This document shows positions 1 to 55,325 of a DNA stretch of 55,325 bases, one piece after another. The notes beneath the pieces are model-generated. The model made no database searches, was not told the origin of the DNA, and saw nothing but the letters and a program-made list of their open reading frames with translations. Each line of letters begins with the position of its first letter. Within the stretch, counting starts at the first letter, position 1. The translations under genes were made by a program, and so were the position numbers. The DNA is from a virus (lineage: Duplodnaviria; Caudoviricetes): the IMG/VR virus record IMGVR_UViG_3300037863_000028, positions 1-55,325 of that record, one strand, 5' to 3'.

Positions 1-46
1 TGGTTAAATGCTGTCGCAACGTTGAACATAGCAGACATACTAGTAA
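1..46. repeat. 46-bp direct terminal overlap, identical to 55280..55325 (circular assembly signature)
   Basis: tggttaaatgctgtcgcaacgttgaacatagcagacatactagtaa occurs at both ends. Confidence 0.95.
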
Positions 47-1343
47 CTGCACCTGTGTTCCAAGAACCAATAGGTTGGTTAAATGCTGTCGCAACTTGGA
101 ACATACTAGCCATATCAGTAACTGCACTTGTATTTAAATCTGCAAGTGGAACATTGGTAGTACTAAAAGCAAACATACGTACTAAATTAGTAACCGTTTC
201 TGGTAAGTCTGGTGTGAAATAAGTTAGGTTATTAGTAGTTCCACGCATAGCAGAGTCAAGGCTAGTCAGCCCCATGCTAAACCCTAAGTTTTCTACGCGG
301 GTAAGAGCGCGTTGATCTATGGCTGTATTTAATCCATAGGCCGTAAGCGCACCTGTAATAACAACCGTTACTGTAGTTGTACCAACAGGGTATACGTGCG
401 ATTTAATACCGTTAGTCGTATATGTATTAGAAGTGCCATCGCCCCAAGTTACTTCTACATTTGTACCACTACCTAAAGGTATGTAGATAGTCCTAGACAC
501 AGCTAAGCTAATGTCGTACTCAAGCACAATAGAAGCACCACCAAAAAATACTGAGCGCTCTACCGACCATTCTGAAAATAGTGACGGGCTGCCTAAACTT
601 ACCCGGCCAACATACTGTGAGCGCCAAAGATAAGACTCACCTGCTACAAGCGAAGTAGGTATATTTGTAAGCGCGCCGTTAGTATGTATAACAGTATCAA
701 TAGGTGTGTCTACGCCGGGTATATCGCCACTAGCATAAAACTCTGTACGTGTTTCAACATAGCTAATGCCAAACACAATAGGGCTTTCAAACTGGCTAAC
801 TGTAACCGTACCTGACACAGCACCATTTCTAGTGATTGCAACAGGCTGAGTAATTAAGTCAGGAAATATTTGTGCGATGGGGTTTGAGAATGCAGACTGT
901 GTACCTTCAGTGCCAAGATACTGCGCTCGCCACCAGATAATATCGCCCGGCTCAAACCCATCTTCAGGGTACTGCAGATTATAAAAATTATCTGTAGCGC
1001 TTTCTACAACGCGTACATCTGGGAACTCAAAGTTAGGGCCGCCCGTTGTGCTAATCTCAAACCTAATGCCTGTTTGTATATATGACCCCGGGCTACGAAA
1101 GTCTGTAAGCGTTAAGCGGGAAGCATCATTTGCTGTTACTGGCACTCGACCAGACGGGCGAGATATTTCTACTTCATCTTGGGGGATTATCCAGTCGCTA
1201 CCATCAGAGAATCTGAACTCGCCGTTAGAGTAAACAGCCGCACCTTCGTACGCAGCAGCATCAAGCGTACCTAAGTCAACAACGTTAACCCCGTGACCGA
1301 TAAAAAGATTTTTACCTGAAGCATATCTACGTACGTCGCTCAT
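1..1343 (-). CDS. 5' part of a DUF285/BspA-like repeat virion (tail fibre/adhesin) protein; continues across the circular join into 55279..54442 (about 726 aa total)
   Basis: ATG at 1343 overlaps the TAA of the upstream gene (TAATG). It reads MSDVRRYASGKNLFIGHG... and reaches base 1 as [17 protein letters not shown], the same frame and sequence as the 54442..55317 ORF. Absent from the ORF track because it runs off the edge; I checked both ends, not every internal codon. Confidence 0.85.
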   Translation of the reverse strand, partial: MSDVRRYASGKNLFIGHGVNVVDLGTLDAAAYEGAAVYSNGEFRFSDGSDWIIPQDEVEISRPSGRVPVTANDASRLTLTDFRSPGSYIQTGIRFEISTTGGPNFEFPDVRVVESATDNFYNLQYPEDGFEPGDIIWWRAQYLGTEGTQSAFSNPIAQIFPDLITQPVAITRNGAVSGTVTVSQFESPIVFGISYVETRTEFYASGDIPGVDTPIDTVIHTNGALTNIPTSLVAGESYLWRSQYVGRVSLGSPSLFSEWSVERSVFFGGASIVLEYDISLAVSRTIYIPLGSGTNVEVTWGDGTSNTYTTNGIKSHVYPVGTTTVTVVITGALTAYGLNTAIDQRALTRVENLGFSMGLTSLDSAMRGTTNNLTYFTPDLPETVTNLVRMFAFSTTNVPLADLNTSAVTDMASMFQVATAFNQPIGSWNTGAVTSMSAMFNVATAFN

Positions 1344-1756
1344 TATACGATTACCTCAAATTGCTCACGCTGGCTCAGAATAAACGAGAAGTGCGCGATA
1401 GATGTTGTTGCTAGTGCAGACTTGGCCTGAAGCACCTCACCGGATTTTAAGACTTGTCGGTTTACATCTACGACAACACCATCTCCATTGGGCACATAAA
1501 TGTCTGCCATCACTGGGCGCACTACATCATCTGTACCGATAATTCTAACTGATACTAGTTGAGACGCAACACCTGCGTTAACAATAAGCAGCCCAGTAAC
1601 AATTGCGGCAGCACCAACTGTAGTATCCGGAGTGGGGCCATTAGCTGGGATAAGATAATCAGGCACATCGTAGATGGTAGTCCACTCATCTGTAATTACT
1701 ACACGTACAGCTTCAAATAAATTAAGTGGTGGGCGTGGTGTGACGATGGTTGGCAT
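1343..1756 (-). CDS. putative virion/tail structural protein
   Basis: 137-aa beta-rich ORF coupled between two tail-fibre-like genes. Confidence 0.7.
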   Translation of the reverse strand: MPTIVTPRPPLNLFEAVRVVITDEWTTIYDVPDYLIPANGPTPDTTVGAAAIVTGLLIVNAGVASQLVSVRIIGTDDVVRPVMADIYVPNGDGVVVDVNRQVLKSGEVLQAKSALATTSIAHFSFILSQREQFEVIV

Positions 1757-1759
1757 TTA

Positions 1760-4111
1760 TTAACCTCCAATTCCGATAATAAGTGGTAGGGCGATGTTCT
1801 GTACACCTCGGCTAAACGCCTGCCCCTCAATTGTGCTTCGCTCAAAGTCTACTCTTAGATCTTCACCTAGATATGTATCGCCGCTTTCAGTAGAGAATGT
1901 AGCATACACAGATCCGCCATTGCGTTTATATATTGCATCTAGCGGATTTAGTGATCTGCCAGTACCACGCTGTGAGAATGGTAGTGAGTTGTAATTAACC
2001 CCAGAGCCTGCATTACTAAACTGTTGTCCCGTAGCTTCTACAACAGACGAGAAGCCTACTTTGACTGGTGTCTCTACATTGGTCTTAATAAGCGCTATAA
2101 GCTCAGCTAACATCGTTTCGTCAGCAGTTGTAAGCCCCGGCCGTGCAAGTATACGGGCTTCAACAATATCGTAGCTACGCAAAAATATAGGTAGTAGTGC
2201 CACATCAAAGAAGTACGCAGCGTTCCAGTTAAACAAACCTTTCACAAAGAACTGAGAACCTTTATCCTGCCCTGAACGGAAGTCGCCCTCTAGCTTTACA
2301 AGCATTGTGTTTAAATCTATACGAGTAAAATCTTCTTGCGCTTGAGTAAAGTTTTGCACTGCAACAAATTCAGAAAATAATTGAGCGTAAACTTCGTCTA
2401 TGATGTCGTCACGATTCTGGTCAATTAAATCAGCTGCGTTGGTCGATACAATATAATTTAAGCTAACTACATCTTCTATACGAACCGCTAGACGGAAACC
2501 CGTAGAGGCAAATGCGTAGTCACCAAACGTATTGTTCGAGTTTGCTACGGTTACTTGCCCACCTTCGTGACACCATAAACCTACACGCGACCAGTTTGTA
2601 AACACCGACACAAGTTGAACAAAGGCGTTACGCACCATGACGTAGGCTACGCCATTTGGGTTAATAGCCGTAAAGCTATCTACCACACAAGAACGCAGCG
2701 GTGAAGAAGGCGCAAGCACTGAGCCGTCGGCACGGATATTACCACCACCACGGGGCATAAGTGGATTAGCTTGATTCTTGTCAATTGGTAGCGATAACTG
2801 CGCTTGCGTAAAGTTGTGCAGCATCGAGCAGTCAGAGATGTAAGGCGAACGGATAATCGTTGCGCCGGGCTTGAACACAAATGCAAAACCTTTAGTAGGT
2901 GGGCCGCTGTCTAATGTGTATGCTTCATGCTGTAAGTTTGAAAATGTAAACCCGCGCACTTTAATGCCTGAGTTCATTAAGAACATATTGTTTTCTTGCA
3001 AGCCGGGTGGCAGGCTAAGCTTCGTTACGCGCAAGTCATACCCGTATAATGCGCAGTTAATTGGCACTTCAGTATTAGGTTGTACAAGGTACTCACCGGG
3101 CTGCACGATAACAATCGCTGGCACACCAAGTGCGGCGGCCTTAGTCAGAGCAGCACCAATCGTTGCAAGAGGCACAGATAAACTTGTACCTGTCTGAGCA
3201 TCGCTACCAGCCATTGTTACGTAGAACGTACGGGCTACTGAGTAAGGATCACTAACCCCCGCACCTGCAGGAATTGTGCCAGCAGGCCATTGGAAGTCAA
3301 CGGGGATAACAATGTCGTCAGCTTCTATAACAAGCGGTGCTGGGTTAGGTGCAGCGATAAGGCCACAGATTTCTAAATTAGTTTTGTGTAAGTTGCCAAA
3401 GGTGCGAAACCAAGCCACGCCGTAGCGAGCGCTCTCAGGAGCATACACAGACACACCGGGCAGACTAGGCAGGCCAACGCTAACATCAAACTCAACCCGC
3501 CCAGAGGCAACAGTTAGGTTGTTGTTAGAGTGTAAGATGCTCTCACCGATCTTGATGTTAGCACCGTTGTACCAATCCATACCTGCGGTAATGCCATCGT
3601 TAGCGGGGTCGCCACTATCTTGAATACGGCGGTAAGCTACACGGAAATTGTATGTATCACCGGGTTGCAGGGGTACTGAAGATTTGGCAAACGCAGTGCC
3701 GCTAGATGTAAACTGAACTACATTACCGTCTACGCTATTGGTAGTTATCGCATTAGTGATTGTAAAATATGTAGGTGCATCGCCCGGGCGGTACTCACGG
3801 AACAGAAGCTGAGATGTCTGGCTATTTATATTGCCAACAGTAACACGTAACTCTACAAGACTACCGGGATTAAATGATAATGGGGAAGTGCTCTCAGCTC
3901 CACGGGCAATTGTTAATACATCGCCTACACGTGCAGTAACGTTAACGATTTCATACGTACCGTCTGTTGATACAATCGTAGCAAAGAAACTTTCTGACCC
4001 ACCTATATCTGGGAAGTTCGCACCAGTGCCCGTAGTTAGCGTTAGCGTAGTGCCAGTGTCGTTAATCGCAGAAGCTAAAAACCCACGTGCATTGTTCTTA
4101 AGCTTTATCAT
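1760..4111 (-). CDS. tail fibre / tailspike-like protein with probable beta-helix region
   Basis: N-terminus LKNNARGFLASAI...EIVNVTARVGDVLTIARGAEST is typical of phage tail-fibre anchors. TFYVTMAGSD...LATIGAAL...VQPGEY is typical of the start of pectin-lyase-like beta-helices. Confidence 0.75.
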   Translation of the reverse strand: MIKLKNNARGFLASAINDTGTTLTLTTGTGANFPDIGGSESFFATIVSTDGTYEIVNVTARVGDVLTIARGAESTSPLSFNPGSLVELRVTVGNINSQTSQLLFREYRPGDAPTYFTITNAITTNSVDGNVVQFTSSGTAFAKSSVPLQPGDTYNFRVAYRRIQDSGDPANDGITAGMDWYNGANIKIGESILHSNNNLTVASGRVEFDVSVGLPSLPGVSVYAPESARYGVAWFRTFGNLHKTNLEICGLIAAPNPAPLVIEADDIVIPVDFQWPAGTIPAGAGVSDPYSVARTFYVTMAGSDAQTGTSLSVPLATIGAALTKAAALGVPAIVIVQPGEYLVQPNTEVPINCALYGYDLRVTKLSLPPGLQENNMFLMNSGIKVRGFTFSNLQHEAYTLDSGPPTKGFAFVFKPGATIIRSPYISDCSMLHNFTQAQLSLPIDKNQANPLMPRGGGNIRADGSVLAPSSPLRSCVVDSFTAINPNGVAYVMVRNAFVQLVSVFTNWSRVGLWCHEGGQVTVANSNNTFGDYAFASTGFRLAVRIEDVVSLNYIVSTNAADLIDQNRDDIIDEVYAQLFSEFVAVQNFTQAQEDFTRIDLNTMLVKLEGDFRSGQDKGSQFFVKGLFNWNAAYFFDVALLPIFLRSYDIVEARILARPGLTTADETMLAELIALIKTNVETPVKVGFSSVVEATGQQFSNAGSGVNYNSLPFSQRGTGRSLNPLDAIYKRNGGSVYATFSTESGDTYLGEDLRVDFERSTIEGQAFSRGVQNIALPLIIGIGG

Positions 4112-4124
4112 CTAAACCCCCAAC

Positions 4125-4889
4125 CTACATAAAAGGTTGCATTTTAGCAGCCATTGAACCGCGCACGTTACCTAAGTTAGCCCGAGCACGGCGTTCATTT
4201 ATCGTAAAGCTATATTGTTTAGCGTGATATGAAGCCAGCTCGCGGTCACTCCAAGGTACATTAGGGATGACTAGCAATTCCTGCAACGCTCCATGTGTGA
4301 TCGTATCTTCTAACTCGTCTAAGATATATGCTGGCATGGATACCGCTGCTCGCTTGGGCTTAAGCGCATAAATAAGTCTGATTATATACTGAGTATTGCC
4401 GTCTGGTAAAGGCAGGACTATAAATTGGTCTGGCGTAACTTGTGTTATAGCTTGAGGTGTTGACGCTTTATCTAACGCATTAGATGTTATTTGAAACTCT
4501 GGACCACCGTTTAGTTCTAGCTCATTATAGGCAACACCATTAAACGCACCACCACTACCCCATAATTCTTCATAGGGTATACCACTATACAGGTCTGCCC
4601 ACTGCGGGTATATCTCAATAGCTTTATCTAACGTCAATCTAGTTAGGGGGTATCCGTTCACAGTAGCCATGAATACGGCGTGTACGTCGCTGTTAGCAGG
4701 CTTCTTATAGAAGTACTGGTGTACCCCTTCAGTTAGCGCGTAGGGCGGCTCTGAGTGCCTCCAGTACAGCGTACGCTCACACGTTCTTATCGCGCTATTA
4801 CGCACATACTGCATAATAGTAGGGAACGGACAGCCCGGCACACTTGGCTGAAGTCTTGTAACTAGAGAATCAAATGTGCGTTCTGACAT
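4125..4889 (-). CDS. tail tubular/adaptor protein
   Basis: 254 aa; VPGCP...VRNSAIRTCERT N-terminus and position after the head genes match podovirus adaptor proteins. Confidence 0.6.
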   Translation of the reverse strand: MSERTFDSLVTRLQPSVPGCPFPTIMQYVRNSAIRTCERTLYWRHSEPPYALTEGVHQYFYKKPANSDVHAVFMATVNGYPLTRLTLDKAIEIYPQWADLYSGIPYEELWGSGGAFNGVAYNELELNGGPEFQITSNALDKASTPQAITQVTPDQFIVLPLPDGNTQYIIRLIYALKPKRAAVSMPAYILDELEDTITHGALQELLVIPNVPWSDRELASYHAKQYSFTINERRARANLGNVRGSMAAKMQPFM

Positions 4890-5533
4890 TACACTACCTT
4901 CTTAGGATCTATACCAGCTGATTCCGTATCTGTAGCTACACGAGACTCTATAGATATGTTAAGGCCTTGGTAGAAAGAATCTTGAAATAGTTTGGCACGG
5001 TTAGAATTTACGTGCTCGTTGTCTATTGACTGCGCCATAAACACTGTACCATCTACAACCGATGGGAAGTATGCATCAGTGGGAAAAGTAACCGTGTCCA
5101 TCATACCGTAGTTAGGTGGGGTCTGAGCATACTCACCTACAAGTACTACACCCGCTTCTGGTCTAGGGTATACAAAAAACCTATTTGGGTTTCTCACGTG
5201 GCGCATAAAATTAACTGGTTGTCCAGATGCCTCGTTCTGCCACATAGGTGCAGATCTATCTATCGTATCGCGGTTTACTTCTGTAATAGCAGTGCCATTC
5301 TTTACTTGGAATATCTCTATAAGCCTAGTAGAATCAGCTGGACAATTCTGTAACACGGTATCTGGGGTAGTTGTAAAATCGCTGACAACAGCAAATAGGT
5401 CTGGTCTAACACTCAATATTTTTTTAAGTGTCTGGTTAACAAACCCCAGAAGCATAGAGTCACTATATCGATAAGGAACTCTAGTATCCTGTATCAGTGA
5501 TCTAACTTCGGCAATTACCCCAGCAGGTGTCAT
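4889..5533 (-). CDS. head-tail adaptor-like protein (DUF6682-like)
   Basis: VIAEVRSLIQD...RYSDSMLLGFVN...RPD and FFVYP motifs; position in the structural operon. Confidence 0.6.
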   Translation of the reverse strand: MTPAGVIAEVRSLIQDTRVPYRYSDSMLLGFVNQTLKKILSVRPDLFAVVSDFTTTPDTVLQNCPADSTRLIEIFQVKNGTAITEVNRDTIDRSAPMWQNEASGQPVNFMRHVRNPNRFFVYPRPEAGVVLVGEYAQTPPNYGMMDTVTFPTDAYFPSVVDGTVFMAQSIDNEHVNSNRAKLFQDSFYQGLNISIESRVATDTESAGIDPKKVV

Positions 5534-5793
5534 GGCAACTTCCTAGATGCGTCTGCGTTAACGTCTGCATTAGTATACTCGGGTTCTTGTGGCACGTCTT
5601 CAGTTGATAGGTCTAATCCAAACCCACGTTTAGCGCGAGCCTTCTTAACCTTCTCAACTACTTCTTCTGTTACAAAGCGTTCTGGGTATGCAATTTCTTC
5701 TGATATAACTTCACACCCGGGGTTAACAGCTAAGATCTCGCTGTAGTCATAGATGAAACCGTCTTTAATAACACGTATGTACATCTTGCTCAT
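5530..5793 (-). CDS. hypothetical protein
   Basis: 87-aa ORF with ATGA overlaps to both neighbours. Confidence 0.7.
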   Translation of the reverse strand: MSKMYIRVIKDGFIYDYSEILAVNPGCEVISEEIAYPERFVTEEVVEKVKKARAKRGFGLDLSTEDVPQEPEYTNADVNADASRKLP

Positions 5794-5948
5794 TTTGATT
5801 TTCCTTTGGCTGCTCGCATATTGTCAACTAGGTTTGGGTAGGGGCGACCTGCTTTCTTAGCAGCTGCCTTCGCTTTAGACTTTTGCGCAGGGCTTAACGC
5901 CTTAGGCTTACCTAAAGATTTGGGCCGTGGTTTATTCCAGACTTCCAT
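5790..5948 (-). CDS. small basic protein (52 aa, MEVWNKPRPKSLGKPKALSPAQKSKAKAAAKKAGRPYPNLVDNMRAAKGKSK)
   Basis: Translated by hand (below the ORF-track cutoff). Fills the gap exactly and has an ATGA overlap with the next gene. Confidence 0.75.
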   Translation of the reverse strand: MEVWNKPRPKSLGKPKALSPAQKSKAKAAAKKAGRPYPNLVDNMRAAKGKSK

Positions 5949-5949
5949 A

Positions 5950-6204
5950 TCAACACTTCCATGCGCGTAGACTTTTGTTAATGCGGCTATCGGGATCGTT
6001 AGCCGTTTTAGCGGATGTTAACTTCTTCTTCATGCCAGTCATTCTTTTGCAAAATGATTCTTTACGCGCCCCACCTTCTGGCTGTGGAGCTTTAAGTCCG
6101 GGCTTACCCGGATTAGCTTTGTTATATGATGCACGACCTTTGGCGTTTAATCCGCCCTCTGGGTCTTTACCTTCAGCCCTAGTCCATGCTGGAGTCTTAG
6201 CCAT
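5950..6204 (-). CDS. small basic conserved phage protein
   Basis: AWTRAEGKDPEGGLNAKGRASY...RKESFCKRM...SLRAWKC, a motif pattern common in environmental phages; GAGG RBS. Confidence 0.75.
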   Translation of the reverse strand: MAKTPAWTRAEGKDPEGGLNAKGRASYNKANPGKPGLKAPQPEGGARKESFCKRMTGMKKKLTSAKTANDPDSRINKSLRAWKC

Positions 6205-6222
6205 AGTAGCCTCGATTATGTA

Positions 6223-6238
6223 GGGGGCCGAAGCCCCC
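6223..6238 (-). terminator. GC hairpin with UUCG loop after the decoration gene
   Basis: GGGGGC-TTCG-GCCCCC on the minus strand; no clear U-tract. Confidence 0.5.
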
Positions 6239-6243
6239 CGTTA

Positions 6244-6699
6244 CTAGTTAGCGTTAGCTACAAATGCAAAGAACTTTACCACAGCATTGACAGGTACAGC
6301 GGTGTTCAAAAGAACATCAATTGTATCAGCTGTAACTACAACAGTTGGGTTAGCCAAGTCTGCAGCTTTTAAGCCTGTAGCATTGGTAGCCAAGTCGTTA
6401 CCGTAGGCGTTAGCAGCAGCAGGTGTACCACCTGTGAAACCAATATCTAAAGTAGCTGTAGTGTTTGTTGTTTCAGCAGTTACAACCGTAGCACCAGCCG
6501 ATAAAACAATAGAGCCTGCAGGTAAAGCAATAACTTGCAGTGTATCATTAGCAGCTAATGCAGTAGCACCAGCAGCAGTACGAGCTGCTTTTACAGCAGC
6601 GAAATCGACCGTAACTTCAAACTTAGATACTTGATCGATGGTAGCGGGGAAGGCAGCAGCGCCTTTATTAAACCCCAATGAGTCGGTATATGCAGCCAT
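6244..6699 (-). CDS. putative capsid decoration/cement protein
   Basis: 151-aa Ala/Thr-rich beta protein (ANDTLQVIALPAGSIVL) directly after the major capsid gene. Confidence 0.6.
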   Translation of the reverse strand: MAAYTDSLGFNKGAAAFPATIDQVSKFEVTVDFAAVKAARTAAGATALAANDTLQVIALPAGSIVLSAGATVVTAETTNTTATLDIGFTGGTPAAANAYGNDLATNATGLKAADLANPTVVVTADTIDVLLNTAVPVNAVVKFFAFVANAN

Positions 6700-6727
6700 T
6701 TCAATGTCCTTTAAAAGATAGGTTCGT

Positions 6728-6749
6728 AAAGGGGGGCGTTAACCCCCCT
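6728..6749 (-). terminator. hairpin/weak terminator after the major capsid gene
   Basis: GGGGGG-TTAACG-CCCCCC-TTT on the minus strand. Confidence 0.5.
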
Positions 6750-6754
6750 ATAGA

Positions 6755-7681
6755 TTACGAGAACTGGATAACAGCAGTAGACAGAGCTTCGCCCTTAACA
6801 ACTTTATAACCGTAGACTTGTAAGCCACGGATAATGTTGCCGAAGGTTGACTCAGAACGGATGGTTTCCATGTTTGTCATCTGTGACGCAAACGTAAAGC
6901 CCATCTTATGGCCACTGATGATGTTGTACTTACCAGCAGACACAGCCAAGTTGTGGCTGACGTAGATAGTAAAGCGGTCAACCATACCTAGGCGGCCGTT
7001 ACGTAACGGGCTAGTACTATCGCCAGTCAACGACGCATCTTTAAGCTCAGACTTCTTAATCAAGCCAGCCATTTTAGCGGGGATGATAAGGAAGCGGTCG
7101 CTCTCAGGTGCATTGGCTTCATCAAGCACAGTACCCATGTCAACGATTAAGTCGATGACAGAAGTAGTAGAACTAGCGCCGTCTTTAGTAACAGTCAAAG
7201 GCGAACCAGTTGTACCAAGGTTAAATGAAGCTGACTGCTCACCAGCAGTAGCGCCTTTGTTAAACGCAGATATATCTGGTAACAAGTCTGTCAACACACG
7301 CTTGTCGATCTGGATCTTCATACGCTCTGAAGCGTCTTTAGACCAAGTGTCCATTAAGTTAATGTCTGACTGAACTTTATCCACATCGTCTTCAACGCAA
7401 GCGAAGTACTCGCCCTTGTCAATAACAAGTTGAATCTTAGGCTTGTCAGGATTATCAACTGTCAAAGTTTGACCTTTAACGTAGTTGCGGATAGAAATTT
7501 CTGGAGTCGTACGGATATTTACGGTGTCACCGAACTGGCGAATCTCACCTTCATAAACGGTATTTGAGATTGCAGCTAGTACAGTTGCGTCGTAAAAGTT
7601 TTCAATAAGTTTGCCTGACCAAATTTCAGGGATAAAGTTACCACTGTAGTTTGGGCGGCCGGGGGAGACTGGATATACCAT
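6755..7681 (-). CDS. major capsid protein
   Basis: 308 aa; NFIPEIWSGKL...YEGEI...GDTVNI pattern of podovirus HK97-fold capsids; follows the scaffold gene. Confidence 0.9.
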   Translation of the reverse strand: MVYPVSPGRPNYSGNFIPEIWSGKLIENFYDATVLAAISNTVYEGEIRQFGDTVNIRTTPEISIRNYVKGQTLTVDNPDKPKIQLVIDKGEYFACVEDDVDKVQSDINLMDTWSKDASERMKIQIDKRVLTDLLPDISAFNKGATAGEQSASFNLGTTGSPLTVTKDGASSTTSVIDLIVDMGTVLDEANAPESDRFLIIPAKMAGLIKKSELKDASLTGDSTSPLRNGRLGMVDRFTIYVSHNLAVSAGKYNIISGHKMGFTFASQMTNMETIRSESTFGNIIRGLQVYGYKVVKGEALSTAVIQFS

Positions 7682-7695
7682 GATGTATTCCTAAA

Positions 7696-8739
7696 TTAAG
7701 CATTAGCGACAATGCGATTATCCCGCTGTGCAGCAAAGATATCGCGTTCAAGTCGGTCACGTTCTGCTTCTCTGCCTTTGTACTTACCCTTACGGACATC
7801 TTCAAAAAACTTCTTAATGTCATCAGGAGAATATACTTTAGCACTAGACCCAGTTGGAGTACTGCCACTTCGGGGTTTACCCGGAGATACTTGCCGTTCC
7901 AACTCGGATGCAGGCGTTGACCGTTCAGAGCTTCGAGCAGTACTAACAGACCCATTCATCCCTAACCAAGTTGTAAAGAAGTTTCCAACACGTCTTACAT
8001 CTAGGTTACGCTGCGCATCTTCGAGAATAGTTTGACGAGCAACCCCGGTAAAAGGATCTGACTCTAACAACCAAGACTGAAAATCTGGATCGTTATTGAC
8101 ATCTCGCCAAGACGGTACTGATACAGCCAAGTCAGACCAGAACTGTTGCTCGGAAGACATAGCCTGCCTTTGCGTTAAGTTCTGAACCTGTGGCACAACA
8201 TTCGTTTGCAGTTGCTGTAGTAATCTCTCAATCTGATCCATCTTCTGTATGACTGGCGCAGCTTCCTCGCGGGAGACACGACGCATAACATCAATAGATT
8301 CACCATATTCCTCTCGGTCTTGGTCCGTAATATACGGTTTGTTCTCAACCTTAGTAGCTGGTGCAGTATTCGACTGTGCTGAAAGAGTAGCTAACAACTG
8401 CTCCATTTGCTGTACCCGTGACTGAAGGTCTCGGTTCTGCGTGTGAAGCCTCGGTACTTCTGCGTTGTACATACCTTGAAGTGTCTTGTATTTCTGTACA
8501 AAATCTTCTGGGGTATTACCTTCTTCATTACTTGTACCACCTGAACGCTGCTCATTATCAAATGGTTGGGGCGCACTATCACGTACAGTATTACCGTCGG
8601 CGTTTTTGTTACTTACAGATTGATCTTTAACTATATCAAAGTCATCGGGGGTATCGCCCTGCTCAGATTCAGCGTTTATCTCTCTGTATAGTTCTTTAAC
8701 TGCCTCGGTCTGTTTACGGATTTGCTCTGGGATTGCCAT
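7696..8739 (-). CDS. capsid scaffolding protein
   Basis: Acidic/coiled-coil 347 aa with KYKTLQGMYNAEVPRL, between portal and capsid. Confidence 0.75.
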   Translation of the reverse strand: MAIPEQIRKQTEAVKELYREINAESEQGDTPDDFDIVKDQSVSNKNADGNTVRDSAPQPFDNEQRSGGTSNEEGNTPEDFVQKYKTLQGMYNAEVPRLHTQNRDLQSRVQQMEQLLATLSAQSNTAPATKVENKPYITDQDREEYGESIDVMRRVSREEAAPVIQKMDQIERLLQQLQTNVVPQVQNLTQRQAMSSEQQFWSDLAVSVPSWRDVNNDPDFQSWLLESDPFTGVARQTILEDAQRNLDVRRVGNFFTTWLGMNGSVSTARSSERSTPASELERQVSPGKPRSGSTPTGSSAKVYSPDDIKKFFEDVRKGKYKGREAERDRLERDIFAAQRDNRIVANA

Positions 8740-8782
8740 AATTTACGCTCCTAATGGTGTGCGTGGTGTTGTCGGGCGAGTC

Positions 8783-9004
8783 TCATAGTGACTTTGCCTT
8801 GACTATTTCAGGGGAATCTTTAGCGAACTTATACAGTTCACCTAAAACCTGACATCGCCCCTGTGCTAATGCAGGTGTATTAATTGCATGTGGCAGCTTA
8901 TCATACTCTTGTTCTTTCCATTCGCGCAACCACTCCAATATTTCTGGATGCTGGCGCACAACATAGGCAAGAGCTTTAGTGACTGCCGGATCGGGATGCT
9001 TCAC
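8783..9004 (-). CDS. hypothetical protein (portal-adjacent)
   Basis: 73 aa with a QGR motif, overlapping the portal stop. Confidence 0.7.
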   Translation of the reverse strand: MKHPDPAVTKALAYVVRQHPEILEWLREWKEQEYDKLPHAINTPALAQGRCQVLGELYKFAKDSPEIVKAKSL

Positions 9005-11058
9005 GCTGCCATCCCTGTAGACCTATTCATTACTGTGTTCCCTTCCATCCCACCTTTAGGTGCACCGTCTGGTTGGAGTGGCACACCGCCTTGTGGCGGT
9101 TGGGTAGCTTGTGCTTGCGAAGTTGCCGCTGATCGTGTTTGGTAAGCCGCCTTCTCTCGTGATGGAATAATCTCATCGACTGGCATCTGCAAGCCTTTAG
9201 CTATCTCACGCAATAGCGCAGCACGACCGTCTTTACCTATGATCTCAATATCGATTGGGTTAGCTGTCGCATTTAAGAACTCAATGCGACGTACATTAAC
9301 TGTTTCCTTAACTGCCAAGTTGACTGCACCCTTAGCAATAACTTGAACGTCACCTTTAATTGTCTCATCTTCGTCGTACCGCATGTTGTATACGAACTGA
9401 CGCTGCACAATCGGCTTGATGATATCAGAATCGATGTAACCCACGACCTGACGGATGCCCTTACCTGCAGCACCCATGAGCATGGACAAGCCAGACGACG
9501 TACGACCTGCACCTTGCACGTTCATATCACCATACAGGTACGCAGGTATGCCAGAGTGGTCGTCGGCAAGACGTGAGAACTTATCGTACACAGTCATCAA
9601 CGTGTTAGCGTTATCGTTAGGCTGGTTAAACCGTACAGCTGGCGCACTTGACCCGACAGGATCGTTAGTAACCTGCCAGATTTTCCAAGGGTGTATCTGT
9701 GTGATGTCTTCGTTGGGTGGAATGCGGTCTAAGTTGACCTCAACCTGTGGGCCAGATGCGATGCCCATGTTATTCACAAGCGCACGAGCTGCAGCATTAC
9801 AAACACTCTGCACATCTTCTATGATTTCGGGTATTCCTTTGCCCCAAAATGCCCCCGGACACTTGATAAATGACGTTTTTGCGTACGGTTTTTGCCCTAA
9901 TGGGTCATAATTTAGGACAGCTTTAATAACATAACTGCCCACTAACCAGACGTTTGCATCGTATTCTTTGGCCAAATCTGGCACATCTTCTGCATCCATA
10001 CCCCACTCAACTAGCATTTTTCCTGATATTTTGCCCCAAAACTCTAGGGCATCAAACGTTTCGGTGGGCTTCATGTACGAATAGTATTTGCGTTCTTCTT
10101 CCTGCTTGACTAACTCTACATCTTCGTTAATCCAAGACTGACCATTACCTATATCTAGTATCTTACGAACGGCATCTTCATCATATCCGGGTACGCCGAT
10201 GAGGTCCGATAGTTCCATTCGGGAGAGTGGATGGTGTTGAAAGAGATATCCTTCATCGATTGTAGATATGCCCGGTTCAGGGTAAACCCTAAATGGGTCC
10301 ACTCGCTCAAACTCTGGAGCCAAACGCTCGATAGGCTCAACCACTGTTCTTCCTGACTCATCTGTAGTCCACCCTAAAGCGCGTTGTCTACGTACGACAG
10401 GACCCTTAACAAATGCACAAGGGTACGTAACTAAGTCAGTGACAAAATCATTGAACGCAGTCTCCCATCCGCCTTGTGCGAACTGATCTGCAATCTTTAA
10501 CTTCATTTTATCTGTGCGATTCTGTGCATCTTGCAGTATCTTGAACCGATAGTCCTGTCCAACAATCTCTTTAAGCTCTGCAATGTCAGCAGGAGACGGC
10601 GCTTGGCCATTGCTTTGCAACATATCTAGTACTTTGTTTGCAAATGCATCCTGTAACTCTTGCGTCTGCGTGGGAGACAGATCAGGTATGGGAGTAGGGA
10701 CAATGTCCCAAGGCGGTTCACCCGAGTCAAGTAAGATATCGCGCATCCAACTCTCGGCAGCACGGCACTTGACCTCAGTGATCATCATGTAGATCTCAGA
10801 CCCACCTTGGTTACGGATCTGTTGAACCTTATCTGCTTCGTACTCGCCGTTGCGCTGACGCAAGGCTCTAAGCATCTTGTACTCAATTGGCTTCTTGGAT
10901 TGCTGTGCCGCATCCCAACACTCGCGCAGGTATGCGCTTAGCCCTAAGATGTAAGCCTCGTTCTGGCGTTCCTGCAGGGCGCGGTCTTTCTCAGCATCTT
11001 CTTGACGCTTAAGATCTTCATTGTTTACTACTCTAAGAAAGCTTAGACCGGCTGCCAT
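9001..11058 (-). CDS. portal protein
   Basis: 685 aa; ERVDPFRVYPEP, FWGKGIPEII and RTSSGLSMLM motifs; lies between terminase and scaffold. Confidence 0.88.
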   Translation of the reverse strand: MAAGLSFLRVVNNEDLKRQEDAEKDRALQERQNEAYILGLSAYLRECWDAAQQSKKPIEYKMLRALRQRNGEYEADKVQQIRNQGGSEIYMMITEVKCRAAESWMRDILLDSGEPPWDIVPTPIPDLSPTQTQELQDAFANKVLDMLQSNGQAPSPADIAELKEIVGQDYRFKILQDAQNRTDKMKLKIADQFAQGGWETAFNDFVTDLVTYPCAFVKGPVVRRQRALGWTTDESGRTVVEPIERLAPEFERVDPFRVYPEPGISTIDEGYLFQHHPLSRMELSDLIGVPGYDEDAVRKILDIGNGQSWINEDVELVKQEEERKYYSYMKPTETFDALEFWGKISGKMLVEWGMDAEDVPDLAKEYDANVWLVGSYVIKAVLNYDPLGQKPYAKTSFIKCPGAFWGKGIPEIIEDVQSVCNAAARALVNNMGIASGPQVEVNLDRIPPNEDITQIHPWKIWQVTNDPVGSSAPAVRFNQPNDNANTLMTVYDKFSRLADDHSGIPAYLYGDMNVQGAGRTSSGLSMLMGAAGKGIRQVVGYIDSDIIKPIVQRQFVYNMRYDEDETIKGDVQVIAKGAVNLAVKETVNVRRIEFLNATANPIDIEIIGKDGRAALLREIAKGLQMPVDEIIPSREKAAYQTRSAATSQAQATQPPQGGVPLQPDGAPKGGMEGNTVMNRSTGMAA

Positions 11059-11514
11059 TTACTTCCCCATCGTTTTTCTTAGGTTGTTTACGTACTGTAG
11101 TTGCTCTGGTGTAGGAGTACCTGCGCTTGGATCACCACTAAGAATCCTAGCCGCTATCGTTGCATTACGCTGACCCGGACTAGCATCTTTATACGAATTT
11201 GAATTTAAGAATTTTTCTTGCTGCGGTGTCAGTGCAAAATTTGGATCACCTTGTCGGCGCATCATAATTCTTGACATTTCATTTAGTCTAACAGCGTCCA
11301 TCTCTTGCGGAGTGCGTTTGCTGTAGGGGTTCATAACAACAGCATCTTGATCCTGCGCCATCATCCCGGGTACATTTTTGTTTGACTTAAAGTATTGGTC
11401 TTCACTCGGAGTAGGCATACGTTCTACAATACCGCCATCCTTATATCCTTTGACCGGACGATTACAGTCCATCTTAGAATTGCATGATTTAAACGATATT
11501 ACTTTGGCCATCAT
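11059..11514 (-). CDS. hypothetical protein with GYKDGGIV motif
   Basis: 151-aa ORF, AAGGAG RBS, abuts the portal start. Confidence 0.7.
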   Translation of the reverse strand: MMAKVISFKSCNSKMDCNRPVKGYKDGGIVERMPTPSEDQYFKSNKNVPGMMAQDQDAVVMNPYSKRTPQEMDAVRLNEMSRIMMRRQGDPNFALTPQQEKFLNSNSYKDASPGQRNATIAARILSGDPSAGTPTPEQLQYVNNLRKTMGK

Positions 11515-11561
11515 AACTCCTTATCCTATGGGTATTGCGCCAATTATATACGAGTTCCCAT

Positions 11562-11597
11562 AAAAAAGAACCCCCAGAGTAAAAACTCAATGGGGGC
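11562..11597 (-). terminator. intrinsic terminator after the terL/HNH genes
   Basis: CCCCCA...TGGGGG stem followed by TTCTTTTTT on the minus strand. Confidence 0.6.
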
Positions 11598-11652
11598 TAA
11601 GGGAGATACTTCAACAGCGAGGGATACTACTTAAGGAGACATAGTTAGTATA

Positions 11653-12159
11653 TCACGTACTTCTTCTGTTAGCGTACTGTTCTTTTCGTGTAGCCCATCT
11701 AACATTGCCCGGCTCATAATTACCGTTGTTATCTATACGATCTATAGTGTGCTCAGGACTAGGCTTAGGTCCTATGTATGATAAAAAAACAACAAACGAT
11801 TTTTCCCATTCCGGGCAAACCCGTATGCCTCGACCTCCGTAGTTTTTGTACCCAACATGACTAGGGCGGTTGCATCGGTCACGCATACCGCACCATGTTT
11901 TATATTCAGAAGAAGGTTTTTGCTTAGCCCCGACCCGACTATGTTGGTGTTTAGTAAGTCTGCTTGACATACGCTCCGCTTTATAGCACCCACAGGACTG
12001 CACTTTACCCTCCCGCAAGTTCTGCGCCATTACCTGAGTAAGTTTCCCGCAATCACACAGACACCTCCAGTATATTTCCCGCCTACCTTTTATCTTGATG
12101 TGGTCTACTACCGTTAATCTACCGAACTTCATATTAGTTATGTCGATCATATTGGGCAT
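11653..12159 (-). CDS. free-standing HNH-type homing endonuclease
   Basis: KFGRLTVV, WRCLCDCG, SCGC, YGGRGIRVC, TIDRIDNNGNYEPGNVRWAT motifs; AGGAG RBS. Confidence 0.85.
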   Translation of the reverse strand: MPNMIDITNMKFGRLTVVDHIKIKGRREIYWRCLCDCGKLTQVMAQNLREGKVQSCGCYKAERMSSRLTKHQHSRVGAKQKPSSEYKTWCGMRDRCNRPSHVGYKNYGGRGIRVCPEWEKSFVVFLSYIGPKPSPEHTIDRIDNNGNYEPGNVRWATRKEQYANRRST

Positions 12160-12202
12160 ATTACACTCCTATGTTACGAAGTATAATAAACTACTTTACG
12201 CA

Positions 12203-14461
12203 TTATGTCCAACCTGCCGATGAAATTTTCTTTATCTCTCTACTCATTGGATGTATTGACCCTGCTCCAGCACTATTTAAATGAAGCATTAGATACTGCA
12301 ACGCCTCTGCTACGTGGCTGTGTTTGTTCTTGTCGATGTCCCCATCCCCTTTGGGTTTGTACCGATACCCACCCATCATCGCCGCCTTGAGCTGCGTACA
12401 ACCGGGGTCTAGTAAGAACGCAGGGTCGCCATCTACTTGCCGCATGAGGTACTCATCGACTGAGTTAATACGTGCCGATATGCTGTTGGTCTTAGCTGGT
12501 ATAACTTTAAACCCTTCAGCCTTGATGATGTCCACCACACTGCGCTCGTCTGTCTGCGCTCGCTGCACACCCGCTGGGTCAACCACAATCAGCACAGGCG
12601 CACCACTGAACTTCTCAAAGAGCAAAGGCTTGAGCATCGTACGTATGAACCGTTGCGCCCCCATATCAAACGACACACACTCACTCAGGACAAGCGCTCG
12701 CCCTCGTGGATCTTGTTGTCCGATGACGGCAGCGGGTGTGAGTCCCAAGTCCATGCCAACGACCACAGGACGCATACCGTTGTTAATGTATCGCAGAGTG
12801 CTTCGCGCCATGTGGTAGTCGGGTCTGAAGTATTTGTAGACTGGCATACCGGCTGACGAGAGTCCGTACTCGCCGTCGATGTAAACCCTAATATATTCTT
12901 CTGATCGACCTTGGGTGTCATAGTATCCGTCCGGTAAGTTCTCAATGTTCTCAGCGTATGGACTGCGCCCTGATGGTTGCTTAAATACATCCCACCCGTT
13001 GTCGTTAGGTGACACGCCATCTGCAGGGTCAATCCCCTCCATTTGATAGTACCACCATGTATCCATAGTAGGCGGGTTAGTGTCTGCCCACATGCCGTGC
13101 CAAGTCGGACCACCATCTTTAGATGACGGATAACGCCCCACACGTTTAGACATTGCATCCACAATATCCGGGTGAATATCCCTGCACTCGTTAAACCATG
13201 CGAATGTAAGTTCTAGGGAGTTAAGGTTAGCCACGTCATCGGAGTCATCCAACGCTCGGAACATAATCTCACACTCAACGTCACCGACCTTGAAGAAATA
13301 AGTCTTTGTGGTTTTCATGTACCGACCACACACTCCATCAGGGAACCAGTCTAGAAATGTTTTGATAGTCGTATCGCTTAACTGCCTGACAGTCTCACGA
13401 ACTACTGCTGCACGTGACTTGCGTATGCCTTGAGCATTAGGCTTTTGCTGTGACGCACGGCGTATTATTTCAAAGGAACATGTTACCGATTTGCCACTGT
13501 TATGGTGGATAGTCCCGTCAGCGGTGACGTAGTTATTGGTATCTAAAACTTGCAAATCCCAATATGAACTCTTGACAGTTTGCCTATCTATACTTACAAT
13601 GGTCCTGTCGGATACGGAGGATATGTTAGATGAACGAAAACACACAGAAGATAATTGAGCTTTCAGATGGTCAGCGCTCATCTTCGCAGATTGCTCAGAT
13701 AGTTGGCTTGTCCCCACGCTACGTGCGTAAGATAATGCTTCGCTTAGACCTACCGAGGATAGGAGAAGGTGCACAGCCCGGCGAGAATAACCACCAATAC
13801 AAGTCTGGGCGACGCGTAGACCATGACGGATACGTTCTTGTAACCGCCCCATCAAACCACCCGTATGCTCGACAGAGGCCAAATAGTCAGACGAAACTGA
13901 TCTATGAGCACCGATTAGTCTTAGAGCAATATCTTGGTCGATACCTTCTTGCGTCAGAAACTGTAGACCACGTAGACGGGCTGACTCTGCATAACTCGCC
14001 AATGAACCTACGGCTGTTTGCCTCGAACGCAGATCATCTATCTGCGACTCTTTCAGGTATTGCACCAAAGATTTCAGAGGCTGGTCGCCGCAATACTGGT
14101 ATAAGGACTGACCTTGGGCAAGCGATTGTACGCGTTGATATGCACGATGCCCGTCGTAGACGAGGTGATGTTCGTTTGCGTCAAATACTCCTTGCTGCGT
14201 TGCAACTCGGTATAGATAGTCCGTACCTTTTGGGAACGAGCCACCACACCAAGAAAGCTGGAATTGACCTGTCCTCTCGTTCCAAGATAGAACGCGCATT
14301 GGCCGATCTATACTCCAGATGGGAACAAGCCCATACTCCGTAGCGATAAGTGTATCCGGAGCCAAGCACCCCACAGGCCCCATGAGCGTACGCATCTTGG
14401 CGTTGCTCTCCATGAACTTCGCACCAGTGGGTGGTGGCGTGTAGTTAATATCATTGGCCAT
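12203..14461 (-). CDS. terL: terminase large subunit, intein-containing (462 aa after splicing)
   Basis: Walker A GPVG|SGKS split by the intein; Walker B-like AWFNE; DTNPP coupling motif; RNase H-like nuclease VGMDLG and HVAEAL. Confidence 0.93.
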   Translation of the reverse strand: MANDINYTPPPTGAKFMESNAKMRTLMGPVGCLAPDTLIATEYGLVPIWSIDRPMRVLSWNERTGQFQLSWCGGSFPKGTDYLYRVATQQGVFDANEHHLVYDGHRAYQRVQSLAQGQSLYQYCGDQPLKSLVQYLKESQIDDLRSRQTAVGSLASYAESARLRGLQFLTQEGIDQDIALRLIGAHRSVSSDYLASVEHTGGLMGRLQERIRHGLRVAQTCIGGYSRRAVHLLLSSVGLSEALSYARSVGTSQLSEQSAKMSADHLKAQLSSVCFRSSNISSVSDRTIVSIDRQTVKSSYWDLQVLDTNNYVTADGTIHHNSGKSVTCSFEIIRRASQQKPNAQGIRKSRAAVVRETVRQLSDTTIKTFLDWFPDGVCGRYMKTTKTYFFKVGDVECEIMFRALDDSDDVANLNSLELTFAWFNECRDIHPDIVDAMSKRVGRYPSSKDGGPTWHGMWADTNPPTMDTWWYYQMEGIDPADGVSPNDNGWDVFKQPSGRSPYAENIENLPDGYYDTQGRSEEYIRVYIDGEYGLSSAGMPVYKYFRPDYHMARSTLRYINNGMRPVVVGMDLGLTPAAVIGQQDPRGRALVLSECVSFDMGAQRFIRTMLKPLLFEKFSGAPVLIVVDPAGVQRAQTDERSVVDIIKAEGFKVIPAKTNSISARINSVDEYLMRQVDGDPAFLLDPGCTQLKAAMMGGYRYKPKGDGDIDKNKHSHVAEALQYLMLHLNSAGAGSIHPMSREIKKISSAGWT
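13572..13600 (+). promoter_or_regulatory. sigma70-type promoter for the antisense HNH gene, inside the intein coding sequence
   Basis: TTGACA (13572-77), 17-nt spacer, TACAAT (13595-600); GGAGG at 13616-20; ATG at 13630. Confidence 0.8.
13630..14343 (+). CDS. HTH + HNH homing endonuclease encoded antisense, fully nested in the terL intein
   Basis: N-terminal HTH (SSSQIAQIVGLSPRYVRKIM), GENNHQYKSG motif, HNH core EHRLVLEQYLGRYL...ETVDHVDGLTLHNSPMNL; own promoter and RBS. Confidence 0.88.
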   Translation: MNENTQKIIELSDGQRSSSQIAQIVGLSPRYVRKIMLRLDLPRIGEGAQPGENNHQYKSGRRVDHDGYVLVTAPSNHPYARQRPNSQTKLIYEHRLVLEQYLGRYLLASETVDHVDGLTLHNSPMNLRLFASNADHLSATLSGIAPKISEAGRRNTGIRTDLGQAIVRVDMHDARRRRGDVRLRQILLAALQLGIDSPYLLGTSHHTKKAGIDLSSRSKIERALADLYSRWEQAHTP

Positions 14462-14657
14462 TGGGTTCTACCAACATGATTATGAACTGCCTCCCAAGTT
14501 TTTTGGACTTGTGTATCTTGATTGTGAACGACACCCCTGCCTGTTTTAAGGCAAGCTGTAAGTTGTTGCACTGCATAGCTGTTGGTAGCTTGGCGGCTCG
14601 AAGGCCATTGTACTCACTATCAAACTGATTCTCGATACTCAATGGCAGTGACATCAT
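14451..14657 (-). CDS. hypothetical protein between terS and terL
   Basis: 68-aa ORF overlapping both neighbours, GAGG RBS. Confidence 0.55.
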   Translation of the reverse strand: MMSLPLSIENQFDSEYNGLRAAKLPTAMQCNNLQLALKQAGVSFTIKIHKSKKLGRQFIIMLVEPNGQ

Positions 14658-15114
14658 CTTCCTCTTGTTGGATTAGGTCTGCTTCGATTGTACGCGCATC
14701 ACCTGTTGTGTTGCCCAAGTTGATCGTTATCTTAACTCCACCACCACCGACTTCTGCTATATCTGTCCTAGGTTCTAGGCCAGCCCACTTGACTGTGGAC
14801 TTAATCAAGTCTGCCTTTACAGCAGCTGATACGCTAGGATCGTGGATTAACAACCAAGATGTTGTCAGGAGTTCTTCGGCTTGGGCACGGGCTTTGAGTT
14901 TAAACGTCATGCCCTTATCGCGTATCTCACCACGATAATGCTCTACCTTCTTTAGGAATATTGGGTCTGCGTTAAACGCAATGATGCTATCAGCCTTGAT
15001 GCTGTGCCTAGCCATGACTTCCTGTAGCGATTCTCCACTGCCCTCCAGAGTTAGGGCAACATCAAATGCTAGTCGGTCTGACCACTTCGTAAGATTTAAA
15101 GGGCGAGTATCCAT
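14620..15114 (-). CDS. putative terminase small subunit
   Basis: 164 aa, helical, with C-terminal VKITINLG strand, upstream of terL. Confidence 0.65.
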   Translation of the reverse strand: MDTRPLNLTKWSDRLAFDVALTLEGSGESLQEVMARHSIKADSIIAFNADPIFLKKVEHYRGEIRDKGMTFKLKARAQAEELLTTSWLLIHDPSVSAAVKADLIKSTVKWAGLEPRTDIAEVGGGGVKITINLGNTTGDARTIEADLIQQEEDDVTAIEYRESV

Positions 15115-15120
15115 GCTGCG

Positions 15121-15149
15121 AGGATAGAGTAAGTTGTCTGGTGTGTCAA
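15121..15149 (-). promoter_or_regulatory. sigma70-type promoter for terS (probably leaderless mRNA)
   Basis: TTGACA (15149-44), 17 nt, TATCCT (15126-21); ATG follows after only 6 nt, no SD. Confidence 0.6.
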
Positions 15150-15209
15150 CAGGTATGCGGGTAGGCTAAGGATTATTTAGTATGCTAACTTTACACGTTG
15201 GAATTTTTA

Positions 15210-15860
15210 TCATAGTTTACCTAATAGGTATTTAGCAGCTTGTAGTAAAGTTCTAGGGCTATCGTTAAATTTACCAAGTGCCGTATTGCAGTACATACAT
15301 AGCATCCCACGAACTTTACCAGTGTCGTGGCAATGGTCAACAGATAACTTACCGTACCGTTCTTTGTGCGCTGGTCTAAGGCATATTGCACACTTGTTAT
15401 CCTGAGCCTCAGACATTTGCAGTATCTCATGCTCAGTCATCCCATACTTAGAAGCTCTAGTACCACTGTTATGTTTAGCACTTAGTTGTTTCGCACAATC
15501 TACGCAGTAACTACCACGCTTATCTTTGCGTTGCGGGTTTCTATGGTAGCTACTAAGCTCGACATCCCTCCCACATAGAGCACAGTCTTTGCGTCCATCC
15601 CCTCTCCTCCTCTTAAATAGAGATGCTTGTAGCCCCATTGGGTCAGTCCCGATGAACCTGTATTCGTGCTTCTCTGGATACCGCCCTATTATAAAAGCCA
15701 ATGCTGCTTTCCTCGCGTACATCCGAAACCCAAGCACTACTATCCTAGGTCCGGAGGATGTACGCTCTAGGTACACGGGTATGCCAGTAGACCTACGTGT
15801 TAGTACCCCGGAATCTGGATTGTACGAAAGTTCTAGTTTAAGTTGTTCAGCAGTAATCAT
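15210..15860 (-). CDS. endonuclease VII-family (Endonuclease_7) free-standing homing endonuclease
   Basis: QDNKCAIC...LSVDHCHDTGKVRGMLCMYCNTALG; upstream CxxC...CxxC zinc ribbon; N-terminal LSYNPDSG. Confidence 0.85.
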   Translation of the reverse strand: MITAEQLKLELSYNPDSGVLTRRSTGIPVYLERTSSGPRIVVLGFRMYARKAALAFIIGRYPEKHEYRFIGTDPMGLQASLFKRRRGDGRKDCALCGRDVELSSYHRNPQRKDKRGSYCVDCAKQLSAKHNSGTRASKYGMTEHEILQMSEAQDNKCAICLRPAHKERYGKLSVDHCHDTGKVRGMLCMYCNTALGKFNDSPRTLLQAAKYLLGKL

Positions 15861-15885
15861 GTGTGGGTCTCCCGTAATGTAGTTT

Positions 15886-15914
15886 ATTATACTACAAATA
15901 GGGGTAGTTGTCTA
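15886..15914 (-). promoter_or_regulatory. sigma70-type promoter for the EndoVII-like gene
   Basis: TAGACA (15914-09), 17 nt, TATAAT (15891-86); GGGAG RBS at 15873-69. Confidence 0.7.
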
Positions 15915-16053
15915 GGCGCCTCGTAGTTTATGAGGTTGCCTACAATAAGGGGGGCGGCTAGTTTCCTGAATCCATGTAGGGGGGGTGTCTAATCATTGGT
16001 AAGGGTTTACCCCTATATAAATAACATATAGGGTATCAATTTATTTCATAGGA

Positions 16054-16086
16054 TAACTTTACATTTCAGTAAAGTTAGGTCAGGGT
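16054..16086 (+). promoter_or_regulatory. putative early promoter 1 with overlapping palindrome
   Basis: TTTACA (16058-63), 17 nt, CAGGGT (16081-86); palindrome TAACTTTAC-N6-GTAAAGTTA at 16054-77; same layout at 17534. Confidence 0.55.
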
Positions 16087-16158
16087 TGAATTGTCGATAC
16101 AGCATCTGTACCGATTCACCCGAAAGGTGATTTGATCATTAACAATTGGAGATATACC

Positions 16159-16443
16159 ATGGCTAAGCCAACCTCTGACCTCAATTTTATTGCGGTCGAC
16201 ACAGAGCAGTTACCCCCATCTGTAAAGCCCTTATGGGCTAAATTAAAGAAAGCAGAGGCAGAACTGAAGCACGCTAGAGAGGATTTTGAGGGCGCGTTCA
16301 CCACAATTGCTCGTAAGGCAGAGCAATTGCCCGAAAATCTGATTTTACGTTTTGGCTATCGTTTTGGTGGACTAGCAGTAGCTACTGTTAGTTCAACAGA
16401 AGTTAAAAAGGCTACCAAGCCTAAGTTTGTACTTGGTAAGTAA
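16159..16443 (+). CDS. early protein, paralog A (94 aa)
   Basis: GGAG RBS before ATG 16159; about 77% identical to 17663..17947. Confidence 0.85.
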   Translation: MAKPTSDLNFIAVDTEQLPPSVKPLWAKLKKAEAELKHAREDFEGAFTTIARKAEQLPENLILRFGYRFGGLAVATVSSTEVKKATKPKFVLGK

Positions 16444-16481
16444 ACCCAGAGGGGGGGAAACCCCCCTCGCTCTAAGGAAAT
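16440..16481 (+). repeat. 42-bp intergenic direct repeat copy 1 (stop-hairpin-RBS)
   Basis: gtaaacccagagggggggaaacccccctcgctctaaggaaat; 41/42 identical to 16674..16715. Confidence 0.9.
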
Positions 16482-16485
16482 TATC

Positions 16486-16677
16486 ATGGCCTCAAAGACC
16501 ATAGAAGTAACAATCACCATAAGTCAAACTTTGGTTGTTCCTGAAAAGGCAACCGAACAAGAAGTTACCAAGTTTTTGTCAGACTACTTTGATGTGCAGG
16601 ATACCTATGTTGGGACCTGTTCTGTTGATGGTAAGTTTAAGTTCGATGACATGACTGTAGATAGTATAGTCATGTAA
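16486..16677 (+). CDS. hypothetical early protein
   Basis: 63 aa, AAGGA RBS within the repeat. Confidence 0.75.
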   Translation: MASKTIEVTITISQTLVVPEKATEQEVTKFLSDYFDVQDTYVGTCSVDGKFKFDDMTVDSIVM

Positions 16678-16715
16678 ACCCAGAGGGGGGGAAACCCCCC
16701 TCGCACTAAGGAAAT
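16674..16715 (+). repeat. 42-bp intergenic direct repeat copy 2
   Basis: gtaaacccagagggggggaaacccccctcgcactaaggaaat. Confidence 0.9.
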
Positions 16716-16718
16716 ACC

Positions 16719-16853
16719 ATGAGTAAGTATGACAAGACGTTCCAAGACCTCAACAAGGTCAAAGAACCAACAACTGGTAAGCTAGTATTGTACGGTATTA
16801 CCGTCTTTGCGGTCTGTTACTCGCTGATATTCATAGCGATGACCATACTCTAG
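16719..16853 (+). CDS. small membrane protein (44 aa)
   Basis: MSKYDKTFQDLNKVKEPTTGKLVLYGITVFAVCYSLIFIAMTIL, translated by hand; RBS in the repeat; hydrophobic C-terminus. Confidence 0.7.
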   Translation: MSKYDKTFQDLNKVKEPTTGKLVLYGITVFAVCYSLIFIAMTIL

Positions 16854-16859
16854 CCCCTT

Positions 16860-16885
16860 AAGCCCACCGAAAGGTGGGTTTTTTT
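16860..16885 (+). terminator. intrinsic terminator
   Basis: AGCCCACC-GAAA-GGTGGGTT followed by a T-run. Confidence 0.85.
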
Positions 16886-17662
16886 ACGCCTACTAACCAC
16901 AAACTCTATAACTTTACGTCTTTGGTGCTGCTTTGGGTGTTTTGTAGTACTAACTACCATACGTCGGGGGCTTGTAGCGCGCGCGTTAGCTAGGTCTTAT
17001 ATGCTTAAAGTAAGGGGGGCTACATAACTTGACACATAGCACGGTAACTTGACACAATATACCCGTAACTTTACGTTATTTTATGCTGCACTGCACAATC
17101 TTTTACAACAATCTATTTTTTCCAAAAACGCTTACACGGTTTCCCGCTTTTTATATCGCCTAACTTTACATACTTTACATGTCAAGTACCAAGGTAGAAC
17201 CAATATCCATGCGGTTATCCATATATATAGAGTAATTAATTAATATATATATAATCTACTTGATCTAAATAATCTACGTTTTTTTTGACGGTTTCATGGA
17301 GAATTTCGTAATGACCCTACTATGTGTAAGGACATCAACCCCTAAACACTTTTAGTAGCTTATTACTTCAAAATTCGTAGATTAAATAGATTGTGCAGTG
17401 CAATATCCTTATAAATCAAGCACTTCCACGATCTATTTTTTGATACATATCAATAACTTTACACATATTATATATCGCGCCGTTAGATTATTGCCGTATA
17501 CATTGGTATAGTATGGCATAGAGGACCCCGAACTTGACATTTTTTCGGGCTTGGGTCAGGGTGGAGTTTCTCAACCGAGAGCCGACAGTTACATCATATA
17601 TAACTGTTATTTACTAACTATACAGTTAACTACCTAGTTAACTATACATCTGGAGCTTTATC
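16886..17662. other. AT-rich non-coding region with repeated motifs (candidate origin, control region or terminus)
   Basis: No credible ORF; multiple TAACTT(T/G)AC boxes, ATCTA repeats and a 15-bp inverted repeat. Confidence 0.55.
17534..17562 (+). promoter_or_regulatory. putative early promoter 2
   Basis: TTGACA (17534-39), 17 nt, CAGGGT (17557-62), upstream of paralog B. Confidence 0.55.
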
Positions 17663-17947
17663 ATGGCTACGAAAGAATCTAACCTTGACTTCATTTCTGT
17701 TGACGTTGACCAATTACCCTCATCAGTCAAGCCCTTATGGGCTAAGCTCAAAAAAGCGCAGGAAGCTGTAAGCTTAGCTCGTGGTGAGTTTGAGGGCGCG
17801 TTCACTACTGTTGCTCGTAAGGCAGAGCAATTACCATCTGACCTTAGCTTACGTTTTGGCTATCGTTTTGGTGGTTTAGCAGTAGCTACTGTTAGTTCAA
17901 CAGAAGTTAAGAAGGCTGCCAAGCCTAAGTTTGTACTTGGTAAGTAA
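17663..17947 (+). CDS. early protein, paralog B (94 aa)
   Basis: GGAG RBS; paralog of 16159..16443. Confidence 0.85.
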   Translation: MATKESNLDFISVDVDQLPSSVKPLWAKLKKAQEAVSLARGEFEGAFTTVARKAEQLPSDLSLRFGYRFGGLAVATVSSTEVKKAAKPKFVLGK

Positions 17948-17952
17948 CATCA

Positions 17953-17976
17953 ACAGGGTGGCATATAGCCACCCAC
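17953..17976 (+). repeat. intergenic hairpin repeat type 2, copy 1
   Basis: ACA-GGGTGGC-ATATA-GCCACCC-AC; second copy at 18199..18222. Confidence 0.85.
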
Positions 17977-17997
17977 CCCACATATCTGGAGAATATC

Positions 17998-18195
17998 ATG
18001 AAAGATACTGTTCGTAAAACCCGTAGTAACCGTAAGCCCCGTGTTACCGAGAACATACGCTACATTGTGAAGTGGGTAGAGGGTAACACCTTGTACTTCA
18101 GGTCTTACAAGCGGGACAATGCAGCTTGTGATTTCCAAGAGTACCTAATCAGTACTGGTATACCCCAGTCTGACGTCAGAATCATAATGAAGTAA
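17998..18195 (+). CDS. hypothetical early protein
   Basis: 65 aa, GGAG RBS. Confidence 0.75.
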   Translation: MKDTVRKTRSNRKPRVTENIRYIVKWVEGNTLYFRSYKRDNAACDFQEYLISTGIPQSDVRIIMK

Positions 18196-18198
18196 TTG

Positions 18199-18222
18199 AC
18201 AGGGTGGCTATATGCCACCCAC
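18199..18222 (+). repeat. intergenic hairpin repeat type 2, copy 2
   Basis: ACA-GGGTGGC-TATAT-GCCACCC-AC. Confidence 0.85.
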
Positions 18223-18239
18223 TTTTATGGAGTATTACC

Positions 18240-18497
18240 ATGTCACGTAAAGTGTTTATAAATGTTGAGCCTGAGCAGTTAGCTCGTGCCATAGATACCA
18301 TTGGATACACCAACGCTAAGAAGTACGAAGAAGCTATTGGTTATCTGTCCATGTGGAATCTTAACTTTCCTAGTTGCACTATCTCTACCGATGGGGCTAC
18401 TGACCTATTCGCAGTATATTTTGACGAGTCAGACCCTGACCGTAGGTATGTCATTGGGGCTGTTTGGCATGGCGACCATTACGGCTTTCATAGCTAA
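18240..18497 (+). CDS. hypothetical early protein
   Basis: ATG 18240 after GGAG (MSRKVFINVE...). Confidence 0.75.
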   Translation: MSRKVFINVEPEQLARAIDTIGYTNAKKYEEAIGYLSMWNLNFPSCTISTDGATDLFAVYFDESDPDRRYVIGAVWHGDHYGFHS

Positions 18498-18506
18498 GGG
18501 GGGCAT

Positions 18507-18911
18507 ATGTTTAAACCAATCAAGATAGCCAATGGTGACTGCCGTAGGTATGTGCAGTCTAAGCAACAGTTTACTGGTAGCAATATGTTTGGTAGGTGGG
18601 AACACCCCACAAGATGTATTACTACCAACGTCAAGTCTAAGTCTATGCACTACGTTGTGTATAGTTACGGCAACCACTTCCCTATCTATGTATTTACTGA
18701 AGGCAGGTGGTACGAGAACACCGAAAATTACAGTAGGACTACTGGTAGGCATAAGTCACAAGCTCACCCTCACCCAGAGGAAGGCACTATAAAAGTAAAC
18801 TTAGACTTTATGCTTGTATTGTCAAACTGTGGCTTAGCTGCTGTTAACGCCAGACGATTAGGAGTTGTCTACAATGCAGATAGAACCGCAGACGAAGCAG
18901 TCCCTTATTGA
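18507..18911 (+). CDS. hypothetical early protein
   Basis: 134 aa; YVVYSYG.HFP...WYEN...YSRTTGRH pattern seen in phage early proteins. Confidence 0.75.
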   Translation: MFKPIKIANGDCRRYVQSKQQFTGSNMFGRWEHPTRCITTNVKSKSMHYVVYSYGNHFPIYVFTEGRWYENTENYSRTTGRHKSQAHPHPEEGTIKVNLDFMLVLSNCGLAAVNARRLGVVYNADRTADEAVPY

Positions 18912-18922
18912 GGAGGAGTGCG

Positions 18923-19144
18923 ATGACTGAAGAAGATAGTAGGCATCTATGCACAAAGTGCTACGGGGGTACTGTACCTTTGGCACGTTGGAAGTTAGGG
19001 TATACCACTTGCTTACCATGTGGTGAGTTACAAGCCAAAGAGCGTAAGTTTACAGTAGCCCCTATGCACAAGAGCAACTATATGTTGTTCACCAACGCTG
19101 AGGATTTAAAAGGCATTAACAACAAAGGAGGGTCATTCAGGTGA
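18923..19144 (+). CDS. small zinc-finger protein
   Basis: CTKC...CLPC; GAGGAG RBS before ATG 18923. Confidence 0.7.
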   Translation: MTEEDSRHLCTKCYGGTVPLARWKLGYTTCLPCGELQAKERKFTVAPMHKSNYMLFTNAEDLKGINNKGGSFR

Positions 19145-19626
19145 AGGCAACAAAGAAGTTTAAGCCAACAACATTTGAGGGATATTTACTGGCTGACAGT
19201 GTGATTGTAAGTTCGGTTGCCAGAGTAATGATTAACCACAGGGAGGGTGTAACCACAAAGATGTTGGTAGATGAAGCAGGCATTAACAAGACATCAGTTG
19301 ATTACGTGCTTAGACAGATGAGGGCTGATGGCTTTGTCTACATATCTAATTGGTTTAGGACAGAGAACAATGGGTCTGCTGCCGTGTACTCACTAGGCAA
19401 AGGCAAAGATGTAGTCAAGAACAGAGGTAAGCCTAAGAATAAGCGTATGACTATGCCTAGTCAGTACGTAAACAAGAAGCAACAAGAGTCGGATAAATCA
19501 AACAAGGAGAACTTACAGAGCATACAAATGATAGCCCTTAACAAAGCACTTGTACCTGTCAGAAACATGAGCCAACAACGTGTCGCTAATCTCAGGTATT
19601 TAAACCACATTCAAGGAATAAGATGA
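19141..19626 (+). CDS. putative winged-HTH DNA-binding protein
   Basis: GVTTKMLVDEAGINKTSVDYVLRQMRADGFVYI pattern. Confidence 0.55.
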   Translation: MKATKKFKPTTFEGYLLADSVIVSSVARVMINHREGVTTKMLVDEAGINKTSVDYVLRQMRADGFVYISNWFRTENNGSAAVYSLGKGKDVVKNRGKPKNKRMTMPSQYVNKKQQESDKSNKENLQSIQMIALNKALVPVRNMSQQRVANLRYLNHIQGIR

Positions 19627-19850
19627 TGAACATGGATAACAAGACAGTAGTTAAGAACGGCAGGATTTCATACATGGCACTGCCATACCCACTGCCAGAC
19701 AAAGCTATTACATGGCTGAAAGCAGCAGCCAAGATAGACGCAGCTCAAGTAGACCGTGTGGCAGACAAGCTACGTGATGAGATTGGTGTATGGGTAGAGC
19801 GTGACTTTATCGAACCCATCAATAGGTTTACTGACAGGATACTGAAATGA
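19623..19850 (+). CDS. hypothetical protein
   Basis: Coupled ORF (ATGA overlaps). Confidence 0.65.
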   Translation: MMNMDNKTVVKNGRISYMALPYPLPDKAITWLKAAAKIDAAQVDRVADKLRDEIGVWVERDFIEPINRFTDRILK

Positions 19851-20194
19851 GACCATTTAACTTAGAAGCGTTTAGGAACGGCGAGATTGCTATACATAAA
19901 GATGGCAACGAAGTGCGGTATATACAAGAAATTACATATGGTGATGGTAGTAAATCGCTAATTTTTAATTCGGAATATGCTAACTATGCTATCCGTTATG
20001 TAAATAGTAAAGAATACAAAGAGTACCTAGTCGGTATGAGGCATACAAAAATTAAAAAATTCTTGCATGTATATAAAGCTAGTGGTGTATGGAAATTAGA
20101 TGCCTGCTACTACACTTTGGGAGAGGCTCGTCAGGTCTATATTGGTGTCGAATTTGAGTGCATCGTCAGGTCAGCCAAGGAGGTCGTGGAATGA
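19847..20194 (+). CDS. hypothetical protein
   Basis: 115 aa, MRPFNLEA...G N-terminus, coupled. Confidence 0.65.
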   Translation: MRPFNLEAFRNGEIAIHKDGNEVRYIQEITYGDGSKSLIFNSEYANYAIRYVNSKEYKEYLVGMRHTKIKKFLHVYKASGVWKLDACYYTLGEARQVYIGVEFECIVRSAKEVVE

Positions 20195-20349
20195 ACAGAC
20201 TACTAAAGTGGGTGTTATGTGGGGCAGTATACGGTGCTTTTGTAAGCATCTTGGCAGTGGCTGCAATGGAGTGGGTAGCAGGTTGTGGTGAGTCCTATGT
20301 CGATGCCAATGGGGTACGACATATCAACGAGTGTGTACTTATCAAATAA
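20191..20349 (+). CDS. small membrane protein
   Basis: ATG 20191 after GGAGG; hydrophobic N-terminus followed by AGCGE. Confidence 0.65.
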   Translation: MNRLLKWVLCGAVYGAFVSILAVAAMEWVAGCGESYVDANGVRHINECVLIK

Positions 20350-20358
20350 GGAATTTAT

Positions 20359-20535
20359 ATGAAGCGTTTGTTTATGTTGCGTCACAGCAAAGGTGGATCG
20401 GTGGTACTAGGTGAGGACAAAACCACCATGTTTTTTAGTACTAAACCAGAAGCGAAAGTGGTGCGAGATATGTTAGGCGGTACAACAGTAGTCACATACG
20501 GCACAGACCATAAATTATACAAGGGAGTTAAATAA
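20359..20535 (+). CDS. hypothetical protein (58 aa)
   Basis: MKRLFMLRHSKGG...YKGVK, translated by hand; AAGGA RBS; TAATG overlap with the ATPase gene. Confidence 0.7.
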   Translation: MKRLFMLRHSKGGSVVLGEDKTTMFFSTKPEAKVVRDMLGGTTVVTYGTDHKLYKGVK

Positions 20536-21521
20536 TGCGAGCCTCATTACTTAAAGATACACTCAAGTCACTGTTTGATATTCAACGTACAGTATGTATA
20601 GAAGGTAGTCCAGGTGGTGGTAAGACAACCATTGTGCACCAAGCAGCAGAGGAACTGGGAGTGCCAGTAGTAGAGCGTCATATGCCTACCATGCTTGTCG
20701 AGGACTTCGGTATTCTGTTCCCCAAAGAAGGTAACGGGCTTGAGTATAAGCTGCCCGATTGGTTTCCAGTCAAGGGTAAAGCACCTGAACGAGGCATACT
20801 ACTGTTCGATGATCGTAACCAAGCCAATGCAGACTTACAAAAGGTACTGGCTAACATCTGCCAAGCACGAACACTACATGGCACACCGATGCCTGATGGG
20901 TGGCAGGTAATCAGCACAGGTAACAGACAGTCAGACCGAGCAGGTGCTAACCGTGTACTGTCACATCTTCGTAACCGTGAGACAGTTGTTGAACTAGAAA
21001 CCCACCTTGATGACTGGACTAACTGGGCTATTAACAACGATGTTAAGCCAGAGATAATTAGCTTCATTCGATTCCGACCTAACCTACTGCATGATTTCGA
21101 TGCACAGCGTGACCAGAACGCTACACCACGTAGTTGGGTAGAAGGTGTCAGTGATGTGCTTGGTAAGTGTAGCCCTGAAGCAGAGTTTGAACTGTTCAAA
21201 GGTGCAGTAGGTGAGGGTGCAGCAGCAGAGTTTGTTGGGTTCTTAAGAATCTTTCGTAAGCTGCCTAACCCTGATGCTGTGTTGCTCAACCCTGCTACTG
21301 CTGATGTGCCTACTGACCCTGCCACACTGTATGCCTTGAGTGGTGCGTTGGCTGAACGTGCCACCGAGAATAACTTTGACCGAGTGTGTACTTATGTAGA
21401 GCGTATGCCTGCTGACTTCTCAGTACTAACCATATCGTATGCCACCCGTAAGAACCCTGAACTAGCCAGTACTCAGTCGTTTACCAAGTGGGCGATGGCA
21501 CACCATGACGTTTTGTTTTAA
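20535..21521 (+). CDS. MoxR-like AAA+ ATPase
   Basis: Walker A GSPGGGKT, Walker B LLFDD, STGNR, LRNR, TPRSW. Confidence 0.88.
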   Translation: MRASLLKDTLKSLFDIQRTVCIEGSPGGGKTTIVHQAAEELGVPVVERHMPTMLVEDFGILFPKEGNGLEYKLPDWFPVKGKAPERGILLFDDRNQANADLQKVLANICQARTLHGTPMPDGWQVISTGNRQSDRAGANRVLSHLRNRETVVELETHLDDWTNWAINNDVKPEIISFIRFRPNLLHDFDAQRDQNATPRSWVEGVSDVLGKCSPEAEFELFKGAVGEGAAAEFVGFLRIFRKLPNPDAVLLNPATADVPTDPATLYALSGALAERATENNFDRVCTYVERMPADFSVLTISYATRKNPELASTQSFTKWAMAHHDVLF

Positions 21522-21530
21522 GGAGTAACC

Positions 21531-21761
21531 ATGTCGTATAGATTCCCAGTACCTGATTACGATATGTACGTTAGCTTTTTGGAGTTTATATATGAGAGAG
21601 ACGTAATAACAGCCATTAGATTTTGGGAACTGTACGACTTACTTACCTCACATTTAAGCGACACCAGAACAATGGGTGCTGTCGAAGTACGTAAGATAAG
21701 AGATAGTAATCCAGACGTATACAAAGTATTTGAAGTTAGACATAAACTTTTAGGGAGTTAA
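21531..21761 (+). CDS. hypothetical protein
   Basis: 76 aa, AAGGAG RBS. Confidence 0.7.
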   Translation: MSYRFPVPDYDMYVSFLEFIYERDVITAIRFWELYDLLTSHLSDTRTMGAVEVRKIRDSNPDVYKVFEVRHKLLGS

Positions 21762-21765
21762 CACT

Positions 21766-22617
21766 ATGAACTTAAGCGACAGAGCATTACTAGTACAGCT
21801 ATCCATATCACAGTGGGCAGCACGTAAGTACGATAAGAAAATATCCAACGAGGTAGCCAGTCAGCATGGCACAGCCACAGCAGTAGGTCGGTACAACAAG
21901 TCACTACTACCTATGAACGACTTGCTAGACAACGTACACAAGAAGGCTTCCCTTATACGCACTAACTTCTACGCTAACACCCTGCCTTGGGGTATGGAGG
22001 GCACACAGATGCTACCCAGTAGTAACTACTTAAACTTTATGACTGAGTTTAGGAAGGAGAAGAACGAGTGGCAGACACTAGTAGCTAACTTTACCAGTAA
22101 CTATGACTCACTCAAAGAAGATGCTAAGCGTTTCCTAGGTACGCTATACAACGAGTCGGACTACCCAACGCTGTCTGAAATAGTAGGTAAGTTCAACATA
22201 GACATTGCCGTGTTCCCTGTACCAAGCACAGACTTTCGAGTGAGCATTGGTAGTGATGAGCTTGAACGTATACAACAAGATGTTGAGCGTAGAGTACAGC
22301 AGTCACAAGCTGTGGCTATGAAGGAGGTGTGGACTAGGTTGTATGAACGAGTCAAGCACATGGCTGATAAGTTGGCTGACCCCAAGGCTGTGTTTCGTGA
22401 CAGTATGATTGACAATGCCCGTGAGATATGTGCCTTGCTACCAAGGCTTAACTTCTCTGATGACCCTAACCTTGAAACACTACGACAACAGGTTGAGATG
22501 GGCATAGCCAACCACCACCCCGATGCACTGCGTAACAACCCTGACCTAAGACGTGACACAGCAGCAGAAGCGAGAGCCATCATGGATAAGATGAACGTAT
22601 TTATGGGAGGTAACTAG
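21766..22617 (+). CDS. conserved helical phage protein (DUF3150-like) of the AAA/VWA module
   Basis: 283-aa helical protein between the AAA and VWA genes; GGGAG RBS. Confidence 0.55.
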   Translation: MNLSDRALLVQLSISQWAARKYDKKISNEVASQHGTATAVGRYNKSLLPMNDLLDNVHKKASLIRTNFYANTLPWGMEGTQMLPSSNYLNFMTEFRKEKNEWQTLVANFTSNYDSLKEDAKRFLGTLYNESDYPTLSEIVGKFNIDIAVFPVPSTDFRVSIGSDELERIQQDVERRVQQSQAVAMKEVWTRLYERVKHMADKLADPKAVFRDSMIDNAREICALLPRLNFSDDPNLETLRQQVEMGIANHHPDALRNNPDLRRDTAAEARAIMDKMNVFMGGN

Positions 22618-22705
22618 TATGGGTTACAAAAGAGAGTTCGGCAGACAATAATTGCCTTATAGAAACGTCAATCACAGCAAACATAAAATACTAGGGAGAT
22701 ACAAC

Positions 22706-23869
22706 ATGACTACACCAGTACCTAACCATGCAGAACGTGAGCCACTAACTAAAGCTCAAGAGGTTGCCATAGACAGGCTGCTTGCTAAGGCACGTACTGC
22801 ACTGATACTAGAACACCCGTTCATCGGTAATGTGGCACTCAATATGCCATTCAAGATGGACTACGCTATCCCTACTGCTGCTACTAATGGCAGGGAGATA
22901 CGATACAACCCGTACTTTATGAGTGAGATGAGTGACGAGGAACGTAAGTTTGTTGTGGCACATGAGTGTCTACACCCTATGCTTGAGCATAACTTTAGAC
23001 GCAACGGCAGACAACACAAACGTTGGAACAAAGCAGGTGACTACGTTATCAACCAGCTACTTACTGATGAGCACATCGGCAAGATGCCATCGTTTGGTCT
23101 GATAAATTCACAGCTATATGCAGCAGGTAATCAGACTACTGACGGTATCTACAACTTGTTGCCAGATGAACCTGAAGATGGCTCAGGTGGTGACGGTACG
23201 GAAGCGATGGATAGTTGTGATGATGGTGGTGGTAGCCCTGCTGAACAGGCACAACAACAAGCAGAGTGGAAGGTACGAGTAGCACAGGCAGCACAGGCAG
23301 CAAAGATGATGGGCAAGATGAGTGTAGGGCTTGAGCGTTTAGTAGAGGGTATCCTTAAACCCAAGGTAGACTGGCGTGATGTGTTGCGTAGGTTTGTTGA
23401 GAAGTGTCGCAGTGACCAACGCTCATTTGCTAGACCGAACCGTAGGTTCTTATCACAAGGTATGTACCTGCCTAGTGTAAGCGGTGAGTCACTAGGTGAG
23501 ATAGCTATCGCAGTAGACTGCTCAGGTTCTATTGATGCAGATACTATCGCTCAGTTTGCTGCTGAGATTAATGCTGTCAAAGAAGATGGCAACCCCAGTA
23601 CCATTCACGTACTGTACTTCGATAGTGAAGTGTCACACTACGAAACTTATGGTCGTGATGAGGACTTGAACATCAAGCCTCATGGTGGTGGTGGTACAGC
23701 GTTCAGTCCTGTGTTTGAGTACTTAGATAAGCATGACATTGAGCCAGTAGCTTGTGTGTTCTTAACTGACTTGTATTGTGATGACTTCGGTAATGTACCT
23801 AGCTACCCAGTACTGTGGATATCCACTCAGTCTGGCAAAGCACCGTTCGGTGAAGTGGTGATGATGTGA
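22706..23869 (+). CDS. metallopeptidase + VWA domain protein (DUF2201-like)
   Basis: TAATNG, HECLH (HExxH), MIDAS DCSGS, GGGGT, LTD; GGGAG RBS before ATG 22706. Confidence 0.88.
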   Translation: MTTPVPNHAEREPLTKAQEVAIDRLLAKARTALILEHPFIGNVALNMPFKMDYAIPTAATNGREIRYNPYFMSEMSDEERKFVVAHECLHPMLEHNFRRNGRQHKRWNKAGDYVINQLLTDEHIGKMPSFGLINSQLYAAGNQTTDGIYNLLPDEPEDGSGGDGTEAMDSCDDGGGSPAEQAQQQAEWKVRVAQAAQAAKMMGKMSVGLERLVEGILKPKVDWRDVLRRFVEKCRSDQRSFARPNRRFLSQGMYLPSVSGESLGEIAIAVDCSGSIDADTIAQFAAEINAVKEDGNPSTIHVLYFDSEVSHYETYGRDEDLNIKPHGGGGTAFSPVFEYLDKHDIEPVACVFLTDLYCDDFGNVPSYPVLWISTQSGKAPFGEVVMM

Positions 23870-24072
23870 TTACATACTGGGAATTATTTTTTGTTGCTGT
23901 CTACTGTGTCATTGCAGGGTATTCAATCTATCAGTCATATCAGATTAAAGAACTGAAGAATAAGATTCGACTGTTAGAAACTGTACTTGATGGTGTAGCC
24001 ACTGACCGACTAGAGATAAGGAGATTAAAAGATGGTATTCAAGTTACTAGTAGCAAGCCTAGCAATAGCTAG
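23866..24072 (+). CDS. small membrane-anchored protein
   Basis: N-terminal hydrophobic helix followed by a coiled segment. Confidence 0.65.
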   Translation: MITYWELFFVAVYCVIAGYSIYQSYQIKELKNKIRLLETVLDGVATDRLEIRRLKDGIQVTSSKPSNS

Positions 24073-24370
24073 CACACCTGTTGTTGCACAGGATTACTTC
24101 GGGTTTGAGAGTAGCTACCCACAGAGCTATGAAAGTAGTCCACTTAACTACAACAACAGCCCGTTGAACTATGACAACAGCCCTTTGAATTACAACAACA
24201 ACCCTTTGAACTACAACAACAGCCCACTTAACAGCACCGCTACCAATGGAGTGTACGACAACCAAGGTAATCGTATTGGGTACAGCACTACCTCCCCTAC
24301 TGGAGTCACTAACATTTACAGCAACGATGGCAAGCGATTAGGCTACACACCATCAACTAACAGGAGATAA
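24032..24370 (+). CDS. secreted Asn/Tyr-rich repeat protein
   Basis: Signal peptide MVFKLLVASLAIASTPVVA|Q; 7-aa SPLNYNN repeats; AGGAG RBS. Confidence 0.75.
   Translation: MVFKLLVASLAIASTPVVAQDYFGFESSYPQSYESSPLNYNNSPLNYDNSPLNYNNNPLNYNNSPLNSTATNGVYDNQGNRIGYSTTSPTGVTNIYSNDGKRLGYTPSTNRR
24137..24232 (+). repeat. 21-bp coding tandem repeat (about 4.5 x SPLNYNN)
   Basis: SPLNYNN SPLNYDN SPLNYNN NPLNYNN SPLN, with synonymous divergence. Confidence 0.85.
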
Positions 24371-24372
24371 CA

Positions 24373-25035
24373 ATGGCAACAGTCGTACTATCACAAGATT
24401 TACGTGAAAGAATACTTGATAACGCTAAAGGTGTGTTTGAGAAAAGACTTGTAGCTGCGTGTGAGTCTTATGCACCTGACTTAGCTGACCGTTTTTATGC
24501 AAAAGTATTTAACGAGTACATACCACACATGAACGCACTACCAGAAGAATTTTTTAGGGTGCACAGTAAACTTTTAGTAAGTAAAGTATGTGGTATTGAG
24601 ATGCCAAATGGTATCCCTACCTACAAGCACATGGAGTTTAGTAGCCCAGTAAAAATACCATTTGGATTACCTGATAAGTTTCCAGTACATTTTGATACCT
24701 ACTACCACTCTGGATATACAGGTGCTAGTGTTAGGTTAGATTTCAAGGAACGTTTCCCAGAGATTACTGAAGAAATACTATCCTACTACGATAGGATTAA
24801 AAAGTTACTTGATGAGCGCACTGTATTTCGTAATCAAGTAAAGAAGATACTAGAAGCTAACAGGACACTAGCACCTGCAATAAAGATATGGTCGCCACTT
24901 GTATCGCTACTGCCAGTGGAAACACTAGCCCGCCACAATGAAACAAACAAGAAAATAGTTAAGGAAGAAGTTTCGATTGATGTGGACTTAAGCTCAATGA
25001 CAACAGCAGTTGTTGCAAATAAACTGTCACAGTAA
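24373..25035 (+). CDS. hypothetical protein, possibly Nmad5-like
   Basis: 220 aa; C-terminal ILEANRTLAPAIKIWSPLVSLLP resembles Nmad5 proteins. Confidence 0.5.
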   Translation: MATVVLSQDLRERILDNAKGVFEKRLVAACESYAPDLADRFYAKVFNEYIPHMNALPEEFFRVHSKLLVSKVCGIEMPNGIPTYKHMEFSSPVKIPFGLPDKFPVHFDTYYHSGYTGASVRLDFKERFPEITEEILSYYDRIKKLLDERTVFRNQVKKILEANRTLAPAIKIWSPLVSLLPVETLARHNETNKKIVKEEVSIDVDLSSMTTAVVANKLSQ

Positions 25036-25045
25036 GGGATAGAAT

Positions 25046-25906
25046 ATGATTACAAATAAGATGTCGTACAAAGATGTTTCACTGTGGTTTGCTCGTGCTA
25101 AAAACCCAGACGCAGGTAGACCAGTCATGTCATGGTCACGTATGTTTAAGGTAGGCGATACCTATGAGCTACGTCATGGCAGTACAACAGTTGGTGTGTT
25201 CACACCTGACAATAAGTTTGTATTTAAACTGTCGGACAAGCAAGCTAGACAGCACAGCGTCACACTAAGCCAAGCACTACAAGGATCAATACCTTTTCTA
25301 TGGTATCGCAAATCTATGGGTAGGTACGTTGTTGTACCGACACCGCTATATGAGGAGCATGGAGGTGATTATGCACATATGTGGGACTATATTAAAGACG
25401 CGGAGAAGTACGATGTGTTTGATGGACTAACCTTTGATCTAGATACTTACCTACCCACTAACCGAAAGATACCTGTAGCTGAGCCTGAAGTAGATAAAAC
25501 TAACAAGTTAGTTTGGTTTAGGTCGCTAAAGAATTTTAAACATTCTGTCAAAGTACGTGCCAAGATAGGTGTGATTGACACCTTGATACACGATGTAAAG
25601 CAGAGTCGTACTGGAGTGTATCAGTACTCTTGGGAGATGCCAAATTGGGAATCTGAATCATGGTTAGATAAGCTATACGAATCAATCAGGGACAACACCT
25701 GTTCAACTGAATTACTTACGGGTATTATTCAGTCTGTACCTGCAAGCTACTACACAAGAGAAGTAAAAGTTGTACAAGTTTTAAAGCAGGTAGATAAAAT
25801 ATGTAGCAACCATAGCGTTGCGCTACGCACTAGATTCGGAGTATTCAAAGATGAAGTGCCCCAAGTGCAAGGACAAGATGATATGTGTGGACTCAAGATG
25901 GGATAA
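25046..25906 (+). CDS. hypothetical protein
   Basis: 286-aa ORF in the operon. Confidence 0.75.
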   Translation: MITNKMSYKDVSLWFARAKNPDAGRPVMSWSRMFKVGDTYELRHGSTTVGVFTPDNKFVFKLSDKQARQHSVTLSQALQGSIPFLWYRKSMGRYVVVPTPLYEEHGGDYAHMWDYIKDAEKYDVFDGLTFDLDTYLPTNRKIPVAEPEVDKTNKLVWFRSLKNFKHSVKVRAKIGVIDTLIHDVKQSRTGVYQYSWEMPNWESESWLDKLYESIRDNTCSTELLTGIIQSVPASYYTREVKVVQVLKQVDKICSNHSVALRTRFGVFKDEVPQVQGQDDMCGLKMG

Positions 25907-26201
25907 CGATAGGCTACTGACAACACGCAAGTGGCGGTGTGTGTGCGGTATGTGGGGTAAGACAACTGAGAGATGGGAGTCTGCCCCAGTACACAAAGTT
26001 AAATCACCTAAAGACAAACCTAAAGTGTCAGACATAAACATACTGACTGCTAAGCTAGCCAAGAAAGTATTGGGTACTAAGCCAAAGGTTGAGAAGGTTA
26101 AGCACACCCCCATTAAGTCTTTGTTCGATGATGTAGACGAAGATAGTTACTCAGATGACATAGGTGATCTAGGTTTAAACATACCAAACAACGATTGGTA
26201 G
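25851..26201 (+). CDS. zinc-ribbon protein (NrdR-N-like)
   Basis: MKCPKC...VDSR...RKWRCVCG...TTE; GGAG upstream of ATG 25851. Confidence 0.6.
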   Translation: MKCPKCKDKMICVDSRWDNDRLLTTRKWRCVCGMWGKTTERWESAPVHKVKSPKDKPKVSDINILTAKLAKKVLGTKPKVEKVKHTPIKSLFDDVDEDSYSDDIGDLGLNIPNNDW

Positions 26202-26221
26202 TACACAACAAGGAGATGTAA

Positions 26222-26500
26222 ATGAAAGCAGAACACATACTAAGTAAGGCTGCTCAGATTATGCAGGACAGAGGCAAGCAGTACGACAAGCCAGAGGGTG
26301 AGCGTAGCATGGGTAAGACAGTACAAGCGTTTAACATTATTACTGGGCGTGACTTGTCTGAGTCTGAAGGTTGGTTACTACTTCAGATACTTAAAGATGT
26401 TAGGGATAGGCAACGAAGTTTTGCACACCAAGATAGCCTAGAAGATTGTGTGGCATACGCCGCACTTAAAGCTGAAGCTCGAATGACTGAGGTACTGTGA
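26222..26500 (+). CDS. DUF6378-like protein
   Basis: ILSKAAQIMQDRGKQY...LKDVR...DSLEDCVAYAAL. Confidence 0.65.
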   Translation: MKAEHILSKAAQIMQDRGKQYDKPEGERSMGKTVQAFNIITGRDLSESEGWLLLQILKDVRDRQRSFAHQDSLEDCVAYAALKAEARMTEVL

Positions 26501-28329
26501 TGGATATAGTTACGCTAGACTTTGAAACGTACTACGACAAGGACTACTCCCTACGTAAGATGACAACCGAAGCATACATACGTGACCCAAGGTTTGAGGT
26601 AATAGGTGTAGCCATTAAGGTTAACAACCACCCCACAGACTGGTACTCAGGCAGTAACGTAGGTAAGTTTCTTAATAGCTTAGACTACTCAGACAAAGCG
26701 ATACTGTGCCACAACACAGCGTTCGATGGGGCGATGCTATCATGGCACTATGGTATCAATCCTAAGCTGTGGTTAGATACTCTATCAATGGCTAAGCCAT
26801 ACCACAACATCACAGTAGGTGGCAGTCTTAAAGCATTGGCAGCACACTACCAACTAGGGGCTAAGGGTACTGAGGTACTCGATGCAATAGGCAAACATAG
26901 GGTTGACTTTACAGCGCAAGAGTTGTCTGCGTATGGTGGGTACTGTATCAATGACGTAGAGTTAACGTATGCTCTGTTCAAGAAGTTATCTAAGCAGATA
27001 CCTGTTAGTGAATTGATAGTTATAGACCAGACCATACGTATGTATACAGAGCCTAGCATCAAGCTAGACGTACCACTACTTGAGCAACACCTGATAGAAG
27101 TTAGACAAGCCAAGGAAGATCTACTACTTAGTTCAGGTATGGCTATTGCAGACATCATGTCTAATGATAAGTTTGCTTATGCACTAAAGCAACTAGGTGT
27201 TGAGCCACCCACTAAGACAAGTGCTAGGACAGGCAAGCTAGCATGGGCGTTCGCCAAGACTGACAAAGACCTAACAGAACTGCTCGACCACCCTGATGAG
27301 AAGGTGCAAGCTCTTGTGGCAACACGTTTAGGTGTGAAGTCTACGCTTGAGGAAACAAGAACTGAATCGCTGATAGGTGTGGCACAGCGAGGACTACTAC
27401 CCATCATGCTTAACTACTACGGCGCACACACAGGTAGGTTTAGTGGCGGCGACAAACTTAACTTGCAGAACCTACCAAGTAGGGGTGGCAACAACACAAT
27501 CAGACGGGCACTCACAGCAGGAGAAGGCAACGTAGTTATATCATGTGACTCATCACAGATTGAGGCTAGGCTAGTGGCATACGTAGCAGAGCAAGAAGAT
27601 TTAATACTAGCGTTTCGCAACAACCGAGATGTGTACTGTGAGTTTGCTACTGAAGTGTACGGTAGAGTAATAACTAAGGCGGATAAGATAGAGAGGTTCG
27701 TAGGTAAGACTGCGGTGTTGTCACTTGGGTATGGGGCAGGGGCTGCAAAGTTTCGTGAGATGCTACGCATACAGAACAACGTGGTGATAGATGAGGAGGA
27801 AGCGCAGCGCATTGTTAATCTATATAGGCAACGTAACCACAAGATAGTATCTTTGTGGCGCAAGAGTGACCACGCACTTAACGCTATGCTTAACGGCAAT
27901 AGCTATGAGGTACACCACACAGTACGCTGTGACAAGGGGGTGATGACTCTACCCAACGATATGTACCTGCACTACCCCATGCTACGCAAGACAACAACTG
28001 GGTATGAGTACATAGGTAAGTCAACGGAGTACAGGAAGCTAGCCAAGCAAGCCGACACAACGTGGACAAACATATACGCTGGCAAAGTTGTAGAGAATTT
28101 TGTTCAAGCACTAGCTGCTTTGTTTATCCGTGAGCAGATGGTTGAGTGTGGCAAGTACTACAAGGTAGCACTACAAGTACACGATGAGATTGTTATCGTA
28201 GTGCCAGAGGACAAAGCTCAAGCAGCACAGCAACACGTAGAACAGATTATGAGTACGCCACCTGAATGGGCATTAGATTTACCAGTAGCTTGTGAGTCAG
28301 GCGTGGCATATAACTATGGAGATACTTAA
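26497..28329 (+). CDS. polA: DNA polymerase family A (3'-5' exonuclease + polymerase)
   Basis: ExoI LDFET, HNTAFD, TGRFSG, motif A DSSQIEAR, motif B RFVGKTAVLSLGYG, motif C VHDE. Confidence 0.95.
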   Translation: MMDIVTLDFETYYDKDYSLRKMTTEAYIRDPRFEVIGVAIKVNNHPTDWYSGSNVGKFLNSLDYSDKAILCHNTAFDGAMLSWHYGINPKLWLDTLSMAKPYHNITVGGSLKALAAHYQLGAKGTEVLDAIGKHRVDFTAQELSAYGGYCINDVELTYALFKKLSKQIPVSELIVIDQTIRMYTEPSIKLDVPLLEQHLIEVRQAKEDLLLSSGMAIADIMSNDKFAYALKQLGVEPPTKTSARTGKLAWAFAKTDKDLTELLDHPDEKVQALVATRLGVKSTLEETRTESLIGVAQRGLLPIMLNYYGAHTGRFSGGDKLNLQNLPSRGGNNTIRRALTAGEGNVVISCDSSQIEARLVAYVAEQEDLILAFRNNRDVYCEFATEVYGRVITKADKIERFVGKTAVLSLGYGAGAAKFREMLRIQNNVVIDEEEAQRIVNLYRQRNHKIVSLWRKSDHALNAMLNGNSYEVHHTVRCDKGVMTLPNDMYLHYPMLRKTTTGYEYIGKSTEYRKLAKQADTTWTNIYAGKVVENFVQALAALFIREQMVECGKYYKVALQVHDEIVIVVPEDKAQAAQQHVEQIMSTPPEWALDLPVACESGVAYNYGDT

Positions 28330-28724
28330 TGAAACAAGAATGGACTGTAGTGCCTATGTGTTTCTTACCACTCAAGCTTTTAGTGTGCGTCAACGAGAGC
28401 GAGTACAAAGCTGTAATGAAAAAGCTTGACGTCAGTAACTATGCTCCTTGGCTAGGTGTTAAGGCAAGCGCAACAGTGCATAAGCTAGACGCACCAGACA
28501 ATGATTTTTGTTGCATCGTTTGCATACGAACACGAGAACATCACACGCCCATAGATACTGCTGGGGTTTTGGTACACGAAGCTATGCACATATGGCAGTG
28601 GTACTGTGATGTACATGGTGAGGATAGCCCTGCTTCTGAACAAGAAGCGTATGCGATGCAACGCATAGTACAAACGCTCATGGAATTATATGTGGCAGGT
28701 ATACAAAACTCAGACCGTAAGTGA
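28329..28724 (+). CDS. HExxH-containing protein
   Basis: LVHEAMH...EQEAY. Confidence 0.65.
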   Translation: MKQEWTVVPMCFLPLKLLVCVNESEYKAVMKKLDVSNYAPWLGVKASATVHKLDAPDNDFCCIVCIRTREHHTPIDTAGVLVHEAMHIWQWYCDVHGEDSPASEQEAYAMQRIVQTLMELYVAGIQNSDRK

Positions 28725-28779
28725 TATACTTTACACTCCAATGAACAGAGAACCACAAGCCCCCTTGTGGTAAAAACCT

Positions 28780-29436
28780 ATGCGCTTAAGCCATTCATAC
28801 TCAGCTATTAAGCTGTACGAACAGTGCCCTTATCGGTACTTCAGACAACGTATAACCAAAGATGTTATAGATGTAGGTGGTGATGCTTCCAAGTACGGCG
28901 AGCGTATTCACAAGTTCTTAGAGGACAGGCTCAAGGGCACAGACTTACCCCAAGAGGTCGAGCACTATGAAGTTCTATGTAAGTCAGTCGAACGCTTGGC
29001 TAAAGGTGGTGAGTTGTTAGTAGAGTGTGAGCTAGTACTAACCGAGAACCTAACACCTACTGGGTGGTTGGATTCAGATGCTTGGCTACGTAGCAAGCTA
29101 GACGTACTGGTTATCCGTGGCGACACAGCTGTGGTTATGGATTGGAAAACAGGCAAGCGTAACCCAGATACATTTCAGATGGAGTTGTTTGCAGCACAGG
29201 TGTTCAAGCACTTCCCAGAAGTACAGCACGTGACTACTACCCTAGTGTGGCTCAAGACTATGCAGATGGACACAGACAAGTATGAACGTGAGGTAACTAA
29301 CAAGTTGTGGGGTGGCATACTACAACGAATCAACCGTATCTACCAGTCACTAGAGCATGACAACTGGCAAGCTAGACCGTCAGGACTGTGTAGATTCTGC
29401 CCTGCTAGACATGACTGCGATGATGCTAGGGTTTAA
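28780..29436 (+). CDS. PD-(D/E)XK (RecB/Cas4-like) exonuclease
   Basis: SYSAIKLYEQCP, G...H, LDVL...MDWKTG, Q...A, C-terminal CRFCP...C. Confidence 0.88.
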   Translation: MRLSHSYSAIKLYEQCPYRYFRQRITKDVIDVGGDASKYGERIHKFLEDRLKGTDLPQEVEHYEVLCKSVERLAKGGELLVECELVLTENLTPTGWLDSDAWLRSKLDVLVIRGDTAVVMDWKTGKRNPDTFQMELFAAQVFKHFPEVQHVTTTLVWLKTMQMDTDKYEREVTNKLWGGILQRINRIYQSLEHDNWQARPSGLCRFCPARHDCDDARV

Positions 29437-29458
29437 CCTAACTTGACACGAGTGTATA

Positions 29459-29770
29459 ATGAGTTACAATACTCCAGAAGGTAAGATAAAAAAGAAAGTA
29501 ACACAGCTACTTAAGTCCTACTCAGTTTGGTACTTCATGCCAGTAAGTAATGGCTTCGGTAAGGCAGGTATCCCAGACTACATAGCTTGTGTTAGCGGTA
29601 CATTTATAGGAGTAGAGTGCAAGTCGGACACCAAGAAGAATCCGACTGCATTGCAAGTAAAGTGTGGTGAGGGTATTAAAGAAGCAGGCGGTCATTGGTT
29701 GGTAGTGTGTGATGACGAGAGCCTAGCCAAACTTAAGAAGCTACTAGAAGTAGCGCAAGGGATACATTGA
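29459..29770 (+). CDS. VRR-NUC domain nuclease
   Basis: PEGKIK...GIPD...GVECK...PTALQ...AGG. Confidence 0.85.
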   Translation: MSYNTPEGKIKKKVTQLLKSYSVWYFMPVSNGFGKAGIPDYIACVSGTFIGVECKSDTKKNPTALQVKCGEGIKEAGGHWLVVCDDESLAKLKKLLEVAQGIH

Positions 29771-29771
29771 T

Positions 29772-31322
29772 ATGCTAGTTGTTGAGAAGTCTAAGGTCGT
29801 AGTGTTGAAGCTGAACAACCCTAACAAGGTTCTTGACAGCATACCAACAGCTAAGACATACGAAGTAAGGGGTATGCCACTGGTCGTAGTCCCACACAAG
29901 ATAGACGAGGTGAAGGTACTGCGTAACTTGGGTATTAAAACACCATCACCTATCATGCACTACTACGATTGGCCGGGACAGTTCACACCTTTTGAACACC
30001 AGAAGCATACAGCTGCGTTTCTAACCATCGACAACAAAGGACTGGTACTTAACGACATCGGTACAGGTAAGACTCAATCAGCACTATGGGCAGCCGACTA
30101 CCTGCTACGTACTAAGAAGATTAGGAAAGTACTTATCTTGTCACCACTGTCAACCCTTGAACGAGTGTGGGGTGATGGTATATTTACTAGTCTAGTGCAC
30201 CGTAAGTTTACAGTGCTGCATGGTGTGGCATCGAAGCGTCTTAAGTTGCTAAATAAAGATGTTGAGTTCTACATATGTAACCATGATGGATTTCCTATCA
30301 TAGCCCCGCATTGCATCAACAAGTTTGACCTTGTAATAGTAGACGAGGCAGCAGTACTACGTAACCCATCGACACGTAGGTTCAAGATATTTAAGAAGTG
30401 GTTAGACGCTAACACTACGACTAGACTCTGGTTAATGACAGGCACACCAACACCTAACGACCCGACAGACGCATGGGCATTAGCCAAGTTAGTTGATTCA
30501 CCATACTTAAAGCACACGTTCACAGCATTTAGAGAACTGGTGATGATGAAGATAGGTCAGTGGAAGTATGTGCCACGCCCTGAGTCTGCTGAAATTGTTA
30601 GGCACATACTACAACCTGCTGTACGGTACACCAGAGATGAGTGCTTTGACTTACCAGAAACGATTGTCCAGACAAGGCAGGTAGACCTAACAGCAGAGCA
30701 AAAGAAATACTACAACCAGATGCTAAAGACATTGGTATCTGAAGCAGCACAAGGAACTATCACAGCAGTTAACGAAGCCGTTAAAGTTCAGAAGCTAGTA
30801 CAGATAGCTTGCGGTGTAGTGTACGGCGATGATGGACAGAACATAGAACTTGATTGCAGTCCCCGTGTCAACCTAGTAAAGGAGATAATAGAAGAAGCAG
30901 GTGAGAAAGTAATTGTGTTTGTGCCACTGACTGGTACGTTACATATGTTAGAGCGTGAGTTGTCTAAGCAATACTCTGTCGGTGTTGTTAATGGTGAAGT
31001 GTCTGCGTCTAAACGTAATCAAATATTTCACGACTTCCAACACCAGAAAACACCACACGTTTTAATAGCACACCCCGGCACTATGGCACATGGTCTAACC
31101 CTTACGTCAGCATCAACGATCATATGGTACGGACCAATAAACAGTAACGAGATATATGAACAGGCGTGTGGTCGCATAGAGCGAATCGGTAAGAAGCACG
31201 TATCAAATGTAATACACATCGAGGCAACAGACCTTGAACATAGAGCCTACCAAAGGCTTCAGAACAAGCAGAAGATGCAGGGTCTACTGCTTGAGTTAAT
31301 ACAACAGCAAACTAAAAGGTGA
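29772..31322 (+). CDS. SNF2-family helicase
   Basis: DIGTGKT, IVDEA, MTGTP, HGLTLT, QACGRIERIG. Confidence 0.92.
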   Translation: MLVVEKSKVVVLKLNNPNKVLDSIPTAKTYEVRGMPLVVVPHKIDEVKVLRNLGIKTPSPIMHYYDWPGQFTPFEHQKHTAAFLTIDNKGLVLNDIGTGKTQSALWAADYLLRTKKIRKVLILSPLSTLERVWGDGIFTSLVHRKFTVLHGVASKRLKLLNKDVEFYICNHDGFPIIAPHCINKFDLVIVDEAAVLRNPSTRRFKIFKKWLDANTTTRLWLMTGTPTPNDPTDAWALAKLVDSPYLKHTFTAFRELVMMKIGQWKYVPRPESAEIVRHILQPAVRYTRDECFDLPETIVQTRQVDLTAEQKKYYNQMLKTLVSEAAQGTITAVNEAVKVQKLVQIACGVVYGDDGQNIELDCSPRVNLVKEIIEEAGEKVIVFVPLTGTLHMLERELSKQYSVGVVNGEVSASKRNQIFHDFQHQKTPHVLIAHPGTMAHGLTLTSASTIIWYGPINSNEIYEQACGRIERIGKKHVSNVIHIEATDLEHRAYQRLQNKQKMQGLLLELIQQQTKR

Positions 31323-31729
31323 TGACTATGAGTTTTAATATAGATGATGTAGTTAAAACGTACATGAAGTTACGTGAACACAAAGCGACAATAGAAGCTG
31401 AGACTAAAGATCGTGTAGCAGCTATAAAATTAAACCTCGATAAACTTGAGGCGTACATTAAAGAACAAGCTGATGCCCAAGGTGTGACTAGTTTCAAGAC
31501 CAAGCATGGCACTGCGTTCCTAACCACCACAGACTACGCAACAGTTGGTGACTGGGATAGTGTGCTGAACTTCATCAAAGAAAATGAAGCGTTCGATATG
31601 TTAGAGAAGCGAGTCAGCAAGACTGCTGTACGTGGATACATTGAGAAGAATAAAGAAGTACCGCCGGGCATTACATACGGCACGAAGTTAGATGTAAACG
31701 TTCGTAAACCTACTGCATCTGCAGAATAA
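31319..31729 (+). CDS. conserved replication-module protein
   Basis: Coiled N-terminus, SFKTKHGT, LEKRVSK, VPPG. Confidence 0.7.
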   Translation: MMTMSFNIDDVVKTYMKLREHKATIEAETKDRVAAIKLNLDKLEAYIKEQADAQGVTSFKTKHGTAFLTTTDYATVGDWDSVLNFIKENEAFDMLEKRVSKTAVRGYIEKNKEVPPGITYGTKLDVNVRKPTASAE

Positions 31730-31752
31730 TTAGCTCACTTAAGGAGAAATCT

Positions 31753-32739
31753 ATGAGCAACGCACTAACCTTAGCAAACATTACTATCCCTGCACACTTG
31801 GCATCTCGTGTTGGTGGTCAATCACTACTGGCTCAGTCGCTAACTGGTGGTCTGGCATCAAGCTCATCATTCCCACGTATCAGCCTTAAGGGTTCACGCT
31901 TTCGTATTGTAGAAGGTGACACTGAGACTGTATTAGAATCAACATCGCTTGACATTGTAGTAGTAGGTGCTAACCCTAGACTATCAAAGACATGGTACTT
32001 AAAAGCATGGTCAGCAGATGCAGAACCACAAGCAGCAGACTGCTCATCACTTAACGGTATCTCGCCATCACCTGAGTCAACCCTACCACAGAGTGACTTG
32101 TGTGCAACGTGCCCTCAGAACGCATGGGGCAGCAAGGTAACACCCAACGGACAACAAGTTAAGGCTTGCGCCGATATTAAACGCTTGGCTATCGTATCAG
32201 CAGACGACCCCGAAGGTCCTGTGTACTTGTTGAGTGTTACACCTGCCGCATTAAAAGGTCTTAACCAATACCAGAAAGAGTTAGCAGTACGTGGCATCCC
32301 ACCTGAGATTGTTAAGACTAAGTTGACGTTCGATACTGACGCATCGTTTCCTAAGTTGAAGTTTGGATTCGGTGGTTTCTTAGATGCTGACACACAAGCA
32401 ACAGTAGACCAGTTGTTTGGTACAGAGGCAGTCAAGGAAGTCACTGGCGAGAACGCACCTAGCAAGATTGAAGTACCAAAGATTGCTCCTGTAGCACCAG
32501 TTGCACCAAAGCCCGCACCAGTAGTAGAAGCTCCCGTACCTGCCCCTGTACAAGCTCAACCTGCTGCCCCTAAGCGTGGCTTTGGTGCTACCAAACCAGT
32601 AGCCCCTGTACAATCTGCACCTGAACCAAAGGCTGCACCTAAAGCTGCTAAGGTAGCTGTTGCAAAGGAAGATAACGCAGCTTCATCATTGGCTGACGAG
32701 ATTGCTGCACTGGTTGGCGAAGTAGCTGACGATGAGTAA
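31753..32739 (+). CDS. putative ssDNA-binding/annealing protein
   Basis: FPRISLKG, CATCPQNAWGS, KAC; Pro/Ala linker and acidic C-terminus; replication module context. Confidence 0.6.
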   Translation: MSNALTLANITIPAHLASRVGGQSLLAQSLTGGLASSSSFPRISLKGSRFRIVEGDTETVLESTSLDIVVVGANPRLSKTWYLKAWSADAEPQAADCSSLNGISPSPESTLPQSDLCATCPQNAWGSKVTPNGQQVKACADIKRLAIVSADDPEGPVYLLSVTPAALKGLNQYQKELAVRGIPPEIVKTKLTFDTDASFPKLKFGFGGFLDADTQATVDQLFGTEAVKEVTGENAPSKIEVPKIAPVAPVAPKPAPVVEAPVPAPVQAQPAAPKRGFGATKPVAPVQSAPEPKAAPKAAKVAVAKEDNAASSLADEIAALVGEVADDE

Positions 32740-33016
32740 ACTGCCTATTGACTTTACCAAGGTCGATGCGCTACGTAAGCATATGCTCCTAACAATTCTG
32801 GATATGTCGGAGTTGCTAGGAGTATCGAGAATGACTTATCATGGGTGGGTTAGAGGGAAACCTATTCGTAAATCTAATGATGAGTCAGTCAGGAAAATGC
32901 TTAGACGTTTACTTCATGTTATGACTGAGCATGAGTGGCCTAGACCTGAGATCATAGGTGCTAGCCAGAAGGAACGTAAAGAGCGTCTCGTGGAAATTCT
33001 CAATCGAGATAACTAA
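32732..33016 (+). CDS. Cro/XRE-like HTH regulator
   Basis: LRKHMLLTILDMSELLGVSRMTYHGWVRG. Confidence 0.8.
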   Translation: MSKLPIDFTKVDALRKHMLLTILDMSELLGVSRMTYHGWVRGKPIRKSNDESVRKMLRRLLHVMTEHEWPRPEIIGASQKERKERLVEILNRDN

Positions 33017-33022
33017 AGAGTA

Positions 33023-33044
33023 CCAGAGGGGGGAAACCCCCTCT
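33023..33044 (+). repeat. third copy of the GAAA-loop hairpin, upstream of the primase gene
   Basis: CC-AGAGGGGG-GAAA-CCCCCTCT; core shared with the 16440 and 16674 repeats. Confidence 0.75.
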
Positions 33045-33061
33045 CAATAAGCAGGGGCAAT

Positions 33062-35917
33062 ATGGACACGTTGAATTTTCTTCAGCGGGTTCTACCAACG
33101 GAAGGATACTTTGTTACTACGGTCATCAATACAGATGCTACCAAGCAAGGATTCTTTTCTTCAGTAGATGAACTCGCCAAAGCAGTTATAGGGCTAGACC
33201 AGAAGGGTAACAATACCTACTACGCTATCTCATCATTCGTTGAGAAGGGTAAGCGCAAGCAGGATAACGTACTAGCTACTAAAGTATTCGCTCTCGATGT
33301 GGATTGTGGCGAAGGCAAACCGTATGCAGATTGGAAGGAAGGTCTTAAGGCACTACTTAAATTCGTAGGTGAGATGAGCTTACCTAAACCCATGGTCATT
33401 CACTCTGGTAACGGACTGCATGTCTACTGGATACTGACTGAGGCTATTGATTCACAAAGATGGAAGCCATTAGCTGAAGCTATGAAGGCAGCTACCAAGG
33501 CTAAGGGATTTGAAGTCGACCCTGCTGTACCTGCTGACAGCGCACGAGTACTGCGCCCAGTTGGAACACTAAACCCCAAGAGTAATACACGTGTAAAGAT
33601 GTTGATAGATGCTGACGATGTAGAACTCAGCATGATGGTTACTGCTTTATCAGAGTACGTAGATGTAGTGCCGACAATGCCAGTAGGTAAACCTAGCAGG
33701 GCAGCTAGTCCGCTAGCACAAGCACTAGCAATAACGAATGACTTACCACCTGCAGTAGCGGGTGTCATATATAACAAGTGCCAACAGATTAACTGGGCAG
33801 TTAAGAACCAGACTGAGGTACAGGAACCACTATGGTATGCGCTACTAGGTGTAGCTGCGTACTGCGAAGATTCAGATGAAGCAGCTATAGCTTGGTCAGA
33901 GAACCACACAGATTACAACGCAGGCAATACACTGCGCAAGATGCAGCATTGGAAGTCGTCAACCACCGGCCCGACAACGTGCGATAAGTTTAATGAGCTG
34001 CGCCCTGAAGGGTGTAAGGGCTGTAAGTTTAAGGGCAAGGTCGGTACACCAGTACGTCTAGGCATACAGTACGTAGAGATTGCAGCACCACAGACAGCAC
34101 CTGATGTAATAGCTGTAATAGTAGATATGCCCAAGCCATTTAAGCGCACAGCATTTGGCATCAAGATGACCATAGATGAAGCAGACTTAGACGTCTGCCC
34201 GTTTGATATATACCCAGTATCTTATGGTCGTGACGAAGGGCTTGGCTATGAAATAGTTAGGTATCGTTGGAACAGACCACACATAGGGTGGCAAGAGCTA
34301 GTACTTAGACAAGCACATTTGACAGAAGGCAGTAGAGAATTTCCAACCACCATTGCTGACCAAGGTATTGTCCTACACAATAGAAACCAGACGGAGTACT
34401 TCCAGCTTATGCTACGCTCATACATGAATGAGTTGCGACAAAAGAAATCAATGACCAACCTCTACGCAACTATGGGTTGGAAAGAAAACTTCTCGCAGTT
34501 TGTTATAGGTGATGCAGCCATACGCCGTAACCCAGACGGTACAGTAGAAGAAGAATCTATAGCGCTAGCCTCATCATCACAACGGTTAGGTAGTACGCTA
34601 TGGGGTAAGAGTGGCACACTAGAATCGTGGACTGGGTTCACGTCACTGCTAGAGAAGGCAGGTCTGCCCTCCCATATGTTTGCTCTAGGTGTCAGCTTGT
34701 CGTCACCGTTCTATGCGTTCACTGGTTTGCATGGCCTAACCGTATCTCTATACGGACCAACTGGTGGTGGTAAAACACTAGCACAGTATTGGCAGCAGTC
34801 AATATGGGGCAACCCAGCCAAGCTACACTACGCTGCTAAGTTCACACAGAATAGTTTGTTTGCACGTATGGGTTTGTACTGCCACTTGCCTATGTCGATT
34901 GACGAAGCCACTATGGTTAACGATAAAGAGGTTGGTGACTTTCTGTATTGGGTATCACAGGGTGAGGACAAGGCACGTCTGAACCGCAATTCTGAAGAAC
35001 GTGCAACAAAGACATGGGCTGCGCCTATTACTATATCTACCAACAAGTCATGGCAAGCAAAGCTAATCGCATCTGGTCTGGATACTGACGCACAGATGGC
35101 ACGACTACTAGAAGTATCAGTACCAGTACACAATATGTTCTCTAGGAATAGTGATGCAGGTCGTAAGATATACCAGTTCTTGATGGAGAACTACGGCACA
35201 GCTGGCTCTGCTTTCTTACACAAACTTGTTGAGCTAGGACCAGATGGTATTAGAGCTGCGATAGATGAGGCGACTGCTACATTTAAATCACGATACAAGT
35301 GTACCTTCTCAGGTGCAGAGCGGTACTATGAGCAAGCAATCGTACTGGCAGACTTAGCCCTTAGCTTAGCCAATGAGTGGGGTTTAATACAGTTCGATCA
35401 CCGAAAGGGAATCGAGTGGGTACTGGCTCAGCTTGGTACGATACGCCGTACTGTGGCAGAGAACAAAGCAGATTCGTTTGATGTATTGGGTGAGTACATA
35501 GCAGAACATGCTAATGCACAGGTTCAGTTGTTCCATACTGGTGCACACAAACCAACGCTAGACCTAAGCCGTGTACCACGAGATGAGATACGACTACGCT
35601 TTGACTTCTACCGCAAGACAATAGCAGATGAGGTTGACCGTGGCACACTTATGATTGACCGCACACACTTTAGACGTTGGCTAGCTCAAGGTGGGTTTGA
35701 CTACAAGACATTCATGCACGACATAACTGAGGAACATATCTTGGCCACACCTAAATCTAGCAAGGCATACCTTGGTCGTGACACACCAATTAAACTAGGG
35801 CAGTCGTATGTAATAGGAGTTAACCTTAATCACCCACGACTGCAGGGTATGCTCAACGATGCAGACCAAGCCCTAGAGGACTTGGCCTTTGGTCAAATGA
35901 AATCACTGGTAGGATAG
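33062..35917 (+). CDS. primase-helicase (RepB/AEP-like primase + DUF927 helicase)
   Basis: LDVD, HSGNGLHVYW, RVLRPVGT, Cys cluster C..F.....CKGC, P-loop GPTGGGKT, IDEAT. Confidence 0.9.
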   Translation: MDTLNFLQRVLPTEGYFVTTVINTDATKQGFFSSVDELAKAVIGLDQKGNNTYYAISSFVEKGKRKQDNVLATKVFALDVDCGEGKPYADWKEGLKALLKFVGEMSLPKPMVIHSGNGLHVYWILTEAIDSQRWKPLAEAMKAATKAKGFEVDPAVPADSARVLRPVGTLNPKSNTRVKMLIDADDVELSMMVTALSEYVDVVPTMPVGKPSRAASPLAQALAITNDLPPAVAGVIYNKCQQINWAVKNQTEVQEPLWYALLGVAAYCEDSDEAAIAWSENHTDYNAGNTLRKMQHWKSSTTGPTTCDKFNELRPEGCKGCKFKGKVGTPVRLGIQYVEIAAPQTAPDVIAVIVDMPKPFKRTAFGIKMTIDEADLDVCPFDIYPVSYGRDEGLGYEIVRYRWNRPHIGWQELVLRQAHLTEGSREFPTTIADQGIVLHNRNQTEYFQLMLRSYMNELRQKKSMTNLYATMGWKENFSQFVIGDAAIRRNPDGTVEEESIALASSSQRLGSTLWGKSGTLESWTGFTSLLEKAGLPSHMFALGVSLSSPFYAFTGLHGLTVSLYGPTGGGKTLAQYWQQSIWGNPAKLHYAAKFTQNSLFARMGLYCHLPMSIDEATMVNDKEVGDFLYWVSQGEDKARLNRNSEERATKTWAAPITISTNKSWQAKLIASGLDTDAQMARLLEVSVPVHNMFSRNSDAGRKIYQFLMENYGTAGSAFLHKLVELGPDGIRAAIDEATATFKSRYKCTFSGAERYYEQAIVLADLALSLANEWGLIQFDHRKGIEWVLAQLGTIRRTVAENKADSFDVLGEYIAEHANAQVQLFHTGAHKPTLDLSRVPRDEIRLRFDFYRKTIADEVDRGTLMIDRTHFRRWLAQGGFDYKTFMHDITEEHILATPKSSKAYLGRDTPIKLGQSYVIGVNLNHPRLQGMLNDADQALEDLAFGQMKSLVG

Positions 35918-38900
35918 TAGGTTAGATAATCTTTCGATGTCATCACGAGCCGCCTTTGGAGAAGCCTTTAAGGCGCGTTCACCTGCTGGTCGCTGTGCTT
36001 CACGCAATGCCTTCATAGAGTTAGCCCTAAAGTTCCTTATCTCAAGTGCTGTACCACGAGCTTCTTTGTTCCAGTCATCTACTGCTGATTCGATATCACG
36101 AGCGCGATCAGCATCTTTTGCCTGCATAGCGTTAATCCAAGCAGTACGGAATCCTATACTAGTATCGCGTTGGTAGTCAGTCATGCGCTTGGCAATCTTA
36201 ATCATGCTGTACTGTTCAGACGCTGCGTTTGGATAGAAGCCCATCAACCTAGAAGCTATTGTGCCAACATGCATATCCTTACTAACAATATACCCACGCT
36301 TGTCCACGATTGCACCGGTCTGGGAGTACGCATAGGCATCGCCAAAGGCACGAGCAATAGTAACTGGCGATTCTCGCACCACACCTAGCGCAGTTACTTG
36401 GTCAGAGAACGGTAGTTTAAGTATGTCACTAAACGTTTTAATAGCTCCAGTCATAGCTGACGCAGCAGGACCAGCGATGTCCATCATCTCACGAGTTATA
36501 TCAGCACCAGATAAAAGCACACCTGTGCCGGGCAGCACATTACCAAGTGACGTACGACTACCAACGTTACCTACCGTTACAGCGTTCATAAAACCAGTTA
36601 GCACAAGTGGTGACATACCCGGAAAGATGTTGTCAATAAACTTAGCAATCTCGTAGCGGATACTGCCAGACTTAAAGCCAAGCTTCTGCGCTAGTGTGTC
36701 TACTAAATCTTCTATGTCCTCGGCAAACGGCAGACCAGTTAATCCGCTTAACAGAAACAAACCAGCTAGCATACCTATCTTGCCGTTGCGTGAGAGGTTA
36801 GCGAACAACTGAATAGATGTTGTGGGGAATACTTTATACATATAAATGAATGACTGCAAGCCTGAGCGCCACGCTGCTGGTCGGTTAAGTACTGAGTACT
36901 CACCCATAGATAAGTTGATACCCTTAACAGCAAACTTACGGGCTTCTTCCTGAGCTTCTGCATCTGATTTACCTGCAGCTTTTTGTCGCTCGTGTTCTAA
37001 ACGATATGATGCTAAGCCAAATGATCGGCGTGATGCTTGCTCGGTTAAGTTAAATGTCAGCATCCAACCATCAATAAACTTCTGCCTAAACGCAGTGGTG
37101 GCATTACCACGGGCACTGCCAACTAGAGCATTAGACTGCGCAGGAATCATAACCCCAGCACGAATCTCCTGAGCAATAAAACTAGCCTCGTGTGCCTTGA
37201 GGCCATACTGAATTTGTAGTGCTTTACTACCAACTACTTTGTCATAGAACTCTGCGCGGTTAGCGGCACGACTTGTTTCGCTAAGTGGGTTCATGCCGAT
37301 AGCACCGACTTGCTTAAGCGCAACGTGAAACTGGGCAAGAGCTGGACCCATACCAAAGCCACCACCAAACCCATTCTTCTCGTTGTAGCTAGCTAAGTAA
37401 GGCATACCGTTGGTATACACACCTACTACGTTGAGCACACCAGTGGCAATAGAAGCACCAAGCTGTACCATACTAGTTGCAGCTCGTATGTTAGACACGA
37501 CCTGCCCAGAACCAAAGTTAGATTCATCTACGTTACGGTTGCCATCTAAGAAGTCAGCAGTACGTGACGCTTCATTGTAGAACTGCATACCACGACGAGA
37601 TCTACCTTCTGGGTTAGTAGTCTGGAACATATACTTGTAGCGATTGTAGTTACGCTTAGCCAACATCTTGGCTTGTCTCGTAGCATTAGGGTCTGCTGCT
37701 GCTGCATCGGCTGTTGTCTTAAGACGCTCTAGTAATTCGGGATCACCGTTCCATAGCTTCTGTGACTTTGCCATACCTAAGTTAAGCAACTCACTTAGTA
37801 CCGGGCGCAGTTCTGTCTTGGCAATAGTAGATGCGCGACTCTCGATGTGTCGTGATATAGCAGTAATGCCCTCACGTCTAAACCCTTTGACAAAGGCACG
37901 TTGCAAGCGGTTACGTGCTGCACTGTTCTGTCTTGTAAGCGCAGTAACAATTGTCTCCATTTTCTTTGGGGTAATGGGGAGGTCAAACTGTCGTAACCCA
38001 CGTATAAACTCGTTGAGGTTTAGCTCTGGCGGTGCAGCGACAGCATCAAGTGCCACTTCACTAACAACTTTAAGATTGACACTACGTGTTTTAAACGTGC
38101 CATCATTTTCATCATAGATTTCTAGCTCGTATGAGCCATCATTAAATACTCCGTTCATAAGCTTGGCAGCTTCTAGTGACTCACTCTCCTTCTCAAACTG
38201 TGAATACACTAACTGGTTACGGCTAGACTCCTTTAGCTTTACTGGCTTGCCTGTCTTAGCATCAGTAGCTTCCACACGAATCTGGTACCCGCCTTCGCGT
38301 AGGATAGGAACATAGCCCGTAGCTATAGAACGACGCGTGAAAAGATCTGCGTCTGTGTTTAACATATCTGACAACACTAACTGCTTGACACGATTCTGTA
38401 TTATGAATTGGTTATCTTCTGGCAACCGCAGTCTAGTTTTAAAGTCGTTGAGTTGCGCAGCAAAGTCGTCAGCTATTCTACCTTTGAAGTATTTAGCAAC
38501 TAGGGCATCAGTACGGTCTGTGTCTTTACCTAATATGGCAGCGTTAAAGTCTATTAAGAACTGGTTGCCAGCGTTCATTGATTCTTCGTTAAGTACGGGC
38601 TTACCACGATCATCAAGCGATATACTTTCTGAGTACATCTTCTTGTACGTGTTGATAGCCTTACGCAACATAGCTGTATCGTCAGCGGTAAGTTTCTTAT
38701 CTGCTGTTAGTTCCCCAAGCTCGGAGAGAGTAATGTCTTGCTCAGCTAGAACACTCATGTACTTGGCACGTAACAAACGCATCTCAACTTCTCTCATAGC
38801 GTCACGCAGTTTGTTGTACCCAGTCCATTCAATACTATCTTTAGTTAAGTTGGGTATACCAGCTACATTAACTGTCTGTAATTTAAACGTGCCGTCATCT

Positions 38901-41900
38901 TGGATTACTTCTTCGTCATAGGAAAAGCCTTTGCTCATTTGCTCAAACGTAATGCGACCTTCTTGGTCTAGGCGGTCAATCTCAGGTATGTTATCTACCA
39001 ATACACCATCCACAAAACTCATCAGTGGTGCACGACTACGCTCAGACTGCTGTACGAATCTAGAACTGGCAAGACGCTGTGCTTCATACAGCATATTGTT
39101 TAAGCCCTCTAGCTGTTGCTCAGTAATGCCAGCGAACTTGTTAAAGATAGCCTTGTTCAACACAGAGCGCAGCATCTCGTTCATCTCAACCTTAAGACTC
39201 ATAGAACGGTTACGTGCCCCTTCGATTAAGTTCTCCATAGCGTTAGCGCCGGGGTTGTCTAGTGATCTAAAGTTAGACAGGCTTAAGAACTTAGACTTAA
39301 ACTTATCGTAAGACGACGCACTATCTACGCCCTTACCCCTGAGCCACTCCCAACCGCTCTCAAAGTTATCTGGCAGCCCACCTACTTTGTCTAACATAAG
39401 TGCAGCAGCGATGGCATCTTTGTAGGTGTTGCCCTTTCTTGCGAAGCGCCCATTGTTTATGGGGGCTGTACCGTACTCGATGTCGTACAGATTGTTAATC
39501 ACTTGGCTAGTTTGGAACGGCACACCAGTGTTGCCATCGCGCACGTACTTGCGTGCCTGACTAACGAAGTATCTAATTGACTCATCGCCAAACTGCACGC
39601 CTAGCTTATTAAGCGCACCTTTAATAGCGTTCCATATACGTGATACAACACTCGTATCTAACTGAGCTGAGAAGTCTGATAAGTATTCCTCAACTGCTTC
39701 AGCCTTACCCATGCCTTCAGTAGCCATAGCTACATCAACATCATCACGAATAGATGGGTTAGTGTCGTAGATAGTTTCCATCAAGCTGTCAAACTTAGAC
39801 TGGCTAATGATTCCTCGTAGTCCGAAGTGACCTAGTGTTTCGTGAGCCAGTACAAAGTTAAGCTGCTGCTCGGTGGCTACACGGCTAGAGAATATAATTA
39901 CGTTGCCATCACCAAACGAAAAGCCAACAGCATTTACGCTATCGAAGTCGCCTTCTGTGCGTGAGTCAGCAGCACGTTGGTGCAAGCGTGAGTTCTTAGC
40001 TTTCATATCAACTTGGTCTTTGTATACGTAGACCTTTGGCTTACGCGCAAGCTTACTTAAGAACTTGTTAACAGATAAGCGGATACGCCCTACATCCATA
40101 GGCTTGCGGATAACTGACCCATCACTACGTGACGACCTGCCGTCATCAAACTTATCACCTTGCCATATGTTATCGAACGTACTTATATCATCCACTTCTT
40201 CTTCAAAATTGTTCTCATCATTCTCATATGCAGTGATCTGTTCTTCTGTAAATTTTTGCTTGGTAATGCGTAGCTTTCTATTGACACGAATGGCGTTAAC
40301 CTTACCATCAGTGAAGTAAGCGCTAAGTGGTGTACCAGTCTGGTCTACGAAATCTTCTAAGTCACTGGGTAAGTTGTCCCACATGGCTTTAATATCAGCA
40401 ACCTTAGTATCACGTGCAGAGTTTGTAAGTACTGACTCATTTAAATTAACTGCACGAATAGCATCAGATAAACGTGTAGCATCATTAGCAGCAGTAGTTT
40501 CACTACGACCAACAGCTAGACTACCAGCTTCTTTTTCTACTAGATCTGGGTTCGCTTTAACTACTGCTTTGCGTAGGTCAGCAGTCAAGTTGGACAAACT
40601 AATTTTTCCATCGCGTACTAGCTGCACTGCCTCATCTATTTTTATGTTGCCAATAGTCGCAGTTAATCGTGGCCACAGTGCGTTGTCCGTGAGGTATTTG
40701 TATATGGGTTTATACGCACCAGCAGGTCCTTTCTCACGTACTTCTATACTACCTTTTAGATTTATGTCTGTTACTAGAAAATCGTTTAGCGATATTCTTT
40801 GTGGGTCAGTAAATGTTGTGCCCGTAATAAAGTCACGGGCTTTAGTGTTTGCTTCAGTATTGTTGCTATCCACATCAACGAACGCGTGGTATGCAACAGT
40901 TTCTATAGAACTTTTAAAGTCAGCCTCATTAGTAGCAGACTCAGCTGCAGCAATCTCATCACTAATCACCTCGATAGAAGGCTTATCGGTTTCAGTAACA
41001 ACTGCAGCTGCGCGTTTACGCTTAGCTGGTTTTGTATTAGTAGCAGGTTGAGTTAACTGGCCAACCATAGAGGCTATACCGCCGGATACAACTGGTGCAT
41101 CCTTAGCTACTGGTTCTTGTTCTACCACTGGCTCCGCACGAGCTTGAACCCCACCACGTGTAAGTACTTGCGTACCTTTCTTAGGCGCAGCCTTGACCCC
41201 AGTAGCTTTTAATTTAGCAGCACCTGTAGCAGTAGGCTTATTGTCTGCAGGTGGTGTAGACTTACCTTTCTTTAATGCAGCAGCTTTTGGCGCAACGACT
41301 TTGGGTGCAGGCTTAGGAGCAGCTTTAGGAGCAGCTTTAGGAGCAGCTTTACCTTTCTTAACCAGCTTTGTTTTTCCACTTGGTACATCTGTAAGCTGGT
41401 CTGCTAATGTTAAGAACTCCGTGAACGCGTTGTCGGCTTTTAGCCCTAGTATGTTTGCTATGAACTCAGCAAACTTACCCATAGCAGAAGTATTTTCGTA
41501 TGGTATTTTCGACAAGCGTAGTTGAAACTCAGGATTACTAAACCCTTCTGCTACAAATTCTTCTAGCGTAGCTGTGCCGTACATATCCAAGACCATTTCT
41601 TGCGTACGTACATAGTCAAATAGATTACGTAGTCTATCTACTGGTACACGTTGGGCAGGTAAAGGGTTTTCAATAGCGTCTAGAGTTAGAGCGTGTGCAA
41701 TCTCATGGGCAACAGTGCTTTCTTCAGTACCTAGGGTAGCGCCCTTGTAGCTCTCTATTGTTGAGACACGTATAGTACTAGTATTTCTGTCGTACATTGC
41801 GGGGATAGCCAATGTTTCCGTTGCCATCCGCACATAAGCTCTGTACTCACTTTCTCGCGCACCAATATTATTTTCTAGTTGGTCTAGCAGTTTATAGAAC

Positions 41901-44743
41901 GATTCTTTTGTTTTGCCAACTTGATCGACTAATCTAATACCAGCTGTTTGTGGCGTATTGTTTGGCCGAACCTGCGTTACTTCTTCTTGAAACTTATACA
42001 GCGATGGTAGGCCATCCCCCTTGTGCTTGTCTACAGTAGACTTAGCTTCACGCGCTAAGTCTAACAGGGCTAAGTTTACTCTAGCAATATTAGTTGACTG
42101 AGAGTACTTCTCGCTAATAGTTCCTTTTTCCCACGCGTTTTCGTCACTAACAATCTTTAAGTCAGTAAGGGCTTTAGCTTTGTTGGCTAAGTACGAGATT
42201 ATTTTGTTGTTACTTTTTGATAGTATATCTACAGCTTGGTTAATATCACCAGCGATAATTGCTTTTGACAACTTTGGTACGCTACGCCCACTTAGCTTGT
42301 ACTTACCTATGCCAGATGCACCGATCCCCCTAGCAAACGCATCGCGTTCTTTTGTATCTATCTTAGTTTTTTCTTGTGTCCCTTCATCAAGTACACTGCC
42401 ACCGCCTACAGATCCCATTAGTGTTGCAAAGCCTTGCTGGTCTGCAGGTGGTGTATCTTTAGGCGTATCAACTTTAGTTTTATCCTCGTCAGCTTTTTTA
42501 AGTTTATCTACACCGCGTTTATTCTTCTCAGTTTTAGCTGCTGTTTTTTTAGCGGCAGCATTTATGTCGGCTGGGGTAACTACTTTAGTTGTAGCTGGAG
42601 CCTGAGTCGCACCCTTCTCAGCAACTGGATTCGATACAGGACCGCGCTTGCCTGCTGCTTTGAGGGCTGCCACAGTGGGCTTACCTTCTTTAGTAAACAA
42701 AGATAGTTGAGTTTGCTTACGGGTATCAATAGCAGGTACAGCAGTTGTTGCGCCCATAGGCATAGTACCAACACCACGACGTAGACCTTCACCACGCGAT
42801 GGGCGTGGAGCTTGCGCGGGTGTGAACAGTGGCAACTGCACTGGCGATACTGGCCGTACTGGAACCATCGGTCTTTGAACTGGTGGCTGTGGTAGCGATG
42901 CACGTTGTTGAGCTACACGATCTTGCTCTGCAATCTGAAGCTGACGCTGATTCTCCATCAGGTTCATCTGTTGTTCGCGCTCTTGCTGTTGCTGTATTGC
43001 TTGTTGCTGCACTGCTTGTTGTGATTGCTGTCTACTTATGACAGCTTGCATCTGCTGAGCCATTAGCGTATTAGGTATTGGCTGCTGGTCTGTAAACCCT
43101 ATGCCGCTAGGAGCAGGTGGTGCAAACTGAAATGGAAGTTGCTGAGGTGCTGACTGCTCAGCTGGCGCAAACATATCAAGCTGTTGTTGCTCTGGTTCTG
43201 CTTGCGTAATTGGAGACACTAGCGTTTGCCGCTGTGTAATTTCTTGCTGGGCTAGAGGCTGACCAACTACTCCTATATCAAGCACACCCTGACCTACAGT
43301 ACCTTCTGGGGCTGCGAACTCAGTAGGGCCAATAGATGTCATGCCACCTGTAAGTGGCAGAGTACCTTGCTCTTGTGTCGCAGTATTACTCTTATCAAGC
43401 AGATTAGTTTCTACATCAGTCTGTGCCCCTTGTGTACCAACTGGTTTACCACGGCGAAGATTGGCAAGTCCACCTAACGAACCACTTACTGCAACACCTG
43501 CAGCGAACGAGTTAATGTAGTCGGTAATAGCCTCATCAGACAGCAAGTCTTGGCCCGAAGCCCCACGAACAATACCTTCTTGTATTACCTCAGTACCACC
43601 TCCAGCTACACCACCAACTGCTGCACCAGTAGCACCACGACGTAGCAGATTAGCACCACGGCGTAACGTACTGGCACCTTTAGGTGCTACAGCACCAGTA
43701 AAGCCTTTGAGTAACCGGCTACCAATAACGAAGTCAGAGAATGTTTCTGCAACAGCATACGGTACGGCAGCAGCCAGTGCTCCCATACGTGAAGCGAAAT
43801 CCTCTGGCTGTACACCTTGCTCGCGCATAGCACCATAGACATCGGCTGCGCCCATTGCGTAGTTAGATAGGCCAGACGCTGCAACAGCACCAGTTATACC
43901 AGCTGCTTTTTTAAGAGCACTAAACCCTACGTCTTTAATATTAGGAGCTAGACCCTTGGCTTTGTCAGCGGCAAACTTCTTTGCCTGACTCATCACTTGG
44001 TCTTTAAATTCTTTCTTTAGAAATGTGCCACCAATAAGACCTAATGCACCACCAGCAGGACCAGCGACAGCTGTACCAGCAGCAGCACCAGCAAGAGCCA
44101 CACCCACTGACTCAATTAAGTTAGGACCTTGTTGACCTAGAGCAGCTACAAACCACTCACCAAAATCTCCAGCTGACTTAACATCAGTGAACTGCCTTTG
44201 GTATGGTGCAGACTTGGCTAGATCTTCTTCTTGTTGCTTGACAATGCTAGCGCCTGTTTCTTCAGCGCCTGCTAACTGCAAACCATAGCCAGCCATCTGC
44301 TGCAGGTTATCAACCCCAATGCCAAAGTTCTTAGAAAACAGTTTCATTATGCCGGGGTTGCGGATACCTTCCGTAATACTGCTAAGAGTATCTGGCGACA
44401 CAGTAACCCAGTCACCTTCTTTAGGGCGACCAACACTTGGCTTGCCTAGCAGTTCCTCAGCTTGTAAGATCTTAGCGTCATCATCTTCAGCAAACTGCAA
44501 GCCATTTGCATAGAACTCTTTGAGAGATGGGCTGTAAAGAATCTCATTACCCTGCTGCTTAAGTGGCGCAGGTCTACCACTTGGTATCTGGCTCATTGCA
44601 GCCTGACCCATTGCCTGCATACTCTGCATACCTTGCTGCGCTATAGCTTCGCCATCTGCTGCGGTGTCTAAACCATAAGGGTTTGTTAATGGGCTACTCG
44701 AACTAGAGTATGGATTTAGGGGATCTACTAACTGAGTAGCCAT
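35903..44743 (-). CDS. giant (2946 aa) internal virion / large polyvalent protein with two zincin-like metallopeptidase motifs
   Basis: VAHEIAH...EEFVAE and LAHETLGH...EEYLS; Gly/Ala hydrophobic N-terminal segments; C-terminal helical region; last gene of the ejection cluster. Confidence 0.75.
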   Translation of the reverse strand: MATQLVDPLNPYSSSSSPLTNPYGLDTAADGEAIAQQGMQSMQAMGQAAMSQIPSGRPAPLKQQGNEILYSPSLKEFYANGLQFAEDDDAKILQAEELLGKPSVGRPKEGDWVTVSPDTLSSITEGIRNPGIMKLFSKNFGIGVDNLQQMAGYGLQLAGAEETGASIVKQQEEDLAKSAPYQRQFTDVKSAGDFGEWFVAALGQQGPNLIESVGVALAGAAAGTAVAGPAGGALGLIGGTFLKKEFKDQVMSQAKKFAADKAKGLAPNIKDVGFSALKKAAGITGAVAASGLSNYAMGAADVYGAMREQGVQPEDFASRMGALAAAVPYAVAETFSDFVIGSRLLKGFTGAVAPKGASTLRRGANLLRRGATGAAVGGVAGGGTEVIQEGIVRGASGQDLLSDEAITDYINSFAAGVAVSGSLGGLANLRRGKPVGTQGAQTDVETNLLDKSNTATQEQGTLPLTGGMTSIGPTEFAAPEGTVGQGVLDIGVVGQPLAQQEITQRQTLVSPITQAEPEQQQLDMFAPAEQSAPQQLPFQFAPPAPSGIGFTDQQPIPNTLMAQQMQAVISRQQSQQAVQQQAIQQQQEREQQMNLMENQRQLQIAEQDRVAQQRASLPQPPVQRPMVPVRPVSPVQLPLFTPAQAPRPSRGEGLRRGVGTMPMGATTAVPAIDTRKQTQLSLFTKEGKPTVAALKAAGKRGPVSNPVAEKGATQAPATTKVVTPADINAAAKKTAAKTEKNKRGVDKLKKADEDKTKVDTPKDTPPADQQGFATLMGSVGGGSVLDEGTQEKTKIDTKERDAFARGIGASGIGKYKLSGRSVPKLSKAIIAGDINQAVDILSKSNNKIISYLANKAKALTDLKIVSDENAWEKGTISEKYSQSTNIARVNLALLDLAREAKSTVDKHKGDGLPSLYKFQEEVTQVRPNNTPQTAGIRLVDQVGKTKESFYKLLDQLENNIGARESEYRAYVRMATETLAIPAMYDRNTSTIRVSTIESYKGATLGTEESTVAHEIAHALTLDAIENPLPAQRVPVDRLRNLFDYVRTQEMVLDMYGTATLEEFVAEGFSNPEFQLRLSKIPYENTSAMGKFAEFIANILGLKADNAFTEFLTLADQLTDVPSGKTKLVKKGKAAPKAAPKAAPKPAPKVVAPKAAALKKGKSTPPADNKPTATGAAKLKATGVKAAPKKGTQVLTRGGVQARAEPVVEQEPVAKDAPVVSGGIASMVGQLTQPATNTKPAKRKRAAAVVTETDKPSIEVISDEIAAAESATNEADFKSSIETVAYHAFVDVDSNNTEANTKARDFITGTTFTDPQRISLNDFLVTDINLKGSIEVREKGPAGAYKPIYKYLTDNALWPRLTATIGNIKIDEAVQLVRDGKISLSNLTADLRKAVVKANPDLVEKEAGSLAVGRSETTAANDATRLSDAIRAVNLNESVLTNSARDTKVADIKAMWDNLPSDLEDFVDQTGTPLSAYFTDGKVNAIRVNRKLRITKQKFTEEQITAYENDENNFEEEVDDISTFDNIWQGDKFDDGRSSRSDGSVIRKPMDVGRIRLSVNKFLSKLARKPKVYVYKDQVDMKAKNSRLHQRAADSRTEGDFDSVNAVGFSFGDGNVIIFSSRVATEQQLNFVLAHETLGHFGLRGIISQSKFDSLMETIYDTNPSIRDDVDVAMATEGMGKAEAVEEYLSDFSAQLDTSVVSRIWNAIKGALNKLGVQFGDESIRYFVSQARKYVRDGNTGVPFQTSQVINNLYDIEYGTAPINNGRFARKGNTYKDAIAAALMLDKVGGLPDNFESGWEWLRGKGVDSASSYDKFKSKFLSLSNFRSLDNPGANAMENLIEGARNRSMSLKVEMNEMLRSVLNKAIFNKFAGITEQQLEGLNNMLYEAQRLASSRFVQQSERSRAPLMSFVDGVLVDNIPEIDRLDQEGRITFEQMSKGFSYDEEVIQDDGTFKLQTVNVAGIPNLTKDSIEWTGYNKLRDAMREVEMRLLRAKYMSVLAEQDITLSELGELTADKKLTADDTAMLRKAINTYKKMYSESISLDDRGKPVLNEESMNAGNQFLIDFNAAILGKDTDRTDALVAKYFKGRIADDFAAQLNDFKTRLRLPEDNQFIIQNRVKQLVLSDMLNTDADLFTRRSIATGYVPILREGGYQIRVEATDAKTGKPVKLKESSRNQLVYSQFEKESESLEAAKLMNGVFNDGSYELEIYDENDGTFKTRSVNLKVVSEVALDAVAAPPELNLNEFIRGLRQFDLPITPKKMETIVTALTRQNSAARNRLQRAFVKGFRREGITAISRHIESRASTIAKTELRPVLSELLNLGMAKSQKLWNGDPELLERLKTTADAAAADPNATRQAKMLAKRNYNRYKYMFQTTNPEGRSRRGMQFYNEASRTADFLDGNRNVDESNFGSGQVVSNIRAATSMVQLGASIATGVLNVVGVYTNGMPYLASYNEKNGFGGGFGMGPALAQFHVALKQVGAIGMNPLSETSRAANRAEFYDKVVGSKALQIQYGLKAHEASFIAQEIRAGVMIPAQSNALVGSARGNATTAFRQKFIDGWMLTFNLTEQASRRSFGLASYRLEHERQKAAGKSDAEAQEEARKFAVKGINLSMGEYSVLNRPAAWRSGLQSFIYMYKVFPTTSIQLFANLSRNGKIGMLAGLFLLSGLTGLPFAEDIEDLVDTLAQKLGFKSGSIRYEIAKFIDNIFPGMSPLVLTGFMNAVTVGNVGSRTSLGNVLPGTGVLLSGADITREMMDIAGPAASAMTGAIKTFSDILKLPFSDQVTALGVVRESPVTIARAFGDAYAYSQTGAIVDKRGYIVSKDMHVGTIASRLMGFYPNAASEQYSMIKIAKRMTDYQRDTSIGFRTAWINAMQAKDADRARDIESAVDDWNKEARGTALEIRNFRANSMKALREAQRPAGERALKASPKAARDDIERLSNLLSYQ

Positions 44744-44759
44744 TATTTACCTTCACTGG

Positions 44760-46571
44760 TTATTGGTTTAGTCCTGCTATAGGTCGAGCTGTCGGAGTAC
44801 TGACCTCTTTACCACGTATATTAGTTGTAGCTCGTGGGTCTACTATAAAAGTTTGCCCATCAGTTTGTAGGTAAGCTACACCATTAGATGTATCAACTGT
44901 TAGTTTACCACCTTGTCTCTCAGCTTCTTTCTCTAATACTCTAAACTTACCATCTACTATAGCTTTCTGCAGATTGCCCTGAGCTTTAACAAGTTCGACC
45001 TGAATACTGTTACGTAACTCAAGGTTGGCCGCCATCATCTTAGCTGCCTGTGTAGAACTTAACTGTACTTTTTGTGCACGATACTCAGCGTCTACCCGTG
45101 TCTTTACTATGTCTGCCAGCTTGTCAGTTGACAATGCAGTTTGTGTAACTTTACCGCTAACATATAGATCGTACGTACCATCGCCTCTACTAAGAGCTTG
45201 GTGTGGTGTACCAGTAAACTGCGATAGAACAGCCATAGCCCTACCAGCATCACCAGTAGTGGACAACTCTGCTACACCTTGGTCAGCTTGTGCTCTGTAA
45301 AGACCTAAGTCAATGGCAGCTACCTGCGCTACAGATTCGTTAAGTTCTTTTGACATGCCCAAGCGGTAGTAGTCCTGTGCACGAGCGACTGTAAGCTGAC
45401 GCAGTGTAACTGCTGCCTGTATGTTGGGGTTGCCACCACCACTAACTTGATTCTGTCCATACATAACACCAGATGTAGCTGGCGCAGCAACGGCAGCAGC
45501 CACGTTATCGGCAGTCTTAGCTGGCTTGTCTCCAATAAACGGTTTGTCATTGCCAACTATCTTAAAGTTCTTAATGATATAGTCTCGTGTTTCTTCTGGC
45601 AAATTAGCTGGATCTCGCCCAGATTGTATCCACTTGTCTGTAGCACCGGGACCCATGTTGTACGCTGCCAGCATAAGTATTTCATTACCGCCATACCGTT
45701 GGCTCATTGCATCGGTGTACATATTTCCAAACCCACCGCCTACACTAGGTATTTTTAACAGCCGCTCGGCTTCTTCCTTTGTACTACCGTTAACTTGTAC
45801 ACCTTGCTGGCGCGCAAAATCAAATACATTTGGTAGATTAAACCCGGGGTCCATAGCTGTAGCTGGCATAACTTGCATTAAACCAGTGGCGCCCTTAGGA
45901 CTAACAGCATTAGGGTTATTACTACTCTCAGTCGTGCGCATAGACGCTTTCATTTCTGGGCGAGCGCCAGTAGCAGGAGCAGCAGGTAATTTACCAGTGG
46001 CTAGTAGTTCTTTAAGCTGTGCATTGTCTAATTTTTCATACTGGTCCATGATGTTCTTAGCATCATTTCTCTGTGCGTCTGTTTGGTTTGCGAACAAACC
46101 AGTTAGCCCTGCGTTACTACGATACTTAGCATTAACCTGATCTAACAGTGCAACACGTTCTTTACGCTGGTCTAAATACCTACTGACAGGCGAACCAGTC
46201 TGTGGTTGCATCTGTGCGCCAGACTGTGGTTGTACTGGAGGACTTACTTCTACTACCCTAACATCTGTAGTTGCAGGTTGTTGTTGCATAGGCGGCGCTT
46301 GAGGTGCAGTTGGCGCAGGTACAGGGATACCTAATGAGCCAACGTAGTTCTGCCCACCTTGACCGCCTGCGAACTGCATAACGTCTGGTATCTTTAACCC
46401 ACCTGATTGCTGAGCGCGTTGCGCTGCCTGCTGACGTATAGCGTCCTCACGGTTCTGTGCTTCAACCGCTAACTGATCTTGCCTAAGTGTTTGCTGTCTA
46501 GCCTGCGCTTGATCCATGCCTGCGCCAACTGCACCTGCACCACTGGCTAATTGCCCAAATGATAAACCCAT
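44760..46571 (-). CDS. ejection protein with SLT lytic transglycosylase domain
   Basis: TESSNNPNAVSPKGATGLMQVMPATA, AAYNMGPG, PEETRDY. Confidence 0.88.
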   Translation of the reverse strand: MGLSFGQLASGAGAVGAGMDQAQARQQTLRQDQLAVEAQNREDAIRQQAAQRAQQSGGLKIPDVMQFAGGQGGQNYVGSLGIPVPAPTAPQAPPMQQQPATTDVRVVEVSPPVQPQSGAQMQPQTGSPVSRYLDQRKERVALLDQVNAKYRSNAGLTGLFANQTDAQRNDAKNIMDQYEKLDNAQLKELLATGKLPAAPATGARPEMKASMRTTESSNNPNAVSPKGATGLMQVMPATAMDPGFNLPNVFDFARQQGVQVNGSTKEEAERLLKIPSVGGGFGNMYTDAMSQRYGGNEILMLAAYNMGPGATDKWIQSGRDPANLPEETRDYIIKNFKIVGNDKPFIGDKPAKTADNVAAAVAAPATSGVMYGQNQVSGGGNPNIQAAVTLRQLTVARAQDYYRLGMSKELNESVAQVAAIDLGLYRAQADQGVAELSTTGDAGRAMAVLSQFTGTPHQALSRGDGTYDLYVSGKVTQTALSTDKLADIVKTRVDAEYRAQKVQLSSTQAAKMMAANLELRNSIQVELVKAQGNLQKAIVDGKFRVLEKEAERQGGKLTVDTSNGVAYLQTDGQTFIVDPRATTNIRGKEVSTPTARPIAGLNQ

Positions 46572-46583
46572 GATGTACTCCTA

Positions 46584-48053
46584 TTAGCCTGTTGACTTAG
46601 ATTTACTGTACCCGTACGAGTCGCCAAATAAATTACCAACTAAGCCAGCTGCGTTTAGGCGTTGTGATTCGTTGCTAGCCGCATTAGCGTTAGCACCGTT
46701 GTAGTTAATAGCATACTGGCTAGGCATTGGCAGTGCGTTTAGACCTGCTTGTTGTGTTTGCATCCTACCTTGGACACCAGTTAAGTACCCTTGGTCGTAG
46801 GCAGTACCAGTATTTCTACCAGTAGCCAAGTCATAACGGCGTGACTCAGCTTGACGGCGTTCACCAGTTAACCCAGTTAGACCTGCAGACTTGGCTTGCG
46901 CACCAGCTGTCTGTTGCTGACGTGCCCGTTGTAGTCCGAAGTACTCAGGGTCAAAGTATTTAGAATCACCCAATAACCCAGTGGCTGCTTCGAGTCTTTG
47001 GTTAAATGCTTCTTTATTAGTTTGCTGCAGCTGTTGAAGTTCAGCCACCTGCATGTCCATAAGCTGACGCTGCTCGTCAGACAACCCATCACCAGCAATG
47101 GCTGAGCCAGCTAATTGGCCAGCAGCACGAAGTGTTAGGTCGGCTAACATCCTAGGGTCAGTTAGTTTATTGCCAATGGCTGAACCTACTTCACCTACCT
47201 TATTACCAAGACTACTAAAGAAGTTACCAGAAGCAGGGTTAGCAGTTGCGTTAGCTGCGTTATAAGCAGCACTAGTATTAGTAGCTAGAGCACCAGCGTT
47301 AGCTGCAGCATTGGTAGGACCAAGACCAGTAGGTACTGTTTGTGAACCTAAGTTAAGTCCTGCGGTAGTAGTGCCACCCGCATTAGTAAATCCTTGGGGG
47401 GCAGCGTTAGCAAAAGTGGTGCTCCCGTTTGCCGCTTGATTACTAAGCTGTGCCATAGACGGTGTGGTAGACCCACCAAATCCCACCCCCGTAGGGGTAG
47501 CAAAACTACTAGTGCCACCTGCAGCACCTAAAGTACTAGTGGGCGCTCCAAGAGGAGTGGATGCTATAAGACCAGAGTCTGCTACAGGGAAAGAAGTAGC
47601 CCCCGAACCACCTATAGTTGAGCCAGCACCTGATGTTGTAGCAACATTAGCAGCAGCGTCTAAACCTTGGGCGTACCCACCTATACCGCCACCAATGCCA
47701 CCAAACAATGCACCTTTACCAACGTTCTGTCCTGTTAGTAGAGCAGCGCCTGCACCTAGGCCAGCACCTACAATTGCAGAGCCAACGCCTAGACCTACTG
47801 CACTAGACATACCAAAGGCGGCAGCTGATAGACCCATAGACGTACCTATAGAGGCAGCAATAGCCGGGGCAGCGATAGGGATAGCGATCATAGCAGCTAC
47901 AGCAACGATAGCCATTATGCCACCCTTACCGCCACCATGTAAGTCTATGGAACTAGCAATAGGGTTACGCTTAAAGCCATTGACCCCGCCAAAAGCTCCG
48001 ATGGGCATGTATTCTGCTTCAAACCCATAAGGGGCGCGAGTGGTAATAGACAT
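46584..48053 (-). CDS. internal virion/DNA pilot (ejection) protein
   Basis: Long Gly/Ala hydrophobic N-terminal stretch, Gln-rich C-terminus. Confidence 0.65.
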   Translation of the reverse strand: MSITTRAPYGFEAEYMPIGAFGGVNGFKRNPIASSIDLHGGGKGGIMAIVAVAAMIAIPIAAPAIAASIGTSMGLSAAAFGMSSAVGLGVGSAIVGAGLGAGAALLTGQNVGKGALFGGIGGGIGGYAQGLDAAANVATTSGAGSTIGGSGATSFPVADSGLIASTPLGAPTSTLGAAGGTSSFATPTGVGFGGSTTPSMAQLSNQAANGSTTFANAAPQGFTNAGGTTTAGLNLGSQTVPTGLGPTNAAANAGALATNTSAAYNAANATANPASGNFFSSLGNKVGEVGSAIGNKLTDPRMLADLTLRAAGQLAGSAIAGDGLSDEQRQLMDMQVAELQQLQQTNKEAFNQRLEAATGLLGDSKYFDPEYFGLQRARQQQTAGAQAKSAGLTGLTGERRQAESRRYDLATGRNTGTAYDQGYLTGVQGRMQTQQAGLNALPMPSQYAINYNGANANAASNESQRLNAAGLVGNLFGDSYGYSKSKSTG

Positions 48054-48533
48054 TTAAGCCTCCGATAAATCTAATCGCATAAGTGTATATGCGGGTTTAA
48101 AACCAAACCTAGAAATTACACGCTGCATAGCAGGAGTAACCCAGCCTTCAACTGTTCTGACGCCGTTCATATACATCCAGCCACAGAGCTTTACCCAGAA
48201 CTTCTCATACAACGCTTCTAATTCTGTACCTGATAGCACTAGTATGTTCATAGCAGCTAACTTAGGGTATGGAACAAGCTCAACGATTACAACTAGCTTT
48301 ACATCTGGCTGTATGCACTTGTCGCTACGTACAATAAAGGCATTAACTTTCTGCTGTAGTATCATGGTGTGTATATCTTCAGTAGTCATCTCGCCTTTCA
48401 TAGCTCGCTTGACACACTTATCAATTAGCGGTTTCATATACGGCCAGTACTTATCTAACTGTTCTTTAGTAGATACGAGTAGCGGCTCATAGTCGTCTAA
48501 TGGAAGTGGGTCAAAGCCCGGTATCGCAGCCAT
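48054..48533 (-). CDS. GNAT-like virion-associated protein
   Basis: 159 aa; position between tail and ejection genes; GVRTVEGW...RFGFK. Confidence 0.5.
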   Translation of the reverse strand: MAAIPGFDPLPLDDYEPLLVSTKEQLDKYWPYMKPLIDKCVKRAMKGEMTTEDIHTMILQQKVNAFIVRSDKCIQPDVKLVVIVELVPYPKLAAMNILVLSGTELEALYEKFWVKLCGWMYMNGVRTVEGWVTPAMQRVISRFGFKPAYTLMRLDLSEA

Positions 48534-49366
48534 TATTCGCCCTTATATTTCTCAAGCATTGAATCAAAGAACTCTTTACCTTTCATCTTAACAACGTGTG
48601 CTGGGATTACGTACTCACCAGTAGACACACGAATAGGGACACTATCGCTAGTGCCAGTGCCGGGACCTTCAACCTTACCGCCGCTAGAGCCGTTCTCACC
48701 AGCAGTAACTTTACCATCAACCATACCGCCCATTGCAAAACTCTGCATCTGTTCTGGGGATTGCATTGGTGGTTGCCCACCCTGACTACCCATAGACCTT
48801 ACAGCTAGTAGGATTGTAAACACTAGCCCTTGGTCGTACTCTGGGGATAAACTCTGTTCATCTGCAAAACCTTGCTCGATTGCAAACTTACGGATATACG
48901 GATACATCTCTGGGTTTTGTAAAGCAGTCAACGCTAGCTGCCCAGCTTGGTTAAGTTCTTCTGGGGTTACTTCACCAGACTTAACCCCTGCTTCGATTGC
49001 ACTAGCGATCTGCTGAACGGCTTGTGGGTTCTTACGCATAAAATCTTGTAGCTGTAACTCTAGCTGTTGTGAGTTCATGTTGGCTGGCTTAACACCTTGA
49101 GGTTGCAAACCCGGTTGCCCACCCGGCATAGCCGGAGCACCCTGCATACCCTGCATGTCAGGCATACCACCGCCACCTACCATACCGCCTGCTGCATAAC
49201 TAGGCATGAACGTAGGGTTAGACTGTCCCATACCAGATGACAATCCTACTGAGGGGTTAAATGGTTGTTGGCTCATATTATCCTGCGTAACGGGTGGTGT
49301 CATAGGACCAAGTAGCTGCGCCAATACTGGCGGCAAGTCTAGCGAAGTCGTTGGATTGTTTTTCAT
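48533..49366 (-). CDS. Met/Gln/Pro-rich internal virion protein
   Basis: YAAGGMV, FAMGGMV and GPGTGTSDSVPIRVSTGEYVIP motifs. Confidence 0.65.
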   Translation of the reverse strand: MKNNPTTSLDLPPVLAQLLGPMTPPVTQDNMSQQPFNPSVGLSSGMGQSNPTFMPSYAAGGMVGGGGMPDMQGMQGAPAMPGGQPGLQPQGVKPANMNSQQLELQLQDFMRKNPQAVQQIASAIEAGVKSGEVTPEELNQAGQLALTALQNPEMYPYIRKFAIEQGFADEQSLSPEYDQGLVFTILLAVRSMGSQGGQPPMQSPEQMQSFAMGGMVDGKVTAGENGSSGGKVEGPGTGTSDSVPIRVSTGEYVIPAHVVKMKGKEFFDSMLEKYKGE

Positions 49367-49368
49367 AT

Positions 49369-49716
49369 TTAACCTCTAAGTTGGCTGATTAGTATGTTGA
49401 CAGCGCTGCGTAAATTAACAACGTCATTAGCTAGGTTCTGTACATCACTAACCAACTTAGCATAATCGTCTAGCGACGGTACGGTAACACCACTAATTGT
49501 ATACCCTGTGCCACTTGCTGTCACTCTTGTCATGTTCTGGGTAGGAGTAGATGTTATGCTGACCTGCCCCTTAGTAATCGCACGGCTAGCGCCATCAAGT
49601 TCTGTACCTGTGCCAGCTAAAAGCTCAATGTTTTCTTTAAGCGCACTAAATGTTTGCGACTGCCAGTAGTCAACTCCTGACTGGGGTATGGTAGGGATTG
49701 CTGTGAACCGTGACAT
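49369..49716 (-). CDS. tail-associated protein
   Basis: 115 aa with C-terminal coiled coil, after the tail nozzle gene. Confidence 0.65.
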   Translation of the reverse strand: MSRFTAIPTIPQSGVDYWQSQTFSALKENIELLAGTGTELDGASRAITKGQVSITSTPTQNMTRVTASGTGYTISGVTVPSLDDYAKLVSDVQNLANDVVNLRSAVNILISQLRG

Positions 49717-49717
49717 G

Positions 49718-52330
49718 CTAAGCCTCTTTTAAACCAGTGGGTGTTTCTGCCAAGTGGATAGCCTTAATCCTAATGCTGCTCTCTACACCCACTTCTATAG
49801 TGTCTGCCAAATACCCAGACGGCAATCTAAAAACACTCTGGTCAGTTATGTCAGCTGTATATATTAGTTCTTTGTTAGCCCACATACTAAACGTGGCCAC
49901 ATCTGAGCCAGTGAAGTCAGCGATAATTCTAGCAGCACCTAGGTTAAGGTAGTCTTTAGTTACAATAACTTTCGACTTCCACTGCTGCTCACCTAGCGGT
50001 TGTGCTAAATCATCCCACTGGTATATCTTGCCATCATCACCACAGGAGTAGTACAAGTCACCTGACTTACCATCGTAGTGCGCAGCGCAGAACCTAGTAG
50101 GAGTATCTACATAGAACCCACCAACCTGATCGTCACGCTCAAATACTATAGATCCACCTAAAGAACCTTTAGTCCACGAGGCAAAATACTTATCCCCATA
50201 GAACTCACCAATAAGAGTAGATGGGTCTAGGTCTGTCTCCCAAGTATCGCGTACCTGCAACAGTTTAGTAAGTATGATTGGTCCAGCACTTGGAGAGTAC
50301 AAAGCCAAGCCATCGTGTGTAGCATAGATAACACCATAGCTCATAACAACAACGCTTCGCTTAGATACGCATGGGTACTGGGCATCAATACGGTTAACAG
50401 ACATTACGTTAGGGTTAGTACCAGTTATCTGGTACGGATAAGAATCTGTTAGTACTAATAAGAAGCCGCTAATCACAGCGATAGCCACAATGTCACGCTC
50501 GATTGTACGTATGTATTTTTGTGGCCATGCGTGTGGCAGTGACGGCTCTGAGAAGTATATCTTGTTACCAGCGAATCCCACATAGATACTGTTTTGCATT
50601 ACCGTTAGACCCTTAAGATCGTCAGGTGGTGGGTCGTACTCATCAGTGTCTAGTATGGTAAACAGATTGCGTGAGTCAAAGTCGTCGATAAAATTGTAGT
50701 TGGCATCACCCCAGTACCTAGCTGGCTTTGTAGTATTCTCAGCCACATCGTAGTACAGCGTACCGGTTGCTGCTACCTCAGTAACATCTGCAGCAGTCTG
50801 CTCAAACTCAAACGTGAAGCTGTCTATAACATCAGTAACAATACCACCTGTGATATTAAACGATGCACTCGTGCACCCACTAATCTTAAACCTATCATCA
50901 ATGTTTAGGTTGTGGTAGTCGGTAGTTGTTACAGTCGATATGTTAGCCGTACGCTTTACTAGCGCAACTGTGCCGGGAAACCACAATGTATTAAGCAAGA
51001 AGTATTCTGTACCAGACGCAGTAGGTAGAGTCCTGTAGATTCGTACCCCACGTATAAAGTTAACACCAGCTGGTGGTGTATTCGGTATGTTAGAAACAGT
51101 AACCGTGATACCTTCTTTTATAAAAATTTCATCCGAAGGTAGTGAGCCAATTGATTCTTCTTCCCACGGTGTATACCACGTATATACATAAGACCTAGCC
51201 TGTGTCAGACCGCTTAGCGTGACCTTACCACTGCCATCTGCAACTGTACTAACTGCTTCTCCGGGTGAGAAGTATGTAATCGTAGTCGCATTAAGGATGG
51301 TGACAACAACGTTAGTCGCGTTAAACGTAGAGACTGTGTTTGTGCCAACTGGGAACCCTGTGATTGACGCAACGTTACCGCTTCTTAACAGGTGTGGGGC
51401 TTCGGTTACGATAGTCGCTAAGTTACTAGAATCTCTTGCGCGACTGGCACTAATCGTACCTGCTTTGTTAATAACACTTGCCGTGTACGGTACGGTTGTA
51501 GAATCAAACCCGATGTTAATGTACGTGAACGTTGTGCTGTCTACAACCGTAACTTCTACCGAAGCGTTATTAAAGCTTGATAGATCTAAATTAACATCGC
51601 CAGTATCAGGCGCACCGGCAGTAACAGCTACTGTAAAAACGTTATCGTCAACACGAGTAGCTGTGTATATACCATCTACTCCACTACCTGTTGTAAATTC
51701 TAGCGTGACAGATGCACCTGTTGAAAGACCATGCCCCGTAATTGTAATGGTTGTAGTACTAGTACCGTTATCTGAGTACGTACCTTCTAGTTCAGTGAAT
51801 CCATTTATGTTTACAGAATCATCTGTAACAAGTCCATGATCCGCGCTTGTAATAATAGTAGCTACGTTTGATGCCCGTGAATATGAAGCAGTAGTAGAAC
51901 TTGCTTGAAGCGCTTGAGCTACGGTACTTAGTTCTGTATCTGGAAGCGGTAGCCCTAGGTCGTAGGCGCTAACTGGATATGGCTCAGCGCCAGACGTTGC
52001 AAGTTTGTAGTCACTTACCTTAGGCACACCGTCACCAGTAAAATAAAAGCGCTGCTCGCTCTCTTTGTCATTGGCAAGGCCAGCAATATCAACGTCACTA
52101 GTCCAAGTTAACCACTTCTTCTCATCTGTAACTGGGTCGCGCAAAATGTACAGTGACTTAATGGCTATAGTTCGCTCAGTGCTATCAATGACAACAGGCT
52201 GTGGGTAGGGTATCAAGTCACCAGAGTAAAGCTTACAGTTGTTAGCTATCTGGCCTGCTGTGTTAGGCAATAGTTCAGGGGATATCTTAGGCGCGATACC
52301 AAGAAACTTCTCGATCTTTATACCAGCCAT
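49718..52330 (-). CDS. tail tubular B / nozzle (stabilisation) protein with inserted beta domains
   Basis: FLGIAPKISPELLP, YVYTWYTPWEEES, IYFSEP..PHAWP, CVSKRS motifs. Confidence 0.75.
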   Translation of the reverse strand: MAGIKIEKFLGIAPKISPELLPNTAGQIANNCKLYSGDLIPYPQPVVIDSTERTIAIKSLYILRDPVTDEKKWLTWTSDVDIAGLANDKESEQRFYFTGDGVPKVSDYKLATSGAEPYPVSAYDLGLPLPDTELSTVAQALQASSTTASYSRASNVATIITSADHGLVTDDSVNINGFTELEGTYSDNGTSTTTITITGHGLSTGASVTLEFTTGSGVDGIYTATRVDDNVFTVAVTAGAPDTGDVNLDLSSFNNASVEVTVVDSTTFTYINIGFDSTTVPYTASVINKAGTISASRARDSSNLATIVTEAPHLLRSGNVASITGFPVGTNTVSTFNATNVVVTILNATTITYFSPGEAVSTVADGSGKVTLSGLTQARSYVYTWYTPWEEESIGSLPSDEIFIKEGITVTVSNIPNTPPAGVNFIRGVRIYRTLPTASGTEYFLLNTLWFPGTVALVKRTANISTVTTTDYHNLNIDDRFKISGCTSASFNITGGIVTDVIDSFTFEFEQTAADVTEVAATGTLYYDVAENTTKPARYWGDANYNFIDDFDSRNLFTILDTDEYDPPPDDLKGLTVMQNSIYVGFAGNKIYFSEPSLPHAWPQKYIRTIERDIVAIAVISGFLLVLTDSYPYQITGTNPNVMSVNRIDAQYPCVSKRSVVVMSYGVIYATHDGLALYSPSAGPIILTKLLQVRDTWETDLDPSTLIGEFYGDKYFASWTKGSLGGSIVFERDDQVGGFYVDTPTRFCAAHYDGKSGDLYYSCGDDGKIYQWDDLAQPLGEQQWKSKVIVTKDYLNLGAARIIADFTGSDVATFSMWANKELIYTADITDQSVFRLPSGYLADTIEVGVESSIRIKAIHLAETPTGLKEA

Positions 52331-52339
52331 GACTACCCT

Positions 52340-52558
52340 TTACTTTATTAGTTGACTACCACATACTGCATAAAACACATCTAGGAAATTAGCACCAGCC
52401 TCTAGGGTCTGTGGTGTATCTTTAGCGGAGTAGGTTGGTAGGTCACGTTCTAACTCACGACAGATAGTTCTAGTCGTCTCTGAGTTTTGAGTGCTTGCGC
52501 AACCGCTCAATAGCAGACTCATCACTACGACCAGCCCTGCGAACTCTATCTGCCGCAT
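52340..52558 (-). CDS. o-spanin (lipoprotein)
   Basis: Lipobox LLSG-C; overlaps the 3' end of the i-spanin in another frame. Confidence 0.75.
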   Translation of the reverse strand: MRQIEFAGLVVVMSLLLSGCASTQNSETTRTICRELERDLPTYSAKDTPQTLEAGANFLDVFYAVCGSQLIK

Positions 52559-52715
52559 CTTGTATCTTCCTAGACTGTTGGCGGTCTATGTCAGACTGCC
52601 GATTAAATTCGTTGTTAACACCATCACGCTTACCAGTAAAGTATATAGCCAGTACACCTGTTACAACTGCCAGTGCTGCGATAATATATCCCTTAAACTT
52701 TATCCACACCCACAT
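52470..52715 (-). CDS. i-spanin
   Basis: N-terminal TM helix plus charged coiled region; AGGAG RBS before ATG 52715; follows the endolysin. Confidence 0.72.
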   Translation of the reverse strand: MWVWIKFKGYIIAALAVVTGVLAIYFTGKRDGVNNEFNRQSDIDRQQSRKIQDAADRVRRAGRSDESAIERLRKHSKLRDD

Positions 52716-52723
52716 AGTAACTC

Positions 52724-53095
52724 CTAGTAAGACCACACGTTAGGTCTAGGTGGTGCATCAAGGCAATCAATGTGTATAAACCTAGCTTGACCACGTTGAT
52801 TAACTCCGATGCCTGTAAACCCTACATCAAATGCTAGCTGCAATAACTTATAAGCATCACTACCACTCACACCAATATCTGCAGCAAGACCCAAACTATG
52901 CACACCCGGCGTAACTTTCTTAGCTTCGACAGGATGTTGGGGACACCTGTACCCACTAGTTATAAGCATAGGCTTGCCGTATAAATTACGCAGCGTTTGC
53001 AGTCTGTGTATAAACGTAGGATTCATTTGAACCTTACCGCAGTGCTTACACTTAAACTCATCTTCACTAAAGTTAGGATACAAACTCCAGTCCAT
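52724..53095 (-). CDS. endolysin, peptidase M15A family
   Basis: NFSEDEFKCKHCG, ITSGYRC, HSLGLAADI, FIHID; likely start at MDWS (53095). Confidence 0.88.
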   Translation of the reverse strand: MDWSLYPNFSEDEFKCKHCGKVQMNPTFIHRLQTLRNLYGKPMLITSGYRCPQHPVEAKKVTPGVHSLGLAADIGVSGSDAYKLLQLAFDVGFTGIGVNQRGQARFIHIDCLDAPPRPNVWSY

Positions 53096-53096
53096 A

Positions 53097-53339
53097 CTAG
53101 TCGTCAATCTTGGTTTGCTTAACAACTCTGGCGATTGGGCTGGCAACGATGCAGACGATTGCGATAACTCGGAGGATGTCTGTTCCGATTTGATCGGTGA
53201 TATTGTCCGGGAGAATTTGGATAACAGCTGCGACAGCATTAGGGAACGCCTCCAATAATGTAAGCAACGCACCACCTATAATGGACAGGCGAACCGACCA
53301 CCACTTAGACCAATTGCCTGCGTCATTTACTAGTTTCAC
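53097..53339 (-). CDS. holin
   Basis: Two TM helices, WSKWWSVRL and ARVVKQ; upstream of the endolysin. Confidence 0.75.
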   Translation of the reverse strand: MKLVNDAGNWSKWWSVRLSIIGGALLTLLEAFPNAVAAVIQILPDNITDQIGTDILRVIAIVCIVASPIARVVKQTKIDD

Positions 53340-53512
53340 TTCTTACCTTTCATCATGCATTTACCTGCTGACTTACACTTAGCAGGAGACTTACAGGAAG
53401 CACAGGGCTTAAATGTCATACCACCTTTGGCATATCCCATAGGCTTAGTAGCAGGTTTCATAGCAGGTTTCATAGCAGGTTTCATAGCAGGTTTCATCAT
53501 CATACCGGGCAT
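53336..53512 (-). CDS. small Met/Lys/Cys-rich protein (58 aa)
   Basis: MPGMM(MKPA)4TKPMGYAKGGMTFKPCASCKSPAKCKSAGKCMMKGKK, translated by hand; AAGGAG RBS; GTGA overlap with the holin start. Confidence 0.75.
   Translation of the reverse strand: MPGMMMKPAMKPAMKPAMKPATKPMGYAKGGMTFKPCASCKSPAKCKSAGKCMMKGKK
53450..53497. repeat. perfect 12-bp tandem repeat x4 (agcaggtttcat)
   Basis: Encodes MKPA x4 on the minus strand. Confidence 0.95.
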
Positions 53513-53527
53513 ATCGTACTCCTTAGG

Positions 53528-53749
53528 TTATTTACCAAACTTCTCAAAAAATATACTCACTGCAGTAATAGCAGCAGCAGCCCACAAGAACGGTTTAGCT
53601 AGCTTACCTATCCACTCAAGGACTAGGAACGCACCTTTTGCCGCGCTAAAGGCAACAACTACTTCGCTTGTCTTTTTATCTAAGTGATCTACTTTGTTCT
53701 CTACTTCTAAGAGTCTATCGTATATTTGTTTGTGGGTCACGTCATTCAT
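53528..53749 (-). CDS. small membrane protein (coiled coil + C-terminal TM)
   Basis: MNDVTHKQIYDRLLEVE...FLWAAAAITAVSIFF. Confidence 0.7.
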   Translation of the reverse strand: MNDVTHKQIYDRLLEVENKVDHLDKKTSEVVVAFSAAKGAFLVLEWIGKLAKPFLWAAAAITAVSIFFEKFGK

Positions 53750-54248
53750 TACTCGCCTCTTTAATCTCATCCATCACTGCTAACAACGCAGCGAAACAAT
53801 CTCGTGCTTGGGTTGATATATCTTCGCGGGTGCGATAGGTCTGTAGTACTGCTAATGCTTCTTTACGGTCATCCCATTGGAGATGTTTAGTCGGGTATCC
53901 ATCTAGCCTACGGCGCATTACTTCGCCACCCATTAAGTGCGCACCTGTTAACACATACGCTGCACCTGCAATAGCTAGGGGGTCGCCATCAATAAGATCT
54001 ATGTATTTCTCTGGGGCATTTAGCGGTGCTACGAACAGATCTATTGCAAGTATGTCAGCTTCTAGTCTGTCAGTTCTACCAACCGAGTCTGGTATGTAGT
54101 TATCAACATACAAGTGTATTTGAAATAAAGCTGTAAGCCATTTAGCATACCAGTCTAATGGGGGTTTACCCGAAGCCAAAGCAGCACCAACCGGATGCTG
54201 TTCACAGGCATGATGCAAGTCACGAGTAGCATCCCATAGTGGTGTCAT
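53742..54248 (-). CDS. heme oxygenase-like protein
   Basis: LWDATRDLHHACE (proximal His helix), R...LEAD, AYVLTGAHLMGG (distal helix). Confidence 0.75.
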   Translation of the reverse strand: MTPLWDATRDLHHACEQHPVGAALASGKPPLDWYAKWLTALFQIHLYVDNYIPDSVGRTDRLEADILAIDLFVAPLNAPEKYIDLIDGDPLAIAGAAYVLTGAHLMGGEVMRRRLDGYPTKHLQWDDRKEALAVLQTYRTREDISTQARDCFAALLAVMDEIKEASNE

Positions 54249-54445
54249 TATTCAAAACTCCCGCCAAGCTCAATGACCCGAGCCATCCAAGGGCGGCGTG
54301 ATGTAAACGTTTCTAGGTATGGTTGACCTGTGCTTAAGCGGTTCCCGGGTTCCAGTACGCCGTACCCCATAGGAGGCTCGCCGTGGGTAATCCAAAAAGT
54401 TTGAACTTCGGCTACAAAGTTTTGGGTAGAGTTTAAATTGCTCAT
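54248..54445 (-). CDS. hypothetical protein (65 aa)
   Basis: Start at ATG 54445, with ATGA overlap on the DUF285 gene stop and TAATG overlap on the next gene. Confidence 0.65.
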
Positions 54446-55325
54446 GCTGGTGAGTCTCCAGTAATTGTCCAACCCGCACCCGTACGAAGAACCGTAGCAG
54501 CTGAAAGAACGCCATCCCACGATGTAACAGTATGTGGGCCAGTACCAATAGCGCCGCCAGTTCCTGTTGCTTGGAGCGCATCAGTATAATCATACAGCGC
54601 CCATGAAGAACCTAGTATCGCAAAGTACCAGTCGTTAGATGCATCATAAGTTTGAGTAGTGCCGTTGTACAGATATGAAGTATTGGCATCGGCATCGCTA
54701 GCCCCTGTTACAACAACAGTTCTGCTGCCAACTAAGAACGCGCGAGCAGCTACAGCATTAGTAAACCTCTCACCCGGTACATAGACGTTAGCATTGTATA
54801 GACGAGTAGCGGTGAAGTTTGCAGTAGTGTTGTACGGCCCGTCATCTTGTGCAATATCATTAGCCCAACCAACTAATGTACGCGAGTAATTTTCTTCGTT
54901 TAGGTTTTGCATTCCTATATTTGACATAGCTAAACTAACTTTGTTTAAGTTCCAATCTCCAACGTTTTGGTTAAATGCTAATCCGTTGGTGAACATACCA
55001 TTCATACTAGTAACTGCACCTGTGTTCCAAGAACCAATAGGTTGGTTAAATGCTGTCGCACTTTGGAACATTTGTTGCATATTAGTAACTGCACTTGTGT
55101 TCCAGTTGTTTATAGTTGCACTACCACCGTTGTTAAATGCTGATGCGTTTGCTAACATAATAAACATATTAGTAACTGCGCTTGTGTTCCAACTTCCAAT
55201 GTCTTGGTTAAATGCTGATGCGGATGCGAACATAATGGACATATTAGTAACTGCGCTTGTGTTCCACGAACCGATGTCTTGGTTAAATGCTGTCGCAACG
55301 TTGAACATAGCAGACATACTAGTAA
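54442..55325 (-). CDS. 3' part of the DUF285/BspA-like repeat virion protein (continuation of 1343..1)
   Basis: 25-aa repeats [25 protein letters not shown]; C-terminal NYSRTLVGW...GWTITG cap. Confidence 0.88.

What the first reader, a model, noticed from the sequence alone, without database searches (positions are those of the whole stretch)
13499..14368. Intein whose homing endonuclease is a separate gene on the antisense strand
Seen: the terL intein has intact splicing motifs (C1, block B His, block F, HN/S+1). Its roughly 170-aa central region shows no LAGLIDADG or HNH motif and reads like filler. The opposite strand carries an uninterrupted 237-aa ORF (13630-14343) with HTH, GENNHQYKSG and a clear HNH core, so 714 nt are open on both strands. 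The HNH C-terminal tail overlaps almost the whole N-terminal splicing domain. The register pairs codon position 1 with 1, unlike the 3-with-3 register of the shadow ORF I checked (20678..21364). Known: intein endonucleases are normally in-frame domains of the intein polypeptide. Inference: an HNH gene invaded a mini-intein in reverse orientation. The intein splices out the antisense junk peptide and the HNH supplies mobility, making a two-strand composite selfish element. I cannot confirm how novel this is; hidden or alternate-frame endonucleases in insertion elements should be checked in the literature.
Basis: partly seen in the sequence, partly recalled or inferred. Interest (0 to 1): 0.95.

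Follow-up and report, generated by a model that had tools for sequence, protein, structure and literature searches.

The report
Terminase intein with antisense HNH endonuclease
A self-splicing protein insert in a phage DNA-packaging gene carries its own mobility enzyme as a separate gene on the opposite DNA strand, a rare but already described layout, here with a new enzyme type and a stretch of DNA that encodes useful protein on both strands.

Summary
The window is a complete 55-kb phage record. Its terL (12203..14461, -) carries a 290-aa class-1-like intein (13499..14368) in the Walker A P-loop. A 237-aa HTH-HNH gene (13630..14343, +) lies antisense inside it, with codon position 1 facing position 1. 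Both frames are open in the same register in every related locus that contig ends let me judge: 29 of 29, 63 of 64 (one cut) and 11 of 11.

Site-class diversity shows three zones. The Hint ends evolve under minus-frame selection. The roughly 150-aa centre evolves only as the plus-strand HNH. About 50-60 codons (intein aa ~17-75, HNH tail aa ~175-231) are constrained in both frames. A conserved sigma-70-like promoter and GGAGG precede the HNH.

78 of the 80 closest terL alleles are precisely empty. Empty and occupied alleles coexist in one metagenome run. The element also sits in unrelated TerL families.

Antisense LAGLIDADG and VSR-like intein endonucleases are in print (bioRxiv 10.1101/2025.01.02.630785). 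I found no report of an antisense HNH or of a doubly constrained overlap with the splicing domain. Verdict: new variant of a known kind.

The parts
12203..14461 (-). terL precursor ORF (752 aa): N-extein, intein, C-extein
   Evidence: ORF; Terminase_3 5.3e-5; phrog_2 terminase large subunit 1.4e-22 at residues 320-732
14369..14461 (-). N-extein (31 aa) ending ...LMGPVG, the first half of the Walker A P-loop
   Evidence: 78 empty alleles read MGPVG|SGKSVT without interruption
13499..14368 (-). Intein, 290 aa, from Cys1 to HHN, followed by Ser+1
   Evidence: AlphaFold2; Foldseek hits to mini-inteins; net 870 nt missing in a contig of run X6
14084..14368 (-). Hint N-terminal splicing domain (intein aa 1-~95; invariant C1, T6, H68)
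   Evidence: pLDDT 83-96 for aa 1-110 with beta strands up to aa 92; invariant columns; low minus position 1 and 2 diversity
13631..14083 (-). Intein centre (aa ~96-246): minus-frame passenger peptide, kept free of stops but not constrained as protein
   Evidence: minus position 2 diversity 0.61 against minus position 3 0.27, Wilcoxon p=3e-24; pLDDT below 50 for aa 151-247; no Pfam or PHROG hit
13499..13630 (-). Hint C-terminal splicing domain (aa 247-290; ...YWDLQVLDTNNYVTADGTIHHN)
   Evidence: pLDDT 89-94; minus position 3 0.46-0.61 against minus position 2 0.07-0.40; Pfam Intein_splicing C-terminal part E 0.00077
12203..13498 (-). C-extein of TerL (431 aa plus stop), starting SGKSVT
13630..14343 (+). 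HTH-HNH endonuclease gene, 237 aa plus stop, antisense to the intein
   Evidence: phrog_10730 2e-58; HNH_3 2e-4; one search finds 620 clusters of relatives; plus position 3 far more variable than plus position 2
13648..13743 (+). N-terminal helix-turn-helix of the HNH protein (aa 7-38)
   Evidence: weak Pfam HTH_29, HTH_28 and HTH_24 hits; AlphaFold2 pLDDT 85-90 with three helices
13903..14037 (+). HNH catalytic core (aa 92-136; invariant H94, D113, H114, D116, G117, H121, N122, N126, N133, H136)
   Evidence: HNH_3 at residues 92-130; invariant columns of alignment A1
14152..14322 (+). HNH C-terminal helical tail (aa 175-231), encoded antisense to the Hint N-domain
   Evidence: most conserved part of A1; pLDDT 74-86 and helical for aa 181-230; frozen four-fold wobble bases of intein codons pair with L183, L187, A190, E221 and L224
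14144..14320 (.). Zone constrained in both frames (intein aa ~17-75, HNH aa ~172-230)
   Evidence: minus position 3 diversity 0.27 against 0.61 in non-overlapped controls, Mann-Whitney p=1e-17; all three site classes 0.12-0.20 for aa 16-60
13572..13600 (+). Sigma-70-like promoter TTGACA-17-TACAAT for the HNH gene, inside the antisense of the Hint C-domain
   Evidence: 11 of 12; conserved position and score in related loci; exceeds synonymous resampling of the intein frame
13616..13620 (+). GGAGG Shine-Dalgarno, 9 nt before the HNH ATG
   Evidence: sequence; GGAGG-like boxes 8-10 nt upstream in most loci

Best explanation
This is a two-strand mobile intein. A class-1-type intein sits in the Walker A P-loop codons of the phage large terminase gene. 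Its Hint splicing domain is built from the first ~95 and the last ~44 residues. The ~150 residues between them are only the antisense read-out of another gene. They are kept free of stop codons and removed with the intein by protein splicing, which restores GPVG-SGKS.

The opposite strand encodes a free-standing-type HTH-HNH endonuclease. It is transcribed from its own sigma-70-like promoter and translated from its own Shine-Dalgarno. Most likely it cuts or nicks intein-less terL alleles at the conserved P-loop DNA during co-infection, so that repair copies the whole unit in (homing).

The HNH gene has a helical C-terminal tail that free-standing relatives lack. The tail runs ~85 codons into the antisense of the Hint N-domain, and ~50-60 of those codons are under purifying selection in both frames.

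Shown here: both ORFs, their conservation and selection patterns, the Hint fold prediction, the promoter-like signal, and the precise presence/absence and spread across unrelated terL genes. Inferred: splicing activity, transcription and translation of the HNH, cleavage of the empty site, and the function of the tail (probably DNA binding).
For: 1. Families. The plus ORF is phrog_10730 HNH (2e-58) and HNH_3. 620 relative clusters were found, and the best 120 are all 93-100% coverage. The intein model has pLDDT 83-96 (aa 1-110) and 89-94 (aa 251-290). It matches mini-inteins: Ssp DnaB 6frg E 6e-7, and Mtu RecA at a target-normalised TM of 0.84-0.85.

2. Both frames open in the same register. 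This holds in 29 of 29 loci. It holds in 63 of 64 further loci, the remaining one (L160) being cut by a contig end. It holds in 11 of 11 examined loci of more distant relatives; 11 of the 20 found were examined. Resampling gives 0 of 20,000 for the minus frame and 0.1-3.6% for the plus tail.

3. Selection, on 63 distinct elements. In the centre, minus position 2 is 0.61 against minus position 3 0.27 (p=3e-24). In the tail zone, minus position 3 is 0.27 against 0.61 in controls (p=1e-17). Four-fold wobble sites are 0.69-0.75 in 8 of 8 control columns. They are 0.00-0.21 in 5 of 10 tail-zone columns, and those five pair with conserved HNH residues.

4. Expression signals. There is an 11/12 promoter at 13572-13600 and a GGAGG. 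A score of 9/12 or better occurs in 50 of 63 loci against 16 of 308 control windows. In the rerun on codon-aligned windows, 51 of 63 loci score 9/12 or better, against a mean of 18.1 (maximum 28) in 200 synonymous resamplings.

5. Mobility. 78 of the 80 closest terL alleles are empty at exactly G|S. The empty allele L030 lies inside a 100%-supported clade with the window. At least 5 state changes occur on the extein tree. The C-exteins of the window, Ymer and PHS3 have no BLASTP similarity (E 0.07 or higher), while their HNHs are 46-52% identical. One run holds an empty contig (depth ~1061) and an occupied contig (depth ~79).

6. Decaying copies. L158, L161 and L186 have shortened inteins of 207-226 aa whose HNH has lost its N-terminus. 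This fits a homing cycle.

7. Viability. Isolated lytic phages (Pectobacterium phage Ymer, Pseudoalteromonas phage PHS3) carry the arrangement in their terminase large-subunit ORF. I did not search those genomes for a second terL. Assuming it is the only one, splicing must work.
Against: - There is no direct evidence of splicing, of a plus-strand transcript or protein, or of cleavage.
- Pfam HNH_3 (21.3 bits) and Intein_splicing (17-20 bits) are below their gathering scores for the window's own sequences.
- The HNH core is poorly modelled (pLDDT below 50 for aa 96-169), so the beta-beta-alpha-metal fold is not confirmed, and Foldseek gave nothing below E 0.078.
- The loci are phylogenetically related, so the p-values for diversity and promoter scores are overstated.
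- The -35 and -10 boxes lie antisense to partly conserved intein codons, although controls for that.
- The occupied and empty sets were gathered with different queries, so the tree sample is biased.
- Flank codon differences (GGG at -1 in 21 of 31 occupied against 8 of 78 empty alleles; AGY Ser in 14 of 31 against 7 of 78) are only suggestive of co-conversion.
Confidence: 0.85

Rival explanations
1. The HNH is not a homing enzyme for the intein. It is a packaging accessory nuclease of the kind found next to terminase genes in cos phages (recalled from the literature on HNH proteins in phage packaging machines), and it merely happens to be housed inside the intein.
For: The gene lies within terL. 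PMC3592412 (abstract seen in the listing) notes that many phages encode an HNH next to their terminase genes.
Against: 78 of the 80 closest terL relatives lack the HNH together with the intein, so it is dispensable for packaging in this phage lineage. It moves with the intein into unrelated TerL families. Decayed copies persist with an intact intein.
Confidence: 0.05
2. The plus ORF is real only up to about residue 170. The tail is read-through with no function of its own, and the frozen wobble bases reflect a DNA- or RNA-level constraint, such as an mRNA 3' structure, antisense regulation of terL, or a recombination signal.
For: Relatives without a tail exist: the free-standing L003, and the intein-resident L176 and L180 whose HNH stops at intein aa 70-75. 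The Atlas search gave no usable look-alike for the tail.
Against: The plus frame stays open through the tail in all 23 distinct sequences of the first locus set, although resampling gives 0.1-3.6%. The 120 best database relatives cover 93-100% of the query. The frozen four-fold sites are exactly those facing conserved tail residues, while those facing variable residues are free. The tail is predicted helical at pLDDT 74-86.
Confidence: 0.12
3. The insert is removed at the RNA level (a group I or II intron carrying a reverse-oriented endonuclease gene), or terL is expressed as two pieces (a fractured gene with a split intein), and the open minus frame is incidental.
For: Fractured phage genes with a free-standing endonuclease between split-intein halves are known, including a terminase (Dassa 2009, PMC2677866, passages read). 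The PHS3 record annotates terL only from the C-extein.
Against: The minus frame is continuous in every locus not cut by a contig end, against 0 of 20,000 by resampling. Cys1, the block B His, HHN and Ser/Thr+1 are conserved. A contiguous Hint fold is predicted. I ran no intron search.
Confidence: 0.03

Closest known systems
Non-canonical inteins with an anti-sense homing endonuclease (anti-sense LAGLIDADG in Synechocystis dnaX and a Chloroflexus SpoVR-like protein, credited to Gorbalenya 1998 and Gogarten 2002; anti-sense LAGLIDADG and anti-sense VSR-like in actinobacteriophage inteins, Gosselin, Arsenault and Gogarten, bioRxiv 10.1101/2025.01.02.630785; abstract, passages and section 15 read)
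   Same: A contiguous intein, often in terL, whose in-frame centre has no recognisable fold. The endonuclease is an ORF on the opposite strand. Distribution over exteins is sporadic and suggests ongoing transfer. The proposed origin is a free-standing endonuclease gene invading an intein.
   Different: The endonuclease family here is HTH-HNH (PF13392 type); that preprint lists HNH only as in-frame. The hosts are phages of Pseudomonadota and environmental phages (Pectobacterium, Pseudoalteromonas, and Enterobacter and Acinetobacter genome contigs, probably prophages), not actinobacteriophages. [quoted passage not shown] Here ~85 codons overlap the N-splicing domain, and ~50-60 of them are constrained in both frames. 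I did not see that paper's supplements, which may hold further cases.
Cyanobacterial dnaX intein with an out-of-frame (+2) LAGLIDADG endonuclease (Phillips, DeSimone and Gogarten, bioRxiv 10.64898/2026.09.14.751524; abstract and sections 14 and 17 read)
   Same: Frame-dependent selection: the intein frame is relaxed where the endonuclease frame is under purifying selection. Intein-free and intein-bearing alleles coexist in populations. Secondary invasion of a mini-intein is proposed.
   Different: There the overlap is same-strand +2 and the enzyme is LAGLIDADG, in a bacterial chromosomal gene. Here it is antisense, the enzyme is HNH, and the host gene is phage terL.
Fractured genes: split inteins with a free-standing endonuclease gene between the halves (Dassa et al. 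2009, PMC2677866; abstract and passages read)
   Same: A phage gene, including a terminase, is interrupted at an intein by a free-standing-type endonuclease gene with its own control elements. This is a model for how inteins acquire endonucleases.
   Different: There the host gene is broken into two ORFs and joined by trans-splicing, and the endonucleases are GIY-YIG or Vsr-like. Here the host frame is continuous through the antisense of the endonuclease gene.
ShiLan-type insertion with a hidden out-of-frame HNH in a phage DNA methylase (Arsenault, Gosselin and Gogarten 2025, PMC11855218; abstract read)
   Same: An HNH endonuclease is hidden in an alternative reading frame of an insertion that stays open in the host frame, and there is evidence of active homing.
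   Different: That element has no detectable splicing domains, and its HNH is described as out of frame, starting at a GTG 18 bp into the insertion; I did not check its strand. Here the Hint domains are intact and the HNH is antisense.
Free-standing HTH-HNH phage endonucleases of the same sequence family (for example MW202481 CDS UOF77512.1, locus L003; Streptomyces phage and Halobacterium phage phiH HNH genes)
   Same: They share the HTH and the HNH core. L003 matches phrog_10730 profile positions 10-133 at 2.5e-18.
   Different: L003 stands between same-strand structural genes with no open antisense frame of 60 aa or more. It also lacks the C-terminal tail.

Membership tests
Intein (Hint domain, class 1) | N-terminal Cys/Ser nucleophile directly after the N-extein | tested here: met
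   Cys1 is invariant in the 19-sequence alignment A2 and in all 23 distinct sequences
Intein (Hint domain, class 1) | Block B His, block F/G, terminal His-Asn, and a +1 Ser/Thr/Cys | tested here: met
   H68, W270, D271, H288, H289 and N290 are invariant. The next residue is S or T in all loci where the junction was found. The block names are recalled, not taken from a tool.
Intein (Hint domain, class 1) | Hint fold | tested here: met
   The AlphaFold2 ends have pLDDT 83-96 and 89-94. Foldseek top hits are mini-inteins, E 6e-7 to 1e-4, target-normalised TM 0.73-0.85.
Intein (Hint domain, class 1) | Curated Pfam model above threshold | tested here: not met
   PF14890 Intein_splicing scores 17.3-19.7 bits against a 35.8 cut-off, and only the C-terminal part matches. 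I treat this as a sensitivity limit, given the fold and motif results.
Intein (Hint domain, class 1) | In-frame insertion at a conserved host site, precisely absent from homologues | tested here: met
   78 of 80 close terL alleles read MGPVG|SGKSVT. A contig in run X6 lacks a net 870 nt.
Intein (Hint domain, class 1) | Protein splicing activity | not testable with these tools
   Inferred from viable isolated phages that carry the intein in their terminase large-subunit ORF; I did not search those genomes for a second terL
HNH endonuclease (PF13392 HNH_3 type) | Match to curated family models | tested here: inconclusive
   Pfam HNH_3 scores 21.3 bits against 24.8 for the window protein. However, phrog_10730 HNH gives 2e-58 plus 11 other HNH PHROGs, and PF13392 is precomputed for most of the 120 listed relatives.
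HNH endonuclease (PF13392 HNH_3 type) | Conserved His/Asn/Asp residues of the active site | tested here: met
   H94, D113, H114, D116, H121, N122, N126, N133 and H136 are invariant in A1. Assigning catalytic roles to them is recalled, not tested.
HNH endonuclease (PF13392 HNH_3 type) | Beta-beta-alpha-metal fold | tested here: inconclusive
   The core has pLDDT below 50, and Foldseek found nothing below E 0.078
Homing endonuclease (functional class) | Encoded within a self-splicing element and co-distributed with it; occupied and empty alleles both exist | tested here: met
Homing endonuclease (functional class) | Cleaves the empty allele near the insertion site | not testable with these tools
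   Needs enzyme assays
Non-canonical intein with an anti-sense endonuclease ORF | Endonuclease ORF on the opposite strand inside a contiguous intein, with an in-frame centre that lacks a recognisable fold | tested here: met
Fractured gene / split intein | Host gene broken into two separate ORFs at the intein | tested here: not met
   The minus frame is continuous in all loci not cut by contig ends

The most novel reading that the evidence does not exclude
The C-terminal helical tail of the HNH (aa ~175-231) was born de novo. The endonuclease ORF extended step by step into the antisense strand of the pre-existing Hint N-terminal splicing domain, a process called overprinting. The tail has since become a functional, probably DNA-binding, domain. 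About 50-60 codons now encode parts of two folded domains on opposite strands.

Intermediates seem to survive. The HNH stop lies at intein aa 70-75 (L176, L180), 34 (L181), 23 (L178) and 2-9 (window, L182-L184). Free-standing relatives lack the tail.
Probability: 0.4. Interest if true: 0.8.

Novelty: new variant of a known kind. Interest (0 to 1): 0.6.

Why it matters
This adds a third endonuclease family (HTH-HNH) to the short list of intein endonucleases encoded on the antisense strand. It also shows that the layout is common and widespread outside actinobacteriophages: 620 protein clusters, about 100 audited loci, isolated Pectobacterium and Pseudoalteromonas phages, and Enterobacter and Acinetobacter genome contigs.

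Annotation pipelines handle it inconsistently. In the Ymer record only the long minus-strand ORF is annotated, as 'hypothetical protein', and the HNH is missed. In PHS3 the HNH is annotated and terL is truncated. Such inteins are therefore likely to be filed as mini-inteins or decaying inteins, a point the 2025 preprint also makes.

The segment constrained in both frames is a clean natural case of antisense dual coding between a Hint domain and an endonuclease tail, with apparent evolutionary intermediates. It is useful for studying overprinting and how free-standing endonucleases and inteins merge.

In practice, the ~150-aa unconstrained linker shows that this Hint scaffold tolerates a large arbitrary insert, and the HNH may be a new P-loop-DNA-specific nuclease.

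Tried and rejected
- Megablast of the terL region against annotated phages: no match.
- phmmer and hmmsearch against PDB sequences: nothing informative. The intein's best hit was RSC7 at E 0.12. The HNH profile hit only a designed HTH repeat through the N-terminal HTH.
- Foldseek of the HNH model: nothing below E 0.078. The model is low-confidence (mean pLDDT 59.9), so I drew no fold claim from it.
- ESM Atlas look-alikes for the tail (aa 168-237): no usable hit.
- RNA evidence: no RNA holder listed for the stretch, so nothing can be said about expression from public runs.
- No terminator-like site was found downstream of the HNH stop on the plus strand. The two plus-strand sites found lie upstream, at 13446 and 13516.
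- Co-conversion of extein flanks: codon differences between occupied and empty alleles are suggestive only, and the alleles are not phylogenetically independent.
- The junction of L193 was not resolved by my pattern, so I left it out of the series. Of the 20 loci, only 11 were examined.
- In one search, 90 loci gave complete elements. L160 and L167 were skipped because of contig ends, and one further locus was not picked up by the junction pattern. Of 77 distinct DNAs, only the 63 with inteins of 285-302 aa were aligned. This drops the short (207-284 aa) and long (305-345 aa) forms.
- In the tree, two rows from contigs already represented (L117, L123) were dropped, and only loci with an MGPVG-type N-extein and a C-extein of at least 400 aa were used.
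- Considered and rejected: a chance shadow ORF, a packaging HNH, an RNA intron, and a split intein (see the rival explanations).
- I ran no Rfam or intron search and no complex prediction.
- Supplements of the papers were closed. The supplementary tables of 10.1101/2025.01.02.630785 could list HNH-type antisense cases that I could not see.
- Searches behind the statement that an antisense HNH intein endonuclease is not in print. Only open-access PMC and bioRxiv full text was covered. Gorbalenya 1998 and Gogarten 2002 were not read; they are cited only through the preprint.

Full report
**What is there**

The window is a complete 55,325-bp virus record with direct terminal repeats. On the minus strand, 12203..14461 is a 752-aa ORF. 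Its C-terminal 430 residues match terminase large subunit models (phrog_2 1.4e-22; Pfam Terminase_3 5.3e-5).

After ...LMGPVG the protein continues with Cys-Leu-Ala-Pro-Asp-Thr. 290 residues later it reads ...Thr-Ile-His-His-Asn, followed by Ser-Gly-Lys-Ser. Removing the 290 residues gives GPVGSGKS, a Walker A P-loop.

On the plus strand, 13630..14343 is a 237-aa ORF that lies wholly inside the intein. Since 14461-13630 = 831 = 3x277, the two frames face each other with position 1 on position 1, plus 2 on minus 3, and plus 3 on minus 2.

**Both products belong to real families**

- The plus ORF matches PHROG 10730 (HNH endonuclease) end to end at 2e-58, and eleven other HNH PHROGs more weakly.
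- Pfam HNH_3 hits residues 92-130 (2e-4, just under the gathering score), and weak HTH models hit residues 7-38.
- In a 19-sequence alignment (A1) the residues H94, D113, H114, D116, G117, H121, N122, N126, N133 and H136 are invariant.
- The minus-frame insert hits only the C-terminal part of Pfam Intein_splicing, below threshold.
- An AlphaFold2 model built on 19 relatives is confident for residues 1-110 (pLDDT 83-96, beta-rich) and 251-290 (89-94). It has pLDDT below 50 for 151-247.
- Foldseek places the model on mini-inteins: Ssp DnaB E 6e-7; Mtu RecA, Npu DnaB and DnaE with target-normalised TM 0.73-0.85.
- The centre has no Pfam or PHROG hit.

**The arrangement is conserved and not due to chance**

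A protein search of annotated phages found full-length relatives of the HNH (46-52% identity) in eight Pectobacterium/Dickeya phages and in Pseudoalteromonas phage PHS3. In Ymer and PHS3 the HNH again lies antisense inside a terL ORF of 754 and 708 aa, with G|C...HHN|[ST]GKS junctions.

Scans of IMG/VR and of GTDB genomes gave many more loci:

| Locus set | Both frames open, same register |
|---|---|
| Window, Ymer, PHS3 and 26 IMG/VR loci | 29 of 29 |
| 64 further loci | 63 of 64 (L160 is cut by a contig end) |
| More distant relatives (11 of the 20 found were examined) | 11 of 11 |

Resampling shows how unlikely this is by chance. With the HNH protein held fixed and synonymous codons resampled, the antisense frame has a mean of 8.2 stops and was open in 0 of 20,000 samples. 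With intein residues 9-95 held fixed, the plus frame is open in 0.1-3.6% of samples.

The protein database holds 620 clusters of relatives. The best 120 are all full-length and 227-255 aa.

**Which strand is selected where**

In this register each strand's wobble position faces the other strand's second position, so nucleotide diversity by site class shows which strand is under selection. On 63 distinct elements (a first pass on 23):

| Zone | Minus position 2 | Minus position 3 | Reading |
|---|---|---|---|
| Non-overlapped intein ends and extein flanks | 0.20-0.37 | 0.54-0.68 | ordinary minus-strand gene |
| Intein aa 96-246 | 0.61 | 0.27 | plus frame selected, minus frame a passenger (Wilcoxon p=3e-24) |
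| Intein aa 17-75 | low | 0.27 (controls 0.61) | all three classes low, both frames constrained (Mann-Whitney p=1e-17) |

The sharpest test uses four-fold degenerate codons of conserved intein residues. Their wobble diversity is 0.69-0.75 in 8 of 8 control columns. In the overlap zone it is 0.00-0.21 in 5 of 10 columns. Those five face the second codon positions of conserved HNH tail residues (L183, L187, A190, E221, L224). The free ones face variable residues or lie past the conserved end.

The tail is predicted helical at pLDDT 74-86. So about 50-60 codons are under protein-level selection on both strands. The loci are related, so the p-values are generous, but the effect sizes are large.

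**Expression signals**

A sigma-70-like promoter (TTGACA-17-TACAAT, 11 of 12) lies at 13572-13600 on the plus strand, and a GGAGG lies 9 nt before the ATG. Across 63 distinct loci, the best promoter score in the 125-nt window at the HNH start (110 nt upstream plus the first 15 nt) is:

| Comparison | Score 9/12 or better |
|---|---|
| Observed, window at the HNH start | 50 of 63 |
| Control windows on the same strand | 16 of 308 |
| Observed, rerun on windows aligned to intein codons | 51 of 63 |
| Synonymous resampling of the intein frame, 200 runs | mean 18.1, maximum 28 |

The promoter usually sits at a fixed distance from the start. No RNA run holds the sequence, so expression remains inferred.

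**Mobility**

- Of the 80 IMG/VR loci most similar to the window's TerL C-extein (84-97% identity, out of at least 596 relatives), 78 read MGPVG|SGKSVT without interruption and 2 carry the intein.
- On a FastTree of 112 C-exteins (34 occupied, 78 empty) the state changes at least 5 times, with at least 3 forced by well-supported branches, against a mean of 28.5 in shuffles. The empty allele L030 sits in a 100%-supported three-row clade with the window and L004. The two sets came from different queries, so only the scatter is informative, not the frequency.
- In metagenome run X6, one contig (depth ~1061) joins 13496 to 14373 with six replacement letters, a net loss of 870 nt, which is exactly the intein. 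Another contig (depth ~79) covers the occupied form.
- The C-exteins of the window, Ymer and PHS3 have no BLASTP similarity (E 0.07 or higher), so the unit has moved between unrelated terminases, always into G|[ST]-x-K of the P-loop.
- Three loci (L158, L161, L186) have short inteins (207-226 aa) in which the HNH has lost its N-terminus while the intein frame is intact. That is expected for the decay phase of a homing cycle.
- Four loci from genome assemblies (L168 Enterobacter pasteurii, L173 Acinetobacter, and the MAG contigs L169 and L172; probably prophages) have a second N-terminal HTH in the HNH and are the likely source of the 336-345-aa inteins counted.

**Origin of the tail**

A profile search of 1.84 billion representatives found 28,584 HNH relatives. 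Only about 35-40 of the best 150 match through the tail. Many match only profile positions ~6-165 and end there.

A truly free-standing relative (MW202481, L003) has no open antisense frame of 60 aa or more, no tail, and matches PHROG 10730 only at positions 10-133.

Among intein-resident relatives, the HNH stop lies at intein residue 70-75 (L176 and L180, a different Hint subfamily), 34 (L181), 23 (L178) or 2-9 (window, L182-L184). This graded series suggests that the ORF extended into the antisense of the Hint N-domain. That is an inference and I give it about 40%.

**What is known**

Full-text searches show that the kind is already described.

[quoted passage not shown] - Phillips et al. 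(bioRxiv 10.64898/2026.09.14.751524; abstract and sections 14 and 17) show frame-dependent selection for a +2 LAGLIDADG in the dnaX intein.
- Arsenault et al. 2025 (PMC11855218; abstract) describe a hidden out-of-frame HNH in a non-intein insertion.
- Dassa et al. 2009 (PMC2677866; passages) describe fractured genes.

I found no report of an antisense HNH in an intein, or of a doubly constrained overlap with the splicing domain. Supplements were closed, and only open full text was searched.

**Verdict**

Confidence is 0.85 that this is a real two-strand intein-plus-HNH unit. It is lower, about 0.7, for homing by cleavage of the empty P-loop site, which is inferred. Novelty: a new variant of a known kind. 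Interest 0.6: the layout itself is known, but three things would interest specialists. These are the new endonuclease family, the breadth of the element, and the well-supported antisense dual coding with apparent intermediates.

Noticed in passing
window 11653..12159 (-): A 168-aa ORF starting 44 nt downstream of the terL stop is another HNH endonuclease (phrog_374, 1.1e-61; no Pfam hit). It may be a free-standing homing endonuclease next to terL.
   Followed up: partly
window 15210..15860 (-): A 216-aa ORF upstream of terL carries a Recombination endonuclease VII domain (PF02945, 2.3e-24). The packaging region therefore holds three nuclease genes within about 4 kb.
   Followed up: partly
L001 (Pectobacterium phage Ymer, OP748252.2) and L002 (Pseudoalteromonas phage PHS3, KX912252.1): The public annotations disagree on the same architecture. 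Ymer annotates only the 754-aa minus ORF, as 'hypothetical protein', and misses the HNH. PHS3 annotates the HNH and truncates terL to its C-extein (391 aa), although a 708-aa ORF is open.
   Followed up: yes
L168 (Enterobacter pasteurii contig), L173 (Acinetobacter sp. contig), L169, L172: Larger variants in contigs of bacterial genome assemblies, probably prophages. The HNH has a duplicated N-terminal HTH, and the antisense intein frame stays open for more than 1 kb. They are the likely source of the 336-345-aa inteins counted.
   Followed up: partly
L158, L161, L186: Short inteins (207, 211 and 226 aa) in which the HNH frame has lost its HTH and start codon while the Hint frame is intact. 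These look like decaying endonucleases on the way to mini-inteins.
   Followed up: partly
L176, L180 (IMG/VR): A different Hint subfamily (316-aa intein, junction GGRG|C...HN|S[AG]KS) also carries an antisense HNH of the same family, but without the tail. Its stop lies at intein aa 70-75. This may be an independent invasion or an early stage.
   Followed up: partly
window 13496/14373 flanks; loci: Occupied alleles use GGG for the -1 Gly in 21 of 31 cases against 8 of 78 empty alleles. They use AGY for the +1 Ser in 14 of 31 against 7 of 78. This may be co-conversion or target-immunity codons, and it is not corrected for phylogeny.
   Followed up: partly
one search run table: The DNA holders of this stretch are mostly labelled salt lake metagenomes, with a few labelled ice, aquatic or outdoor. 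Only X1, X2, X4 and X6 were laid on the sequence.
   Followed up: no
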